The notes under the pieces: model-generated | What the model was told of the DNA's origin: nothing | What the model saw: the letters and a program-made list of their open reading frames with translations, nothing else | The model's database searches: none | Program-made: the position numbers and the translations under genes | Assembly (NCBI GenBank): GCA_029838195.1 | Contig: JALGVJ010000007.1 | Location: forward strand, 64,001-128,000 | Direction of reading: 5' to 3' | Origin: Promethearchaeota archaeon | Lineage (GTDB): Archaea > Asgardarchaeota > Lokiarchaeia > Sigyniarchaeales > SOKP01 | Length of the DNA: 64,000 nucleotides | Shown here: in pieces, positions 1 through 64,000 of the stretch | How the letters are laid out: each line of letters opens with the position of its first letter | Position numbering within the stretch: position 1 is the first letter of the stretch

Positions 1-120
1 CTCTTCAAAATAGTCTTTATTTGGATCTATGAATTCCAAATAATTGGAATGATTTTGACAGATAACTCGCTTTTTTTCATCAATTTCAAATTTAGGTTCT
101 ATGAATTTTCTTGGCACCAT
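1..120 (-). CDS. N-terminal part of a hypothetical protein (runs off the window)
   Basis: Not in the ORF track. Manual translation from ATG at 120 gives MVPRKFIEPKFEIDEKKRVICQNHSNYLEFIDPNKDYFEE, open to base 1, starting 30 bp after the aldolase stop on the same strand. Confidence 0.6.
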   Translation of the reverse strand, partial: MVPRKFIEPKFEIDEKKRVICQNHSNYLEFIDPNKDYFEE

Positions 121-149
121 TTTTTTTCATGAAGTTTCTCAAATAAAGC

Positions 150-761
150 TTACCATTCGGAAAAGAATTTTTCTTTTGAATAATCTCTTTTTAAGGGTTT
201 TCCTGTCAGCATGGTATAATATCTCAACATTGCTGATTGTTCGGCTCCTGTTATATTTTGGAGGGCATCATATAACGTGTTTCCCTTAGCAAATACGCCA
301 TGCCCTCGAACGACTACAATAGGATAATTTTTTAATATTTTTGGAACTTCTCTGGCAGCATCAGCTGGTCCAGCGGGATTGTCTAATTCGATAATGGGAA
401 TTTTTCGATACATGTAGATTCCTTCAGCATCTAAGCAAGTGATTTCATCTTCAATAAATGATAAGATCACGCAAAATGGATTATGAGCGTGAATTACTGC
501 CATGGCATCCGTGTTTAAATAGATCTGGCGATGAACTTCTGTTTCTGTACTGGACAGCATTATACCCGAATCTGCGTTATATAAATCCGTTTCTATGATA
601 TCATCTGGCTCTAAATATCCTAGCATGGCACCCCGTCTTTTAATCAAGATTTTATTTCCACTCCTCATGGAAATATTTCCGGAATGAGACGTATTATACC
701 GATGTCGGGTTAAAATTTTACCCGTTATTTTAAACTGTTTAAAAGTTTCTTCATCAATCAT
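150..761 (-). CDS. Class II aldolase/adducin family protein (fuculose/rhamnulose-1-phosphate aldolase-like)
   Basis: SGNISMR, SSTETEVH, VIHAH and RGHGV Zn-binding motifs; 203 aa. Confidence 0.88.
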   Translation of the reverse strand: MIDEETFKQFKITGKILTRHRYNTSHSGNISMRSGNKILIKRRGAMLGYLEPDDIIETDLYNADSGIMLSSTETEVHRQIYLNTDAMAVIHAHNPFCVILSFIEDEITCLDAEGIYMYRKIPIIELDNPAGPADAAREVPKILKNYPIVVVRGHGVFAKGNTLYDALQNITGAEQSAMLRYYTMLTGKPLKRDYSKEKFFSEW

Positions 762-776
762 TTTCTCATTTTCTCT

Positions 777-2591
777 TTAATCTGATTCCATTAATCTCTC
801 TAATTTTAATCGGGTTAAGGTTTCATTAGTAGGGATTCCGTTATCATCCCATCCTCTAACCTTATAATATTCCTCCAGTAATTCTTCAAGAGGAACTACC
901 TTATTCTTAGAAGGTCCTTCCTTTAAAGGAATTTTTAAAAATCTATCGGGTAGCTTATCATCCTTGCGAGAAAAACCTTCTCTTATATTGAATAGTCGTT
1001 CTAGATTAAAGATTCTTTCTCCGATAATTATTAAATCTGTTATGGATAGGTTTTTATCTAATATCGTGTTCAAGAATCTCACCTGAAATTCAAATCCTAA
1101 CGCATATCCTACAAATTTACACGTAATTAAGGAATCTTCTACCGCACTCTGATTCTGTTTTAATGCTAATAAATCTCCTTTTCCTTTAACGGTAAATCGT
1201 TCAATTTTTTTAGGGACTCCAAGAATCTCTAACGCAATCATGTAGCCTGTTAAATGACAAGCCCCTCGGTTGCTAACTGCATAATTTAAAGCATGTCCAA
1301 ATGCCCCTCGGGGATCGTAAGCCGGTAACTCAAGACCTTTTACTTGTATTGCAGATTCTGGCGAGCCGTATTTAGATGCTAATCTCAATGAGCCTTCTGC
1401 TAACTCATTCCCGATTCCATTTCTTCCCGAAATCATCTCAATGAGATTTACCAGTTCCTTTCCATTCCCAAATTTAAGAAGCGGTTCATTTAATAAGCCC
1501 ATATCATGCAATTCCATGGCACATGCAATGGTAGAACCCGTTGATATGGTATCTAATCCTTGTTCATTACAAGCATAGTTCGCATGCGTAATTTCCTTTA
1601 GATCAAAGGTGCCCGTCAAGGGACCGAGAGACCATAATGACTCAAATTCAGGCCCTTTTCCTTTTAATTCTCCTGTATTCGTTAACCGTCCACATCGAAT
1701 CACGCAATTATAACAGCCTTCTTCTTTCTCCAGAAATCGTTCTCGCAATTCTTCCCCGCTAACTTGATCGATCAATTGAGGGGGAGTATAAGCCTCTTGA
1801 AAATTTCGCACGGGGAACATCCCAAAATGATTAATAACTTTCACTAAAGCAGCGGTTCCAAATAGAGCAAGACCTTGAGAGGTAATGGGCACGACTCTAA
1901 TCTTATCTAAAGCCAACGTGTTTAATTTTTTCAAGCGTTCCTTATCCTTTACCGGAAATTTTTTTTTACCATTTTTCACGACAATAGCTTTAATGTTTTT
2001 AGCACCCATTACCGCTCCTACACCTCCTCGTCCAAAAGCTCGATGTGCTTGATTCATTATCGAAGATATTTTAACCAGATTTTCACCCGCAGGACCAATG
2101 CATAAAATCTGGGAATTTCTACCTTCTAAGCCCTTTATTTTTTCAACGGTTTCCGTTATAGTTAATCCCCATAAGGAGTCCGCCTCTTTTATTTCTACCT
2201 TGTCATGACCATCTATAACAATATACCCTTTTTCATTCGTATTTAATCTGCCGGTCAAAAATAAAACATCATATCCACAGCGCTTAAAAAAAGGACCAAA
2301 ATATCCCCCTGTATTAGAATGAAAAATGGTATTAGTAAGAGGAGATTTAGTTACTAGCGAAAATCTCCCGCTCGTGGGAACCGTACTCCCCGTTAATGGC
2401 CCAACAGAAAAGATGAGAGGATTTGAGGGAGAGAGAGGATCTATTCCCTTTTTAATAGAACGCGTTAATAATTTAACGCCCAATCCCCTTCCTCCTAAAT
2501 AATCCTCCAAAATTTCCTCTTCTAGCTCAATTTCTTTAATTTTATTTTTCGATAATTCTATTTTCAATAGATTATTGTTCATTCCTAACAT
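777..2591 (-). CDS. aor: Aldehyde:ferredoxin oxidoreductase (W/Mo-pterin AOR family)
   Basis: LGGRGLG, KSPLT, GRGGVGAVMGAK, CYNCVIRC (4Fe-4S), DTISTG, RGACH, YYKVRGWD motifs; 604 aa. Confidence 0.95.
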   Translation of the reverse strand: MLGMNNNLLKIELSKNKIKEIELEEEILEDYLGGRGLGVKLLTRSIKKGIDPLSPSNPLIFSVGPLTGSTVPTSGRFSLVTKSPLTNTIFHSNTGGYFGPFFKRCGYDVLFLTGRLNTNEKGYIVIDGHDKVEIKEADSLWGLTITETVEKIKGLEGRNSQILCIGPAGENLVKISSIMNQAHRAFGRGGVGAVMGAKNIKAIVVKNGKKKFPVKDKERLKKLNTLALDKIRVVPITSQGLALFGTAALVKVINHFGMFPVRNFQEAYTPPQLIDQVSGEELRERFLEKEEGCYNCVIRCGRLTNTGELKGKGPEFESLWSLGPLTGTFDLKEITHANYACNEQGLDTISTGSTIACAMELHDMGLLNEPLLKFGNGKELVNLIEMISGRNGIGNELAEGSLRLASKYGSPESAIQVKGLELPAYDPRGAFGHALNYAVSNRGACHLTGYMIALEILGVPKKIERFTVKGKGDLLALKQNQSAVEDSLITCKFVGYALGFEFQVRFLNTILDKNLSITDLIIIGERIFNLERLFNIREGFSRKDDKLPDRFLKIPLKEGPSKNKVVPLEELLEEYYKVRGWDDNGIPTNETLTRLKLERLMESD

Positions 2592-2716
2592 CGTCTATAT
2601 TCCCTTATATCTTCTTATTTCTTCCTTTTTCTTCTTTTTTAATTTAATTAATTTTACTTCTTGCTTATTGCAATTTTTGAGAATTTTAAGTTCAAAGGAA
2701 ATTCATAAGATAGCAA

Positions 2717-3985
2717 TTATCTCCTTTTTAGCAACACGTCTTTTTCATATTTTTTCATGGATTGAATCCACTCGAAATCCAAGGGTACATGCATTTCATT
2801 ACAATAGTAATTCCAAACAGCTCCAATTGGTACTGTTTTTAAATCTTCCAATAGTGCCAAGCGGCGCGTATAATCGCCTTCTTCCTCAATTTCTCGAAGG
2901 TGATCCCAAGGTTTTAATAATGCCATGAGGAGAGCTTTTAAGATAGCCCTTAGACCAATTACATAAGCTGCGATTCTATTAATGGATGCATCAAACCAAT
3001 CCGTACAGACAAAAATCTTGTCTGGAGCATTACATTTTACTATTTCTTCCATGATCTGGATGATTTCATCGTTTAAGATAACTACATGGTCGGAATCCCA
3101 TCGCACCCCCCGACTCAAATGGAATACAATGCCTTCTATAAAAGGAAGAACGGCACTAATTTTATCTGCTATCGATTCTGTGGGATGATAATGTCCGATA
3201 TCGAAGGTGATTAAGGTTTTATTTGTAATGGCGTAACTCAAGTAAAAATCATGAGTTCCGACAACATACGATTCACTTCCGATTCCAAATAATTTTCCCT
3301 CTAATGAATCCCTCATGTATTGCTTGGGATACTTTTCTGCTAAGATCTCATCCAGCGCATCTTTTAACATCATCCTATATTTCATTCTGTCAATGGGAAT
3401 ATCCTTCATTCCATCGGGAATCCAAATATTGTGAATGCAAGCATGATTTAGCTGTTTCCCGATTTTTGCACTAATTTCCCTGCATCTCTTTACGTGATTA
3501 ATCCAAAAAGTCCTGATTTCCTTGTCATTGCTTGTTAATGTAAATCCGCTCTCTGCTTTCGGATGCGAAAACAAGGTACAATTAAAATCAAGATGAATTC
3601 CCATTGTCTTTGCCCAATCAATCCAATTTTGAAAATGGTCAATAGTAATTTGATCCCTATCCACTCTCTTTCCTTTAAAATCACCATAGCTGGCGTGTAA
3701 GCTGATTCCATGTTTTCCTGGAACTAGAGAAAGGACCTTTTCTAAATCCTGTTGTAGTTCAGAAATCGATCGTGCTTTTCCGGGATATCTTCCCGTGACT
3801 TGGATACCCCCTCCTTTTAATTCAGCCTCAGGAGTTTCAAACCCACCCACGTCATCTCCTTGCCAACAATGGATGGATAATGAATAAGATTGCAGTTGCT
3901 TTAAGACCGTGGCCGTATTGATTCCGAATTCTTCAAAAAACTCTTGAGCTTGGTCATAGGCATTATTAATTTTTTCGTCATTCAT
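2717..3985 (-). CDS. rhaA: L-rhamnose isomerase
   Basis: SIHCWQGDDVGGFE, WIPDGMKD, FGIGSESYVVG, GHYHPTE, HLSRGVRWDSDHVV, FDASINR signatures. Confidence 0.96.
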   Translation of the reverse strand: MNDEKINNAYDQAQEFFEEFGINTATVLKQLQSYSLSIHCWQGDDVGGFETPEAELKGGGIQVTGRYPGKARSISELQQDLEKVLSLVPGKHGISLHASYGDFKGKRVDRDQITIDHFQNWIDWAKTMGIHLDFNCTLFSHPKAESGFTLTSNDKEIRTFWINHVKRCREISAKIGKQLNHACIHNIWIPDGMKDIPIDRMKYRMMLKDALDEILAEKYPKQYMRDSLEGKLFGIGSESYVVGTHDFYLSYAITNKTLITFDIGHYHPTESIADKISAVLPFIEGIVFHLSRGVRWDSDHVVILNDEIIQIMEEIVKCNAPDKIFVCTDWFDASINRIAAYVIGLRAILKALLMALLKPWDHLREIEEEGDYTRRLALLEDLKTVPIGAVWNYYCNEMHVPLDFEWIQSMKKYEKDVLLKRR

Positions 3986-4251
3986 CTTTTAATTGTTTGT
4001 TTTTTTAATTTTCTACTTTGATTCAAAATGTATCATTTATCAATTACACAAAAAAATACCAATAAAGAAGTTAAATTCAAGATTTCCATCCGAGATTATT
4101 ACTTATTGTTTATTTTTTTAAATATCAGCAAATTAATTTTTTATTTAACCACTTTTTGAATATTCCAATAAAATTCTTCTTATCTTCAACTGGCATGATA
4201 ATCATTTAATTTAGAACATGAGAGTTTTTTATACTCATGATCTCATTTTTA

Positions 4252-5772
4252 TCAATATTTCTTCTTAAAATTAATTTTTAAATATTTTTCATATGCTTTT
4301 TCCCAATCTTCCGTGTTATCAGGAAAATATTGCTGTAGGGGAAAAGAATTCCTTACAATTGCTCGCAAGTGTTGTAAGGTTTCCACGGTTCCCGTAGCTA
4401 ACCCTTGTACTAAAATATTACCTATAGTCGTGGCTTCACTGGGTCCAGCAAGGACCGGAAGATTCATGGCATTGGATGTGAATTGACATAAAAGAGCATT
4501 TTTGCTCCCGCCCCCAATTACGTGAAAAATTTTTATTTTATTTCCTGTAATATTTTCTAAAAATTCTAATACTTGCTTGTATCGAAATGCCAAGCTTTCG
4601 AAAATCATGCGGGCAATTTCTCCTATGGTTCCCGGTATTTCTTGAGAAGTTTTTTTACAATAATCTTGGACTGCGTGGATCATGTTAGGAGGGTTTAAAA
4701 AGGATGAATCGTCGGGGTTCAAGAAAAATTTAAATGGAGCTGCGTTCTCTGCTTCTTTCATTATATCATCCCAAGTTATTTTTCCGTGTTTCATTTCCCA
4801 AGCCCGTTTCACTTCTTGAATTAGCCATAACCCCGTGATATTTTTTAAAAAACGAATCGTACCGTCAACGCCTCCCTCGTTAGTAAAATTATATTTCAAT
4901 GCATTTGTATTGATTATCGGGGCATTTAATTCGACCCCTAATAAACTCCACGTGCCTGAACTAATATAAGCCCATTCGCCTCTTTTATATTCCTTCATAT
5001 CAGCGGGTACAGCAGCAACTGCGGAAGCTGTATCATGACCTGCTGTAGCCACGATTTTAATTGAAGGATCTATCCCTAAATCGTTAGAGATTTCTTTTCT
5101 AATGTTACCTAAAACGGTTCCCGGGTTAATTATCTCACAAAACCACTCTTTTTTCAAACCTAATTTCTCTATTAAATTAAAATCCCATGTGCCTTGCCTT
5201 GAATTACATAATTGAGAAGTTGACGCAATTGTATATTCGGATTTTTTAATTCCTGATAATAAAAAGTTAAAATAATCCGGGATCATTAATATGGTACTTG
5301 CAATTTTAAGACGAGGCGAATTGGAATGTACCATGGAAAAAAGATGCACCGAGGTATTTATGGGCATGAATTGAATGCCTGTATGGTCAAAAATTTCTTC
5401 TTTTGGCACGATTTTAAACATTTCCTCCAGCATGCCTTCCGTTCGATTGTCCCGATAATGCTTTACAGGCCCAATGAGCTCATCATTGCTGTCCAATAAA
5501 ACATGGTCCACGCCCCAAGTATCCACGCCAATGCTACTCACTTTTTCTCCATGTTCATTTACAAATATCTTTAACCCCTCTAATACCTGACGATAAATAT
5601 ATAATATATCCCAATACATTGAGTTAAACACTCGAATTCCCTCATTAGGGAACCTATATATTTCTTTTAAAGTGAGTGTCCCCTCATTTAACGTTCCCAT
5701 TATAACCCTGCCTGAACTAGCGCCCAAATCAATTCCCAAATAGTTATCGTCAGATATCTCTATTTTTCTCAT
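4252..5772 (-). CDS. rhaB: Rhamnulokinase (FGGY kinase)
   Basis: GIDLGASSGR, GVDTWGVD, GHDTASAV, ISSGTWSLLG, FTNEGG, RFLKNITGLW motifs; adjacent to rhaA. Confidence 0.93.
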   Translation of the reverse strand: MRKIEISDDNYLGIDLGASSGRVIMGTLNEGTLTLKEIYRFPNEGIRVFNSMYWDILYIYRQVLEGLKIFVNEHGEKVSSIGVDTWGVDHVLLDSNDELIGPVKHYRDNRTEGMLEEMFKIVPKEEIFDHTGIQFMPINTSVHLFSMVHSNSPRLKIASTILMIPDYFNFLLSGIKKSEYTIASTSQLCNSRQGTWDFNLIEKLGLKKEWFCEIINPGTVLGNIRKEISNDLGIDPSIKIVATAGHDTASAVAAVPADMKEYKRGEWAYISSGTWSLLGVELNAPIINTNALKYNFTNEGGVDGTIRFLKNITGLWLIQEVKRAWEMKHGKITWDDIMKEAENAAPFKFFLNPDDSSFLNPPNMIHAVQDYCKKTSQEIPGTIGEIARMIFESLAFRYKQVLEFLENITGNKIKIFHVIGGGSKNALLCQFTSNAMNLPVLAGPSEATTIGNILVQGLATGTVETLQHLRAIVRNSFPLQQYFPDNTEDWEKAYEKYLKINFKKKY

Positions 5773-6000
5773 TTGATTTTTTTTTCTCCTTAATTTCCCG
5801 TGAAACGAATTAATGAGGACTAATTTATTTTAATTTTTTTTAATTTTCTCGTGCATGTAAATATATTGATACACTCTTATAAAGAATTATCAATTTCATT
5901 TAATATTCAATTCTAAAAATAATAAATTTAAATAAAATCACATTTAAATATAAAAAAACGATATTAAGAAATATTATAACAAAATATAGCATGAAATATC

Positions 6001-7431
6001 ATGTCAGAATTAAAACCCTTACCAGAAGATGGGCAGACGAGCGAAATTAAAGCGTCCAATAAAAAGATTTTTTCGTATAGTTTTGTTTTTTTCGTTTTTA
6101 GCCTCTTCGGATATGGACAATTTTTAGCACTTTATGAGATAAACGTGTTTGGAGCCGCTGGCTTGACTACCTCAGAGGCAGGATTCATGGTTTCTCTGAT
6201 CATGGGTATATTTACCATCTGGAACATGATTAACGATCCTTTTGCTGGTTGGTTAACAGACCGGCCCACCAGATGGGTGAAAAAATGGGGATATCGATTT
6301 CCATGGATTCTAATAGGAATTCTGCCAACGATTTTCTTCTGGTTCCTCATTTGGGTGCCTCCCGATGCAGATGCCTCTAATCCTTGGCCAGTTTTCTTTT
6401 ATGCTCTTATTGTTCTATGTCTGTTCGATTTTTTTTATTCCATCTTTAGCACCCAAGCCTTAGGTTCCTATCCCGTTCATTTTCGCTCAGAATCTGATAG
6501 AAGAAAAGCAGGTGTACTTGTCATGGCACTCGGAGGAATAGCTGTTTTCTTATTTTCAATCATTAACTCATTAACTCTTAACATATACGATAAAAACTCA
6601 TTTAGAAACATGGCAATTGTTTTAATCATCATCCAATTGATTGGAGTTTTATTATTCATTCCGGGTGTACGAGAAACGAAAGAAATCACGGATCTCTTTT
6701 TATGGGGCTATGAGCACACTGAAAAGACTTCCTTTTTCCAAGCATTAAAAATAGCCGTGACCTCAAAAAATTTCATGATCTCAACTTTTGCTTATCTCAT
6801 GATCTCCTGTTCTGCGGCGTTAGTTGGAGCATCCTCAATCTATTGGTACAAGCATGCCATAAATACGCCTTATACTTATTTAACCATAGCCTCTATCATC
6901 CAACTAACTTGTTACATCCTTTTCATGCCGCTCTGGAGCAGGGTGGCTAATAAAATAGGAACATTTAAAACTTATTTCTTGGGATTGGTGTTAATGGGAG
7001 TGAACGGAGTCCTAGCGTTTTTCTTCGTGTATGATTTTACCATGGAACTAATCATGCAGCCTCTGTATGGCGCTGGGAACGCTTGCTTCTATATAATGGT
7101 TCAGCCGATTCTATCCGACGTTTATGACGAGGTTACGGTGAAAACAGGGAAACACCAAGAGGCTTCCTTATTGGGTATTAGAAATTTTTTCTTTCGTTTA
7201 GCAGTTTTTGTCTCAATTTTTATAGTCACAGGAGTGCACGTGCTCACTGCCTATGACATCACTCCCGGCGCAATACAGCCTTCTTCAGCAATATTAGGCG
7301 TGCGCTTACACTCTGCTTTAATTCCGGCGCTTTTTAATTTCTGTGGAGCTATAGTATTTTACCTTTTTTATGACCTCTACGGGGAGAAAAAGAAATTAAT
7401 CCAACAAAAAATGGTTGAAATGAAGCTTTAA
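6001..7431 (+). CDS. MFS transporter, glycoside-pentoside-hexuronide (GPH/MelB-like) family
   Basis: About 12 hydrophobic segments; WNMINDPFAGWLTDR...WGYRFPW motif; divergent from rhaB. Confidence 0.88.
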   Translation: MSELKPLPEDGQTSEIKASNKKIFSYSFVFFVFSLFGYGQFLALYEINVFGAAGLTTSEAGFMVSLIMGIFTIWNMINDPFAGWLTDRPTRWVKKWGYRFPWILIGILPTIFFWFLIWVPPDADASNPWPVFFYALIVLCLFDFFYSIFSTQALGSYPVHFRSESDRRKAGVLVMALGGIAVFLFSIINSLTLNIYDKNSFRNMAIVLIIIQLIGVLLFIPGVRETKEITDLFLWGYEHTEKTSFFQALKIAVTSKNFMISTFAYLMISCSAALVGASSIYWYKHAINTPYTYLTIASIIQLTCYILFMPLWSRVANKIGTFKTYFLGLVLMGVNGVLAFFFVYDFTMELIMQPLYGAGNACFYIMVQPILSDVYDEVTVKTGKHQEASLLGIRNFFFRLAVFVSIFIVTGVHVLTAYDITPGAIQPSSAILGVRLHSALIPALFNFCGAIVFYLFYDLYGEKKKLIQQKMVEMKL

Positions 7432-7586
7432 AGGAGGTTAACTAAAAATTTTAATCTTTCTTTTTTTTTTACATGCTTTCTTTTTATCATTAAGGTTCTT
7501 TTCTCAAGAAAATGAAATTTCAATTCAAAAAAAAATAAAAAAACCTCTAAATATCAAATAAATAGGTATTAGCACTCGTTTAACGG

Positions 7587-9149
7587 TTAAGATTGAAATT
7601 GGTCTTTGGGAACTTGCATTAAAGAATTAATCAAATCTGACACGGCTTGCGCTGTTGGACCCAATTTTTCCATATCTATTTTATCTAAGGTATCTTCAGC
7701 TGTAAGCAAGTAATACGGGCTGCGAATCCAATGAATGATCTGCAAATTTTCCGATTGAATAAAAAAATGCCCTGCCTCACCGATTGGGGGTGTTGCAAAG
7801 AAATTATCGGGGATTATAATCATTTGGTCAATGGAATGTTCTTGAATGGCCTTGATAGTATGAGCGATAATGGTTTCATTCTTAGTAAGAAAAACAGCGC
7901 CCATGGCTAAGTTATTAGTAAATTTAAATTCATGAGAAATTGGATCTTCAATGACTTCTTTAGCACAAGCATGTTCTAAATTTACATCTACCAGGACTTT
8001 TTTTAATAGGGAATCTTTATAGGTTCGAGCAAAATTTTCTGCCCCGATTCCCCCATATAGATGTCCAGCTGTAATAATAAATAATAAGGAATAAGGCCGT
8101 TGACTTTTAGGAATCTGGCTCCATGCACGCAGTTGAGCTAATACCATAGCAACGCCAGTTCCATCTTCAGATGCTCCTTGGAACGCTGAATCGTGATGAC
8201 TGGAAATCATAATAAGATCATCAGACATTCCGGGCAAGATTCCCCAAATATTATGAGCCGTGCTTGGTTCTTTATAGCCTTCCAGAATGAGGTGTCCTTC
8301 GCATTGTTCGGATTGTATTAGTTCTCTTAATTTCATGCCATCATATTTTCCAACGTAGACTCCAGGTAAATCTTTCATTGCTCCATCATATGGCCCCCAA
8401 TGCGTATTTATATTCGTGGGATAATCTTTTAAGATTAAAACAAGTCCGGCAGCCCCCCGTTGGAGCGCACGCCAATAGACGGAATCTTTTCTGGGGTTGC
8501 CTCCTAAGGCTTGGGGAGGAAAATTGGTAAGTGCAAATGTCAGTATTAATTCCGTGGTATTATCAATTTTGTTAAATGGATCTGCAACATGATAAGGTTT
8601 TGCTAATTTTAATAATTTTCCCAGAGGTAAGGTGGGAAAAATAATATCCGCTACCACGATTTTGCCTTTTACATCCACATTCTTAAAATCTTTATCCATT
8701 CCAGTACCCACATAGACTAATGGTGCCTTAATACCTTCTTTTCCCGTAAAAGCCATGTTTAATACATAAAAACATGGAATTTCAACGGTTTTTGATGAGG
8801 ATTTAACCGTTAATTTCCAATTAGTAGCCACCCAATTAATGACCTCGAGGGCGTCTTTTTTGACTTGTTCAAGCCCGCATTCCTTAAATACTTGTTCGAT
8901 AAAATCTTCAATTTCATGAGCTTCCTTAGTCCCAATTCTACGATGAGGAACAGAACAGATTTTCTCTAAATCCTTTTGAATGACTTGAGAATCAGGAACG
9001 TGAATGGCGGCTTTTTGAAAAGGTATGTGGGGCAAGAGTTTCTCTGTTTTTTTCCTAATTTTTCTCATGGAGGGAATTAATTTAATTAAATTCAGCAAGA
9101 ATTTTTTTTTCGAAAGTTTAAATTCCGTAGTGGGATAATTTTCGGTCAT
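7587..9149 (-). CDS. M28 family peptidase with PA domain
   Basis: HRRIGT, PA insert (APLVYVG...DVKGKIVV), SSHHDS, ASEDGTG, TAGH. Confidence 0.75.
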   Translation of the reverse strand: MTENYPTTEFKLSKKKFLLNLIKLIPSMRKIRKKTEKLLPHIPFQKAAIHVPDSQVIQKDLEKICSVPHRRIGTKEAHEIEDFIEQVFKECGLEQVKKDALEVINWVATNWKLTVKSSSKTVEIPCFYVLNMAFTGKEGIKAPLVYVGTGMDKDFKNVDVKGKIVVADIIFPTLPLGKLLKLAKPYHVADPFNKIDNTTELILTFALTNFPPQALGGNPRKDSVYWRALQRGAAGLVLILKDYPTNINTHWGPYDGAMKDLPGVYVGKYDGMKLRELIQSEQCEGHLILEGYKEPSTAHNIWGILPGMSDDLIMISSHHDSAFQGASEDGTGVAMVLAQLRAWSQIPKSQRPYSLLFIITAGHLYGGIGAENFARTYKDSLLKKVLVDVNLEHACAKEVIEDPISHEFKFTNNLAMGAVFLTKNETIIAHTIKAIQEHSIDQMIIIPDNFFATPPIGEAGHFFIQSENLQIIHWIRSPYYLLTAEDTLDKIDMEKLGPTAQAVSDLINSLMQVPKDQFQS

Positions 9150-9538
9150 GATTTAATTTAATAAGGTTTAATCAAATTGTTTTAATTGAATAAAAATATA
9201 CTTGAGAAGTATTAAAAGTATTGCATGAAAATACTCATTTTATTGGGGTATAACTGTCTACTACGAATGAATTCGACATGATTTTAGGTGGGATAGAGAG
9301 TGTTTTTGTCGGTTATTGATAAACAATTGTTAAATTTCCATCAATCATAGCGAATCAAAAATAGACTCAATTAAATTTAAAATAATCTGTTCTGCATTCA
9401 AATAGACCAATTAATAGACAGATTTAATTTTTCTTACATCTTATTAGGATTTTATTTTTTAATGAGGATTAAATAATCTTAATAGAGATAAAAAAAACCT
9501 ACCTTTCAATTTTAAAAAATCAAAAATAGGGATAATGG

Positions 9539-10789
9539 ATGAAGGCAATAAAATTGGATGAAAATATTTATTGGGTCGGTGCAAATATCCATACGGAAGA
9601 TTTATTTGAAGGCATCTGGCCCATTCCACATGGCGTGGCTTTAAATTCCTATGTCGTGAAAGGAGAAAAAATTGCTCTCGTTGAATTAGTAAAAGAATGG
9701 GGAAATGCGTCCCAAACACTAATAAGACGCCTCCGATCTATCAATTTAAAATTATCGGATATCGATTATCTCATCCTTAATCATTTAGAACCAGATCATA
9801 CGGGTTTTACTCATTTACTTAAATCAATTAACCCGGATATTGAAATTGTTGCCACGGAAAAAGGGACTGCTCTTGTGGATGCATTCTATGGGATAAAAGA
9901 AAACGTGCGCGCTGTTAAAACTGGAGATACGTTAGATCTTGGCAATGGATTCGTGTTTAAGTTTGTAGAAATCCCTAATGTTCATTGGCCTGAAACCATG
10001 GCTACTTATGAGATGAAATCTAAAATTTTATTCTCAAGCGATGCATTTGGCTCATTTGGTGTTCATAAAGGAAGCATTTTTGAAGATGAAACTCCTCAAG
10101 CATATTTGCCATACTGGGAAAACGAAATGTTACGTTATTATGCCAATATAGTTGCGATGTTTTCACCCATGGTCTTGAAAGCAATAGATTCTTTAGCTGG
10201 TGTGGATATTAAAATGATTGCCCCCTCCCACGGCTTGGTATGGAGAGGTAAACCTGAAGTAGTAATAAATAAATATATAAGATATGCGAATTACAATAGA
10301 GATCATGCAGAACCGGAAATATGCTTGATCTGGGGAAGCATGTACGGAAATACTGAAGTCATGGTAAATGCTATTCTGAAAGGAATTGCAAGCGAAGGTG
10401 TTCCGGTTACGGTTCATAGAGTTCCTAACGAAGATGTTTCATTCATCCTTGCCGATGCATATAAATCTGCGGGATTAGTAATCGGATGCCCCACGTATGA
10501 ATATGAGATGTTTCCGCCAATGAAATATTGTTTAGATCTATTTAAAAAGAAGCATTTATGGTACAAGAAAGTGCTGTTCTTCGGATCGTACGGTTGGAGT
10601 GGAGGTGCTCAAAAAGATTTCGATGAGCTTAGTAAATCTATGAAATGGGACATGTTGGAACCGCTTACATTTAGAGGGCATCCTACTGACGAACAATTTG
10701 AAAAAGGAGTGAAATTAGGGACGGAATTGGCAAGAGAAGTTAAAAAAATTCCATCAAAAATAAAAAATGAGGAGTATGGTATGAAATAG
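9539..10789 (+). CDS. fprA: Flavodiiron protein (FprA/A-type flavoprotein; O2/NO reductase)
   Basis: HLEPDH, HWPET, SSDAFG, PSHG di-iron motifs, then a flavodoxin domain (SMYGNT, FGSYGWSGG). Confidence 0.94.
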   Translation: MKAIKLDENIYWVGANIHTEDLFEGIWPIPHGVALNSYVVKGEKIALVELVKEWGNASQTLIRRLRSINLKLSDIDYLILNHLEPDHTGFTHLLKSINPDIEIVATEKGTALVDAFYGIKENVRAVKTGDTLDLGNGFVFKFVEIPNVHWPETMATYEMKSKILFSSDAFGSFGVHKGSIFEDETPQAYLPYWENEMLRYYANIVAMFSPMVLKAIDSLAGVDIKMIAPSHGLVWRGKPEVVINKYIRYANYNRDHAEPEICLIWGSMYGNTEVMVNAILKGIASEGVPVTVHRVPNEDVSFILADAYKSAGLVIGCPTYEYEMFPPMKYCLDLFKKKHLWYKKVLFFGSYGWSGGAQKDFDELSKSMKWDMLEPLTFRGHPTDEQFEKGVKLGTELAREVKKIPSKIKNEEYGMK

Positions 10790-10879
10790 CTTTTCATTTT
10801 GAAGTGCCATGTTATTTTTTTTTATCTTATTTTTTTCATGATTCACGTCGTCATCGAATCAACCATTTTTTACCATGTT

Positions 10880-11644
10880 TTATTTATAATTTTTTTCTTG
10901 TTCTATCCGTGAATTAATGATATGAATGTTTTCTTGCATTATAGAATAAATGAGTTCATTTTTCAGATTAAGTTTTTCAAGCGTTTCGACGACAGTTTCA
11001 AAAATTTCAAGTAAAGCCGAGTAATTTAGCTTTCGGAGCTCAGTTATGGGAATGTTGATGAATCTATTAAGAATTAAGTGGAGAGAAGTAAGGAGGATCC
11101 AAGCGATAATTAAAATTGTTAAGATCCATTCTACAATAGGGCGGAACGAGAATAATAAGATAAGGAGAAAAATAAAGGTAATGAAGCCGAGAGCAGAGTG
11201 ATATCCTCTAAATTCTAAATTATAGAGGTCTTCTTCTCGCGGTCCCATGAAAATTAAAATGCTATAAAGAAAAATATAAATTCCTGAGCCTATAAACGCA
11301 TAAAAGGAGATCACGCCATGAAACCATAGAAATATATCGATATAACTTTCGTCGGGGATGATTCCGACTAATGCGATACATGTACACGTGGAAATGGAAA
11401 ATCCTGTTGCTAATTTACGTACTTTCTCGTGAAGATTTGTTAATTCTCTTTCAAGATATAAATAAAATGGTATTCCGGATGCTCCTCCTATTATGAAAGC
11501 AATACTAAAATAAAATTTTCCGGGACCCGCTCCTAAAGAACTAACCGTATTAATTGCAAGATCATAATTAGGTGTGGATAAAACTGCGATTAACAAAAAA
11601 ATACATGCGGTTAAAGTTCCAAAAAAGCTAAAAAGTGGTTCCAA
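10880..11644 (-). CDS. Membrane protein, DUF998-like
   Basis: About 6 TM segments; NTVSSLG and central His pattern; TTG start is uncertain. Confidence 0.6.
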   Translation of the reverse strand: MEPLFSFFGTLTACIFLLIAVLSTPNYDLAINTVSSLGAGPGKFYFSIAFIIGGASGIPFYLYLERELTNLHEKVRKLATGFSISTCTCIALVGIIPDESYIDIFLWFHGVISFYAFIGSGIYIFLYSILIFMGPREEDLYNLEFRGYHSALGFITFIFLLILLFSFRPIVEWILTILIIAWILLTSLHLILNRFINIPITELRKLNYSALLEIFETVVETLEKLNLKNELIYSIMQENIHIINSRIEQEKNYK

Positions 11645-11953
11645 TTTTTCATGAATATGAATAATGATGATTTTCCCTCGATTTTATTTTATTATTATTC
11701 TAACGTGTTTTTTTTTCCCTGACAATTTATCACGAGACCAATGGAAATTTATAATTTCATATCATTAAAATAATGCTTATAATAGAAAAATGGGAATAAA
11801 TATTATAGAATAAAATTATCCCATTAAAAAATAAAATTACGAATTCTACTTTTGTTGATTATCTTCTTCAGAGGAGAAGGTCTACTTGCGGTGAAAAAAA
11901 GTAAACTAACTTGCTTTTTATTTTAATCTACTCTCATGTAACTTGAGCTTTAA

Positions 11954-13198
11954 TTAAAAAGATAATGCTTGGATGTAAAGATTGAGAAAAGTTAAAGAAA
12001 GCAATGTACAAATGGTAATGACTTGATATAGCAAGAGTTCAAAATAATATCTCTTATAACCTGGCTGTTTATTAAGAAATTTAATCACGTAGAAAATTTT
12101 ATTGAATATGGCTCCGGATAGACCAATGGAAAGCATGACTAATCCATGAGCTTCATTCAGAAGGCCTCCTAAATAAGCAGAGACCACAAAAACAGCCGAG
12201 GCCCCTCCTGAGAGCAAGCCAATTAAAAATGTGATAACGTAATATGCAAATAAATTCAAATTAATAAATTCAAGGATGATAGAGACGATTACAGCTAAAG
12301 AATATGTTCCAGAAAAAATTAATGCTGATTTAATGGAGAGGGGATTTTTAAGTTTTTCTATCGTGAATTTAGTCATCTTTTTTCGTAAAATCAAAAAAGA
12401 CCCAATTAATCCTACCATGCTAGTGATTACAATCGGGCCTAAAGCATAAAAAAGAAGGGCAGGAGCGATTAATAAAATAAGAAGCATTCGCACCAGCATG
12501 GTTTGGATCACCAACCAAATAGAAGAGGGCGAGGCTCCCGCTTCAGAAAGTTCAATGGTTGTAGCTTCAGAATGAGCTAATCCTCCAAAAAATGCTAAAT
12601 AATAGACCGTGCTTTCTACGGAACTTTTTAAAAGAAAATAACTGAAATATTTTATAGCTAAAATCGTGATAAATATGATGATGATGGATTTAATGTTAAT
12701 TCCCGCAATAATTATATAATCCGGGATTAAGATATAAAGCAAGAGAACAATGGCAATGAATTCTACCGTTCCGGTCCATTCGATGCTACTTAATCCTTGA
12801 ATTTTTCTAAATTGTTTTTTAGTTGAGAGAACGATTAGAAAAATAACGGAAATCGTGATGGCCAACGAATAATAATAATATACCACGATACCTGTAACGA
12901 GAGCAAGCATCATGGATAAGGTAGTAGTGCGATGGCGCAAGGACCCAATGAGGAGAAAGGCAATTATTCCTCCAAAAAAAAGATAAATCAAGACATATCC
13001 AAATGGAATGGAAAAACGCTCATTTACGAGAACTAGCACTGTAGCTAATACTGATACGAATACATGGTCCCTTACATCAAACGGAGCGGCGGTTCTAGTC
13101 CTTTCGATACCGAGCAAAAATCCACAGAGAAATGAAATTAAGATGGTAATTACGTCTGAATAAAATGTGAAATCAACAATTTCCATGAGACTTACCAT
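11954..13198 (-). CDS. MgtC/SapB N-terminal plus DUF4010-like polytopic membrane protein
   Basis: GFLLGIER MgtC motif, GGLAHSEATT, KNPLSIKSALIF; highly hydrophobic. Confidence 0.75.
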   Translation of the reverse strand: MVSLMEIVDFTFYSDVITILISFLCGFLLGIERTRTAAPFDVRDHVFVSVLATVLVLVNERFSIPFGYVLIYLFFGGIIAFLLIGSLRHRTTTLSMMLALVTGIVVYYYYSLAITISVIFLIVLSTKKQFRKIQGLSSIEWTGTVEFIAIVLLLYILIPDYIIIAGINIKSIIIIFITILAIKYFSYFLLKSSVESTVYYLAFFGGLAHSEATTIELSEAGASPSSIWLVIQTMLVRMLLILLIAPALLFYALGPIVITSMVGLIGSFLILRKKMTKFTIEKLKNPLSIKSALIFSGTYSLAVIVSIILEFINLNLFAYYVITFLIGLLSGGASAVFVVSAYLGGLLNEAHGLVMLSIGLSGAIFNKIFYVIKFLNKQPGYKRYYFELLLYQVITICTLLSLTFLNLYIQALSF

Positions 13199-13580
13199 GA
13201 ATTGAAAATGCTAATTTTCCAATTACTGCTATATAGGAACAATTATTTTATATAATTTTCGAATTATCCCTCGCTCTTTTTCTAAACTTGGATAAATTAT
13301 TGAAAAAAACCTCATGATGAATTAAATCGATGAAGGACTCATGTTATATAAAAGAAAAATCTCTTTTTCCGAGTAAATATACGAGGATACATGAAACAAT
13401 TATCAATATTTTTTTAAACACGAATATTTAAAGAAGAACTTAGCCTTTTTCAAGTTTCACGAATTTTTGAGAAAATATGACCGTGACATCACGTTAAACC
13501 TCCATTATTAAAAAAAAGTGTAATTAATATTGGAAATAAAAATAGCATCATATAGTAAAATTAAGTTATTAAGTTATTAT

Positions 13581-13973
13581 TTATTCCGTTCCTAGCCATA
13601 ATCCGTGAATGTTGCAATATTCTCGAGCTTTAAGCCCTTCTGTATCTGCGACCACGAACGTGGCTTTTGGTTCATCACCCGGACTTAAAAATTTTCTTTT
13701 ATAGCATTTATTTTTACAGATTAACTCGATCCACATTATCCAATGCTCATTTGTCATGGGATGGGGCGTGCCCATGGAAATGCCCACATCCACGGTTACT
13801 TTATTTCCATCAATGGTGATTTTTGGAACGTGTTTTTCTCCTTTCCAATCAGCTGTCTGTTCTTTCATCAATTGCATAGGTTGTCCACAACAAATGGTAT
13901 CGGGTACACCAGGCGTGAGGATTTCGATAACTTTTCCACACACACTACATTTATAGATTTCTTTTTTATTCAT
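13581..13973 (-). CDS. dfx: Desulfoferrodoxin (2Fe superoxide reductase)
   Basis: YKCSVCG...ICCGQPM (centre I); EKHVP, HPM..EHWI, YCNIHG (centre II). Confidence 0.95.
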   Translation of the reverse strand: MNKKEIYKCSVCGKVIEILTPGVPDTICCGQPMQLMKEQTADWKGEKHVPKITIDGNKVTVDVGISMGTPHPMTNEHWIMWIELICKNKCYKRKFLSPGDEPKATFVVADTEGLKAREYCNIHGLWLGTE

Positions 13974-14340
13974 TTACTTTTCACTTTGTTAATGTTTTTC
14001 GCTCTTTTTAAAATTTTTAAAATATCACGTTAGGTTATGATTTCTATCAATAAAACCTATTTAATTATTTTTTTTATAAATTAAAAATTATGGGCTGTTT
14101 TCATTAATAACATTGAAATATTTAGGATGTTTTTAAATGGCAGGAATACTTTGAAAAACTAAATTATTTCACTCCCCTCTCTTGATAGCTTTAAGATTGA
14201 AATTTAAAAACAAAAAATGTAAACATTATTGTTAATTTAAAATTTATAGGAAAAACTTTTAAGAATTTTGCTCCTTTTAAGTGAAATACAAGAATGCATT
14301 TTTTGAAATAAAAAGAATAATCCAATTGAGAGGGTAAAAA

Positions 14341-14628
14341 ATGACATTAAGTAAAATTCCGATTCTTTTAGAAAAAATAAGCAAGGAGAATCTGGATAAA
14401 CAAATTCTTAGAACAGGAATTTTAGCAGAGCTTGATGCGATTAATCTTTACGAGCAAATGGCGGAATTAACGGAGAATCAAGATTTAAAGAAAGTGCTTT
14501 TGGATGTTGCGAAAGAAGAAAAAGAACACGTGGGCGAATTTCAATATCTTCTTTTAAAGCTTGATACACAACAGGAAAAGGAATTGAAAGAAGGAATGGA
14601 AGAAGTTAAGGAGCTCTTAGGCGAATAA
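14341..14628 (+). CDS. Small ferritin-like protein (encapsulated-ferritin/rubrerythrin-like half bundle)
   Basis: AELDAINLYEQ...LLDVAKEEKEHVGEF di-iron ExxH motif; 95 aa; purine-rich RBS upstream. Confidence 0.88.
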   Translation: MTLSKIPILLEKISKENLDKQILRTGILAELDAINLYEQMAELTENQDLKKVLLDVAKEEKEHVGEFQYLLLKLDTQQEKELKEGMEEVKELLGE

Positions 14629-14939
14629 AAATCGTTCAATTGCTCTGATAGTCATCGTCGTAATGATAACGAATTGAAAATTTAAAACCTTTTTTTTTCA
14701 TTTCATGTTTTTTCCATCTCCATGAGAATGTTGAAACCCCTAAAGGCCTCTAATTTTAATATAATTTTAAAGCAACCACTAACACGGGAAAATGGTGGGT
14801 TTTAAGTTTTATAGATATTGGGTTTCGTTCTCTTTCTTAATTAAATTCTAACGATTAAAGAGAATTAATAAATCTCTCAATATTTATAATATAACAAACC
14901 TTAACTTAATGTAATTAAAACTAATAAAAGAGAAGCAAA

Positions 14940-17645
14940 ATGATTCACGCACCAAAAGAGTTGAAATGTGAATATTTAAAAGATCCTATCAATATTGATG
15001 TTCCTCGTCCTCGTTTTTCATGGATTTTAGAGCACGAGGAACGGGCTCAAATACAAAGAGCATATCAAATCATTGTTTGCTCTTCTAAAGAAAATGCTGA
15101 AAAAGAAATTGGTGATCTTTGGGATTCAAAGCGAGTAGAATCGGAACAAATCACAAACATTTCTTATGGAGGAAAGGAATTATTAAGTAATCAAATTTAC
15201 TATTGGCGTGTAAAATGGTGGGATAAAAATGAAAAAGAAAGCAGTTATAGCAAGATAGCTACCTTTCAAACGGCTTTATTAAAAGAAACGGATTGGATTG
15301 GTAAATGGATAACTATAAAAGAAGTTTTGGAAAAATCTACAAGAAAAAAATTATTAAAATCTACAAAAGTCAAAGGTTTCTCGGGACGTATCAAGTTATT
15401 TCCCGCGTTTTATTTTAGAAAAGAGTTTTCTGTAGAAAAACCCATTAAAAAGGCGAAATTACACGTTTGCGGCTTAGGATATCACGAAGTACACGTAAAT
15501 GGAAAAAAAATTGGGACTCATGTCCTTGATCCTGCTTGGATAGATTATGATAAACTGGCGTTATACTCTACTTTTGAAATAACGGAAGAACTACAAGATA
15601 AAAATGCGATTGGGGTAATAGTGGGAAATGGTCGACAGCTATCTGCCTATGGCTATGATTTTCCTAAATTGATCCTTCAACTTCACGTAAAATTTTTGGA
15701 TGGCTCCGAAATCCTCATCGCAACTGATGAAACGTGGAAAGTATCCATTTCAGGGCCAATTCGTGAAAATGGAATTTATTATGGGGAAAACTATGATGCT
15801 CGGTTAGAAATGCCCGGTTGGGATGAACTTGACTTCGATGACGGTTCTTGGGATTTTGCCGTGCCCGTAAAAGGACCCAAATTAGCTGCTCAACTCATGC
15901 AGCCCATAGAAATTACCCACATCCTGCGACCTGAGAAAATGTTTAGCCCAAAACCCAGAATCTACATTTTTGATTTTGGACAAAATTTTACCGGGGTTGT
16001 TCGATTAAAAGTGAGAGGCCCCAGAGGTCAGCAAGTAAAAATCCGCCATGCAGAACTCCTCAATAAAGATGGAACGTTAAACATGGGCACTATTCAAGAA
16101 GCTCGAGCCACGGATGTTTATACGCTCAAAGGAAATGGATTAGAAGTTTATCAACCACGTTTTACGTATCATGGCTTTAGATATGTAGAAATCACGGGTT
16201 ATCCTGGAATACCAAAATTAGAGGATATTGAAGGCCTTTTTTTCCATACAAACGTGCCTATGATTGGCACCTTTCATTGCTCGGATCAATTGATCAATAA
16301 AATTCATGCAAATATAATTTGGGGTCAGTTAAGCAACTTGATGAGCATACCTACCGATTGTCCTCAGAGGGCTGAACGCCAAGGCTGGATGGGTGATGCC
16401 CAATTAACAGTAGAAGAAGCGATCTATAATTTTGACATGGCACGATTTTATACAAAATATCTTCGTGACATTCAATTGTGTCAAAAAGAAGATGGAAGCA
16501 TTTCTGACGTAGTACCTCCTTATTGGAAATTATATCCCGCAGATCCCGCATGGGGCTCGGCATATATTACTTTTGCTTGGTATTTATACTGGTATTATAA
16601 TGATAAAGAAATCCTAAAAATGCATTATCCTTACTTGAAAAAGTATATAAATTTCTTGACCGGTAAAGCCGAAAATCATCTTCTCTTGAATTTAAAAAAG
16701 TATGGCGATTGGTGTCCGCCCGGTTCCATCCACCCAAAGCGAACGCCCTTAGAGCTCACGTCTTCTTGGTACTATTATCACGACACGCTATTATTATCAA
16801 AAATTTGTGAAATTTTGGGCCGTGAAAATGATCACGAGGAATTAAAAAACCTTGCGGAAGCCATTAAAAATGCTTTCAATCAACGCTTTTTAAGTTATGG
16901 GTATGAATCGAAGAAGATCTTTAAAGCCGAATTCACACCAAACCAAACATCAAATATTTTACCCCTCTATCTCGATATGGTTCCGGATAAGAAAAAAAAA
17001 CAAGTCATTTTACTTTTATTAACTAGCCTTGAGAAAGACTGTGATTATCATGTTGACACGGGGATTATTGGTACTCGCTATTTATTTGAAGTCCTATCGA
17101 AAATCGGGCGGGATGATGTTGCCTATAAAATAATCACGCAAGAAAGTTATCCCAGTTGGGGCTACATGATTAAAGAGGGTGCAACGACCTTATGGGAGCG
17201 ATGGGAAAAATTAGGAGAGGGTGGAATGAATTCACATAATCACATCATGCTTGGAAGCATCGATACGTGGTTTTACAAAACTTTGGCGGGAATCAGGGCA
17301 GCAGAACCCGGATGGAAGAGACTTGAGATAAAGCCCTATATTAATAATGAATTAACCCATGTTTCTGCTTCCTTAAACACGTATCGTGGATATATTAGCG
17401 TGTCTTGGGAAAAAGTAGAAAATAGCGTGAAAATAACCCTTTTTATCCCCGTTAGTTGTAGCGCTATTTTATCAATTCCACGCATTCATGAGAACATGGT
17501 GATTAGAGAAGGAGAAGCAATTATATATGAAAAGGATTCCGTTCCAAATGAATCGAAGGGCATGAAATATAGAGATTTTGATGAGAAATACGTCCATTTT
17601 GAGGTGGGCTCGGGATTTTATCAAATCGTGGTGGAGAAAAAATAG
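14940..17645 (+). CDS. Alpha-L-rhamnosidase, GH78
   Basis: PRFSW N-terminus, DFGQNFTG, FTYHGFRY, PTDCPQRAERQGWMGDA, GATTLWERW, SHNHIMLG; no signal peptide. Confidence 0.95.
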   Translation: MIHAPKELKCEYLKDPINIDVPRPRFSWILEHEERAQIQRAYQIIVCSSKENAEKEIGDLWDSKRVESEQITNISYGGKELLSNQIYYWRVKWWDKNEKESSYSKIATFQTALLKETDWIGKWITIKEVLEKSTRKKLLKSTKVKGFSGRIKLFPAFYFRKEFSVEKPIKKAKLHVCGLGYHEVHVNGKKIGTHVLDPAWIDYDKLALYSTFEITEELQDKNAIGVIVGNGRQLSAYGYDFPKLILQLHVKFLDGSEILIATDETWKVSISGPIRENGIYYGENYDARLEMPGWDELDFDDGSWDFAVPVKGPKLAAQLMQPIEITHILRPEKMFSPKPRIYIFDFGQNFTGVVRLKVRGPRGQQVKIRHAELLNKDGTLNMGTIQEARATDVYTLKGNGLEVYQPRFTYHGFRYVEITGYPGIPKLEDIEGLFFHTNVPMIGTFHCSDQLINKIHANIIWGQLSNLMSIPTDCPQRAERQGWMGDAQLTVEEAIYNFDMARFYTKYLRDIQLCQKEDGSISDVVPPYWKLYPADPAWGSAYITFAWYLYWYYNDKEILKMHYPYLKKYINFLTGKAENHLLLNLKKYGDWCPPGSIHPKRTPLELTSSWYYYHDTLLLSKICEILGRENDHEELKNLAEAIKNAFNQRFLSYGYESKKIFKAEFTPNQTSNILPLYLDMVPDKKKKQVILLLLTSLEKDCDYHVDTGIIGTRYLFEVLSKIGRDDVAYKIITQESYPSWGYMIKEGATTLWERWEKLGEGGMNSHNHIMLGSIDTWFYKTLAGIRAAEPGWKRLEIKPYINNELTHVSASLNTYRGYISVSWEKVENSVKITLFIPVSCSAILSIPRIHENMVIREGEAIIYEKDSVPNESKGMKYRDFDEKYVHFEVGSGFYQIVVEKK

Positions 17646-17681
17646 TTAGAACGTTAATTTTTAAAAAATATTTTTTATTTT

Positions 17682-20390
17682 TTATCCAAAGGGATTCATG
17701 ATTTCATAGGCCTGTTGGATCATTTTTTCTATTCTTTTTTCGCCTCTTTTTCCCAGCATTTGTCGAAGAGTATCATACTCATGAGACTCGATGCCAAAAT
17801 AATCTTGGGTTAGAGATTTTTCTCCTTTCAAGAGATTTGGCTTGAAAATATCGCCATTTAGGGCGGGAGGTCGTCCATGAGAGCAAGCATTAGTCCATGA
17901 CTCATCATTAAAATCGAGCCGTGTCCATTCAAGAGTAGAAAAATATTTATCTTTACATCCTTTCCAGGAGCTATCTGAGCGTAGTTCCAGCATGGTGTCA
18001 TCGTGGAGAAGAATTTGTCCATATACATTTATAGCTCCTTTATAATATTCAAAATTATACGCTTCTATAGAAATTACATTCTTTCCTTCCTTCAAATGAT
18101 TAGTTATATCAAAAACTCTAGTTCTATAGAGAATGGGAAGAATGGCAAATGTAGTTCTTCCCGAGACGCTTCCAATATACATGCCATTCACATGAATTTT
18201 CATGTGCGTACACGCAAGGCATTGGATCAATGCTTTTTTAATAGGTCGTTCAACATGGAATGTTTTTCTAAAATAGCGCGGTTCAATGGGAGAAATTTTC
18301 TCATTTACCCAAATCCACTCAGAAGAAAGATAGGGGTCTTCATGCCAAGTGTTTTTGGCAAGTTGGTCTATCTTATTCTCATAGGCTCTAATTAAAAAAT
18401 CAAATAATTCAAGATTGTAATCCAAGCAAGGTCTTTTTGCTTCCCTCAACCATAATCTTTCATATTCATTTTTTAACGAATTTATTTTTTCTTTCAGTTC
18501 ATTGAGTTCAGAGATGAGCTGATTTTTTAAATCGACATTTTTTTTCATTTCTTCAATGGAATTTGATATTTTGAGCGATAAATTTACTTTTTCGGAATAT
18601 ACTCGTGCCATTTGGGCATTAAATTTAAGAATTTCATAGATATCTGATTCAAAATGAATAGTGAATTTTAATTTTTCATGTAATTCAATGCATTTGAAAG
18701 CTGCATTACCCAGTTCTTCATGATTTTTAATGGGCGGGGAAAATTGTTCCGTAGGAAAGGGATGCTTGAAAAAATACGTGTAGAAAGAAATGAAAATGAA
18801 TTCTGGTTCCACTTTAAAAAATGAGTTTAAATCATCTAAACCCAGCAGCAAATTTGAGAAATCCTCTAAAGATTCTTTTCTTATTCCATGATAGAGAAAT
18901 CCGTATTTATTCAAAAAATCTTCATAATTAAAGCCCTCTACCGTCCATGACACGGCTCCCGTCAATATACCACCGAGATATTCCACCCCTCTTAGAGTAT
19001 AATATCGATAATCTCCCCAATTGGATGTTAGCAACCCCAAACATCCTTTATCCTTATTTTCCTTAGCCTCTCGTGCCATGTTCATGATATTAATGCTTGC
19101 ATTTCTATAATTAGGAAAGATTCTCTGCCAATTTAGCATGGACGGGCTTGCTATGACTTTGAAGCCTTTTTTCACGTACTCTTGGATTTTTGGATACTTC
19201 TCTTTTGGAGCATAATCCCAATACATTAATATGATATCCTTGTTCATTTTTTCTATAATTTCCTTGTCATCTCTAATAAAATCCTCATACATGATGACAT
19301 GCATGTTTCCATGCTTCCGAGCGATTTGATATACTTTTTCATAATGATATAGTAAGGCCAACTTGCCTTGAGATTCAAATAATTGTTTTGAACGATATTT
19401 TCCAATATCGAACGTCTCATCACAGCCCACATGAAAATATTTAGTGGATAAGCACTTGCTAAGTTCTGCGATATAATCATTTAATAGATCGTACACCCGG
19501 GGATTGGAGATGTTAAAACATTTGGCTCCTGGAAATTCTCCCAATGGTTCATAGTTTTCATGTATTAAAATATTATCCACGTGGCCGAGACATTGAAAGA
19601 TGGGCACTAATTCAATGAATCTCTTTTTTGCAAATTCATCCAATTCTCTTAATTCTTCTGGTGTTAATGCACCTCTTTTCTTCCCTATATCAGGGTGGAG
19701 CGGATGAGCAAACATGTCTTCTAAGTAGAGGAAATAAAAATTAATTTTATAATGACTTAATAGTTTCATGTATCGTTTTGCTGATTCAATCGTGAATATT
19801 TGTCCCCGTGCGATATCGTCAGTGATGCCTCGCATTTTTAGATCCGGATAATCCTCGATTCGAAGGTTAGGAATAGATAAGGCATTTGGAACCTCTTTCG
19901 TCCTCTCCTCTTCCTTGAGATTCAAATAACTATTTTTAATTATTTGAATTAACGTCTGAACGCCGTAAAATAATCCCTTTTCGTAGGGAGATTGAATGAT
20001 TATTAAATCCTTTTGTATTACAAGAGCATGTGCCTCCTCATCTTTTTCTTGAAATTGGAAGTCATTTCCCCGAGTTTCCAAGATGATTCTATCCTCCTCA
20101 GAAAGTGGGGCGAATTTTATCCGGAAAGAAGAAATTGCTTTTAGAAAATCATTTATTTCTCTCAATAAAAACATGAAATACTCGTGTTCTATATTAAAAG
20201 GCGATGCCTGACAGTCTGAGGACATCAATGACCCAACTCCCTCATTCAAAAACGAAATTTTCTTGGGCCGGGGTAATAGTATAGGGAATTCTTCAAAATG
20301 ATCATCTATTGGAGTTAAATTTTTAATTACAAATCTTTTTATCATGAACTCCCACTCATAAATGTTGAATGTATTAATTATAAAAGTCAA
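17682..20390 (-). CDS. GH20 beta-N-acetylhexosaminidase with C-terminal rhamnosidase-N-like beta-sandwich
   Basis: GLFYGVQTL, IEDYPDLKMRG, HVGCDET catalytic DE pair, YWDY; C-terminal WIW...YFRKTF...HVNG domain. True start may be the ATG at 20345. Confidence 0.85.
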   Translation of the reverse strand: MTFIINTFNIYEWEFMIKRFVIKNLTPIDDHFEEFPILLPRPKKISFLNEGVGSLMSSDCQASPFNIEHEYFMFLLREINDFLKAISSFRIKFAPLSEEDRIILETRGNDFQFQEKDEEAHALVIQKDLIIIQSPYEKGLFYGVQTLIQIIKNSYLNLKEEERTKEVPNALSIPNLRIEDYPDLKMRGITDDIARGQIFTIESAKRYMKLLSHYKINFYFLYLEDMFAHPLHPDIGKKRGALTPEELRELDEFAKKRFIELVPIFQCLGHVDNILIHENYEPLGEFPGAKCFNISNPRVYDLLNDYIAELSKCLSTKYFHVGCDETFDIGKYRSKQLFESQGKLALLYHYEKVYQIARKHGNMHVIMYEDFIRDDKEIIEKMNKDIILMYWDYAPKEKYPKIQEYVKKGFKVIASPSMLNWQRIFPNYRNASINIMNMAREAKENKDKGCLGLLTSNWGDYRYYTLRGVEYLGGILTGAVSWTVEGFNYEDFLNKYGFLYHGIRKESLEDFSNLLLGLDDLNSFFKVEPEFIFISFYTYFFKHPFPTEQFSPPIKNHEELGNAAFKCIELHEKLKFTIHFESDIYEILKFNAQMARVYSEKVNLSLKISNSIEEMKKNVDLKNQLISELNELKEKINSLKNEYERLWLREAKRPCLDYNLELFDFLIRAYENKIDQLAKNTWHEDPYLSSEWIWVNEKISPIEPRYFRKTFHVERPIKKALIQCLACTHMKIHVNGMYIGSVSGRTTFAILPILYRTRVFDITNHLKEGKNVISIEAYNFEYYKGAINVYGQILLHDDTMLELRSDSSWKGCKDKYFSTLEWTRLDFNDESWTNACSHGRPPALNGDIFKPNLLKGEKSLTQDYFGIESHEYDTLRQMLGKRGEKRIEKMIQQAYEIMNPFG

Positions 20391-20525
20391 GCGGTAATAA
20401 AAGTTTTAATAGAAAAAATAAAATGTCAAAATAGAATAGAACATGTTTATTAAAAAAAGCACTCTCAAGGTCTCACGATTTAAATATCATTAAAAAAGAC
20501 AAGAAAAAAAATTGGCGGAGATTCT

Positions 20526-21209
20526 TCATGGGGGTTTAGAACTGGTTAAGAGTCTCATGATATAATCAGCCACCCCTTCGATTGAATCTGAGATTGCTTC
20601 AATTATATCCATCGTATTGCCTACAGTGAAAATTGTAAAGGCATTCACGTGGAATTCCGTTTCTTGAAAACTCTTTCGGAGGGCAATATTTAATATATCT
20701 ATTTCGTGTTCAATGCTATTAATCTCTCTTGCATAATCTTTTACATTTTTTCTTTCGCCAAGTAAGTCCATTACAATTTTATCGAGAAATTCCACACATT
20801 TTTCGGTTTTCGCCATCATCTCTAAGATAATTGATTTGCTTTCTTCGCTACATTCCTCCCAAAATTTAAAAGGAATGGTATTTATTCTACGGGCTACTCC
20901 TGTAGCACAATCCGCCACTCCATCTTGCCTTCTAATTAAATGAGAAAGGTCCATTCGGACACTGGAGGATAATTCTCCCGAAGAGATTTCTTTTTGTATT
21001 TTCCTTCTAAGTTCATCGGCTTCTTTCTCAATTTTATCAACAATTTTAAATTTTTGATGGGCCTCTTCCACTTTCTTATCCTTAATGAGGAGCTGAATTC
21101 CTATATTTAGTTCCCGCACACAATCTTGAACTTTTTTAGCGTGAGAAATAGATTTCTCTAGTACAGAGGCCGCTGTTTTTAATTTAAAATATTCTATAAG
21201 TGACCCCAT
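20526..21209 (-). CDS. DUF47/PhoU-like phosphate transport regulator
   Basis: EKEADELRR, QDGVAD, EHEID, ISDSIEGVAD repeats; adjacent to PiT. Confidence 0.88.
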   Translation of the reverse strand: MGSLIEYFKLKTAASVLEKSISHAKKVQDCVRELNIGIQLLIKDKKVEEAHQKFKIVDKIEKEADELRRKIQKEISSGELSSSVRMDLSHLIRRQDGVADCATGVARRINTIPFKFWEECSEESKSIILEMMAKTEKCVEFLDKIVMDLLGERKNVKDYAREINSIEHEIDILNIALRKSFQETEFHVNAFTIFTVGNTMDIIEAISDSIEGVADYIMRLLTSSKPP

Positions 21210-21286
21210 TGTTTTTCTTATTTTTCTTTCTTTAGCATGTATTTCATTACTTTTCTATATATTATTTCATTCTAAATAAGTTTAAC

Positions 21287-22315
21287 TTAAAAAAAGCCAT
21301 TAAGGAGAAACATGTAATAAATAACTCCCGCAAATAGAGCGGCCATGGGAAATGTAAGTACCCAAAACACAGCCATTTTTGCAAATCCTTTATAATCAAC
21401 TTCCTTCTTTTGTGCAATATTCATCCCTAAAATACAGAATACAATTACATGACTATGAGAAATAGGAAGCCCCAAAAACGTGCAAATCATGAGGATAATA
21501 GCAGAAGATAATTGAATAATGAACCCTTCACTAGGACGGGCTTCGGTCATGTGAGAGGCTAAATTTTTTATAACAAATCGTCCAACTAAAAAAATCCCTA
21601 AAAAAACAAAAATTCCACAAATTACCACGTAAAATTGATATTCTCCCCATGTTAATGATTCATTATTATAGAGACCATAAAAAATGCCAATGCATTCTGC
21701 AGAGTTACCCCCCACCCAGATTTCAGCAAATATTACCGCTAAAAAGAGCAACCAATTAAATCTTTTTTCACTTTTTTCGATCATAGTTAATCCTTTTAAC
21801 CGGGAAAGGATCAATTTGGCAATGATCTTGAAAAGGATAAATGTTATTAATAATCCGAACAAGGGTGATAAGAACCATCCAATTACTACATTCAAAAGTT
21901 TTGTATAATTAAATGCTTGTTCAATCCTCAAATCTTTATAAAATAAAGCATAAACGATAACAACTCCGAATATGCTTCCAACAGTGCTATGCGTAGAGGA
22001 TAAAGGAATTCCCGAGAGACTTCCAATAATTAACCATAAAATAGAACTAATTAATACTGCCAATAACATGAAAGTCGTGTATTTGATACCAGGTCCTAAA
22101 ATATCCGCGCCTACTGTTTTCCCCACGCCTCTACTAAAAAAAATCATTCCAAAACCGGCAGCCAACCCACCTAATAAAAGAGCCGTTCGAAATTTAATTA
22201 CACCAGAGCCTACTAATGGAGCGAGAGTTTCATCATTGGCACCTATGGAAAAAGCAAGAGATATGCCCATTACAATTAGAACTTGAATTAGAATTAATGT
22301 AAGTTGATCAGCCAT
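21287..22315 (-). CDS. pit: Inorganic phosphate transporter, PiT family
   Basis: GAND signature, GIPLSSTHS, GLPISHSH; hydrophobic. Confidence 0.92.
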   Translation of the reverse strand: MADQLTLILIQVLIVMGISLAFSIGANDETLAPLVGSGVIKFRTALLLGGLAAGFGMIFFSRGVGKTVGADILGPGIKYTTFMLLAVLISSILWLIIGSLSGIPLSSTHSTVGSIFGVVIVYALFYKDLRIEQAFNYTKLLNVVIGWFLSPLFGLLITFILFKIIAKLILSRLKGLTMIEKSEKRFNWLLFLAVIFAEIWVGGNSAECIGIFYGLYNNESLTWGEYQFYVVICGIFVFLGIFLVGRFVIKNLASHMTEARPSEGFIIQLSSAIILMICTFLGLPISHSHVIVFCILGMNIAQKKEVDYKGFAKMAVFWVLTFPMAALFAGVIYYMFLLNGFF

Positions 22316-22337
22316 CGTTTATCTCTTAAAAAATAAT

Positions 22338-23000
22338 TCATTCAAAAATCAAGTATTTTGTTGCAAGAAATTGAATGTATTCTGAAAAATTCTTTAAGTG
22401 ATCTGCCAGCATCATTATTCCTTCAATGAATTCTTTAAGATATAAAAAAGTTCTGGAAAGATAATCCATATCGTAATTCCAGAGAGTGGTCAAGAGTTTC
22501 CATTCTGCTTTCCTCATCCGCCTTCTTTCTTCTTTAATATTTTCACAGAGATCCCGAGATTTACTCAAATCCGTAGAAATAAACTTGATCGCTTCCGTAA
22601 TGTTCATGGAAAGCATTTTAAGAGATTTTAAAATGTTTTGAACTTGAAGCTTAAAATTTTCATCCGGAAAAATGACTCTATATATTAATAATTTATGAGC
22701 TAAATATTCTCCAATATTTTTAGTATCATTAATTTTTCTAAAGACTTTTAACCTATCCGCCTTCGAAAACATTAACTTAGTTTTAAAAATTTTTGATTCA
22801 AAAGTTTTTTTTATCTCTTCTTCTTTTGCGGTTTCTATTACGGACTTTAAACTTTTTTCAAAATTGTCAAAATCCTCTTCCACCAAATATTCAATTCCTT
22901 GAATGAGGAGTAAATTTTGGTCATTTATAAACTCGGCAAATAATTCTGTAAGTTCATCAACATTTAATTTTTTGAGATCTAGCGTCTCTAATTTATTCAT
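22338..23000 (-). CDS. Divergent DUF47/PhoU-like helical protein
   Basis: All-helical with two similar halves (KADRL.., EGIMMLADHLKN); first gene of the PiT operon. Confidence 0.6.
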   Translation of the reverse strand: MNKLETLDLKKLNVDELTELFAEFINDQNLLLIQGIEYLVEEDFDNFEKSLKSVIETAKEEEIKKTFESKIFKTKLMFSKADRLKVFRKINDTKNIGEYLAHKLLIYRVIFPDENFKLQVQNILKSLKMLSMNITEAIKFISTDLSKSRDLCENIKEERRRMRKAEWKLLTTLWNYDMDYLSRTFLYLKEFIEGIMMLADHLKNFSEYIQFLATKYLIFE

Positions 23001-23353
23001 GATAAGAACAGTATTTTTATTTTTATTTTTATTTTTTAATTTTAAAGACCCACGTGTTTAAAAATCATTTATTTTTTAAATTGTTTATAATTTTGAATTT
23101 CAATTATTAGTGCACATTAATAAACTACAAGTTTTTGAAAAAACATTTAATTCAGCTTGAGGATTAGTACAAGCATGGTTTCTTGCTTCTTAAAACTCAA
23201 ATCCAGAATATTGAAAAACTCTTGAGGCAAATATAAGAAACATGTTTCTCTTTTCGTCCAATTTTACAAGGAAACCCTAGATTCACATTTAATCATGAAA
23301 ATAATAAAGAAAGATCCGTGAATAATTAAAAAAAAATATGTAATAAGTTAAAA

Positions 23354-24769
23354 TTAAAGAGCTGGACGCTTATCTTGCCACGGTGCTAACTTTTCGAATG
23401 CTCTGGAAACTTGAAGCACCAGTAAATCTTGAAAACGATTACCGATTATTTGCATGCCAATAGGTAATCCTTCTTTTGACCAGCCACAGGGAATGGATGC
23501 AGCAGGCAACCATGTAAGATTTAAGGGAAAAGAAAAGGCCTGCCAAGCTGTTGGAGAGACATTTTTTCCATTGATTTGAGGGGGAAACATCAGCCCTAAT
23601 TTGAATGCAGGAATGGCAGTCATCGGAGTTATGAGAATATCAATTTCTTTAAAAATTTGATAAAAGGTTTTATATATTTCTTTTCTCTGATTTAGCGCTC
23701 GCATTATGGCCATTCCATCATAGCCTAATCCAGCCTCTACCAATTTAATTAATTCCGGATCTAATTTATCTCGCCATTCATTAAGCTTAGGTTTTAAATC
23801 ATAAGCTAACATTGACGTCCAAAGGGTATAAAAACATAATTCCGGTTTTCGTAATTTCATCTTAATCTCTTCTACAGTCCAGTTCAATTGTTCCAATTTT
23901 TTTACTGAATTCAATACGGCTTCTTTAACTTCCTCATCTACGACTTTAGCATATCCTAAATTCATGGAAAATCCAATCTTAAGCTTTTTGGGTGTTTCTT
24001 CAATTTTATCGAAATAGTTGATGGGATCGGCCGGAAGAGAATATCTATCTCCGTGATGAGATCCTTTCATGGCATCTAACATGAGAGCTGCATCTTTCAC
24101 GTATCTGACGATGGGGCCAATGTGAGAGAGCGTGTGTCCCATGAAATAAACACTGGGATAAACGGAAACACGCCCGAAACTTGGTTTTAGACCATATAGT
24201 CCACAGAAACAAGCAGGGATTCGAATAGAGCCTCCTCCGTCTGAACCTTGTGCCAAAGGACTCATTCCTGCAGCTACGGCAGAGGCGGCCCCACCACTGG
24301 AGCCTCCAGAAGTACGAGTAAGATCCCATGGATTTTTCGTTGTTCCAAATAGATAATTATCTGTGACTCCTTTAAATCCAAATTCTGGCGTGTTGGTTTT
24401 TCCTAGTAGTACGATACCCGCATCTTTTAACCGAGAAACATAAACCGTATCTTCCGTTGGCATAAAATTTTCATAAATTTTTGATCCAAAAGTAGTTCGT
24501 ATTCCTTTTGTCAAGGCCAAATCCTTAATTGATGTGGGGATTCCGTTGAGGATTCCAATTTTTTCTCCCTTTTTTACTTTTTCATCCGCAGTTTTAGCCA
24601 TTTCTCTTGCCAAATCGAAAGTTGGAGTACAATAGGAATTCAAAAGGGGATTATATTTTTCAATGCGTTCAATGATGATTTCTGTGAGTTCTTGTGACAA
24701 TAGCTCTTGAGTCTCGATTTTTTCTTTCATTTTCCAAGCGGGTAAAAAACAAATATCTTCTTTACTCAT
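23354..24769 (-). CDS. Amidase signature family enzyme
   Basis: PTSIKD (Lys), [26 protein letters not shown] (Ser-cisSer-Lys triad), GLPIGMQ. Confidence 0.93.
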
Positions 24770-25126
24770 TTACTTTTTTTTCCTCCATTTTTTAATATTA
24801 TGGGAGAATGATAATTGACCGAGAAGTTTTTAGATTTATAGTATTAAGCACGTCTTCGCTTAAAAATATCATGTAGTTAAATCTAAATTATTTAGAAATT
24901 ATTTAAATTTACGCATAAATATTCCAATCAATTACGTGCATAAATTTTATTAGAAAGCGAAAGATTTCTGGTGATTAACTTTTTGTTTTAAAATTAACGA
25001 AAATTTAAAAAATAAAAAAAATTCTTTACAAACTAAAGTTCGCTTCTAATCACTAAAATTTTTTCCTTTAATTATAAGATGGATTATATCAAGGGAAAAA
25101 GAAAATAAATAAATCTTCAACTGCTT

Positions 25127-28100
25127 TTATAAAGGAACATGTAATCGCGCTTTAATTTTCACGGGTCCTATTAGCCCAGAAGGCATTAAGTTTTTTTTCT
25201 TGTGTTGTTTCCAATCTTTTCCACCTTTCTTGCCATATCCCGTAAGCCTATTTCGCAAGGTGGGTGTTATTTCAATTTTTATTATATTTTTACCTATTTT
25301 AATAGCTTTTGTTATATCTACTTCATATGGATACACTAATAATGTTTCCACTTCTTTTTCATTGATGATAATTCTTGCGACATCATGAACTTGATTAATG
25401 GATAAATAGACATGATAGTTGGCTTTAAAATAGGCTTCGGATAAATTAAAACTCGTGGTATAAATTCCCTTACCGGAGCAATATTTTACTTGCTCAATCT
25501 CACGCCAATCTATCAGCGAATTCAATTCGAGCTCGACGAGAGTGAAACTTCCATCCAAGTTTCTTCGATTTACGGATAAATGCCAATTTTTAAGTTCTAT
25601 CGGAGGAGGCATGTCCTCTTTTATTTCAATTTTTTTCATTGAGCCATCGCTTAATTTAATTTCGTGCATGCTAGCTTTTTCAATGATTCCATATAATTGA
25701 TCATTTTCTCGAATAAGGTCAATGGGGCTTTGAACGGCATGAATGTATTCTTCTATTCTTTTAAATTTAATTAAAAATGAACCGTAGGGAGGAAAATGCA
25801 AAGCCATTAAAACACCTAATTCTTTAGTATCGTACTGGGCAGCTTTAGAAATATCTCCCGTCCAAGGATTAAGTATAAAAGGAATTTTCTCTTGTCTTGT
25901 AAATAAGGTTGATAATCTTAAAGATTTATTAGTAGAATTTCTCAGGAAATAATAATCCGCATCATCAGTTACTTTATGAATGAATTGTATTGAATTTTGA
26001 GAAGGTTCATATACGATCTGGGGAATTATATTCAATTGTTTAGTTAAATAATCAGAAATCTTGATAGTATTCTTGATTAATTGAACGTTGGGAAGTTTAA
26101 CTAATTCATCCATTAGAGAGGAGATCTTTGCATCGTTTTCCTTATGATTTAAGAAGCCTGGCTGTCGTGAGGGAAGAGCCTCTAAAAATAAAAGGTTTAT
26201 TCCCTTATCGGCAATTTCTTCTAATTTTTTGGCTAATTCAAGGGAAATAGACTTAATATTTGGAAGGATGAGGACTTTAACGGTAGTAGCTCCGATTTTT
26301 AAGAATTCATTCTCAATTTTCGCATTTAATAGGCTTTCTTCATTTACGTGAAAATAATAATAGCCATTAAAAACCAGATCGTCTCCAAGCTCTTGTAATG
26401 AATGCGTCCACTTTTCCTCAGTATCCCATTTCTCTTTTTTTTTAGGATATGCATCGATCTGATTCTTGGCTTTTAGAGCATCGTTCTCATCTAAATATCC
26501 CCCAACTAATTCTTCATTTTTTAAAACGGTATCCGGGTAATTCCGGATTGAATAATAAATGGCTACATCACAAACCGTTTTTCCTCGCTGCATTACTAAT
26601 TGACAGCGAGTAATGTATTGATTCATGGCTGGAAAAAATTCCCAGAAGGGATTCATTCTACTGAAATTAGAAGAAAAAGTCATTAATTTCGGAACATGCG
26701 GCGTGGAAAATGCGCAATACCCCGGGTATGGAAATGAAGGATGTTGATAAGGGAATCCATGATAGATCATCTGATTAATTCCGGCAATAAAAAGCCTATC
26801 TGCCCCAACTTTCCATTTTAATGGCGTGGTCATATAATCCCGCTGATTCCACACGAGCGATTCGGCCGAGACAATGGGAGATTCATGAATGATCCCCGCC
26901 GAACCCGCGAGTTTTAGAAAATCGATGACACCTCCCCCATAAAGCTGTTCGGTTTCTGGAATGTGTGCTCTTCCGTAAGCTTTAAGAGTGTCTGCTCGAA
27001 TTCCGTAGGCTTGAATTCTACTTTTCACGTTATTTTTATCTGCCCATTGTTTTATGATTTCCAAAAATTCTTCGGTGAAAAGATCCGATATCGTGAGTTC
27101 ATAATCATATCTAATGCGCTTCCCTATATCCGTATCTTTGAAATCAAAAGCTGGAGGGGAGATTCCAAAAAACACGTGAAGATATTTGTTATCTCTATTA
27201 GGAACGAAACAAAGGGGTAAAAAGGGCGTTAAATCATAGCCTCTTCTCTTATAAAATTGCTCTAGAAAGTCATCTGACCATAACCAATCAGAACTTAATT
27301 CTAAACTGTCAGTAAAGAAAGCTCTCAAAGTTTTTCCAAAATATTTTCCATAATACTTTTTACCAATTCCAAAATGAGCCTCTAAATGATATTTAATAGC
27401 TTCCGCAGAGAGATGGTCCAATACCAGACTGTCTCCTTCAGATGAGGAACGACAATCTCCTAAAGGTTTAGTTCCGGAAGGCCCCTTATAAAAAGCAAAA
27501 ACTTGCCATCTGCCTTCAGGAACTTCCCATTCAAAAAATCCCTCCTCATCTACTAATTTAGTTAGATTAATTAATGAATCTTTCTTTAAGTAAGCGGTTT
27601 TTACATTTCTATATTTTATCTTCCCCCTCTTTCCCACCGGTTGAGCAGCCATTAATGCTTCCAATTTCATATCGTTTTTAAAGAACTCTGCCACTTTAGT
27701 GCCTACAAGGATTTTGAAGAGAGGTTGGAGCTTATAAAATAAGGGTTTTTTAAATTTTGGAATCTTGCCTCTATAGAGTTTAGGCCCCTTGATTGTTTTT
27801 TCTCCCACGAGTAAGACTTTTAATGATTTCTCTTTCGTAATATGAGTGCCCCCGGCTGGCCAAGAAGAGCCAATTGTTAAATCTATTACCATTTCCCTTT
27901 TTGATGCCTCTTCGAGTAAAGCTTTAATCATTTCATGGTAATAAGGTTGCATGAATCTATGTGTTCGCTTGAGCCTTTCCTCATCCATTTTTTTTGGAGA
28001 GCCAATTAAAAAAGCTTGAATTTCTGCTCCATAAAAACCTGCCTCATCGAGTTCTCGTAATTCTCTTAAAAGTTCTTCTTTATCCACATCTAAGCCTGGC

Positions 28101-28183
28101 CACCACCACCGAACCATGGGGCGGGCAGATTTCGGGGGATTTTTAAATTCCTCGGGGTCGATGGTTGTTTTCATTAATGTCAT
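25127..28183 (-). CDS. GH106 family alpha-L-rhamnosidase-like glycoside hydrolase
   Basis: RPMVRWWWPG, WPAGG, LDHLS, FFTDSLE, GINQMIYHG, C-terminal PSGLIGPV; no signal peptide. Confidence 0.88.
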   Translation of the reverse strand: MTLMKTTIDPEEFKNPPKSARPMVRWWWPGLDVDKEELLRELRELDEAGFYGAEIQAFLIGSPKKMDEERLKRTHRFMQPYYHEMIKALLEEASKREMVIDLTIGSSWPAGGTHITKEKSLKVLLVGEKTIKGPKLYRGKIPKFKKPLFYKLQPLFKILVGTKVAEFFKNDMKLEALMAAQPVGKRGKIKYRNVKTAYLKKDSLINLTKLVDEEGFFEWEVPEGRWQVFAFYKGPSGTKPLGDCRSSSEGDSLVLDHLSAEAIKYHLEAHFGIGKKYYGKYFGKTLRAFFTDSLELSSDWLWSDDFLEQFYKRRGYDLTPFLPLCFVPNRDNKYLHVFFGISPPAFDFKDTDIGKRIRYDYELTISDLFTEEFLEIIKQWADKNNVKSRIQAYGIRADTLKAYGRAHIPETEQLYGGGVIDFLKLAGSAGIIHESPIVSAESLVWNQRDYMTTPLKWKVGADRLFIAGINQMIYHGFPYQHPSFPYPGYCAFSTPHVPKLMTFSSNFSRMNPFWEFFPAMNQYITRCQLVMQRGKTVCDVAIYYSIRNYPDTVLKNEELVGGYLDENDALKAKNQIDAYPKKKEKWDTEEKWTHSLQELGDDLVFNGYYYFHVNEESLLNAKIENEFLKIGATTVKVLILPNIKSISLELAKKLEEIADKGINLLFLEALPSRQPGFLNHKENDAKISSLMDELVKLPNVQLIKNTIKISDYLTKQLNIIPQIVYEPSQNSIQFIHKVTDDADYYFLRNSTNKSLRLSTLFTRQEKIPFILNPWTGDISKAAQYDTKELGVLMALHFPPYGSFLIKFKRIEEYIHAVQSPIDLIRENDQLYGIIEKASMHEIKLSDGSMKKIEIKEDMPPPIELKNWHLSVNRRNLDGSFTLVELELNSLIDWREIEQVKYCSGKGIYTTSFNLSEAYFKANYHVYLSINQVHDVARIIINEKEVETLLVYPYEVDITKAIKIGKNIIKIEITPTLRNRLTGYGKKGGKDWKQHKKKNLMPSGLIGPVKIKARLHVPL

Positions 28184-28444
28184 GATATTTTCTTATTATA
28201 TTTTTATAAGAATTGTTATATTAAGTAATGAAATGTTAAAATAATATATAAACCTTAATGCATTATATTTCATGCAATTATTACTTTTTATTTAAAAAAT
28301 ATTTAAGTTTAAATGGTTAATTTAAATTTTTCTCATTTATGTTCCGAGCTTGTAAATTAATAGGGTACAATCTAAGTCAAGAAGAATGGGATCTTATCCA
28401 AATTAAATACACGATAAAAGAGAATTAGAAAAAAGAGATTTTTT

Positions 28445-29416
28445 TCAAGCTTCTGTTTTATAAAACGGAGATTTACTTAATAACATCCGTTTTGCTATAG
28501 GTCTTACGATTAAAGGAAATAAACGATTCATAAAACGAGAAAATTCTACTTTTTTTTTAACTTCCTCAAAATAATCTTCGAGTGTATATCTTTGATATTG
28601 GAGTAATTCTTGGCTCTTTTGGGTATCCATGAACCCACAATGGAATTCTTCATTGCTAAATGCTTCTTGAGGTAAGAGATCTCCTCCCAAGCCGAAGAGA
28701 TCTAGCATTTTATGAATATAATCCCTGTAAATAATGCGACATTTAGGTCCTCCGGCAATATTGAGAATATTTCCCCATACCTCCGGTTTTTCAACGGCAT
28801 TAGCAATGGCATATCCCACATCTCTGGTATGGCAAATTTCTATGCATGTTTCTAAGGGCATGTGGAACATTAATGGATCCAGAGCAAGTTTCTCCATGGA
28901 AACAATGTAAGTTAATCGCAAAATTAACCACTCCAGAGAAGAATTTTGGATTAATTGTTCGCATTGAACTTTTTGATGGGCGTAAGGATCATCTTTATTT
29001 GGATTTATGGGATCCGTGGTTTTAATGAGGGGTGATTCACGCCTATCCCCATAAACAGCAATAGATGAGGTGAAAATTAATTTCGGTTTTTTCTTTTGAC
29101 ATTCCATGGCTTTTATCACGTTTTTCGTGCCTCCTACATTTACTTCTTCTGCTAAGGTAGGATTTTGATCTGCCAAAGGAGGAATAATTGCTCCCACATG
29201 AATAACTATATCAACATTGCTAACAGCTTTTTGAACTTCCGAATAATTTCTTAAATCTCCCCAGATTAATTCAATTTTATTCTCATATTTCTTAGCTATT
29301 TTTAAATTTTTGTCATTTTTTAATTCAAAAATTTTTATATCATGACCTCTCTCGATTAATTCTTCCAAAGTGCTCAAACCAACATTGCCAAATGCTCCTG
29401 TTAAAAGTATCTTCAT
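28445..29416 (-). CDS. NAD-dependent epimerase/dehydratase (extended SDR)
   Basis: ILLTGAFGNVG Rossmann motif, FTSSIAVYG, YAHQK. Confidence 0.9.
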   Translation of the reverse strand: MKILLTGAFGNVGLSTLEELIERGHDIKIFELKNDKNLKIAKKYENKIELIWGDLRNYSEVQKAVSNVDIVIHVGAIIPPLADQNPTLAEEVNVGGTKNVIKAMECQKKKPKLIFTSSIAVYGDRRESPLIKTTDPINPNKDDPYAHQKVQCEQLIQNSSLEWLILRLTYIVSMEKLALDPLMFHMPLETCIEICHTRDVGYAIANAVEKPEVWGNILNIAGGPKCRIIYRDYIHKMLDLFGLGGDLLPQEAFSNEEFHCGFMDTQKSQELLQYQRYTLEDYFEEVKKKVEFSRFMNRLFPLIVRPIAKRMLLSKSPFYKTEA

Positions 29417-29600
29417 TTACTTAATACCTCCAATAAAAATCAAGCTTCTGAACGAATTTATTCGTGTTAAATCAAAAAATATTTTTTATTAAAAAAATAT
29501 AATAATTTTAATAATATGAAAATATAGGTTGCCATTGCAACTTCTTTAAATAATAAATAAAATAAATTTATAAATTCAAATTTTAAAGAGTATTGATCTA

Positions 29601-30314
29601 ATGAAAGCTATTCGCTTACAATTACCGGGAAATTTTTTGAAATATCTTGGTTTCCATGATATTTTTCAGGATATTGAATGGATAGAAATTTTACAAGCAT
29701 TTCAATATGATTCAACTCATTTATTTTCGATCCAACGAATGAAATTCATGCATTCTATCAATGACCCGTTGGACGTGTTTATTCAAACTAAGTTCAATCC
29801 AAAATTTTATCAAGTTTTAAATGTCATGGAGGACGAAATGACTTGCATCCTTAATCAAACTCGCTCTTCTGGGTTTTTTCCCATAATAGAATCGGGACCA
29901 TGGGCGTTTCGTTTTCCTATTCATGTTTCTAAAGAAAAAATCCTCTTGAGCATGATTGTACAAGAAGAATATCTCCCTAAATTGTATGAAATTTTAATGT
30001 CTTTCACGAACACTTATGAAATTCTTGCCAGCACGGATTTAGATAAAATTGAAGATATTAAAGATTTTTTTGGAGCTTATTTTTTACCTTTTCCAAATTT
30101 CACGAGAAGACAACGGGAATTAGCTACTTATGCTGCTGAGAAAGGGTATTTTCAATCACCAAAGAAAATAAGTGCGAAAGATATAGCTAAAAAATTTAAC
30201 ATTTCCGTTACAGCAGTAAATAAACACATGAACAACATTAAAAACATCGCAATGGAATATTTTTTTGGAAAACCTGAAAGATATATGACAAGAAGGAGAA
30301 ATACTGAATTGTAA
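29601..30314 (+). CDS. Transcription regulator with C-terminal Bat/HTH_10 helix-turn-helix
   Basis: FTRRQRE...KGYFQSPKKISAKDIAKKFNIS motif; divergent from the SDR gene. Confidence 0.85.
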   Translation: MKAIRLQLPGNFLKYLGFHDIFQDIEWIEILQAFQYDSTHLFSIQRMKFMHSINDPLDVFIQTKFNPKFYQVLNVMEDEMTCILNQTRSSGFFPIIESGPWAFRFPIHVSKEKILLSMIVQEEYLPKLYEILMSFTNTYEILASTDLDKIEDIKDFFGAYFLPFPNFTRRQRELATYAAEKGYFQSPKKISAKDIAKKFNISVTAVNKHMNNIKNIAMEYFFGKPERYMTRRRNTEL

Positions 30315-30612
30315 AGCAAATAGGTATCTTTTGGTCTTCAAAGTAATTTTTAAACGCATTTTTAATTATAGAGTTACATCAAAATGGTGTGATTTTCGGA
30401 GAGTGTGAGTTTGCTCGATAACCCTTTCAATATTTTGGAAAAAAGATTGCTTCTATTAAAAAAATAATCATCAATTTCATGAGTATCTCATTTTTCTTGA
30501 ATTTTTTTCAAAAAAAATATAAAGGTGTACAGAAATTGTTTATTTAAGAAACATTGATTATTATAATTGTGAATAATAATAATAATAATTTATACAAGGA
30601 ATAAGGAATATC

Positions 30613-32751
30613 ATGAAATCTTTGCTACACGATTCACTCCTTTCTCAATATGGAGAAATTATTATTTCTACGATTTTAAATGAAATTTCGGATTTAATTG
30701 CAGTATTAAATGAAGCTTTCATCATTGAATACATTAATGAGGGCCCTCATTTCCATTTATTAGGATATTCAAGTGAGGATTTAGTTGGTACTTCGATTCT
30801 TAACTTGTTTAGGAAAAAAGAGAGAGAAAAAGCAAAAAGAGGATTAACTACCATTCTTGAGAGAGGTGTATATAAAAATGCAGCCAAGGTTATAACGAAA
30901 GAACAAAAAATAGCAACGTTAGAATTCATTGGTAAAAAGTTTAAATCAAATACAGGAGAAATAAAAATTATATTAATTTCGAATAAGCTAGATAAAAAGA
31001 GTTTTCTTTCGAGATTATCGAATTCCACCAAGAGGTTACAAGAATTTAATGAATCGCTTTCAGAAATCCGGTTTTGGAAATTACTTGCGCCTGAAGCATA
31101 TAGTGAGGCATTGGAGAAATCCTATGAGATCTTTCAATTCATTTTGGATAATATTCCTTTGCAAGTATGTTGGAAAGATTTAAATTTAGTTTATTTAGGA
31201 TGTAATAAAAAATTCGCAGAATATTTAGGATTTGAAGATTCCCTTCGGATAATCGGAAAGACTGATCAGGAACTAAGTTGGAATGTAAAAAATAAGATTC
31301 AATTTCACGATAAAGAACAGAGAGTTATTGAATTAGATCAAGCCTTGTATCACGATATTCAAGAATTTGAAGATTTGGTCGGAAACAAGAGCTGGTTTGA
31401 AATCAATCGGATTCCCTTACACGACCATCAGGGTAAGGTCAATGCTATTTTAATTACACATGAGAATATTACAGACAGAATTAAAGCGGAAAAAGAAAAA
31501 CAATTAGCAGAACAAAAGTTAAAAGAATCCGAGGTTAAATATCGGCATCTATTCAACCATTCTCCTGATGCTATTTGGTTAATAGATACTGATGGCTTCA
31601 TTCTTGATTGTAATGAAACGACGAATAAATTTTTATCAGTATATAAAAGAGAAGATTTAATCGGAAAGAATTTTAAAGAAATAATAACCATGTTTCTCAG
31701 GTATGGAGACCCTCGTTTTAAAGAACTTGGTTCCATTTTTGAGAAGCGATTCCAAAAGCTAATTGAAGGAGAAATGCTTAATCCATACGAATTTCAAGTA
31801 GCTCGTGTGGATGGAAAGGAATTTTGGCTCACGTTAGAATCAACACGGGTCAATGTGGGAGGCAAAAATTTAATCCAAGTAATAATTCGAGATATCACGC
31901 AACAGAAAACAGCAGAATTAAAATTAAAAGAGTCAGAACGTCAATTAAGAATTTTAAATAGAGAACTGGAGAAAAAAGTACAAGAAAGAACAAAAAAATT
32001 AAAACAATCCGAGAAAAAACTACGAGAACAAAATATTGAATTAATGAAATTAGATAAGTTAAAAAATGAATTCATTAATACCACATCGCATGAATTAAAA
32101 ACGCCGTTAGTATCGATAGCCGGGTTTACTGATTACATCTTACTGAAATATAAGGATTTAAATCCGGAGATTAGAGAAGATTTAGAAATCGTGAAAAAAA
32201 ATGTTAATAGGCTGAAGTTTTTAATTGAACAATTATCGGATGCTTTAAAAATCGACTCGAAGAAATTAAAGCATGATATTAAATTAAAGAAAGAAAACAT
32301 GCGGGATATCATAGATAATTGCGTTTCGGACTTAAAATTTTTAATGGAAAATAAAAATCTTGTCATGGATGTAAATGTTAGAGAAAATCTTGTTTTAACA
32401 GTGGATAAAAATCGAATGATTCAAGTATTTATTAATTTATTATCTAATGCAATTAAATTTACCCCCAACGACGGATATATTACCATAATTGCGGAAGAGC
32501 AAGGAGATTATTATTTATTTAAAGTAAAGGATTCCGGAATTGGATTAAATGCGGAAGATATTCCCAAATTATTTGGAAAATTTGTTAAATTGAATTTTAA
32601 TGAGGAAAATTATTCGAATGGCACGGGATTAGGGCTCTATATCACGAAAGGGATAATAGAAGCTCATGGAGGGAAAATCTGGGCTCTTTCAGAAGGTAAG
32701 GATAAAGGAGCGGAATTCTGTTTCACGCTCCCTAAAAACAATAATGTTTAA
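30613..32751 (+). CDS. Cytoplasmic multi-PAS sensor histidine kinase
   Basis: Three PAS-like segments, H-box SHELKTPL, N-box NLLSNAIKF, DSGIG, GTGLGL. Confidence 0.95.
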   Translation: MKSLLHDSLLSQYGEIIISTILNEISDLIAVLNEAFIIEYINEGPHFHLLGYSSEDLVGTSILNLFRKKEREKAKRGLTTILERGVYKNAAKVITKEQKIATLEFIGKKFKSNTGEIKIILISNKLDKKSFLSRLSNSTKRLQEFNESLSEIRFWKLLAPEAYSEALEKSYEIFQFILDNIPLQVCWKDLNLVYLGCNKKFAEYLGFEDSLRIIGKTDQELSWNVKNKIQFHDKEQRVIELDQALYHDIQEFEDLVGNKSWFEINRIPLHDHQGKVNAILITHENITDRIKAEKEKQLAEQKLKESEVKYRHLFNHSPDAIWLIDTDGFILDCNETTNKFLSVYKREDLIGKNFKEIITMFLRYGDPRFKELGSIFEKRFQKLIEGEMLNPYEFQVARVDGKEFWLTLESTRVNVGGKNLIQVIIRDITQQKTAELKLKESERQLRILNRELEKKVQERTKKLKQSEKKLREQNIELMKLDKLKNEFINTTSHELKTPLVSIAGFTDYILLKYKDLNPEIREDLEIVKKNVNRLKFLIEQLSDALKIDSKKLKHDIKLKKENMRDIIDNCVSDLKFLMENKNLVMDVNVRENLVLTVDKNRMIQVFINLLSNAIKFTPNDGYITIIAEEQGDYYLFKVKDSGIGLNAEDIPKLFGKFVKLNFNEENYSNGTGLGLYITKGIIEAHGGKIWALSEGKDKGAEFCFTLPKNNNV

Positions 32752-32951
32752 CTCAATTAATAAGAGAGGAAAAAGAAAGAAAAGAATTTTTAAACAAATT
32801 CTTTTTAATAACATTAAATTAAAAAAAATCGGTATTTCCTGCTCTTGAATCAGAATTGGATATAAAAATTCAATAAAGAGCAAGGCATTTTATAGTATAA
32901 AGCAACTCTAATATTAAAAAATTAAAAAACATGACACTATTTTAAATTCCG

Positions 32952-35147
32952 ATGCCCACCCTCATTGTTGCTGAAAAAAATAAAGCAGCGTTAGCAATTG
33001 CGGAAGCTCTTGGTACAATTGAAACCATTAAAAAATCACGAACTCTAAAAATATATCATGTTAAATCAAGGGATTTATATGTAATCCCTTTACGAGGGCA
33101 CCTTTTGGAATATAAAAACGTGGGAAAATATAAGAGTTGGAATAAAACTCCGCCAAGAGATATTATTACAGACCCGAATTCTATAAAAAAAGTCCCAAAA
33201 AAAACCGCTTATCCTTATATAAAAGCATTGGAAGAGCATGCAAAGATTTGCGACCATTGTATTATCGGAACAGATGCTGATATAGAAGGTGTTAATATTG
33301 GCTTGTTTGATGCCTTTCCTTATATTCAAAAATCAAATCCTTCCATTCATGTCTCTCAGCTTTGGCTAAGTTCATTACAAAAACATGAGATCTTAAAAAA
33401 AATTCAAAATTTAATTCCTCCTAAATGGAATTGGGGTGAAATGGGAGAAGCCAGAGCCATCATTGATGCTATTATTGGATTTTCAGCAACAAGACAAATT
33501 ACTGCCATGTTAAAACCCTTATTACATCAATATAATGTTTTTTTCATAAGTATCGGTAGAGTTCAAACATCGTTATTATTTTTAATATATTTAAGAGAGC
33601 AACAGATTAATGCTTTTACTCCGGAACCCTATTTTACGATAGATGCCATTTTAAATATTGATTCTCATCGGGTAAAAGTTCATCATAAATCCAATCCTTT
33701 TAAATCACCTCAAAAGCAATTAGCTGAAACTATTTATCAAACTATTAAAGATGCTACTAATGCTAAATTTTTAAATAAAAAAGAGGAGCAAAAAGTCATT
33801 AAACCTCCGACTCCTCTAAACACTTCTAAAGCCCTCATATTACTTACCCAACAACTCAAAATACGAGCAGATTTGGCCTTGAAAACCCTAAATTCACTAT
33901 ACTTGAAAAAGATAATCACGTATCCCAGAACGGATAGCGATGTATATAAAGCGGATTTTGATCACGTGCAATATCTCAAGAATTTTATGCCCCATTCCAC
34001 TTATGGAACCTTTGCTTCTAATTTAATAAAAAAGAATCGATTCATGCCTACTAAGGGCAAAATTGATGCCGGAGATCATCCCCCCATTACCCCTTTACTC
34101 TCGTTAGAAAATACAAGCAAGCATTTCCAAAACGATTTAGAGCGAAAAATTTATGATTTAATTGCTCGCTATTATTTAGCTCTTTTTGGAGAAGATGCGA
34201 TTGAATTGAACGAAACTTTGAAGGTTTTAATTAAAGAGGAACCTTTTGAAGGAAGGATTAACGTGCTCTTACGTGAAGGATTTTTAGAAATCGCTCCCTT
34301 TTTAAAGAAAAAATTTGACCCTCCCATCCCAATTCATGATTCTCTCTTGCCCATTCACGAGATTTCTTTAAATGAGCGTTCTACACGCCCTCCACCACGA
34401 TATTCCGATGCTTCTCTTTTAAAACTCATGGAACAAAATAATTTAGGAACTAAAGCGACACGCCCCCTCATGATTGAAATTCTATTGAAACGCAAGCTCA
34501 TTTACCGTGAAAAAAAAAGATATTTCATAACAGAATTAGGTCTATTTTTAATAAGTAATTTAGAACAAGTCTGGAAACCATTTCTTGAACCGACCTTCAC
34601 CAGTTATATTGAAGCGCAGCTGGAAAAAATCAAAAATGGAACCATGACAATGCAAGAATGTATAAAGGTCATGAAAAAAACCTTCTTAGATTTATTTGAT
34701 GCACTTCTTAATAATCAAGATAAATTATTCTCCAATAGAGCATCTCTAAAAAATTATCAAATTTCCTCTCAAAAACAATCTCTACCCCCTAAAAACCAAA
34801 AACACCTCAATATCACGTGTCCCTATTGTAAAAAAAATGGCATGACATTAATTCTCACGAAGAAAAAGAAAAGATTCCTTCGATGCCTAAATGATGAGTG
34901 TAAAAAAACTATCGTGGTGCCCCAACACGGTAAACTCACTTTTTTAAAAACATCATGTAAACACTGCGGGTTTGTTGTAATTAAAGTAAGTAGAAGGAAG
35001 AAAAATCATCATTACTCATATTATCTCTGTCCATTCTGCTGGAATGAAGGTTTAAAAGAAACGGGAAAAAATACAAAAAAGGGATTCTGTTCTAATTGCA
35101 AAGAATTTAAGATCTCAAAAGATCACTGCGTGGAGCAAGAAAAATAA
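32952..35147 (+). CDS. topA: Type IA DNA topoisomerase (archaeal TopA/Topo III) with C-terminal Zn ribbons
   Basis: LIVAEK, GTDADIEG (TOPRIM), SIGRVQ, ITYPRTDS catalytic Tyr, LGTKATR, multiple C-terminal CxxC. Confidence 0.95.
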   Translation: MPTLIVAEKNKAALAIAEALGTIETIKKSRTLKIYHVKSRDLYVIPLRGHLLEYKNVGKYKSWNKTPPRDIITDPNSIKKVPKKTAYPYIKALEEHAKICDHCIIGTDADIEGVNIGLFDAFPYIQKSNPSIHVSQLWLSSLQKHEILKKIQNLIPPKWNWGEMGEARAIIDAIIGFSATRQITAMLKPLLHQYNVFFISIGRVQTSLLFLIYLREQQINAFTPEPYFTIDAILNIDSHRVKVHHKSNPFKSPQKQLAETIYQTIKDATNAKFLNKKEEQKVIKPPTPLNTSKALILLTQQLKIRADLALKTLNSLYLKKIITYPRTDSDVYKADFDHVQYLKNFMPHSTYGTFASNLIKKNRFMPTKGKIDAGDHPPITPLLSLENTSKHFQNDLERKIYDLIARYYLALFGEDAIELNETLKVLIKEEPFEGRINVLLREGFLEIAPFLKKKFDPPIPIHDSLLPIHEISLNERSTRPPPRYSDASLLKLMEQNNLGTKATRPLMIEILLKRKLIYREKKRYFITELGLFLISNLEQVWKPFLEPTFTSYIEAQLEKIKNGTMTMQECIKVMKKTFLDLFDALLNNQDKLFSNRASLKNYQISSQKQSLPPKNQKHLNITCPYCKKNGMTLILTKKKKRFLRCLNDECKKTIVVPQHGKLTFLKTSCKHCGFVVIKVSRRKKNHHYSYYLCPFCWNEGLKETGKNTKKGFCSNCKEFKISKDHCVEQEK

Positions 35148-35159
35148 AAATATCACGTG

Positions 35160-35415
35160 TTATTTTAATCGAAAGCGATATTTATTATTGGTTGCTCTCG
35201 ATAATCCAATATGATTGTCCGATATCTTATAATGCATTTCGCCTCCAATTATTTTTTTTTTCCCACGTAAGCATTAGTTATATTATGATTTAACGAGTGT
35301 AACATTGTCCCTAACGTAATAGGGTCTAAATAGTTTCTCTCTCCTTTTCTTTTAGCAATTCTCACTAATTCTGTTTCTGAATACCACGCCCCGTCCAATA
35401 ATGCAAAATTTAAAT
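35160..35415 (-). pseudogene. Truncated, frameshifted duplicate of the 3' part of the 46615..46968 gene
   Basis: Manual alignment with 46615..46868 gives about 28 substitutions plus a 2-bp insertion (T10CCC vs T9CC), ~89% identity; the 5' third of the gene is missing. Confidence 0.92.
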
Positions 35416-35776
35416 TGATATGCAAGTCGATGGAGGAAATCACGTGAAATTCTTGAAATAAATTGGTACTATCAGATTTTTAAAATCTGTTAATAAAGGA
35501 AAATCGAACCGGCGAATATATTCTCCTTAGAATAACTCAATAACCAAATAACATGTTCATTTTTTCGAATAATCAAACTTCTATTTATTATCAAATAGCT
35601 CTAGCTCAATAAATATATCGAAGCATTTTCAGCCTAGCTGTTAATATATAATACTAGAAAGAAGTTATAATATCAAATTAAAAAAATTTTATCTCAATCT
35701 TATTTAATTTTTCAATATTCATTTAATAAATTTAAATTATTAATTGTTAAAAAATCAAGAAAAACGAGGATAATTA

Positions 35777-37396
35777 ATGCATTTTGATATTTTAATTAAA
35801 AATGCCAAAGTAATCGATGGTTCGGAAAATCCTTGGATGCCACGCGAGATTGGAATAAAAGAAGGAAAAATCATTAAAATTTTACCTAAATTGAAATCAG
35901 AAACCGCTGACAAAGTAATTAACGCTGGTGGCCTCATCACGTGTCCGGGTTTCATTAACATGCATTCGCACTCAGACATGCTCCTTCCTTTCTATAATAG
36001 AATGGATACTGCTATTCGGCAAGGAATCACCACGGAAGTAGTAGGAATGTGTGGCGAATCTCTTGCACCCATTCCTTCGGAAAAAGTTGACGTGTTCAAA
36101 AAATTATTTGCTCCTCCCATGGGAGGTGAACTTAAAATCACGTGGGATACTTTTAAAAGTTATTTAAATGAAGTGAGTAAAATGCACGTGCCTTGTAATC
36201 TCGCATTTTGCGTGGGATTTAGCACTATTCGAGTAGCAGGTGGTCCAGGATTTGAAAATCGATCTCCTACTGAAAAAGAAATGCAAACCATGAAATCGCT
36301 TGTAGCAGAAGCCATGGAAGCAGGCGCATTTGGCATGAGCACGGGCTTAATATATTCCCCTCAAGTATTTGCTAAAACGGAAGAAATAATTGAATTGGCT
36401 AAAGTTGTAGCGCAATATAATGGATTATATTTTTCCCATATTCGAGGTGAAGGAAATACGTTAATTGAAGCGGTAAAAGAATTTATTGAAATAGTGGAGA
36501 AATCAGGAGTTGCTGGAGGTCAAATTGCTCATCATAAAGTTGCGGATAAGCGCCTTTGGGGGATGAGTAAAGAAACGCTCCGATTGATTGAAGAAGCGAA
36601 TGAGCGAGGCTTGAGCATCACCTATGACCAATATCCATATAATAGAGGCCAATCAGGACTCGTATCGACCTTGCCTCCTTGGACTCGAGAAGGAGGTCCC
36701 GATAAAATATTAGAACGATTAAAAGATCCCGAAATAAGAGAAAAAATAAAAACGGATATCTTCGCTGATCAAAATAAATGGGAAAGTTGGATTAAAGCAG
36801 TAGGATTTGAACACGTGTACATTTCATTTCTAAAAAATAAAAATTGGAAAGATGTTGAGGGAAAAAATATCTCAGAAATAACAAAAATAAAAGGAAAAAT
36901 TGACGAGTGGGAAACTTATTTCAAGCTATTAATCGATGAGAAAACAGACATTCCCATTACGATTGAATCCATACACGAAGAAGACATTCGCAGGATCATG
37001 AAAGGAAGGTATCATATGGTTGGAACGGACGCTAACGCATTTAAACATTTACCAGGATTTAAAATCTTTCATCCTCGCACATATGGTACATACCCCAAAA
37101 TTCTAGGAAAATATGTTAGAGATGAGGGTTTATTAACAATGGAAGAAGCGATAAGAAAAATGACTTCCTTTCCTGCCCAGCGTTTAGGATTGAGAGACAG
37201 GGGATTGATTAGGGAAGGATATTGGGCAGATATCGTTATTTTTGATCCAATGACCGTGCGAGATAATGCTACATTCGAGGATCCTCATCAATTTCCTTCA
37301 GGTATAATCGATGTTATTGTGAATGGGGTTCTTGTCGTTGAAAATGAGAAACAAAAACGAAAATATCCTGGTAAAATTTTAAAAAGAACTCTCTAA
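35777..37396 (+). CDS. N-acyl-D-amino-acid deacylase (D-aminoacylase), amidohydrolase superfamily
   Basis: PGFINMHSHSD, GMCG, GMSTGLIYSP, SHIRGE, DQYPY, HPRTYGT, ADIVIFDP. Confidence 0.92.
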   Translation: MHFDILIKNAKVIDGSENPWMPREIGIKEGKIIKILPKLKSETADKVINAGGLITCPGFINMHSHSDMLLPFYNRMDTAIRQGITTEVVGMCGESLAPIPSEKVDVFKKLFAPPMGGELKITWDTFKSYLNEVSKMHVPCNLAFCVGFSTIRVAGGPGFENRSPTEKEMQTMKSLVAEAMEAGAFGMSTGLIYSPQVFAKTEEIIELAKVVAQYNGLYFSHIRGEGNTLIEAVKEFIEIVEKSGVAGGQIAHHKVADKRLWGMSKETLRLIEEANERGLSITYDQYPYNRGQSGLVSTLPPWTREGGPDKILERLKDPEIREKIKTDIFADQNKWESWIKAVGFEHVYISFLKNKNWKDVEGKNISEITKIKGKIDEWETYFKLLIDEKTDIPITIESIHEEDIRRIMKGRYHMVGTDANAFKHLPGFKIFHPRTYGTYPKILGKYVRDEGLLTMEEAIRKMTSFPAQRLGLRDRGLIREGYWADIVIFDPMTVRDNATFEDPHQFPSGIIDVIVNGVLVVENEKQKRKYPGKILKRTL

Positions 37397-37645
37397 TATC
37401 CCTATTTATTATAAATTTTATTAAATACATGCCCATCATTTTATTAATTTAATTTTTTACCCATGTTATAGTAAAGAAACCATACCAACCAACAATCTTA
37501 TCTTTATTAATTAATCTCGCTTAATCTTATTTGAGAAATTAAAAAATCCCAGAAAAATTGAAGTATCAAAAACAACGGAACAATAACTAATCAGAATTTT
37601 TTCACCAGTTCGATAACATCATGATTTCTTAGATTTCAAGATTAA

Positions 37646-39052
37646 TTAAGAAAATTTTTCCATTAATGTTAAATGCTCTGGAAGGCTTATTCTCCAATAA
37701 TATCCATTTTGAGCCGGGATGTCTCCTGCAGCGACCCAGGCTTCCTCTATTTCTGGTATAAAAACACAAGACCAAAGACTCCATGCTTTATTACTAATAA
37801 TTGGTCTTTCCGTTCCAAATAAATGTTTACACGTGGGGGCTAATTGAATTCTACCAGGCATTCTTTCAATTGTAAAAACTTTATCGCTCTGAATTTCAAT
37901 GGCTTTCGCCACATCAATTTTACCAAAATTTTTTTTTAATAATTCTCGATATCTTTCATATCTAGGACATTTCACATTTTTTCGCCATTTTTCTAAAGTA
38001 TTGAAATCCTCTAAAGAAATGGGAGGATTTAAAAAATCTGGTAAATCTTTCTCATTCATTTGGGCCCAATAAGTTGCTTGGCCGGGGATCATATTTATCC
38101 CATCGTATCCTTGAAATCCGGGATAACAAGTGAAAATATTAGTCACCCATATAACATCAGGAAATTCGGGATCTTCATATCTAAGAGCAATATCTTTTCC
38201 AGCGAGTTCTATATCAACTGCATGTGGGTTAGAGCCTTTTCCTTCTGCAATTAAATTTGCCCATCCGGTTGTTCCACCAGTTTTTTGAAGGATTGAATAA
38301 GCTTCTTTTATAGTGGATGCTTCTTGAGCAACCTTTCTTCCGTGCATTAAATGAGGAATTTGAGGCCATTCTACATTAACTGAATTACAAGTCATTTCTC
38401 CATAACTTAATCCTTTATCGTTAATCCAAGAATTAGGAGATATATTACCCGCACAATGAACTCCTAAAAAAACGTTCCCCTCTTTTGGTCTTGCAATCAT
38501 AATACCCACGTAATTTTGCATCACATCAAACGTTTCAAAGTCCAAGTTTACACCATGTATTACCATTCCATTAACCGCCGCAGTATTCCATGCTGCAAAA
38601 TTACTACAATGTTGAAGGATCCAAGCATCTTCAGGCATGCAATTTCCAATGATAATATCTTCCCATTGAAGGGGGCTATTTGCTTCTTTTAACCCTTCAT
38701 AGAGTCCTTTAAGTTCTTCCCAAAAATTAGGTGCTTGTTTCATAATGGCAGGAACACATCGTTTATTAGCTAAGGCTAGGATGATTTCTTTTCCATGTTC
38801 CATTTGTTCTAAAGAAGGAACTTCCCCCGATGTTGGATCCCAACCACCAAATATGGCCGCTATTGGAGAGAAATATTCTGAAAAAAAATGCATTATTTTA
38901 TCCGCATAGAGATATCCATGAGCTTTTCCCATCTCATGAGGTGTACCTTGAAGATATAAGATTGGGGGTCTGAATTTATCTTTAGGAAATTCAAGTAAAG
39001 TACATTTTTGATATGTAATAATGTTTGCATCCTCAATTCCCTTATTTACCAT
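37646..39052 (-). CDS. C45 family Ntn-hydrolase (acyl-CoA:6-APA acyltransferase-like)
   Basis: GTPHEMGKAHG N-terminus, HCSNFAAW autocleavage Cys, HGVNLDF, INDKGL. Confidence 0.8.
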   Translation of the reverse strand: MVNKGIEDANIITYQKCTLLEFPKDKFRPPILYLQGTPHEMGKAHGYLYADKIMHFFSEYFSPIAAIFGGWDPTSGEVPSLEQMEHGKEIILALANKRCVPAIMKQAPNFWEELKGLYEGLKEANSPLQWEDIIIGNCMPEDAWILQHCSNFAAWNTAAVNGMVIHGVNLDFETFDVMQNYVGIMIARPKEGNVFLGVHCAGNISPNSWINDKGLSYGEMTCNSVNVEWPQIPHLMHGRKVAQEASTIKEAYSILQKTGGTTGWANLIAEGKGSNPHAVDIELAGKDIALRYEDPEFPDVIWVTNIFTCYPGFQGYDGINMIPGQATYWAQMNEKDLPDFLNPPISLEDFNTLEKWRKNVKCPRYERYRELLKKNFGKIDVAKAIEIQSDKVFTIERMPGRIQLAPTCKHLFGTERPIISNKAWSLWSCVFIPEIEEAWVAAGDIPAQNGYYWRISLPEHLTLMEKFS

Positions 39053-39134
39053 TTTATCGCTTATTCTAATTGATATTCACCTAAAAAATCATAATAATGA
39101 ATTCATAAAAATGAATAAATAATTTTTATTAAAC

Positions 39135-39836
39135 CTAGGAGCGTTTTGAAGATTCTAGTTGATTTTTGATTTGTTTTAAAATGAAAGCTTTATATTTTTC
39201 TTTAATCAAGCACCTATATTCTTCTATTGCTAATTTATTATGAGGTATAATGGGTTCCAAGATGGGATCGCTATGGTCAAATTCTCTGAGGACTTTTACA
39301 GCCCCATAAACTAAATTATAAAAATAATAAGATAATAATTCAGTATCTTTAATATCTAATTCTTTAACGTCCACGGCTTCATCAATTAAATCTTGAATGA
39401 GATGCAAGATATTATATGATTGATAGCTTTTTTCAAACGGTCCTTTTTCCTTGGAAAGAGGAGGTGGAATAATGCTCATCATTTTATGACGAGAATAATC
39501 TTCAAAAGCAAAATTTAGATAAAATTCTGCAATTTTCAGAAATAAATCAACATAAGAAATTTTTCCCCGATTTTTATTTATTAATTTTTTTAAACGATCA
39601 AGAAATTCTTCATAATATTTACTCCGAATAGCAATATATAATTCTCTTTTACTTTTCACATAATTATAGAGATTACCTTCTGACATGCCTAAGAACCTTG
39701 CTAGAGCTCGCATGCCAAATCCTTCCCATCCTTTTTCCTTGTACAATTTACTCCCAGCATTAATGATCTCTTGGAGTTTTTTTAATTTCTCTTCCTTGCT
39801 CCTGCTCCTTTTTTTCTTCTGCTGAGTGTTTATCAT
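39135..39836 (-). CDS. TetR/AcrR family transcription regulator
   Basis: GFGMRALARFLGMSEGNLYNYVKSKREL helix-turn-helix. Confidence 0.93.
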   Translation of the reverse strand: MINTQQKKKRSRSKEEKLKKLQEIINAGSKLYKEKGWEGFGMRALARFLGMSEGNLYNYVKSKRELYIAIRSKYYEEFLDRLKKLINKNRGKISYVDLFLKIAEFYLNFAFEDYSRHKMMSIIPPPLSKEKGPFEKSYQSYNILHLIQDLIDEAVDVKELDIKDTELLSYYFYNLVYGAVKVLREFDHSDPILEPIIPHNKLAIEEYRCLIKEKYKAFILKQIKNQLESSKRS

Positions 39837-39878
39837 AATTGATTTTACTTTTCCTTACAAATTTTTTAATATATTTTT

Positions 39879-39893
39879 ATGAACATTGTTTAT
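39879..39893. promoter_or_regulatory. Candidate TetR operator ATGAACAtTGTTtAT
   Basis: One-mismatch palindrome ~45 bp upstream of the tetR start; matches the site at 43388. Confidence 0.55.
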
Positions 39894-40091
39894 TGAAAGA
39901 ATTTTGTTTATAAATAAATATGTAATTAATACTAAATTCTTGTTAAATATAAATTTGGTTTTTAATTAACATTGAACTGCAAAATAAATTTCTAATTATT
40001 TCATGATAATAAATTATCCCACATAATAATCATGGGATTATACTCAAGATTGTTATGTAAATAAAAGATAATATGGCATTCATAAAGTTAA

Positions 40092-40991
40092 TTATAACTC
40101 ATTTTTTAATAACACAAATCCATTTTTAATCACTTTTTTCTTATCTTCATTACTTACCTCAAAAAATAATTCTGAAGTTCTTTCTTTCGTGTTTTTACCT
40201 AATAGATTAATTTGAATATTCGTAGCAGGGAATACAAATCCAGTAAATTTACATGCGATTTCTTGTATTTTATGAGGATTTTTATTAGCTTCTCGATTTA
40301 TGATTTCCTTTACGGCGAACGCTAAAGTGGCAGTTCCTTGTAGAATTATATCCCGTAATCCTACAAAATGGGCAAATTTTTTCGAGGTATGAATGGGAAA
40401 GAAAATATTTGTACATCCATCATAAATAAAAGATCTCAGTTTATCTACATGAATAGTCGTATCCCAAATAGGATTGCCACTCGGCTTATATGGGGGAATA
40501 ATTGGCAAGTTTTCCATGCCTTTAGGTTCTCCCTTACATTCAATCCCTCGTAATAATCCTCCCATGAATTCGGTGAATACAAGTTCTTCTTGTTTATCTC
40601 GCGCTTCGAATTGTTGGATAACTAAGGTTCCTGCTCGATGAGGTAATAGGGCAACGATTTTGCCTTTAATTTTTAATTGATCTCCTGATTGAATTAACCG
40701 ATGAATTATGAGATGTTCATAATAATGAACTACCCTCTTAAAAACCTTTATGGGAAATTTCTTTGATATAATAAATTCAGAAAGATTTTCTATAATTGGC
40801 CAAGTGACTGCAACTGCGAACATTGGATGGGCTACAATACCATCTTCTCTTTCATCATTAAAATAATAGGGATTATCGTCATTAATAGCGGCCGCATAAT
40901 TCATTATGCTTCTCCAATCAATTTGAGTCGTGTATTCCTTATATGGTGTATTAACTAATTCAGTATCAATTTTCACGCTAAATTTCCTCAA
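40092..40991 (-). CDS. MaoC/double hot-dog (R)-enoyl-CoA hydratase-like protein
   Basis: YAAAINDDNP...HPMF, IFFPIH...ILQGTATL, KFTGFVFP. Confidence 0.82.
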   Translation of the reverse strand: MRKFSVKIDTELVNTPYKEYTTQIDWRSIMNYAAAINDDNPYYFNDEREDGIVAHPMFAVAVTWPIIENLSEFIISKKFPIKVFKRVVHYYEHLIIHRLIQSGDQLKIKGKIVALLPHRAGTLVIQQFEARDKQEELVFTEFMGGLLRGIECKGEPKGMENLPIIPPYKPSGNPIWDTTIHVDKLRSFIYDGCTNIFFPIHTSKKFAHFVGLRDIILQGTATLAFAVKEIINREANKNPHKIQEIACKFTGFVFPATNIQINLLGKNTKERTSELFFEVSNEDKKKVIKNGFVLLKNEL

Positions 40992-41001
40992 TTTATCCTG
41001 T

Positions 41002-42102
41002 TTATTTTTTGAGAATAACTCGAGACCAGCGAGTTAAGATATTTGCCCAGAGAGGATTTCCAGCACTACTATTAATCAAAATAACGATTCCTTCCTTCAA
41101 TTGAGGGACGATGACTAACATGCTACGCCATCCAATATGACCTCCACTATGTTGGACAATTTTCACCCCATCAATTTCAGTAATAAAATGACCTAATCCA
41201 TATTTCCATTGATATCCAAAATCATCTCCGGCATCAATAATTCCCGTGTACATTAATTCAATTGATTCAGGGTTTAGAACATTTCTTCCGGGTAATTCTC
41301 CATTAGGGCCCTCCATACCAGCTATTCCAAATTTTGCAAGATCTTCTACTGTGGAATTAAGGCCTCCTGCTGCCTTCGCTTCAAATTTATAATGAGGAAG
41401 GGGGTTCAATTCCTCATCATATGGAGTTGCAAATAAAGATAGGTCTCGATATTCAAAACTGGAAGATTCCATTCCTAATGGCTTTAAAATTTCAATTTCC
41501 ATGAATTTACTGAAACTTGTTCCTGTTACTTCTTCAATAATAAGTTGTAAAATCGAATATCCTCCTCCCGAATACAAGAATTCCTTTCCTGGTTTTAGAA
41601 TAACTCTAACTGGCTTTTCTTCTTTATGGGGATCAAGCTTCCAAGTTTCACTATATTTAAGCTGATACTCATCCTTAGGTCCTGGAGTTTTACCGTTTAG
41701 AGATTCTTCAATTGAAAGTAATTCGTATTTTGGTTGATGTCCTTGATATCCAGAGAGAGATAACCCTGCGCTATGACTTAATACTCTCTTGATGGTAACC
41801 TTATCATGATTAAATTCAGAGGGAGGTAAATGCCAGCGAGTTAAATATTTTTCTATAGGAGCTTCTAAATCAATTTTTTTTTTCTCTACTAATTTTATGA
41901 TTCCCCATGCTGAAACTGCCTTTGATATTGAAGCAACTTGAAACCAAGTTTTTTCGGTTATTGGTATCTTTTCTTCAATGTTAGCAAATCCATAGGTTTT
42001 GATTGATGCAATTTTTGAGTTGGAAATGAATGCTATCGCAACTCCAGGAATTTTATATCTCTCCAATAGTTTTGAAACTATTTTATCTAGTCTTTTAATC
42101 AT
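41002..42102 (-). CDS. Serine hydrolase, beta-lactamase class C / D-peptidase family
   Basis: FQVASISK (SxxK), LSHSAGL, YSGGGY, HSGG; no signal peptide. Confidence 0.92.
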   Translation of the reverse strand: MIKRLDKIVSKLLERYKIPGVAIAFISNSKIASIKTYGFANIEEKIPITEKTWFQVASISKAVSAWGIIKLVEKKKIDLEAPIEKYLTRWHLPPSEFNHDKVTIKRVLSHSAGLSLSGYQGHQPKYELLSIEESLNGKTPGPKDEYQLKYSETWKLDPHKEEKPVRVILKPGKEFLYSGGGYSILQLIIEEVTGTSFSKFMEIEILKPLGMESSSFEYRDLSLFATPYDEELNPLPHYKFEAKAAGGLNSTVEDLAKFGIAGMEGPNGELPGRNVLNPESIELMYTGIIDAGDDFGYQWKYGLGHFITEIDGVKIVQHSGGHIGWRSMLVIVPQLKEGIVILINSSAGNPLWANILTRWSRVILKK

Positions 42103-42161
42103 GATTCTTCTTATATGTTATCTAATTGATTTTTTTTAAATATAATTTGAAATTCTTGAAG

Positions 42162-43265
42162 TCAAGGAATGAGAAAATTTCCTTTCTCATAAATTAACTT
42201 TCCATCCGCAAAGATTTGCCCATTTTCTTTCATATCACATAATAAATCTTTATGAATAGCACTTTTGTTTTGACTTCCCGTTTCCGGATAGCCATTCCCT
42301 ATAGCTATATGAATCGTACCTCCTATCTTCTCATCAAATAAGATATTTCCTATAAATGTATCAAGCCCCCAATTAGTCCCTATAGCTACTTCCCCCAATT
42401 TTCGGGCTCCCGGCACATGTAATAAAGCATCCAATGCCTCTTGACCATTGCTTGCTCTTGCCTCAATTATTTCTCCATTCTTAAACTCGAATTCAATATC
42501 TTCTATTACATGTGATTTGTCAATTGTAGGATAAGAAAATTTTATATGACCATTAACCGAATCTTCTACTGGACCTGTAAAAATTTCTCCATCTGGTAAA
42601 TTTCCCCTCCCATCACTATTAATCCATTTTCTTCCTTTCACGGACATTGAAATATCAGTATCCTTGTTAATAATCCGTATATTATCAACAGAATTTAAAT
42701 GTTCACAGTAAATTTCTTGTTTATCATGTAGTTGTTTCCAAGAAGCAATTGGATCTTCTCTATCTAAAAAACATCCTTTCACGATGATCTTAGCCAATTC
42801 TTCTTGACTTAGATTCGCTTCTTGAGCCATAGCGTTCGTAGGATAAGGTATCATGGTCCATTTTAATTGATCTTTCGCTTGCCGTTCATAAAAAATGTTC
42901 ATGATCTCCGCACTTGCCATTTTTTTCTGCTGGATTTTATGAGAAGGAATAGTTGATAATTCCCTCGTATTCATTTTTCCTTCAATGAGAATGAGAGCAT
43001 CTATTTTTTGCATCAGATTTAATTCGAAAGGATCTAAGAAATTTAATTGCTCTTGGTTTGCTTCTAGATAAAAAATATATTCCATTTCCGGAAATTCTAT
43101 ATAAGGGCGAATGGGATGAGCACCTACCTTCAGAATTTCTCTATATAATTCTTTAATAAGTGGGATTGCTTCTGATGCACCAATAATTAATACCTTATCT
43201 CTGCGTTCTATACTTGCACTATATGTGATTACAAACTTCGCATATTGATTAAAATCTAATATCAT
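42162..43265 (-). CDS. M29 aminopeptidase (AmpS/PepS/AmpT)
   Basis: NLPDGEIFTGP, LGEVAIG, LFDEKIGGTIHIAIG, SAIHKD. Confidence 0.93.
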   Translation of the reverse strand: MILDFNQYAKFVITYSASIERRDKVLIIGASEAIPLIKELYREILKVGAHPIRPYIEFPEMEYIFYLEANQEQLNFLDPFELNLMQKIDALILIEGKMNTRELSTIPSHKIQQKKMASAEIMNIFYERQAKDQLKWTMIPYPTNAMAQEANLSQEELAKIIVKGCFLDREDPIASWKQLHDKQEIYCEHLNSVDNIRIINKDTDISMSVKGRKWINSDGRGNLPDGEIFTGPVEDSVNGHIKFSYPTIDKSHVIEDIEFEFKNGEIIEARASNGQEALDALLHVPGARKLGEVAIGTNWGLDTFIGNILFDEKIGGTIHIAIGNGYPETGSQNKSAIHKDLLCDMKENGQIFADGKLIYEKGNFLIP

Positions 43266-43387
43266 GAGAGCTCGTGCCTTAATAAAAATTTAAACTATTA
43301 AATGAACATTGATCTTGTTTTGGAAATATTTAATTTAATAATTATTCCTATTATTATTTATAATTTTTTATTTTTTCATATTGATCG

Positions 43388-43400
43388 TGAACAGTGTTCA
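43388..43400. promoter_or_regulatory. Candidate TetR operator TGAACAgTGTTCA
   Basis: Perfect 6-1-6 palindrome between the divergent aminopeptidase and MFS genes. Confidence 0.6.
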
Positions 43401-43489
43401 TTAAAAAGAGAAAATTTAAATAAGAATTAAACTAACCATTAATTTAAGAATAAAATTTAATAGAAAATACAACATCGATCGTGAACTAA

Positions 43490-44914
43490 ATGAGTAATGA
43501 ATATGAATTAAACAGGCACTCAAAAAAAACCTATCTCTCATTCGGGATGACCCGCTTTACTATGACTTTTGTATTTGCACCTATTGATCTCTTTTTACTA
43601 TTTTATTACGTTCAAGTGATCGGATTAAATGTAGGCTTTTATGCAATTGCCCTATTAATTTTTTCCGTATGGGATGCTGTTGATGATCCAATTATCGCTT
43701 GGTTAATTGATAGAAATTTCAAATGGACCGCAAAATGGGGTAGAAGATTCCCATGGATTGTGATTGGTTCCCTTCCGTGGGCTATTGGACTCTTTCTATT
43801 ATTTTCAGTACCCCCCTTGCCCCCCGCTTCTGTGGATCCCTTTCCAACTTTTCTATGGTTAATAGTTGCATTATTTATTTTCGATTTATTTGGTGCTATT
43901 GCAATGATTAACATTCAATTACTCTTCCCTGATAAATTCAGAACAGAAGAGGAGCGAAGACTTTTGATGGGCTACAACACGCCCATTTCCATGATAGCTA
44001 TTGCAATTGGAATGTTAATACCGCCCTTACTTTTAAGGGGTCAAGATGTTGCCAATTATAGAACCATGGGATTGATAGTGACTCTTATCACGCTAATCTC
44101 AGTTGTATTATATCTCCCCGGCTGTCGTGAAGATCAACAAGTTAAAGAACTCTATCTGGCAGATAATTCACCTCGCATAAGTTTACTCAAGGGATATTGG
44201 TCGGTCATTAAAATGAAAAGTTTTTGGATGCAATTCTTAGCAACAGTCATGTACATGACGGTAAATGGTATTTTAATGGGATTACTGGTATATATTTTTA
44301 CTTTTGAATTTAATAATCCTGGACTCATGATAATGGCGTTAGCCGTGTGGCTTTTGGCGGCCATTTGTTCTGTTCCCGTATGGATTAAATTAGCGAAAAA
44401 ATACCAAAATACGAAAAAAATATATACTTTAGGAATGGTGATTTATGGAGTAGCTTTTGGAATATTTTTCTTCTATTTTGATCTTATTTCCTTATTGATA
44501 TTTGCAGCCATTTTAGGATTTACAGTTGGAAACATGTGGACATTCAATAATCTAATTTATGCTCATGTTCTGGATGAACACATGGTAAGAACGGGTAAGA
44601 ATCAAAAAGGCATGGTCCAAGGAGTTAACGCAATATTTAATCGTCTCGCAGCTACCATTGATACATATCTTATTGCTTTTGTATTTGGAATCACGGGATT
44701 CGCTGCTTACGCTGGAGTTACAACCTTGGAAGAGCTTCAAGCAGTAGCCACAACTGAACAAATACAAAGATTTATATTTGGATTTCATGTCTTAATAGGC
44801 ATCATTCCCATGATCTTGCTCCTCGTGGGTGCTTTAATTTTTTGGTTCATATATCCTTTGGATAAAGAGACGGTTTTTAAACTAAAAGAAAAGATTAAAG
44901 AATTGAAGCTTTAA
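43490..44914 (+). CDS. MFS transporter, GPH family (paralogue of 6001..7431)
   Basis: WDAVDDPIIAWLIDR...WGRRFPW, PDKFRTEEERR; about 12 TM segments. Confidence 0.88.
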   Translation: MSNEYELNRHSKKTYLSFGMTRFTMTFVFAPIDLFLLFYYVQVIGLNVGFYAIALLIFSVWDAVDDPIIAWLIDRNFKWTAKWGRRFPWIVIGSLPWAIGLFLLFSVPPLPPASVDPFPTFLWLIVALFIFDLFGAIAMINIQLLFPDKFRTEEERRLLMGYNTPISMIAIAIGMLIPPLLLRGQDVANYRTMGLIVTLITLISVVLYLPGCREDQQVKELYLADNSPRISLLKGYWSVIKMKSFWMQFLATVMYMTVNGILMGLLVYIFTFEFNNPGLMIMALAVWLLAAICSVPVWIKLAKKYQNTKKIYTLGMVIYGVAFGIFFFYFDLISLLIFAAILGFTVGNMWTFNNLIYAHVLDEHMVRTGKNQKGMVQGVNAIFNRLAATIDTYLIAFVFGITGFAAYAGVTTLEELQAVATTEQIQRFIFGFHVLIGIIPMILLLVGALIFWFIYPLDKETVFKLKEKIKELKL

Positions 44915-44928
44915 TTTTTTAAAATAAC

Positions 44929-46050
44929 TTATTTTTTTTCTAATAATTCTTGTAATAACTCATCTATTAAGTTGAGCCCTTCCAAGAGCTCTTCTTTTTT
45001 AGTCCCAATTCCAATTCTTAAATAATTATCCATTCCAAAGCAATCTCCAGGAACAACGAATACATCTTTTTTCTCACGCAATTTAATCGATAATTCCGAA
45101 GAATTCATGGGAAAGTTATATCTGAGAAAAGCGATTCCTCCTGCTTGAGGAGAAATGAAATGAAAGAGATTTTCATGTTTCTTGACCCATTTTTTCATGA
45201 TTTTTAGATTTTCTTTCAACATTTCACGATTTCGCGATAAGATCTTTTCTCTTAAAGGAGATTGTAAAACGCGGCTGGCTACGAATTGGCTAATCAATCC
45301 CGTTGTAATGGTAGTATAATCACTATAACTCCATAATTTTTCAATTTCGTTTTTTGGGCCAACCAGCCAACCTAATCTCAACCCTTGAAGAGAATAAGCT
45401 TTCGAGAGTCCTCCATTAACGATCACTTTATCATAAAGCCCCCAAAAGGAAGGAGTTTCTTTCTCGATTAATTCAGCCCCTCGATAAATTTCATCCACAT
45501 ACAACCAAATATCAGCTTTTTTAGCAATATCTACAATGAATTCCATGGATTTTTCATTAAGAACCGCCCCGGTAGGATTATTAGGATTACAAAGCGAAAT
45601 CAATTTTGTCCGAGGTGAGAGCAATGGTTCAATCTCTTTAAATTCTGGTTGCCAATCCAATTCTTCTTTTAAATGAAAAGGTTTGACTGTTATTCCGAAG
45701 GAACGGGCAAGTCCATGAAGTTGCATGTAATTTGGCAACATAAAAATCATCTCATCACCCGGCTCTAACAAACACCACGCTACTAAAAAGTTAGCTTCTG
45801 CTGAACCATTAGTAATTAAAATATTATCTAAATTAGCTCCAGGATAAAGGCTGCTTATGATTTCTCTTAGCTCAATTGAACCATTAGTCTGACCATAACC
45901 TAATGGTAAATTAAGAAGTTCTTCAATTTCATCATCATTTAATATTTCACGAAGAGAACATGGATGTATTCCACTTTCAGTCAAATTATATTTCACTAAA
46001 TTTTCCCATAGCGATTGTGTCCGTTCTAATTTAAATTCTTCAATTTTCAT
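44929..46050 (-). CDS. PLP-dependent aminotransferase class I/II
   Basis: CNPNNPTG, VDEIY, GLSKAYSLQGLRLGW, LRIG. Confidence 0.93.
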   Translation of the reverse strand: MKIEEFKLERTQSLWENLVKYNLTESGIHPCSLREILNDDEIEELLNLPLGYGQTNGSIELREIISSLYPGANLDNILITNGSAEANFLVAWCLLEPGDEMIFMLPNYMQLHGLARSFGITVKPFHLKEELDWQPEFKEIEPLLSPRTKLISLCNPNNPTGAVLNEKSMEFIVDIAKKADIWLYVDEIYRGAELIEKETPSFWGLYDKVIVNGGLSKAYSLQGLRLGWLVGPKNEIEKLWSYSDYTTITTGLISQFVASRVLQSPLREKILSRNREMLKENLKIMKKWVKKHENLFHFISPQAGGIAFLRYNFPMNSSELSIKLREKKDVFVVPGDCFGMDNYLRIGIGTKKEELLEGLNLIDELLQELLEKK

Positions 46051-46212
46051 GTGTTTGCACCACGTTTACTAAAGAAGGGTTTGCTCCTTAATAATATTTA
46101 TGAAAAAAATTTCATAAAAACCTATTATCGGTTAAATTAAACGACTCTTTTCCATCCTCCAAGTAAGACCATAACAAGAGAAATGAAAATAAAAAAAATA
46201 TTGGAAATTGAA

Positions 46213-46518
46213 TTATTTAACTTTATTTAGAGCTTCCTTCAAAATTATTTCAAATTTCTCCAGAATAAAATCACAGTTTTCATCCGTAATGATGAGTAGA
46301 GGCTTAATTTTAACTACATTGTGGCATAAAACCTCTCCTTTCGCATTCAAGTACGGCATACTCTCCCCAAGATAGAGTCCATGTTCCGGCGCTATAAGAA
46401 TCATTTGTTCACACAAATCATTAAAAGGTTCTCGAGGGTCTCTATTCTTTACTAATTCCACTCCGATAAAAAGCCCTGCTCCTCGAACATCTCCAATGAC
46501 TTTAAATCCCTCTTGCAT
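46213..46518 (-). pseudogene. C-terminal remnant of a class III PLP aminotransferase
   Basis: IGDVRGAGLFIGVELV and VVKIKPLLII are class III C-terminal motifs. Only 101 aa; an in-frame TAG lies immediately upstream of the ATG; the PLP-Lys region is absent. Confidence 0.82.
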
Positions 46519-46520
46519 CT

Positions 46521-46546
46521 AATGCCGTTAAAATGCCGTTAAAATG
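46521..46546. repeat. 11-bp tandem duplication AATGCCGTTAA x2 (+AATG)
   Basis: Directly visible, at the truncation point of the aminotransferase remnant. Confidence 0.85.
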
Positions 46547-46614
46547 ATATAATTTAATTGCTAAGAATTTAAGATCTTAAAAGATCAATGCGTGGAACAC
46601 GAGAGATAAGACGT

Positions 46615-46968
46615 TTATTTTAATCGAAAACGATATTTATTATTGGCTGCTCTCGATAATCCAATATAATTGTCCGATATCTTATAATGCATTTCGCCTC
46701 CAATTATTTTTTTTTCCACGTAAGCATTAGTTATATCATGATTTAACGAGTGAAACATGGTTCCCAATGTTACCGGCCCTAAATAATTCCTCTCTCCCTT
46801 TTTCTTGGCAATTCTTACTAATTCTGTTTCAGAATGCCACGCACCATCTAATAATGCGAAAATTAAATCATTTTTTATATTGCTTTTTATATTTTTAAGT
46901 TTTTGAAATAAATTCGAATAATTTCCATCAATATTAGCATTTTCCTCTAAATTTTTAATATTTTCCAT
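46615..46968 (-). CDS. Small hypothetical protein, probable winged helix
   Basis: Helix - LDGAWHSETELVRIA - helix - YVEKKIIGGEMHYKIS beta-hairpin wing pattern; 117 aa. Confidence 0.7.
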   Translation of the reverse strand: MENIKNLEENANIDGNYSNLFQKLKNIKSNIKNDLIFALLDGAWHSETELVRIAKKKGERNYLGPVTLGTMFHSLNHDITNAYVEKKIIGGEMHYKISDNYIGLSRAANNKYRFRLK

Positions 46969-47111
46969 GATTTACCTCGCCTCTTTACACTCATAGTGAT
47001 CCTTATGAAAATAATTTACATCATTCTTTTAATTTAAGAATATCATCCATGTATTATCGTCAAGAAAAAGTATAGAACAAGGATTAATTTTTAATCGTTC
47101 TGATCATGTGA

Positions 47112-48260
47112 TTACTCTTTTACTAAATCTTCAGGTATTCCTTCATTATAATATTTAGATCTCGTAATCCACTTTTGCGCAAATTCCGGAAGGATGCTCA
47201 GAATGGAGCCGCCAATCCACACGGAAAAGGTACGCTCTCTAGGAGCAATGATTTTTAGATTTTGACTTAATTTTTTATCCCGCATCATTTTTAACTCTAA
47301 CTCTTGATAGAGCCGTGCTTTTAAATTCTGAAATAAAGAACCGCCCCCAGAAAGAAATATATTATTTAAAAGTTCCGGACGTAAATCTACATCGCATGAA
47401 TTAATAGCATCCATGATTGCAACATGAAGAGGAGGATCTTCCATTTGCATTAAAGAAGGATCAAATAATAATTCAGGAATCATGAATCGCTCTTTAGAGA
47501 GAGTAAAAATCGAACCATCGGGTAAAGAAAATTTCTTTTTGTATTGTTCACTACGTTTTAAATCTTGTTTAAAATCTAAAGAAACAAAACTTGCTTTTTC
47601 CTTGAGCACGCGCACCAGATCCCGTTGGATGGAAGAATCTACAGAAAGTCCAATCGTTTTTGAAAGAATATTTTCAGCATGGCGAGTAATGGCACGCCCT
47701 CCAACTTTTGAAATGCGAATCGAATGGGTGATTTTATAACTCTTGTAAATCGGAACGATTCGAGTACTGCTATCCCCAATTTCAACAACTAATCCCGTCT
47801 GAAAGCCACCAGAATATAACGTGAGTAAGGAATCTAACACCGGATAAAATGCCATGCACTGATATTTTTCCAAGAAAATTTCAAATAGTCTTTGGAGGTC
47901 ATTCTTGGGAAATAAAGGGTGAATCGCAAACAATATGTTAAACATCGTAGGATCGATTTTCAGGTTAAAAAAGATATAATCTAATAATAATTGGAAATGA
48001 TCCCAATTTGTAATTTTCCCATTATTAATGGGATAAGTGATTTTAAATAACCCTAAGGATTGAATTTCATCTCCTACATAATATTGTTGATTTTTGGAGC
48101 CATACTCTGCTTGAATATCATGATATTTTGGATGGCCAACAATAGAAGGAAACACTAATGAGGGAAAATCCTCAGCAGCAAAACCTGCCTTAGTAGAAAA
48201 TTGACCAATGTCCAATACGATAGTTAGGGTCGTCATGGTTTCATCACGATTTTCAATCAT
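47112..48260 (-). CDS. Eukaryote-type actin family protein (divergent Asgard actin-related protein)
   Basis: KAGFA.ED.P..VFPSIVG.P, YVGDE, YPI..G.ITNWD, LPDG, ERF..PELLF.P, CDVDLR, LSGG, IIAP.ER.FSVWIGGSIL are collinear with actin. Confidence 0.96.
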   Translation of the reverse strand: MIENRDETMTTLTIVLDIGQFSTKAGFAAEDFPSLVFPSIVGHPKYHDIQAEYGSKNQQYYVGDEIQSLGLFKITYPINNGKITNWDHFQLLLDYIFFNLKIDPTMFNILFAIHPLFPKNDLQRLFEIFLEKYQCMAFYPVLDSLLTLYSGGFQTGLVVEIGDSSTRIVPIYKSYKITHSIRISKVGGRAITRHAENILSKTIGLSVDSSIQRDLVRVLKEKASFVSLDFKQDLKRSEQYKKKFSLPDGSIFTLSKERFMIPELLFDPSLMQMEDPPLHVAIMDAINSCDVDLRPELLNNIFLSGGGSLFQNLKARLYQELELKMMRDKKLSQNLKIIAPRERTFSVWIGGSILSILPEFAQKWITRSKYYNEGIPEDLVKE

Positions 48261-48359
48261 ACATTTAAAATCGCCATTAGAATACTATAATACATTTAAC
48301 ATGGTGCATGAATAAATATATCTTTGTAAGGAGTGCTTTAATGAGATCGTTTCTATAAA

Positions 48360-49097
48360 CTAGATCAATAAAATTTTCAATGGAGTATATGTCGTTTCGG
48401 GAATATAAGCTTCGCCATATGCTTTGCCAATTTCATTCCCCCGCAAAATTGCTGTATCTTCTGCCCAATCTAAGACTCTTTCTAATACCTCCTTTTGAGA
48501 GACATAAACTTGATTAAAGATTTCCTTTTTTCGTTCCCAATATTGTTCGATATCCACGATTATAAAAACAGAGCTTTCTATATATTGGAATTTACAAGAG
48601 GGTGATTCATAATAATATACTCCAAACGGTTTCCAAGATCTTCCATGTCCTCCGTACGCTTTTCCCGTAGAACAATGATAAATGCTTTCTCGCACGATTA
48701 AAGATAAATTTCTATGAACTCTATGAAAATCCGTAAAATGGGGAATTAAAACCACTTGAGGTTTTCTCTCTCTAATTAAATTGGTAATTCTATCTATTTT
48801 ATTTCTATTAATTAACAAATCAGAATAACCTAATTCAACAATTTCAGTATTTAAAATATCAGACACCAATTTTAATTCACTTTCTCTTGTTTCAATGATG
48901 CTCTTTTGTTGATTTGATTTCGCATACCCTCCCAGTCCTGGAGTAGCAATTACAATGATAACTTCCGTACCGAGTGCTTGATATTTTAAAATTGTACCCC
49001 CACAGGAGATCAACTCGTCATCCGGATGTCCGGCAAAGATCATCATTTTTTTTGGGATTACAATGGGAATTTCCTCTTCACACATGATTGTGTTCAT
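48360..49097 (-). CDS. PIG-L/LmbE family N-acetylglucosaminyl deacetylase
   Basis: AGHPDDE..CGGT and DFHRVH metal motifs, SQ motif. Confidence 0.9.
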   Translation of the reverse strand: MNTIMCEEEIPIVIPKKMMIFAGHPDDELISCGGTILKYQALGTEVIIVIATPGLGGYAKSNQQKSIIETRESELKLVSDILNTEIVELGYSDLLINRNKIDRITNLIRERKPQVVLIPHFTDFHRVHRNLSLIVRESIYHCSTGKAYGGHGRSWKPFGVYYYESPSCKFQYIESSVFIIVDIEQYWERKKEIFNQVYVSQKEVLERVLDWAEDTAILRGNEIGKAYGEAYIPETTYTPLKILLI

Positions 49098-49336
49098 CGT
49101 TCCGAACCTCTTAAATGTTCAATCGTTTAATTTACTTCCAGAAAATTTTAGCAATTCAAGATCCAAGAAAGATAAAGTTTTTGAACCTTCTTGCCATGAG
49201 TATTATTAGGTAATCGTGAGGGAAAAAAAATTATAAGATTTAAATTTTTTACTTGGGTTTATCAATAGTTGATCGATACATTTTTAATTCCATTTGGAAT
49301 ATAAAAAAACTTTATCAAAAAAAAGAGGAACTTCTA

Positions 49337-50809
49337 ATGGCATTAATAAAAAATATAGATCAAGAAAAATTACGGGAGAATGCTATAAAGATACCGAAAC
49401 CTAGTGAGTTCAAGGAGCCTGCTAATATCACGGTTGAATTTTTATCCGTGGCCTTCACGCGCTTGATCGCGGCTGCTCTTTTCATCCTTTCTGGAATGAT
49501 TTCCTTATTAGTATTTGGACCAGGTGTGGGCCACCATCAAACGCGATATGGAAATGCGATATTCTTGGGTGGACCATCTTTTTTTTACGTGACAGGCTTG
49601 CCCGTGTTGATGATCGGAATAGGGTTATTGATTTATTTCATTTTTAGCATTTTCAAGGGAACATTCTCCAGCTCTGACCATTTTTTATATTTTCAAGAAA
49701 TACGCCCCCGCTTGCCCCGTTTTACAGAAGTTCCCAAAAATAAAATAGAAGCCTTAAGATTCCAGAATAATCAATTAGGGCCAAAATTAACGTGGATAAT
49801 CATTCTTACTCCCTTTATCGTACTTCAATTACTCACGGGAATACCGTTATTTACAGCAGAAAGAGCCGCACCCGCCCACGTGTTATCTTGGACTTTTCTC
49901 ATCATTTCCATTTTAGAAATCATGGCCGTGTATATTCTCGTCATGCATCCTCAAGCATATTTTGAATTCGCCAGCGATGAAAAATTGCATGAAATGTGGT
50001 TCGCTCCCAGGAAAATGGATGAATTGATGGGAAAATTTCAAGCTTTGTTTAATCTTTCAATACCTTCAAAAGAACAGGAAAACCGTCCGGAATTTGCTCC
50101 AATTAACGATACTCATATCAGCCTCTTCAGAGTCATCTTGGGAATTTTTTTAGTAGCCTCTACTTTAATCATGATGTTAGGAATGGTTCTATTCGGCTCT
50201 CTTTTCTGGTGGCTAGGATTAATCTATGGAGTTATATTACTTGTAAAAGCAAGATTTCACGATTTCAGTGATCCCCATACTGATAAATTTTTCTTCAATG
50301 AGCAAGAACGGATATTCAAGTTCTATAAAAAATTCAAGAATAAATTTCACTACATCCTTGCAACTGATGTTAATTCTGTAAAATTAACACGATGGTTTAG
50401 AAGATTAGATTTTTTTGACGTGGGACTCATTGGTGGAATGCTTGTCTCTCTCATATTCTTACAAGTCGAAGGATGGAAAATTGCAGATTCCACGATCGCC
50501 ATTCGGGATAATGTTATCAGCACTATTTACATGGGTATTTTAATCTTCTTATTATTCGTGTTTCTTTGCGTGCCCATTGATGTCGTCGAATTTAAAACGC
50601 CAACCATTACCTATCGAATAGAAACTACCCTCAAATCCAAGTCTAAAAAACATTTTCACCACTTCCTTGAAGATTTAAAAACGTTACATATCATGCTGAG
50701 AGAGCCTCAATTTAAAAGGACATTCCTTCTTCGAATCACCATCATTGGAATTCTCTTGCTAATAGGACTCAGTTGTAGCTTGATAGAGTTTGATTTTTAT
50801 CTATTTTAA
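49337..50809 (+). CDS. Hypothetical polytopic membrane protein with internally duplicated architecture
   Basis: About 8-9 TM segments alternating with beta-rich loops in two similar halves. ATG 49337 follows a GAGG RBS (the ORF track starts at TTG 49253). Confidence 0.7.
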   Translation: MALIKNIDQEKLRENAIKIPKPSEFKEPANITVEFLSVAFTRLIAAALFILSGMISLLVFGPGVGHHQTRYGNAIFLGGPSFFYVTGLPVLMIGIGLLIYFIFSIFKGTFSSSDHFLYFQEIRPRLPRFTEVPKNKIEALRFQNNQLGPKLTWIIILTPFIVLQLLTGIPLFTAERAAPAHVLSWTFLIISILEIMAVYILVMHPQAYFEFASDEKLHEMWFAPRKMDELMGKFQALFNLSIPSKEQENRPEFAPINDTHISLFRVILGIFLVASTLIMMLGMVLFGSLFWWLGLIYGVILLVKARFHDFSDPHTDKFFFNEQERIFKFYKKFKNKFHYILATDVNSVKLTRWFRRLDFFDVGLIGGMLVSLIFLQVEGWKIADSTIAIRDNVISTIYMGILIFLLFVFLCVPIDVVEFKTPTITYRIETTLKSKSKKHFHHFLEDLKTLHIMLREPQFKRTFLLRITIIGILLLIGLSCSLIEFDFYLF

Positions 50810-50845
50810 TTACAAATATTATAATTTGAAAATTGATACATCTAG

Positions 50846-52465
50846 GTGGAAGAATTGAGAATTAGAAAAAGAAAAACCTTACCAAGACGGAATGCGCTTG
50901 TGGTCGTTCTATTTTTCATCCCCGTTCTCTGCGTTTTATCCTATTTAGGACTGTTCATGTATATTTTATACGATATCTCTTCCTATAACCTCGAAATGCC
51001 CCCTCCTAAAACGGAATATTTCTACGATTTGAATGAAATTAATGAAAATACGCTAGATAAATTAGCCCATACCTATGAATATCAATTAAAATACCATCAT
51101 TCCCCGGCCTACATTCCTGTCGATGTAACCTTTAAGGATTCTACATATACTTCAATTGATTATTGGCACGGAACAGATAATGGGGCTTTACATCTTGGAT
51201 ATGCCCTCGCAGCCGAGTGCCACAGATATAAAGCCGCTTTAAGAGAAGGCGATATAGCTGAAGCTAATAGAGCCCTCATCATGGTAGAGCGATTTGTAAC
51301 CGGTTTTAGCTACATGCTAGCAGCGCCAAACGGAGGCATCGGTCCTGATTATCCAGGAACACCTGCCCGATTTGTTTGTTCTCCCGAAAACCGAAAGTAT
51401 CATCCATTCATTTTTGAAGAGCATCCTCGTCATTTCAATGGCACGGGAGAATATAAAGATTGGCGAGTGCGATTATATACGTCCCGGGATGAAATTGCCG
51501 GTTATTACTTGGGATTTGCTTCCGTATTGAGTTGCATTGATCCTGAACTAAACGAAGATAGTAAATGGTGCGTCGATAGGATAAAATTGTTGACAGCTCA
51601 ACTAATCGAAGGTTTCAAGAATACAAATTGGTTGGTCTTGGGAGGAGAAGGCGAGCCAGTGGGTTCTGATTTAAATACTTATCTCACGGGAAGCACGTGG
51701 CAATTGGCTCTCTTGAGAATCGGTGCCACTGCATATCCAGAAAAATATGAATCCTTATATCAATATTGTGCCGCAAAGACGTTATCAGCCAAAAACGCAA
51801 ATATGGGAAGTCTCAGTAACACCTTATACGATACATATGCTCTTGCCTTTAGCATGGACGTAATGTACTCATTAATAATTTTAGAAGATGATCCGGGTTT
51901 GCGATATTATTACATTAAGAGTTTTGAAAATGGTTTTTATAATTTCGTGCGATATCATCGAAATGCATATTTTAATATCATTCATCTCATTTTCATGGAA
52001 TTATTAAGTGAGTCCGAGCGAGTTGAATTTAATCACGAGGAATACAATGATGATATGGTAAGATGGGATGTTTTAGATCAATTGTGGCGATTTCAAGCCT
52101 CTGGATGGGATGATGGCGTGCGAAATTTAAATTTAAGGCGACGTCCTCATTCGACTCGTTGGAGCAGCGAGAATCCTGATATTCGGCGGATGGAGAAATT
52201 TCCAAGGAGAGATTATTGGGCGAATTTTTTCGAAAATAATAGCATCGGAAACATGTATTTGGGGATAAAAGACGAATTTGGGTTCGATAAAGAAATGTAT
52301 AAATATCCGCTAACCATATCGGAATGTGCTCCTCATTATTTTTTATGGGAGCATTCGAAATTTTTTGGAATGGGGGCAGATATTCATGGAAATGGTTTGA
52401 CGCAAGCAGTACCTACGTCGTTTTTAACGGTCTATTGGATGGCGCGAGCGTTTGATATCATTTAA
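50846..52465 (+). CDS. Membrane-anchored hypothetical protein, probable alpha-helical barrel enzyme
   Basis: Basic N-terminus plus a single TM, then an aromatic-rich soluble domain with DNGALHLG..LAA...RY and TSRDE..G motifs. Confidence 0.65.
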   Translation: MEELRIRKRKTLPRRNALVVVLFFIPVLCVLSYLGLFMYILYDISSYNLEMPPPKTEYFYDLNEINENTLDKLAHTYEYQLKYHHSPAYIPVDVTFKDSTYTSIDYWHGTDNGALHLGYALAAECHRYKAALREGDIAEANRALIMVERFVTGFSYMLAAPNGGIGPDYPGTPARFVCSPENRKYHPFIFEEHPRHFNGTGEYKDWRVRLYTSRDEIAGYYLGFASVLSCIDPELNEDSKWCVDRIKLLTAQLIEGFKNTNWLVLGGEGEPVGSDLNTYLTGSTWQLALLRIGATAYPEKYESLYQYCAAKTLSAKNANMGSLSNTLYDTYALAFSMDVMYSLIILEDDPGLRYYYIKSFENGFYNFVRYHRNAYFNIIHLIFMELLSESERVEFNHEEYNDDMVRWDVLDQLWRFQASGWDDGVRNLNLRRRPHSTRWSSENPDIRRMEKFPRRDYWANFFENNSIGNMYLGIKDEFGFDKEMYKYPLTISECAPHYFLWEHSKFFGMGADIHGNGLTQAVPTSFLTVYWMARAFDII

Positions 52466-52612
52466 AAAAAGAATTTAAAAAAACCTTAAATAACTTCCTT
52501 TTTTTTTCATTTTCATTTTCATTTTTTATAAATTTATAAGATTTTTGTAATAAAATTTTTAATTTTTCAAAAGTTTCCTTATTTAAATGAATAAATTTTA
52601 ATAGAAATTAAA

Positions 52613-54055
52613 TTGGATAAAAAAAATTTAATTTTAACTGCCAGTGGCATTCGGGGAATTGCTCATGAAAGTTTAACAATTGATTTTGTGAAAAAATTAG
52701 CATGGGCGTTCGGAACGTGGTTAAAGAATGAAGAAAAAACGGTCGTGATCGGAAGAGATACCAGGATTAGCGGAAAACCCTTTGAAGATGCCATTATTGA
52801 AGGGTTAACAATAGCACGATGTAAAATTATTAATTTAGGAATCTGCCCGACACCAATCATTATTTTTTCTAAGAATCAGTTAAATATAGCCGCAGGCATG
52901 ATAATCTCCGGATCTCACAATCCCCCAGAATGGAATGGAATAAAATTGCTTCATGGTTTTACTTTCATTGATGAAAATGAGTTAAATCAAATCATGAATT
53001 TAATGGAAAACCATTCATTAAATGCCAATTCGCTGGATTTAAAAAAAAAAGATAAATGGGTGGTGGAACATTATAATCCAATCCCAGAATACGTGCGTTG
53101 GTTATACTTGCATGTGGACGTGAATGAAATTAAGCAAAAAAATCACCTTAAAGTTGCCATTGATACCGGAGCTGGGGCAGGAAAACTTATCACCCCCCAA
53201 TTATTAACCGATTTAGGTTGCGAAGTAATCAAGATCAATAATGAATTCGTGAACGGTACCGAATTTCCCCGTAATCAAGAACCCATTGCTAAGAATCTTC
53301 AAGAATTGATCGTGAAGGTCATGACTGAAAAATGCGACGTTGGATTTGCCCATGATTGCGATGCTGATAGATTGGCGATAATTGGAGAGGATGGCACGTG
53401 GTACCCCGAAGATACGGGACTCGCCATTATTGCTAACCATTATTTAAAAAATTCTCAAGAACCTACAAGGAAAATCTTTGTTACAAATCTGGCCTCTTCT
53501 ATGATGTTTGATGTGATTGCAGAAAAATATGATGCTGAATTAATAAGAACTCCCGTTGGAGAAAGACATTTAGCCGCAAAAATGCAAGAATTATTGGATA
53601 AATACAAAAACGAGCCACACCCCATCTTGATTTTCGGAGGAGAAGGGTCGTGTGGAGGAATTATGTTTCCCCCTTTCAATAATGCCCGTGATGGAATCTT
53701 TGCCACCGCAAAACTAATTGAAATCTTGACTAAAACGGGTAAATCCATGACTGAACTCGTGTCCGAATTGCCTAAATTCTATTCCTATAGACAAGTTCTT
53801 GAAATAAATAGCACGAAAATCCACCAATTAATACACGAATTAAAAAGTGAGCTCGTGAAAGAAGGTGAAGATGTGTCTCAACATGGTCTCGATCTTCGCT
53901 TCGGAAAAGATAAAGAATGGTTCGTCCTTATCCATCCTTCTAATACCGAACCCGTGATTAGAGTGATTGCCGAGGCAAAAAGAGAATCACTTGCTCGATT
54001 ATATTGTGAAACCACCACGGAATTATTAAAAATAATTAATTCTCGTTTAAATTAG
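52613..54055 (+). CDS. Phosphohexomutase (phosphoglucosamine/phosphomannomutase)
   Basis: SGIRG, SGSHNPPEWNGIK phosphoserine loop, HDCDADR, GGEGS, PSNTEPVIRV. Confidence 0.94.
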   Translation: MDKKNLILTASGIRGIAHESLTIDFVKKLAWAFGTWLKNEEKTVVIGRDTRISGKPFEDAIIEGLTIARCKIINLGICPTPIIIFSKNQLNIAAGMIISGSHNPPEWNGIKLLHGFTFIDENELNQIMNLMENHSLNANSLDLKKKDKWVVEHYNPIPEYVRWLYLHVDVNEIKQKNHLKVAIDTGAGAGKLITPQLLTDLGCEVIKINNEFVNGTEFPRNQEPIAKNLQELIVKVMTEKCDVGFAHDCDADRLAIIGEDGTWYPEDTGLAIIANHYLKNSQEPTRKIFVTNLASSMMFDVIAEKYDAELIRTPVGERHLAAKMQELLDKYKNEPHPILIFGGEGSCGGIMFPPFNNARDGIFATAKLIEILTKTGKSMTELVSELPKFYSYRQVLEINSTKIHQLIHELKSELVKEGEDVSQHGLDLRFGKDKEWFVLIHPSNTEPVIRVIAEAKRESLARLYCETTTELLKIINSRLN

Positions 54056-54122
54056 TTCAATATCCTAATTCTAAAAAAGTTTTTAATGAGGTATTTGTAA
54101 AAAGATAATAGAGCGAACGAAA

Positions 54123-54887
54123 TCATTCTCCTCTCATTATCTTTTTAAGACGATTCAATTCTTCTAACATTTCATCCCTTAAAGAACTTAAACTTCCTCC
54201 CGCTTGAGTTGCGCCGGGTGCTGGGGTTACTGCTCCCGGAGGTTTTACTCCTGGTGGGCCCACAGCGGGAGATTTTGGCGGTCCTGCTGAAGGGGGCTTA
54301 GGAGGACTCGTTGCGGAGGGGGCTGCCACGGGCGCCTTTGGAGGAGCTGAAACAGGTGATTTAGGTGGTGATGGTGCTGGTGGTCCTGCAGAAGGAGGCT
54401 TTGGTGGTCCTGCAGAAGGGGGCTTTGGTGGCCCTGCTGAAGGGGGCTTTGGTGGCCCTGCAGAAGGGGGCTTTGGTGGCCCTGCGGTTGGAGGTTTGGG
54501 AGGCCCCACAACGGGAGATTTTGGCGGTCCTGCTGAAGGAGGCATAGAAGGCCCTTCTTTTGAAGAGGGAGTTCCAAGTCCAGTAATGAGTGGATTACTT
54601 GAAGCTTTCGTAGCAGCTTCTCCACCTCCACTTAATAAATTAAAAAGAGTGCTTGCAGCTTTTGTTTTAGCTTCTTGAGGTGGTGCTAAGATTTGAGCCG
54701 AGGAGCTACTGACAGTCTGTACAGCTTCTTCAGCGGAGATACCTTTTAAATCTTTTTGAGCTTTATTTATGGATTCGATAAAGTCATTTATGTTTTTGAC
54801 AGTTTCTTCCAGATCATCAGCCAGTGAGCTAAGTCCTTTTTTTAGAAATGTTAGAACGCGATTAATTTTTTTTTTCTCAGAGACCAT
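54123..54887 (-). CDS. Coiled-coil / proline-repeat / C-terminal amphipathic helix protein (WH2-like tail)
   Basis: 254 aa ORF with GGAGG RBS: N-terminal heptad helix, (GPPKPPSA)n, C-terminus SLRDEMLEELNRLKKIMRGE. Confidence 0.85.
   Translation of the reverse strand: MVSEKKKINRVLTFLKKGLSSLADDLEETVKNINDFIESINKAQKDLKGISAEEAVQTVSSSSAQILAPPQEAKTKAASTLFNLLSGGGEAATKASSNPLITGLGTPSSKEGPSMPPSAGPPKSPVVGPPKPPTAGPPKPPSAGPPKPPSAGPPKPPSAGPPKPPSAGPPAPSPPKSPVSAPPKAPVAAPSATSPPKPPSAGPPKSPAVGPPGVKPPGAVTPAPGATQAGGSLSSLRDEMLEELNRLKKIMRGE
54379..54546. repeat. Coding 24-bp tandem repeat x7 (GPPKPPSA), with 2 further degenerate units at ~54253-54306
   Basis: Unit ggtggYcctgcWgaaggRggcttt; central units vary mainly at third codon positions of the minus-strand ORF. 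Confidence 0.92.
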
Positions 54888-55682
54888 GGTCGGTGCTTTC
54901 CTCCGATTGAACTTGAGACGTAATTAATATTAATATAATATTATAGAAATATAAATATTTCTTATTATACATGATATTCTTTTAGGTATTTAAACCATGA
55001 TAGTAAGAAAATTTTTGATATTTAATGTTTTTACTCCTGATTTTTAATGATTTAGAAAATATACCCCGCTCATGTTTTCAATAATATTTCTTAGGAATTT
55101 CCCTTATAGAACAGAATAAACCTAACGGGATTCTCTTAATTAAAATCATTGAGGTGAGAAAGAGTGAATTATAAATTTGATTTAATTACTTCATGCTTGG
55201 AAAAGAAAAGTGAAGTTCCCTATTTCATTCGTATTAGATTCTTAAAATAAATTTAAATTTGCTACACGCTTAATGATTCCATCAGGAATTAAAAAAAACA
55301 TTGCCTTTTTTAAAATTAATCATGGGGTTAAGAATTAAACATAAATAATTGGTAAAAAAAGTTAGACCATTATCTTTTACCCGGTTTATTGAGGATAAAA
55401 AATAAAGCAAATCAATATTCCATGAAGCGAGATTTATTAAAAGAAGAGATGGGGCCAATTTGAACAATTTGGGAAGAGCCTCATGCTAAAAAAGTTATAC
55501 TAAAGCAATTAAGTGATGGGTCATGAAAGCCAACGGGAAAACCAAGCCCATGCAAAATGAAAATAAGCATTTATGGAGGGTATTTAAGAATCTGAGAGAG
55601 CTCATACCTAAATATGGTTTAAATAAAAAGCATGCATGCGTGCGTAAAGCTATGGAATTTATCTTTAAATACCAAACGGCTC

Positions 55683-55832
55683 TTATTTGGTTCGATTTAG
55701 AGGCGTATTATATTTTTAAAGGGTTTTATGGTTATTTGGTTCGATTTAGAGGCGTATTGTATTTTTAAAGGGTTTTATGGTTATTTGGTTCGATTTAGAG
55801 GCGTATTGTATTTTTAAAGGGTTTTATGGTTA
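55683..55832. repeat. Intergenic 49-bp tandem repeat x3
   Basis: ttatttggttcgatttagaggcgtattRtatttttaaagggttttatgg at 55683, 55732 and 55781; one difference in the first copy; no spacers. Confidence 0.97.
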
Positions 55833-56045
55833 GAAGAAAATAAATTAATGAAGGAAATGAAACTTTATTTCCCATAAAATTTTTTAATTTTTGGTATAAC
55901 CAATAATTAATTTCAATTACTTTATTTCTAATAAATAATAAAAATAATAAAAATTACTAATATTATATCATTCAATTCAAATCGAATAAATTTTTTTAAG
56001 AAATAATCTTAAATTTTCTTAAGCATAAAAATAAATGTGAGAAAT

Positions 56046-56309
56046 ATGGCCAAGAAAGAACTGTTCATTAAAAGAGTATACGAGATAGTCAATGAATTAA
56101 AAATTCCATTAATAGATGAGCGCGTGTACGATAAAGTGGCATTTGGAGGAAATCCTATTGCAAGTATCGTCTTTAAATTTGAAGAAGATGAGTCCGTAAT
56201 TAGAGGTTTTTTAGGTTTAGCAGAATACTTTCATACGGTCGTAATAAAGAAAAAAGATGACTTCTTCATTCCTCATAATAACTTGATCTTTCGCTTGATT
56301 TCAGCTTAA
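56046..56309 (+). CDS. Small hypothetical protein
   Basis: Isolated ORF with globular composition (MAKKELFIKRVYEIV...); ATG 56046 preferred over GTG 56037. Confidence 0.75.
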   Translation: MAKKELFIKRVYEIVNELKIPLIDERVYDKVAFGGNPIASIVFKFEEDESVIRGFLGLAEYFHTVVIKKKDDFFIPHNNLIFRLISA

Positions 56310-56545
56310 CTACTCTTTTTTTTATTTAAAACATTTTTCAATTAATTTTCCTATTATTTTTCATTTTTTTATCATTAAGAATGAAAAATAGTCCTTTTAC
56401 CGATCTAAGGGGGAAATGGGGGAATTTGAGAAAGATTTTGAACCCATGCCATGAAATTTCTTCAATTATGTGACCCTTGATGGATCCCATGAGAGATTTA
56501 TTTGCTACTGTTTAGATGAACAAGAAAAAGAAAATATTTGAAAGG

Positions 56546-57253
56546 TTAAATGGTATTGGTATAATATTTAGATTGCTTCAAGATATTTAATACTTCTGAT
56601 TCAGGGATATCATACCAATGTTTATAGGCATTAGCCACTGCGAATTGCCAAGCGTGAGAGACGTGCGGGCAAAAAATTTTGTCTGTAAATTCTTGAATTT
56701 TTTTGATTGTTCGAATAGGGGCAGTAGGAACGGCAACATGTATGTTTTTCGGGGTATATTTTTTAACCATTTCTATAGCAGCTAACATGGTAAAACCTGA
56801 GGCCAGACCGTCATCCAAGAGAAAGATGGTTTTTCCTTTCATCTTTTTAAATAAGAGGGATTGAGTTTGAGGGGAAATTTGATAAAACTGCAATCGGCCC
56901 TTAATTTCATTTTTAGTCAATTGGATAGCTCGTTCTATTTCAGGTTTGCTCAAATTTAAATGAGGTAAAAGATCTTGATTCAATAAAATAGTTCCATCAG
57001 TAGTGACTGCGCCAAAACCCGCCTCGGGGTTATATGGAATTTTAATTTTTCGCACGATTAACATGCTATAAGAAAGATTAAATATTTGGCAAAATCCCTC
57101 AGTAACGGGAACTCCGCCATTTGGAATGGCAAAGCAAAAAAATTCTTTGGGATTTTTCAGAATGGAATCATGGAGATTTTTATCTTTTTTTTCTATTAAC
57201 CGAGCAATTTTAATACCCGCTTCTAATCGTGAATTATATCTTTCAAATTCCAT
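56546..57253 (-). CDS. Type I phosphoribosyltransferase family protein
   Basis: IPNGGVPV, RKIKIPYNPEAGFGA, LLDDGLASGFT PRPP loop. Confidence 0.92.
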   Translation of the reverse strand: MEFERYNSRLEAGIKIARLIEKKDKNLHDSILKNPKEFFCFAIPNGGVPVTEGFCQIFNLSYSMLIVRKIKIPYNPEAGFGAVTTDGTILLNQDLLPHLNLSKPEIERAIQLTKNEIKGRLQFYQISPQTQSLLFKKMKGKTIFLLDDGLASGFTMLAAIEMVKKYTPKNIHVAVPTAPIRTIKKIQEFTDKIFCPHVSHAWQFAVANAYKHWYDIPESEVLNILKQSKYYTNTI

Positions 57254-57471
57254 TGAAATTCCATTTTGATAAGAATTGTTCTTGAAAATTTTAATTAGGT
57301 AAAATTTATAAAATTTGGGCCTTGGATACTTGCGATTGCAAAAAAATAAATAGAGCGTGGCAACATGTATTTTTTATGATGATATAAATATTTTACAATA
57401 AAGTATATTTTTTCTTATTTTTAAATTTAAGGTGGAGCATGTAATTAAACGAGCTAACGAATGGAATTAAA

Positions 57472-59115
57472 ATGAGGCAGGCGGACAATAAAATCAAGAT
57501 TTTAATTGAAAAATTTAAAAAATCGCGGGATCTAAACAATAGAATAGAGATTCTAAATGATTTATCTAAATTGCAAGAAAAAAACCATTTTCTTGAGTTT
57601 AAGAATTTCTACTTGAAAGAATCTTTTTCAGAAATCAAGAGCACGCTCATACCCTTTATCATTGAATTTTATCCGGACCAAGGCATGGAATTCTTGGTAA
57701 GTCAATATAGACAAGAAAAGGATTGGAAAGTAAGAAATAAGATAATAGAAGCTATTGGATTATGTAAAAATAGAAATTCCCTTTTATTTTTAATAGAAGC
57801 TTTAAAAGATAATAATGTTGAAAATAAACGATTAGCAATTTCTTTATTAGGACGAATGAAAGCAGAAGAAGCCTCAGAACCCCTAATATCAATGCTACAA
57901 CATGGAATGAATGAACTTTATGACGATATAATAAAAGCTATAGTTAACATTGGTAAAAAAAATAATCTCAAGGCAATTTTAGCTCATATAAACCAAGAAA
58001 ACATTTACATAAAACGAGCCATTCCTATCATATTAGCACGCTTGAAAGACAAAAGCTCCCAGCAAATCCTATTAAAATTATTGGAAGATCCCGATAGAGA
58101 GGTAAGAAAAAATTCCATTAAAGCATTAGTACATGTTTTAGACCTAAGAAAAATAGGAGTTCTTTTTAAAAAATTACAAGATGATAATTTAGAAATAAGG
58201 AAAGAGACAATAAAAGCTTTAGGAGAATTAGGCTCCTTAAAAGCCATAAAACCCCTTTTAAAATTATTACTAGATAAGAAATTTGTCATTAGATCTCAAG
58301 CCATGAAGGCCCTTACCAAGTTATTTATTAAAGCTAAAACTCATGAAGAACTTTACGAGGTGTTGGAAAAAAGAAATTTATTAGGACGTCAAAGTGCTAT
58401 TAAGATTTTAGGCCAAATCGGCTCTCCCGAAGATATAAAAAGATTGTTGCCTTTTTTTACGAGTAAAATCCCACAAATCCGGCAAAATGCCTTTAAATCC
58501 ATTTTAAAAATTGCTCAAAATACTGAATTTAAGGAAGAGAGCTTAGTTTTAATAATTCAATCCCTTAATTCGGAAAAATGGCAAATTAGAAAGTATAGTG
58601 CTAACTTATTAAGCAAATTAGGCGATGAAAATACAATTGAGGCTTTGTTTGTTTTATTAGGAGATGATAATAACGAGGTGAGAAAAGCAGCCATTCAAAC
58701 GTTAGCAACTTTTAGAACCTCTAAAGTTATTGATATTGCGAAGCAATTTTTAACGGATGATTCTTGGAAAATGAGACGAGCTGCGGTGAAACTTCTCCTA
58801 AAAATAGGAACGGAAGAAGCTCTTTCTCCTTTAATGAATTGCCTTAATGATGATGATATTTACGTAAAAAGATGGGCCATAAAAGGATTGGGCAAATTAC
58901 GTTCTTTTTCAAATCTATCCGCACTTTCAAGGTTATTAAAAGATAAAGATCCAAAAATTCGTTTATCCGTGGTAAAAGCCTTCGAACAAATAGGGGAAGA
59001 AAGTGTCATTCCATATCTCATTGATGCTTTAGGGGATGATGTTTATGAAATTAAACGAGAAGCTGAAAAAGCCTTGGAAAAAATAGATCCCTTCTGGATT
59101 GAAAAATATTTATAA
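57472..59115 (+). CDS. HEAT/PBS-lyase repeat protein
   Basis: Many ~31-aa LxDxxxxVRxxAxxALGxIG repeats. Confidence 0.92.
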   Translation: MRQADNKIKILIEKFKKSRDLNNRIEILNDLSKLQEKNHFLEFKNFYLKESFSEIKSTLIPFIIEFYPDQGMEFLVSQYRQEKDWKVRNKIIEAIGLCKNRNSLLFLIEALKDNNVENKRLAISLLGRMKAEEASEPLISMLQHGMNELYDDIIKAIVNIGKKNNLKAILAHINQENIYIKRAIPIILARLKDKSSQQILLKLLEDPDREVRKNSIKALVHVLDLRKIGVLFKKLQDDNLEIRKETIKALGELGSLKAIKPLLKLLLDKKFVIRSQAMKALTKLFIKAKTHEELYEVLEKRNLLGRQSAIKILGQIGSPEDIKRLLPFFTSKIPQIRQNAFKSILKIAQNTEFKEESLVLIIQSLNSEKWQIRKYSANLLSKLGDENTIEALFVLLGDDNNEVRKAAIQTLATFRTSKVIDIAKQFLTDDSWKMRRAAVKLLLKIGTEEALSPLMNCLNDDDIYVKRWAIKGLGKLRSFSNLSALSRLLKDKDPKIRLSVVKAFEQIGEESVIPYLIDALGDDVYEIKREAEKALEKIDPFWIEKYL

Positions 59116-59385
59116 AGATATCCGCCTTATTTTCCTTTAATTCTTTCCCTTTATTGATAATATTTAAAAAAATCGCGTGTGGTCAACATGAGACGTAATC
59201 AGGCATTTTTAATTATTTTTAGCTGAAATTACTATTGGATCAGAAAAGAAATATGAATTACCTTTCAAAAAAAAACTGAAATTTACTTTTTAAGAAATTT
59301 TTAATTTCTTAGCGAATTAAACTAGTTATAATCTCATGTTAGACGCTAGAGATACCTTTTTAAATGAACATGATCGTGAATTTAT

Positions 59386-59940
59386 ATGGTTAAAGATGAT
59401 TCCAAGCTCAACATCGTTCTTGAAACCTTGCCTTCTGAAACTTTTTCGATAATTGGGCACCTCATAGCTGGAATCATCCTAACGCTATTAATTCTTCCTT
59501 TTAAGAGTTTTATCATCCTAATTGTAATCATTCCTGCATTATTAAGCGTGAGAGGGAATGTAAGTGGTCCATTTTATGCAAGAACTTCGAGAGATTTGAT
59601 GCTAGGCGATTTTAATAAACAGACATGGACAGAAAATATTTTAGCAACTTATGTTCTTTCCTTAATATGTTCTTTTCTTATTGGAATTTTTTCCCTTTTT
59701 CTTAATGTAATTCTTATTAAATGCGGTACTATAAGTAATTTTCAATTGATATTCACTCCCATGCTAAGTGTTTCTATTTCTCTTTCGATTTCAGTTATAT
59801 GTTCCACCCTATTAAATTACATTACGTTTCATAGAGGGTTAAATCCAAATAATGTGGTACCTCCTATCATGACTACGCTAGATGATTTTTTAACGATTAT
59901 TAGTTTTTATGGATCTTTATTAATTTTAAAGGTGGCTTAA
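59386..59940 (+). CDS. MgtE-like divalent cation transporter membrane domain (half 1)
   Basis: PALLSVRGNV and GLNPNNVVPPIMTTLDD motifs. Confidence 0.85.
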   Translation: MVKDDSKLNIVLETLPSETFSIIGHLIAGIILTLLILPFKSFIILIVIIPALLSVRGNVSGPFYARTSRDLMLGDFNKQTWTENILATYVLSLICSFLIGIFSLFLNVILIKCGTISNFQLIFTPMLSVSISLSISVICSTLLNYITFHRGLNPNNVVPPIMTTLDDFLTIISFYGSLLILKVA

Positions 59941-60492
59941 GTGAAATATTTCGTAAAAATTATTAAAGAATCCATTTTAATTGTTATATTAACATCGATT
60001 ATTGGATTATTTACGGGATCCCTTCTATCTTTAAATGAAAGAATACTTTACTCTTTTCCTATAATTCTCCTCATTTTACCTTCATTGAACTCATTAACAG
60101 GGGATATTTGCACCATTTTAGTCTCAAGATTAACCACACATTTATATATCGGTACGATTGCTCCGCGTTTAGAAAAATCGAAACGTCTGAAAGAAGATTT
60201 TTTAGGTTTGTTAATAACACTTTTGTTGAGTTTAATTTTGCTCATCGTCGTGGGGCATGCGATTGCGTTCTATACTGACATCAAAATCATCAATCCCTTT
60301 TTTATCATCATAGTTTTATTTATTACAATAATTCTTCTATTTGTAAGCATGTTTATCGTGTTATTTATTGGTTCTATATTTCTATTTAAGAGTGGAAAAG
60401 ATCCTAACAATTTTTTAATTCCCTTCGTGACCTCGTCTGCGGATTTTCTAACCCCTTTTTTTTTAATTATTTTTATCATAATATTTTTATAG
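59941..60492 (+). CDS. MgtE-like divalent cation transporter membrane domain (half 2)
   Basis: PSLNSLTGD..SRLTT.L..G and GKDPNNFLIPFVTSSAD; abuts the previous stop. Confidence 0.85.
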   Translation: MKYFVKIIKESILIVILTSIIGLFTGSLLSLNERILYSFPIILLILPSLNSLTGDICTILVSRLTTHLYIGTIAPRLEKSKRLKEDFLGLLITLLLSLILLIVVGHAIAFYTDIKIINPFFIIIVLFITIILLFVSMFIVLFIGSIFLFKSGKDPNNFLIPFVTSSADFLTPFFLIIFIIIFL

Positions 60493-60511
60493 AATTAAAA
60501 AATAAATTTTA

Positions 60512-61774
60512 ATGAGTGAAAAAAATAAGATGACTATAATCAAAAAGCATTTCAAGTATAAACCCCTTTCACTCAAGGATATCCTCCGTGAAATGAAAAA
60601 AAACATTGACTTAATGATTGACCTTGCTTACAGTGCAATTAAATTTGGAGACAAAGAACTTGCCGATGAAGCGTATAAGATTGAAGGGCGCATCCATGAA
60701 CTTACTTTTCTTTTAAATCTCCAAATTATCATGACTCAACCCGGAGGATATAAAAATGCTAAAGAATTAGAACCAATCGTCGTAATGGGATATTGTATTG
60801 ATAAAATAAGCGACGCTTTGTCTGACATTGCTCGTGTAGTCTATGTTAATAGTGATATATATCAATTCACCCAGCTTTTCTGGGATAGCGTGCCTGAACC
60901 CATTGTAAAAATCACGGTGAAACCTAATAGTGAATTTATTGGAAAATATAGAAAAGATATTCATTTTAGATCCCTCCATGGTGTAGATTTAATTGCTATT
61001 AGGCGAGGAAGTAAATGGATTTTTGATACGAAGCAAAAAATTCTAAAAAATGATATACTTATCGTGAAAGGAGAAATATCGCCAATTCGAGAATTAAAAA
61101 AAGCGTGCATGGATGATGAACCCTTCTCCTTTGATTTAGAGAAAATTCATAAAGAAATAGAGTTTGATCTCGAGAATCCAGAAATCTTCGAAGCATTGGA
61201 AGAGCTTAAAAAAAATTATGTTTTAATAACGGATCTATCTGAAACCATGATTGAACTTGCACTAGTAGCGCTATTCTTTAATAATTATGAAGTAGCAGAG
61301 GACATTTCTGAAATGGAAGAATTAATGGATGGGCTCAACATCGCATTTGAAAAAGACTTACTAGAAATCGCTCATTTGATAGAAAATCCTAAAGATTTAA
61401 CCGGGATCATGCGCATTGTATTTTCATGCGAATTAATTGCAGATGCGGCGGCAAATATCGCAGAAAATATCATTAAAGGTTTCACGCCCCACCCAATTTT
61501 TCAAAAAGCCATATCGGAAACCGATGAAATTGTTGTAAGGGAAACGTTATCTCATGATTCTTATTTTAAAGATAAAACATACGAAGAGCTTCAAGATAGA
61601 AGATATAAGCGGGGTTTCCACATCATTGCTCTAAAGCGAGAAGATAAATGGATTTATCGCTTTAGAGATGATTTTCTGTTTAAAGAGGGAGACTTAATCA
61701 TCGGATTAGGGCCAAAAGAAACCGTAATGCAATGGAGAAGATGCGTAAATCCGGAAAAATTTAGAATGTCTTAA
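60512..61774 (+). CDS. Tandem PhoU + TrkA-C (RCK_C) domain protein
   Basis: Two copies of MIDLAYSA/MIELALVA PhoU helices, each followed by an IAIRRG/IALKRE RCK_C motif. Confidence 0.85.
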   Translation: MSEKNKMTIIKKHFKYKPLSLKDILREMKKNIDLMIDLAYSAIKFGDKELADEAYKIEGRIHELTFLLNLQIIMTQPGGYKNAKELEPIVVMGYCIDKISDALSDIARVVYVNSDIYQFTQLFWDSVPEPIVKITVKPNSEFIGKYRKDIHFRSLHGVDLIAIRRGSKWIFDTKQKILKNDILIVKGEISPIRELKKACMDDEPFSFDLEKIHKEIEFDLENPEIFEALEELKKNYVLITDLSETMIELALVALFFNNYEVAEDISEMEELMDGLNIAFEKDLLEIAHLIENPKDLTGIMRIVFSCELIADAAANIAENIIKGFTPHPIFQKAISETDEIVVRETLSHDSYFKDKTYEELQDRRYKRGFHIIALKREDKWIYRFRDDFLFKEGDLIIGLGPKETVMQWRRCVNPEKFRMS

Positions 61775-61789
61775 CGAAATGGGAAGTCA

Positions 61790-62377
61790 GTGACGACCAT
61801 GAAGATTGAAGACCGATTTTTTAATACCATGCTTGAAATTAGCAAGCAAATTAATTTTAACGCTGAAAATATAAATAGGGCCCATTTAAGCGATTTTATA
61901 TCTTTAATTCTTAATATAAACGAGAAAGGAGACAGGATCTTCGTATACGGAGCAGGCAGGTCCGGTTTTATTGGACGCTGTTTTGCTCAAAGACTAATGC
62001 ATTTAGGAGTCAATTCTTGTTTCGTATCAGATGCGATCACTCCTCAATTTACTTCTAATGATGCATTAATTTTAATTAGCGGGAGTGGTGAAACCACGTC
62101 GACCGTCGCTATTGCTAAAAAAGCTAAAGAAATAGGGGGAAAACTGTTATTATTAACGAGTAATCCGGAAAGCACCATTGGAAAAATTTCTGACATTTCT
62201 TTGAAAATTATAGGAAAAAGCAAGGATGTAGCAACTGTTCAAAAAACTCTTGCCCCATATACTAGCTTGTTTGATATCTCCACATTGGCCGTATTGGACT
62301 CTATTGGAGGGGTTTTAATGGAGCTTCTCAATGTTTCAGAAGAGGATATTAATAATAGACACGCAACCATTGAATAG
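61790..62377 (+). CDS. hxlB: 6-phospho-3-hexuloisomerase (SIS domain)
   Basis: YGAGRSG, RLMHLG, ISGSGET, C-terminal RHATIE. Confidence 0.88.
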   Translation: MTTMKIEDRFFNTMLEISKQINFNAENINRAHLSDFISLILNINEKGDRIFVYGAGRSGFIGRCFAQRLMHLGVNSCFVSDAITPQFTSNDALILISGSGETTSTVAIAKKAKEIGGKLLLLTSNPESTIGKISDISLKIIGKSKDVATVQKTLAPYTSLFDISTLAVLDSIGGVLMELLNVSEEDINNRHATIE

Positions 62378-62561
62378 TTCGAATCTTTAACTTCTTTTTC
62401 AGACGCGAAAGAGAATAATACCCATGAAGCCCTTCTTATAGAGATAAATATTCATTAATAATAGCTCAATGGGCGTTCTTTAGCTCTCAATTATCAAGTA
62501 TTTATTTAAGGCAATTATTGCACTCATTTTTAAATAGGAATCTTTCATTGATTGAATAGAA

Positions 62562-63374
62562 ATGATGGATTTAACAGAAGAACAAATAGAACGATATTCT
62601 CGACAAATCGTTTTAAAAGAAATGGGAGGCATCGGCCAAGAAAAGCTATTAAATTCGAAAATAGCATTAGTCGGGTTAGGCGCATTAGGTTCTCCCGCCG
62701 CGTACTATTTAGCCGCTACGGGCATCGGGAAATTAAAAATTATCGATTACGATAAAGTAGAACGATCAAATCTTCACCGTCAAATTTTACATTTTACAGA
62801 AAACATTAATGAGAAAAAAACTCTTAGTGCTTCAAAAAAGCTAAAAAAATTAAATCCCGATTGTGAAATTGAAATTGTGAATGAGCAATTATTGCCTCAT
62901 AATGTAAAAGAAATCATCAAGGAGGCGGATTTCGTTATCGAGGGGTCTGATAATTTACCTACAAAAATGTTAATTAATGATGCATGCGTGAATTTGAACA
63001 AACCATTCACGATCGCAGGGGTATTACGCTTTCATGGCCAGATAATGACAGTGGTACCCGAAAGAAAAACAAGTTGTTATAGATGCGTGTTTGGAGATAT
63101 ATCGGGAGACAATTTCGGTTTATCATGTTCTCAAGCAGGAGTTATTGGATTAGTACCGGCAATCCTTGGAAGCATAGAAGCTATGGAAGCTATTAAATAT
63201 CTCTTGGATATCGGAGATCTAATCATAAATAAAATTCTTTATGTGGATCTGTTAAAAGTAAGCTTTAATTTTATTGATATTTATCGAAACGATAATTGTA
63301 TTGCGTGTGGTATTAAAGCCAAAGATCTAGTTTCAATTAAAAATTATGGATTTGATGAAGCATGCCGGTTATAA
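62562..63374 (+). CDS. moeB: MoeB/ThiF (E1-like) adenylyltransferase
   Basis: ERYSRQ, GLGALG, SNLHRQ, CYRC / CIAC Zn sites, SCSQAG. Confidence 0.92.
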   Translation: MMDLTEEQIERYSRQIVLKEMGGIGQEKLLNSKIALVGLGALGSPAAYYLAATGIGKLKIIDYDKVERSNLHRQILHFTENINEKKTLSASKKLKKLNPDCEIEIVNEQLLPHNVKEIIKEADFVIEGSDNLPTKMLINDACVNLNKPFTIAGVLRFHGQIMTVVPERKTSCYRCVFGDISGDNFGLSCSQAGVIGLVPAILGSIEAMEAIKYLLDIGDLIINKILYVDLLKVSFNFIDIYRNDNCIACGIKAKDLVSIKNYGFDEACRL

Positions 63375-63634
63375 AAGAAGAAATCGAAAAGGAATCAAGA
63401 TCTAATAAGATAATCGATATTAGAGGAAAAATTTGCCCTTTAACATTTGTATACACGAAACTTGCGTTAGAAAAGATGGAAAAAGGAGATATACTTGAAG
63501 TAATTCTCGATTTTCCCCCTGCTCTTAAAAATATACCAAATAGTTGCATGCGACAAGATTTAGCAGAATTAATCGAAATAAAAAAACTAAATTCTGATGA
63601 TAAGACTTGGAAATTAATTTTAAAAAAGCTTTAA
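63362..63634 (+). CDS. tusA: TusA/SirA family sulfur carrier
   Basis: DIRGKICPLTFV...GDILEVILD; overlaps the moeB stop. Confidence 0.88.
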   Translation: MPVIKEEIEKESRSNKIIDIRGKICPLTFVYTKLALEKMEKGDILEVILDFPPALKNIPNSCMRQDLAELIEIKKLNSDDKTWKLILKKL

Positions 63635-63721
63635 TTCACGAGTATCAATAATTTGTAATCAATCCATTTTTATACATCATGAAATTACTAAAAATAATAA
63701 TTAGAAGAAGAAGGTGAAATA

Positions 63722-64000
63722 ATGCCAGAATTCGTGCATTGTTTAAAATGTGGTTCGAGATTAGGAGAAAAAGAACAAGAATACATGACCTATTGTTCTG
63801 AATGCGTCTTGAATTTGAATTTTCAAGTCACGGATTTAGATATGAGCAGAATGAGTGAAAATTTGCAAAAAATTTTGGACTTCTTCATCTCGGATGTGAA
63901 CTCCGCATTTAACAAGGATCCAGCAGCTATTTCTTTATTGGAAGTGCTAACGTGCTATCCGGGAATAAAAGCTGTTCTTATCTATCGCATTAGCCATTTT
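63722..64000 (+). CDS. cysE: Serine O-acetyltransferase with N-terminal Zn-ribbon-like extension (partial)
   Basis: Not in the ORF track. Manual translation: MPEFVHCLKCGSRLGEKEQEYMTYCSEC...SDVNSAFNKDPAAISLLEVLTCYPGIKAVLIYRISHF. DPAA..EVL.CYPG..A...R..H is the CysE N-domain; GAAGGTGA RBS upstream. Confidence 0.85.
   Translation, partial: MPEFVHCLKCGSRLGEKEQEYMTYCSECVLNLNFQVTDLDMSRMSENLQKILDFFISDVNSAFNKDPAAISLLEVLTCYPGIKAVLIYRISHF

Follow-up and report, generated by a model that had tools for sequence, protein, structure and literature searches.

We identified in the genome of a Promethearchaeota archaeon a gene for an apparently undescribed, pan-Asgard and mostly single-copy protein, here called the tether protein, which very probably combines an anchor, a flexible arm and a C-terminal docking helix. 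The end helix is conserved more strictly than the active sites of most enzymes; it probably hooks a conserved partner, and this partner is possibly actin. The gene lies in a stretch of 64,000 nt (GCA_029838195.1, contig JALGVJ010000007.1, positions 64,001-128,000 of the forward strand), hereafter the window, and all coordinates are positions within it.

Eukaryotes have no closer known relatives than the Asgard archaea. To our knowledge, the actin regulators known from this group are in essence profilins and gelsolins, and no factor that assembles or bundles actin or links it to the membrane has been described. Asgard cells crawl and form protrusions supported by actin (bioRxiv 10.1101/2025.11.30.690169). 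The putative partner of the end helix, whichever it is, must be core to Asgard cell biology. Depending on whether it is actin, Vps4 or a new protein, the tether protein would represent either a cytoskeletal adaptor of a class new to archaea or a new hub interaction.

Architecture of the tether protein

The open reading frame encodes a real protein, with the following features.

54123-54887, minus strand: tether protein gene, the soluble coiled-coil form of a pan-Asgard tail carrier (ORF and translation, 254 aa)
54744-54878, minus strand: N-terminal heptad helix, residues 4-48 (AlphaFold2; invariant or near-invariant columns)
54627-54719, minus strand: conserved middle motif, residues 57-87, TVSTSSK ... 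AKT.AASTLF.LLSG (conservation profile)
54210-54560, minus strand: Pro-rich disordered arm, residues about 110-226, with GPPKPPSA-type units (AlphaFold2; pLDDT 44-62, no secondary structure)
54378-54543, no strand assigned: 24-bp tandem DNA repeat, 6.9 copies, encoding the GPPKPPSA units (Tandem Repeats Finder)
54126-54203, minus strand: C-terminal docking module, residues 229-254, a Gly-rich lead-in and amphipathic helix 233-251 (alignments, AlphaFold2)

The N-terminal segment was modelled by AlphaFold2 from a 106-sequence alignment as a single long helix with pLDDT of about 97. Its regular a/d heptad pattern can be read directly from the sequence, and its conservation profile contains many invariant or near-invariant columns; we infer that it serves as an oligomerisation or anchor module. 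The middle motif is predicted to form a weak helix at residues 74-85, in which L81 and L85 are invariant even when distant members are added. This motif has the character of a short amphipathic helix. The Pro-rich arm differs among homologues in both sequence and length. Its 8-residue unit GPPKPPSA occurs about 9-11 times in the protein, counting degenerate flanking units, and the linker motifs NLPPAPKLPP and PSFAKRP, kept in most homologues, are degenerated in the window copy. The window protein carries the C-terminal tail GGSLSSLRDEMLEELNRLKKIMRGE, modelled as a continuous helix over residues 233-251 (pLDDT 82-95); L236, E239, M240, E243, R246 and K248 are invariant in both the 106-sequence and the tail-only alignments. 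Since the N-terminal helix and the tail are common to more than 180 homologues, they are not chance features.

An earlier note on this DNA, made from the letters alone, had described this reading frame as three modules with about nine proline-rich repeats, a description that our analysis confirms. It had also asked whether only the N-terminal helix and the tail are conserved; both are indeed strongly conserved, but the element at residues 57-87 had been overlooked. No significant Pfam or NCBIfam domain was found in the window protein or in 25 diverse members of the family, which produced helical noise only (such as DUF948, with non-significant E-values of 0.005-0.06). The long gap upstream of the gene gave no Rfam match, and promoter and terminator scans did not rise above the shuffled background.

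Distribution and carriers of the tail

In total, 185 homologues of the tether protein were collected, and all those with a source name belong to Asgard archaea. The full-length profile matches 117 of the 134 genomes of the window's own family. A profile built from the tail only detects a carrier in 344 of 400 Asgard genomes (about 86%), as a rule one per genome, and in 84 of the 90 high-quality Asgard genomes (93%). The same profile retrieved 61 proteins from 1.84 billion representatives; all of those with a source name are Asgard, and there was no match that a source names eukaryotic. No description of the family was found in the literature searched.

The tail is a portable module. It is carried either by a soluble coiled-coil scaffold or by a membrane-anchored scaffold with one to about ten transmembrane helices; in the majority of the other Asgard classes its carrier is a membrane-anchored coiled-coil protein. 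The membrane-type carriers are devoid of the N-terminal helix and mostly of the neighbouring gene small90 (described below), and their tail is unchanged. Some carriers possess two or three tandem copies of the motif. In some distant carriers it stands beside true poly-Pro runs (PPPPP) on Ras/Roc-type GTPase fusions, and fusions to Cys-rich modules are also found. Because the tail is near-invariant, portable and found in tandem, we interpret it as a docking peptide; the tandem copies, poly-Pro runs and GTPase fusions fit a docking peptide for a globular partner, as is typical of actin regulators. The membrane-type carriers adjoin a likely rpiA gene (GxGSGST motif, recognized by eye), which is functionally uninformative.

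Genomic context of the tether gene

The genes surrounding the tether gene in the window are as follows.

46615-46968, minus strand: 117-aa gene, always after the actin paralogue in the conserved block (synteny, 23 of 23 same-family loci)
47112-48260, minus strand: divergent actin paralogue, ARP-like (PF00022, E 9e-90; synteny)
48360-49097, minus strand: PIG-L family deacetylase gene (Pfam and synteny)
49253-54055, plus strand: three-gene insertion on the opposite strand, not at that position in related loci
56046-56309, plus strand: small90, an 87-aa alpha/beta protein (synteny, phyletic pattern, AlphaFold2)

The actin gene that the earlier note had placed about 6 kb away is indeed encoded 5.9 kb from the tether gene, though it is a divergent paralogue with 36% identity to the best actin of the genome (contig C91). 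All 23 sampled loci of the window's family share the gene order small90, tether, (PIG-L), ARP-like actin and 117-aa gene; PIG-L intervenes between tether and actin in roughly half of the related genomes. In each of these 23 loci one strand encodes both the tether gene and, downstream of it, the actin paralogue, with gaps of 90-430 bp. The insertion comprises the gene for a PGM/PMM enzyme and two genes whose products (518 and 539 aa) are of unknown family, and it lies between the tether gene and the PIG-L and actin genes in the window genome only. The product of the 117-aa gene has no Pfam family and may be winged-helix-like, judging from a reading of its sequence.

The adjacency of tether and actin genes is limited to one taxonomic family. 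It is absent in families f3, f4, f5, f7, f19 and f27 and in the membrane-type lineages; the actin paralogue is located 43-272 kb from the tether gene in f3, and in f7, f19 and f27 the tether gene is present and the actin paralogue seemingly absent. Within the window's family the block of about 10 kb is syntenic as a whole, and therefore the adjacency may partly reflect shared ancestry. No ESCRT-III gene was found in 50 neighbourhood loci comprising 700 kb in total.

The neighbour conserved across classes is small90, which adjoins the tether gene in families f1, f5, f7, f19 and f27 and whose distribution over families nearly coincides with that of the soluble tether form. Its AlphaFold2 model (pLDDT 88, pTM 0.80) revealed no convincing relative in the PDB, where Foldseek gave nothing at E<=0.001 and a wide VIA-align search reached at best Z 4.5. 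For both small90 and the tether protein, the ESM Atlas contains only Asgard clusters annotated as 'hypothetical protein'.

The tail and the WH2 motif

The earlier note had taken the tail for a WH2 motif, which would make the tether protein a canonical WH2 nucleation- or elongation-promoting factor of the WASP/WAVE/VASP type, with an arm that recruits profilin-actin and a tail that binds the barbed-end cleft of G-actin as a helix followed by an extended LKKT. The module order is similar, L-K-K-I follows the amphipathic helix, an actin paralogue is encoded nearby, and in some distant carriers tandem motifs are found together with PPPPP runs and a small GTPase domain. However, the tail is not a recognisable WH2 domain, and as a statement of family membership this reading is largely refuted. 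There is no PF02205 match at E<=10 in the window protein or in any of 25 diverse members, a result that rules out a recognisable match only, as HMMER filters discard very weak ones. The tetrads observed across 12 lineages are LKKI, LKSI, IKEI, LKKL, LKAL, LKRL, LKEI and LKKF, so that neither T nor V ever takes the fourth position; within the tetrad, K248 alone is invariant in these lineages, and L247 nearly so. The linker between helix and tetrad in WH2 comprises four or more residues, whereas only N245 and R246 separate L244 from L247 in the tail, where every lineage is free of indels. AlphaFold2 continues one uninterrupted helix through the tetrad, although a monomer model cannot show the bound state, and a thymosin-type register would place hydrophobic WH2 positions on invariant glutamates. 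Comparison of the tail with PDB chain sequences, both as a single sequence and as a profile, returned nothing significant; no actin-binding peptide was obtained, and neither a WH2 nor a thymosin peptide was among the matches.

Recruitment of profilin by the arm, also put forward in the earlier note, appears doubtful, given that the arm contains PP pairs instead of long proline runs and that Loki and Odin profilins are reported not to bind polyproline (PMC8410842). A canonical WH2 factor is very improbable. What survives of the proposed actin factor is a design of the Ena/VASP or arcadin-2 kind, which is viable in the light of the actin adjacency and of the likeness to the VASP FAB segment described below.

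Other candidate partners of the tail

Besides actin, the partner of the tail could be Vps4; an ESCRT MIM-like helix and an oligomerisation helix had been the earlier note's own alternatives. The tail would then be a MIM1-type ligand of the Vps4 MIT domain and the tether protein would recruit or regulate the ESCRT ATPase, with LPPAPKLPP as a MIM2-like second site; such action would take place at membranes for the transmembrane forms and elsewhere for the soluble form. In Asgard archaea, the tails of Vps2/24/46 are regarded as MIM1-like and those of Vps20/32/60 as Pro-rich and MIM2-like (PMC7240154). The ESCRT-III proteins of the window genome end in helices of the same register, one of which shares the core ELNRLK. 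Across six lineages, the tails of the tether family and of ESCRT-IIIB have in common [DE] at -8, a hydrophobic residue at -7, E at -4, a hydrophobic residue at -3, [RK] at -1, L at 0 and K at +1. Profile-profile alignment with hhalign converged on exactly this stretch (probability 31-36%, P 4-5e-4), with a score that was reached by none of 300 column shuffles; this control overstates the specificity, since column shuffling destroys helical periodicity. A count of the shared register over the C-termini of the window genome's proteome carries no weight, as it is circular: the motif had been derived from the same three proteins. The tail is also C-terminal behind a Pro-rich linker, which is the position of the MIM in IST1 and the CHMPs. 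The eukaryotic MIM1 consensus is (D/E)xxLxxRLxxL(K/R). The tail agrees with it in hydrophobic register and in the final basic residue, but Glu replaces the Arg before the second Leu and Arg/Lys the first acidic residue. Moreover, an ESCRT-III tail is only the ninth-best proteome-wide match to the tail HMM (6.4 bits), and the shared half also matches generic zippers. The two sets of tails do not co-vary among lineages, for the ESCRT-IIIB tail of f31 loses R at -1 and K at +1 and the family-type tail keeps both. Tandem and internal copies are unusual for MIMs, none of the 50 neighbourhoods contains an ESCRT-III gene, and the tether protein is without a Snf7 core (no PF03357 match in the window protein or 25 members). 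The two Snf7 proteins of the window genome are encoded on other contigs. We consider a Vps4 ligand unlikely.

A further candidate role, possible though rather doubtful, is that of a zipper-like amphipathic helix for an Asgard protein other than actin or Vps4, such as small90, a small-GTPase-associated module or the protein's own N-terminal coiled coil. Binding to the last of these would result in head-to-tail assembly or autoinhibition. The PDB sequences closest to the tail profile are the end of the GCN4 zipper, streptococcal M protein and the DC-SIGNR neck, a hydrophobic stripe runs along all 19 residues, and AlphaFold2 predicts one continuous helix. The adjacency of small90 across classes and its phyletic pattern, almost exactly that of the soluble form, are consistent with this role, as are the fusions of the motif to Ras/Roc GTPase and Cys-rich modules; the soluble form is predicted where small90 is present, which is true in three of the four determinable cases. 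On the other hand, 19 residues are short for an autonomous coiled coil. The charged residues E239, E243, R246 and K248 are invariant across very deep divergence, which argues for a specific receptor rather than generic zipper packing. As the membrane carriers keep the tail in the absence of the N-terminal helix and mostly of small90, neither of these is the universal partner. In addition, genus g76 combines small90 with a membrane-type carrier, and small90 lacks a recognisable fold relative that could hint at a binding mode.

Proposed role in the actin system

The explanation that we favour assigns one function to each part of the protein. The 45-residue heptad helix would oligomerise or dock the tether protein, the Pro-rich arm would act as a flexible spacer of roughly 100 or more predicted disordered residues, and the 19-residue amphipathic helix with its core L..EM..E..R.K would capture a conserved cytosolic partner. 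Because the tail is on membrane-anchored carriers in most other classes, its ancestral job would be to hold the partner near a surface. The likeliest partner would be the actin system, meaning Lokiactin filaments and also, in the window's family, the ARP-like paralogue encoded next to the tether gene. Membrane forms of the carrier would link actin to the membrane; the oligomeric soluble form would act on filaments by bundling or cross-linking them, or on subunits by sequestering or delivering them. The mode of action would resemble that of arcadin-2 or of an Ena/VASP FAB with its coiled coil, and not that of a canonical WH2 nucleation-promoting factor.

The putative actin link is plausible. 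The adjacency of the tether and actin genes in all 23 sampled loci of the window's family and the 50 ESCRT-III-free neighbourhoods point towards actin; the confinement of this adjacency to one taxonomic family, the negative WH2 HMM search and the generic coiled coils among the best PDB matches of the tail profile point away from it. In the single class that lacks the tail, 13 of 14 genomes nevertheless have actin, and 8 of 14 have Snf7. ESCRT-III was found in 263 of 268 genomes and actin is likewise near-universal; because of this, the phyletic pattern cannot tell these partners apart. The published Lokiactin co-immunoprecipitation names profilins, gelsolins, an Arf GTPase and BAR proteins. 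Interpolation from anchor genes would place the putative L. ossiferum orthologue (about 729.4-730.2 kb on the chromosome) near tag 00588 of its table, which uses private locus tags. In the part of the table that was compared, no entry corresponds to any predicted mass of this orthologue, which is weak evidence; exact look-ups under four start codons and a homology search gave no match to a deposited protein.

Taken as a whole, with actin as the putative partner, this explanation is tentative and falls short of being probable. It is somewhat doubtful, but conceivable, that the tail is an ancestral helix for binding actin, either FAB-like or groove-binding, and older than the Ena/VASP and WH2 modules of eukaryotes, and that the tether protein is the missing actin linker of Asgard archaea. 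If so, the membrane-anchored tether of most classes would tie Lokiactin filaments to the membrane, the oligomeric tether of Lokiarchaeia-type lineages would bundle these filaments, and the GTPase-fused tandem versions would be primitive GTPase-controlled actin assembly factors.

Comparison with known systems

Like WH2 (PF02205, thymosin-beta4/WASP type), the tail has a Leu-basic-basic tetrad after a short amphipathic helix, and related carriers sometimes have tandem motifs beside Pro-rich tracts. It differs in a tetrad that ends with I, L or F, in a variable second basic residue and in a linker of two residues. The MIM1 of Vps2/CHMP1-3-class ESCRT-III is likewise a Leu-rich amphipathic helix that ends the protein and follows a flexible linker, with the seven positions in register between the tail and Asgard ESCRT-IIIB tails.

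In tethers of the ParR-ParM and ZipA type, a long disordered linker extends from an anchor and ends in a small element by which a filament-forming protein is captured. The C-terminal helix of ParR binds a hydrophobic groove of ParM (cited in PMC5173319). These systems are bacterial and unrelated in sequence, and the shared design principle is an analogy only.

Ena/VASP proteins are composed of EVH1, a Pro-rich region and EVH2, the latter comprising GAB, FAB and a tetramerising C-terminal coiled coil. The tether protein, too, has a Pro-rich region and a coiled coil, together with an amphipathic helix that is short and led by Gly. A segment of human VASP FAB (PMC10340426) can be aligned by eye, without gaps, to L236-M251 with 6 identities in 16 positions, among them four of the six invariant tail residues (L, E, M and R), and a Gly-rich lead-in precedes both. 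Being a by-eye and post hoc match of a short motif, this likeness is worth, by our estimate, roughly p 0.05, given the range of motifs that could be tried. In contrast to Ena/VASP, the coiled coil of the tether protein is N-terminal, so that the module order is permuted. The tether protein is also without EVH1 (no significant Pfam match, and an N-terminus formed by a single helix) and without a GAB/WH2 site, and its arm has PP pairs where Ena/VASP has long proline runs.

In arcadin-2 of Pyrobaculum, a crenactin regulator of about 200 aa (PDB 5LY3, with a 17-residue peptide chain), a non-conserved linker joins the core to a conserved C-terminal helix. This helix is by itself responsible for the activity and binds the hydrophobic groove of crenactin at 31 nM, and the arcadin-2 gene adjoins the actin gene (PMC5173319). 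The tether protein likewise has a structured N-terminal part, an unstructured non-conserved linker and a small conserved C-terminal helix. Judged by its conservation profile and AlphaFold2 model against the published description, it thus displays the arcadin-2-type architecture, and its activity would similarly reside in the helix. The location of the arcadin-2 gene beside an actin-family gene is matched in the tether protein in one family only. Arcadin-2 belongs to Thermoproteales and its helix relies on a tryptophan, and the two proteins are likened by design, not by sequence; the tail of the tether protein is also found on membrane proteins and GTPase fusions.

Architecture and conservation of the tether protein

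Translation of the minus-strand ORF at 54123-54887 yields a product of 254 residues, exactly as described earlier; we call it the tether protein and its C-terminal helix region the tail. AlphaFold2, run with a 106-sequence alignment, predicted residues 4-48 as one long helix (pLDDT about 97) with hydrophobic positions in a regular heptad pattern, followed by a short weak helix at residues 74-85, a disordered Pro-rich stretch, and an uninterrupted confident helix at residues 233-251. Part of the Pro-rich arm is encoded by a 24-bp tandem DNA repeat (6.9 copies, 54378-54543).

The 185 homologues retrieved by a word-indexed search are about 200-260 aa long, and all those with a source name belong to Asgard archaea. 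The N-terminal helix is strongly conserved among them, and the last 25 residues are near-identical (GGGL[SG]SLRDEML.EL.RLKKIMRG[DE]). Six tail residues (L236, E239, M240, E243, R246 and K248) stay invariant after members of other classes are added. An additional conserved element, overlooked in the earlier note, spans residues 57-87 (TVSTSSK ... AKT.AASTLF.LLSG). Two linker motifs, NLPPAPKLPP and PSFAKRP, are present in most homologues and have degenerated in the copy from the window. Our literature searches found no paper describing this family.

Gene neighborhood of the tether gene

The following features surround the tether gene.

Features of the window around the tether gene
46615-46968: 117-aa gene with no Pfam family; in the conserved block it always comes after the actin paralogue
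47112-48260, minus strand: actin-family gene (PF00022, E 9e-90), the ARP-like actin
48360-49097, minus strand: PIG-L deacetylase gene
49253-54055, plus strand: three-gene insertion between the tether and PIG-L/actin genes, in this genome only
54123-54887, minus strand: tether gene
56046-56306, plus strand: small90, an 87-aa gene, the most deeply conserved neighbor of the tether gene

The actin gene that the earlier note had placed about 6 kb away was found at 5.9 kb. The 4.5-Mb assembly contains four actin-family loci, and the one in the window is only 36% identical to the best of them (on contig C91), so it is a divergent paralogue. Local BLAST on loci fetched around the tether gene recovered the order small90, tether, (PIG-L), ARP-like actin and 117-aa gene in 23 of 23 sampled genomes of the window's own taxonomic family. 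Within this block one strand carries both the tether gene and the actin paralogue, with gaps of 90-430 bp, and the 5.9-kb distance in the window, like a similar one in locus L044, results from insertions. The adjacency is much tighter than the earlier note had it, yet family-specific: in family f3 the actin paralogue is present (47-48% identity) but lies 43-272 kb from the tether gene, and in f7, f19 and f27 the tether gene is present and only ordinary actins were found. No ESCRT-III gene occurs in 50 neighborhood loci totaling 700 kb. The 117-aa gene could belong functionally to the actin paralogue. The insertion in the window encodes a PGM/PMM enzyme and two proteins (518 and 539 aa) that match no Pfam family; in L044 a different insert, about 4.4 kb long, occupies this position.

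The small90 gene adjoins the tether gene in f1, f5, f7, f19 and f27, and its phyletic pattern at the family level almost equals that of the soluble form, i.e. coiled-coil tail carriers like that of the window. We predicted the soluble form wherever a genome has small90. Families f26 and f20 agreed with this, as did f12 in the converse sense, but genus g76 did not: there, small90 accompanies a carrier with transmembrane helices. The predicted small90 fold is confident (alpha-beta-beta-alpha-beta-beta-beta, pLDDT 88), and a search for structural relatives gave none that was convincing.

Between the tether gene and small90 lie about 1.16 kb in the window (54888-56045) versus about 0.3 kb in relatives. 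In the window this interval has no Rfam match, and its only ORFs are short ones of 61 and 81 aa that belong to no Pfam family. In five loci of one genus (L033, L035, L036, L051, L052) the conserved small90 N-terminus I-PKRELF is preceded by no in-frame ATG, GTG or TTG, which suggests ATT, ATA or ATC as a putative start codon. Two further copies (L041:9020-9313 and L049:7412-7705) have a 30-nt in-frame insertion, IGLTSR*[AV]CE, right after codon 8; it contains a stop codon and could represent a mini-intron, a small mobile insertion or a pseudogene. The small90 N-terminus is also disrupted in L040.

The tail as a portable module

In distant classes, the tail helix forms the C-terminus of proteins whose preceding parts differ considerably; the membrane-type carriers have one to about ten transmembrane helices followed by a coiled coil and a P/T/S-rich linker. 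A tail-only profile, built from the last 30 residues, detected carriers in 344 of 400 Asgard genomes (84/90 among high-quality genomes), normally exactly one in each, and the window's genome has a single carrier. The tail was also found in families without the soluble form (f13, 30/31; f16, 22/22; f18, 11/12), and the profile missed the small-genome class f22-f25. When 1.84 billion representative proteins were scanned exhaustively with HMMER, only 61 matched at E<=0.001, every one with a source name being from an Asgard archaeon. These include single C-terminal copies, proteins with two or three tandem copies, and proteins in which one or two motif copies are combined with a Ras/Roc-type GTPase domain, a Cys-rich module and true poly-Pro runs. 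Such portability and tandem use, together with the invariance of the tail, are what a docking peptide with a conserved globular partner would be expected to show.

Proteins P0132, P0173, P0162 and P0169, from other Asgard genomes, have the GTPase domain, PPPPP runs, one or two helix-motif copies and a CxxC...CCxC module, while in P0130, P0163, P0165 and P0167 the GTPase is missing and the motif is repeated two or three times in tandem; together they look like an unexplored Asgard GTPase-effector architecture. P0154, on a 2.2-kb Logan contig, joins a transmembrane helix, a complete soluble-type tether and a C-terminal TIR domain (PF13676, E 6e-18), which may be a real fusion, a read-through or an assembly artefact. 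In three different families (L059, L060, L061), membrane-anchored carriers adjoin a gene whose product, about 230 aa long, has a GxGSGST motif and by eye looks like ribose-5-phosphate isomerase A (rpiA), which points to a separate, old synteny.

Candidate partners of the tail

The general mechanism, an anchor with a flexible arm and a docking helix, is well supported, and we regard it as very probable. The WH2/WASP assignment proposed in the earlier note fails, and a canonical WH2 factor is very improbable. Pfam WH2 matched no tested family member even at E<=10; where an LKK[TV] tetrad was supposed, the lineages have L/I-K-x-[ILF]; only two residues, a constant number everywhere, separate the tetrad from the preceding hydrophobic position; and the stretch through the tetrad is predicted as one helix. 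The invariant glutamates of the tail would occupy the hydrophobic WH2 positions in a thymosin-like register, and no WH2 or thymosin peptide is among the tail's PDB sequence matches. Published Asgard 'WH2-like' motifs are tetrads within gelsolins (PMC9433394; bioRxiv 10.1101/2025.11.30.690169). Recruitment of profilin by the Pro-rich arm is unsupported for this lineage, because the arm has PP pairs without long proline runs and the Loki and Odin profilins are reported not to bind polyproline, one Heimdall and one Thor profilin being weak binders (PMC8410842).

Phyletic patterns fail to separate the three remaining readings, as ESCRT-III (263/268) and actin are both near-universal; in the class without the tail, both are there in part. 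That the tail is a hook for the Vps4 MIT domain is unlikely. Both ESCRT-III proteins of the window's genome end in helices of the same register, one with an identical ELNRLK core; seven positions agree between ESCRT-III and family tails across six lineages, and hhalign aligns exactly the shared stretch (P 4-5e-4, above all 300 column shuffles), although shuffling also removes helical periodicity and the control thus overstates specificity. However, in a proteome-wide ranking against the tail HMM the ESCRT-III tail comes only ninth, the two tails do not co-vary in f31, and MIMs do not typically occur as tandem or internal copies. Less doubtful, if still on the unlikely side, is another partner, which could be small90, a GTPase module or some further protein: the best PDB matches of the tail profile are generic zippers (the GCN4 end, M protein), hence the EL.RLKK half may be a generic helix-pairing sequence.

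Our best single guess, held tentatively, is that the tether protein serves the actin system as an adaptor, with a build like that of arcadin-2 or Ena/VASP. A preprint on Lokiactin co-IP reports association for profilins, gelsolins, an Arf GTPase and BAR proteins; in the accessible part of its table, no entry has any predicted mass of the L. ossiferum orthologue, whose placement near tag 00588 is rough (the tags are private). The adaptor reading has parallels in two known systems. Arcadin-2 matches the tether protein in design and is encoded next to crenactin; its conserved C-terminal helix alone binds the hydrophobic groove of the actin fold at 31 nM (PMC5173319). Ena/VASP likewise combines a Pro-rich region with a coiled coil; the VASP F-actin-binding segment (printed in PMC10340426) shares a Gly-rich lead-in with the tail, and in a gapless, purely by-eye alignment to L236-M251 it is identical at 6 of 16 positions, including four of the tail's invariant residues.
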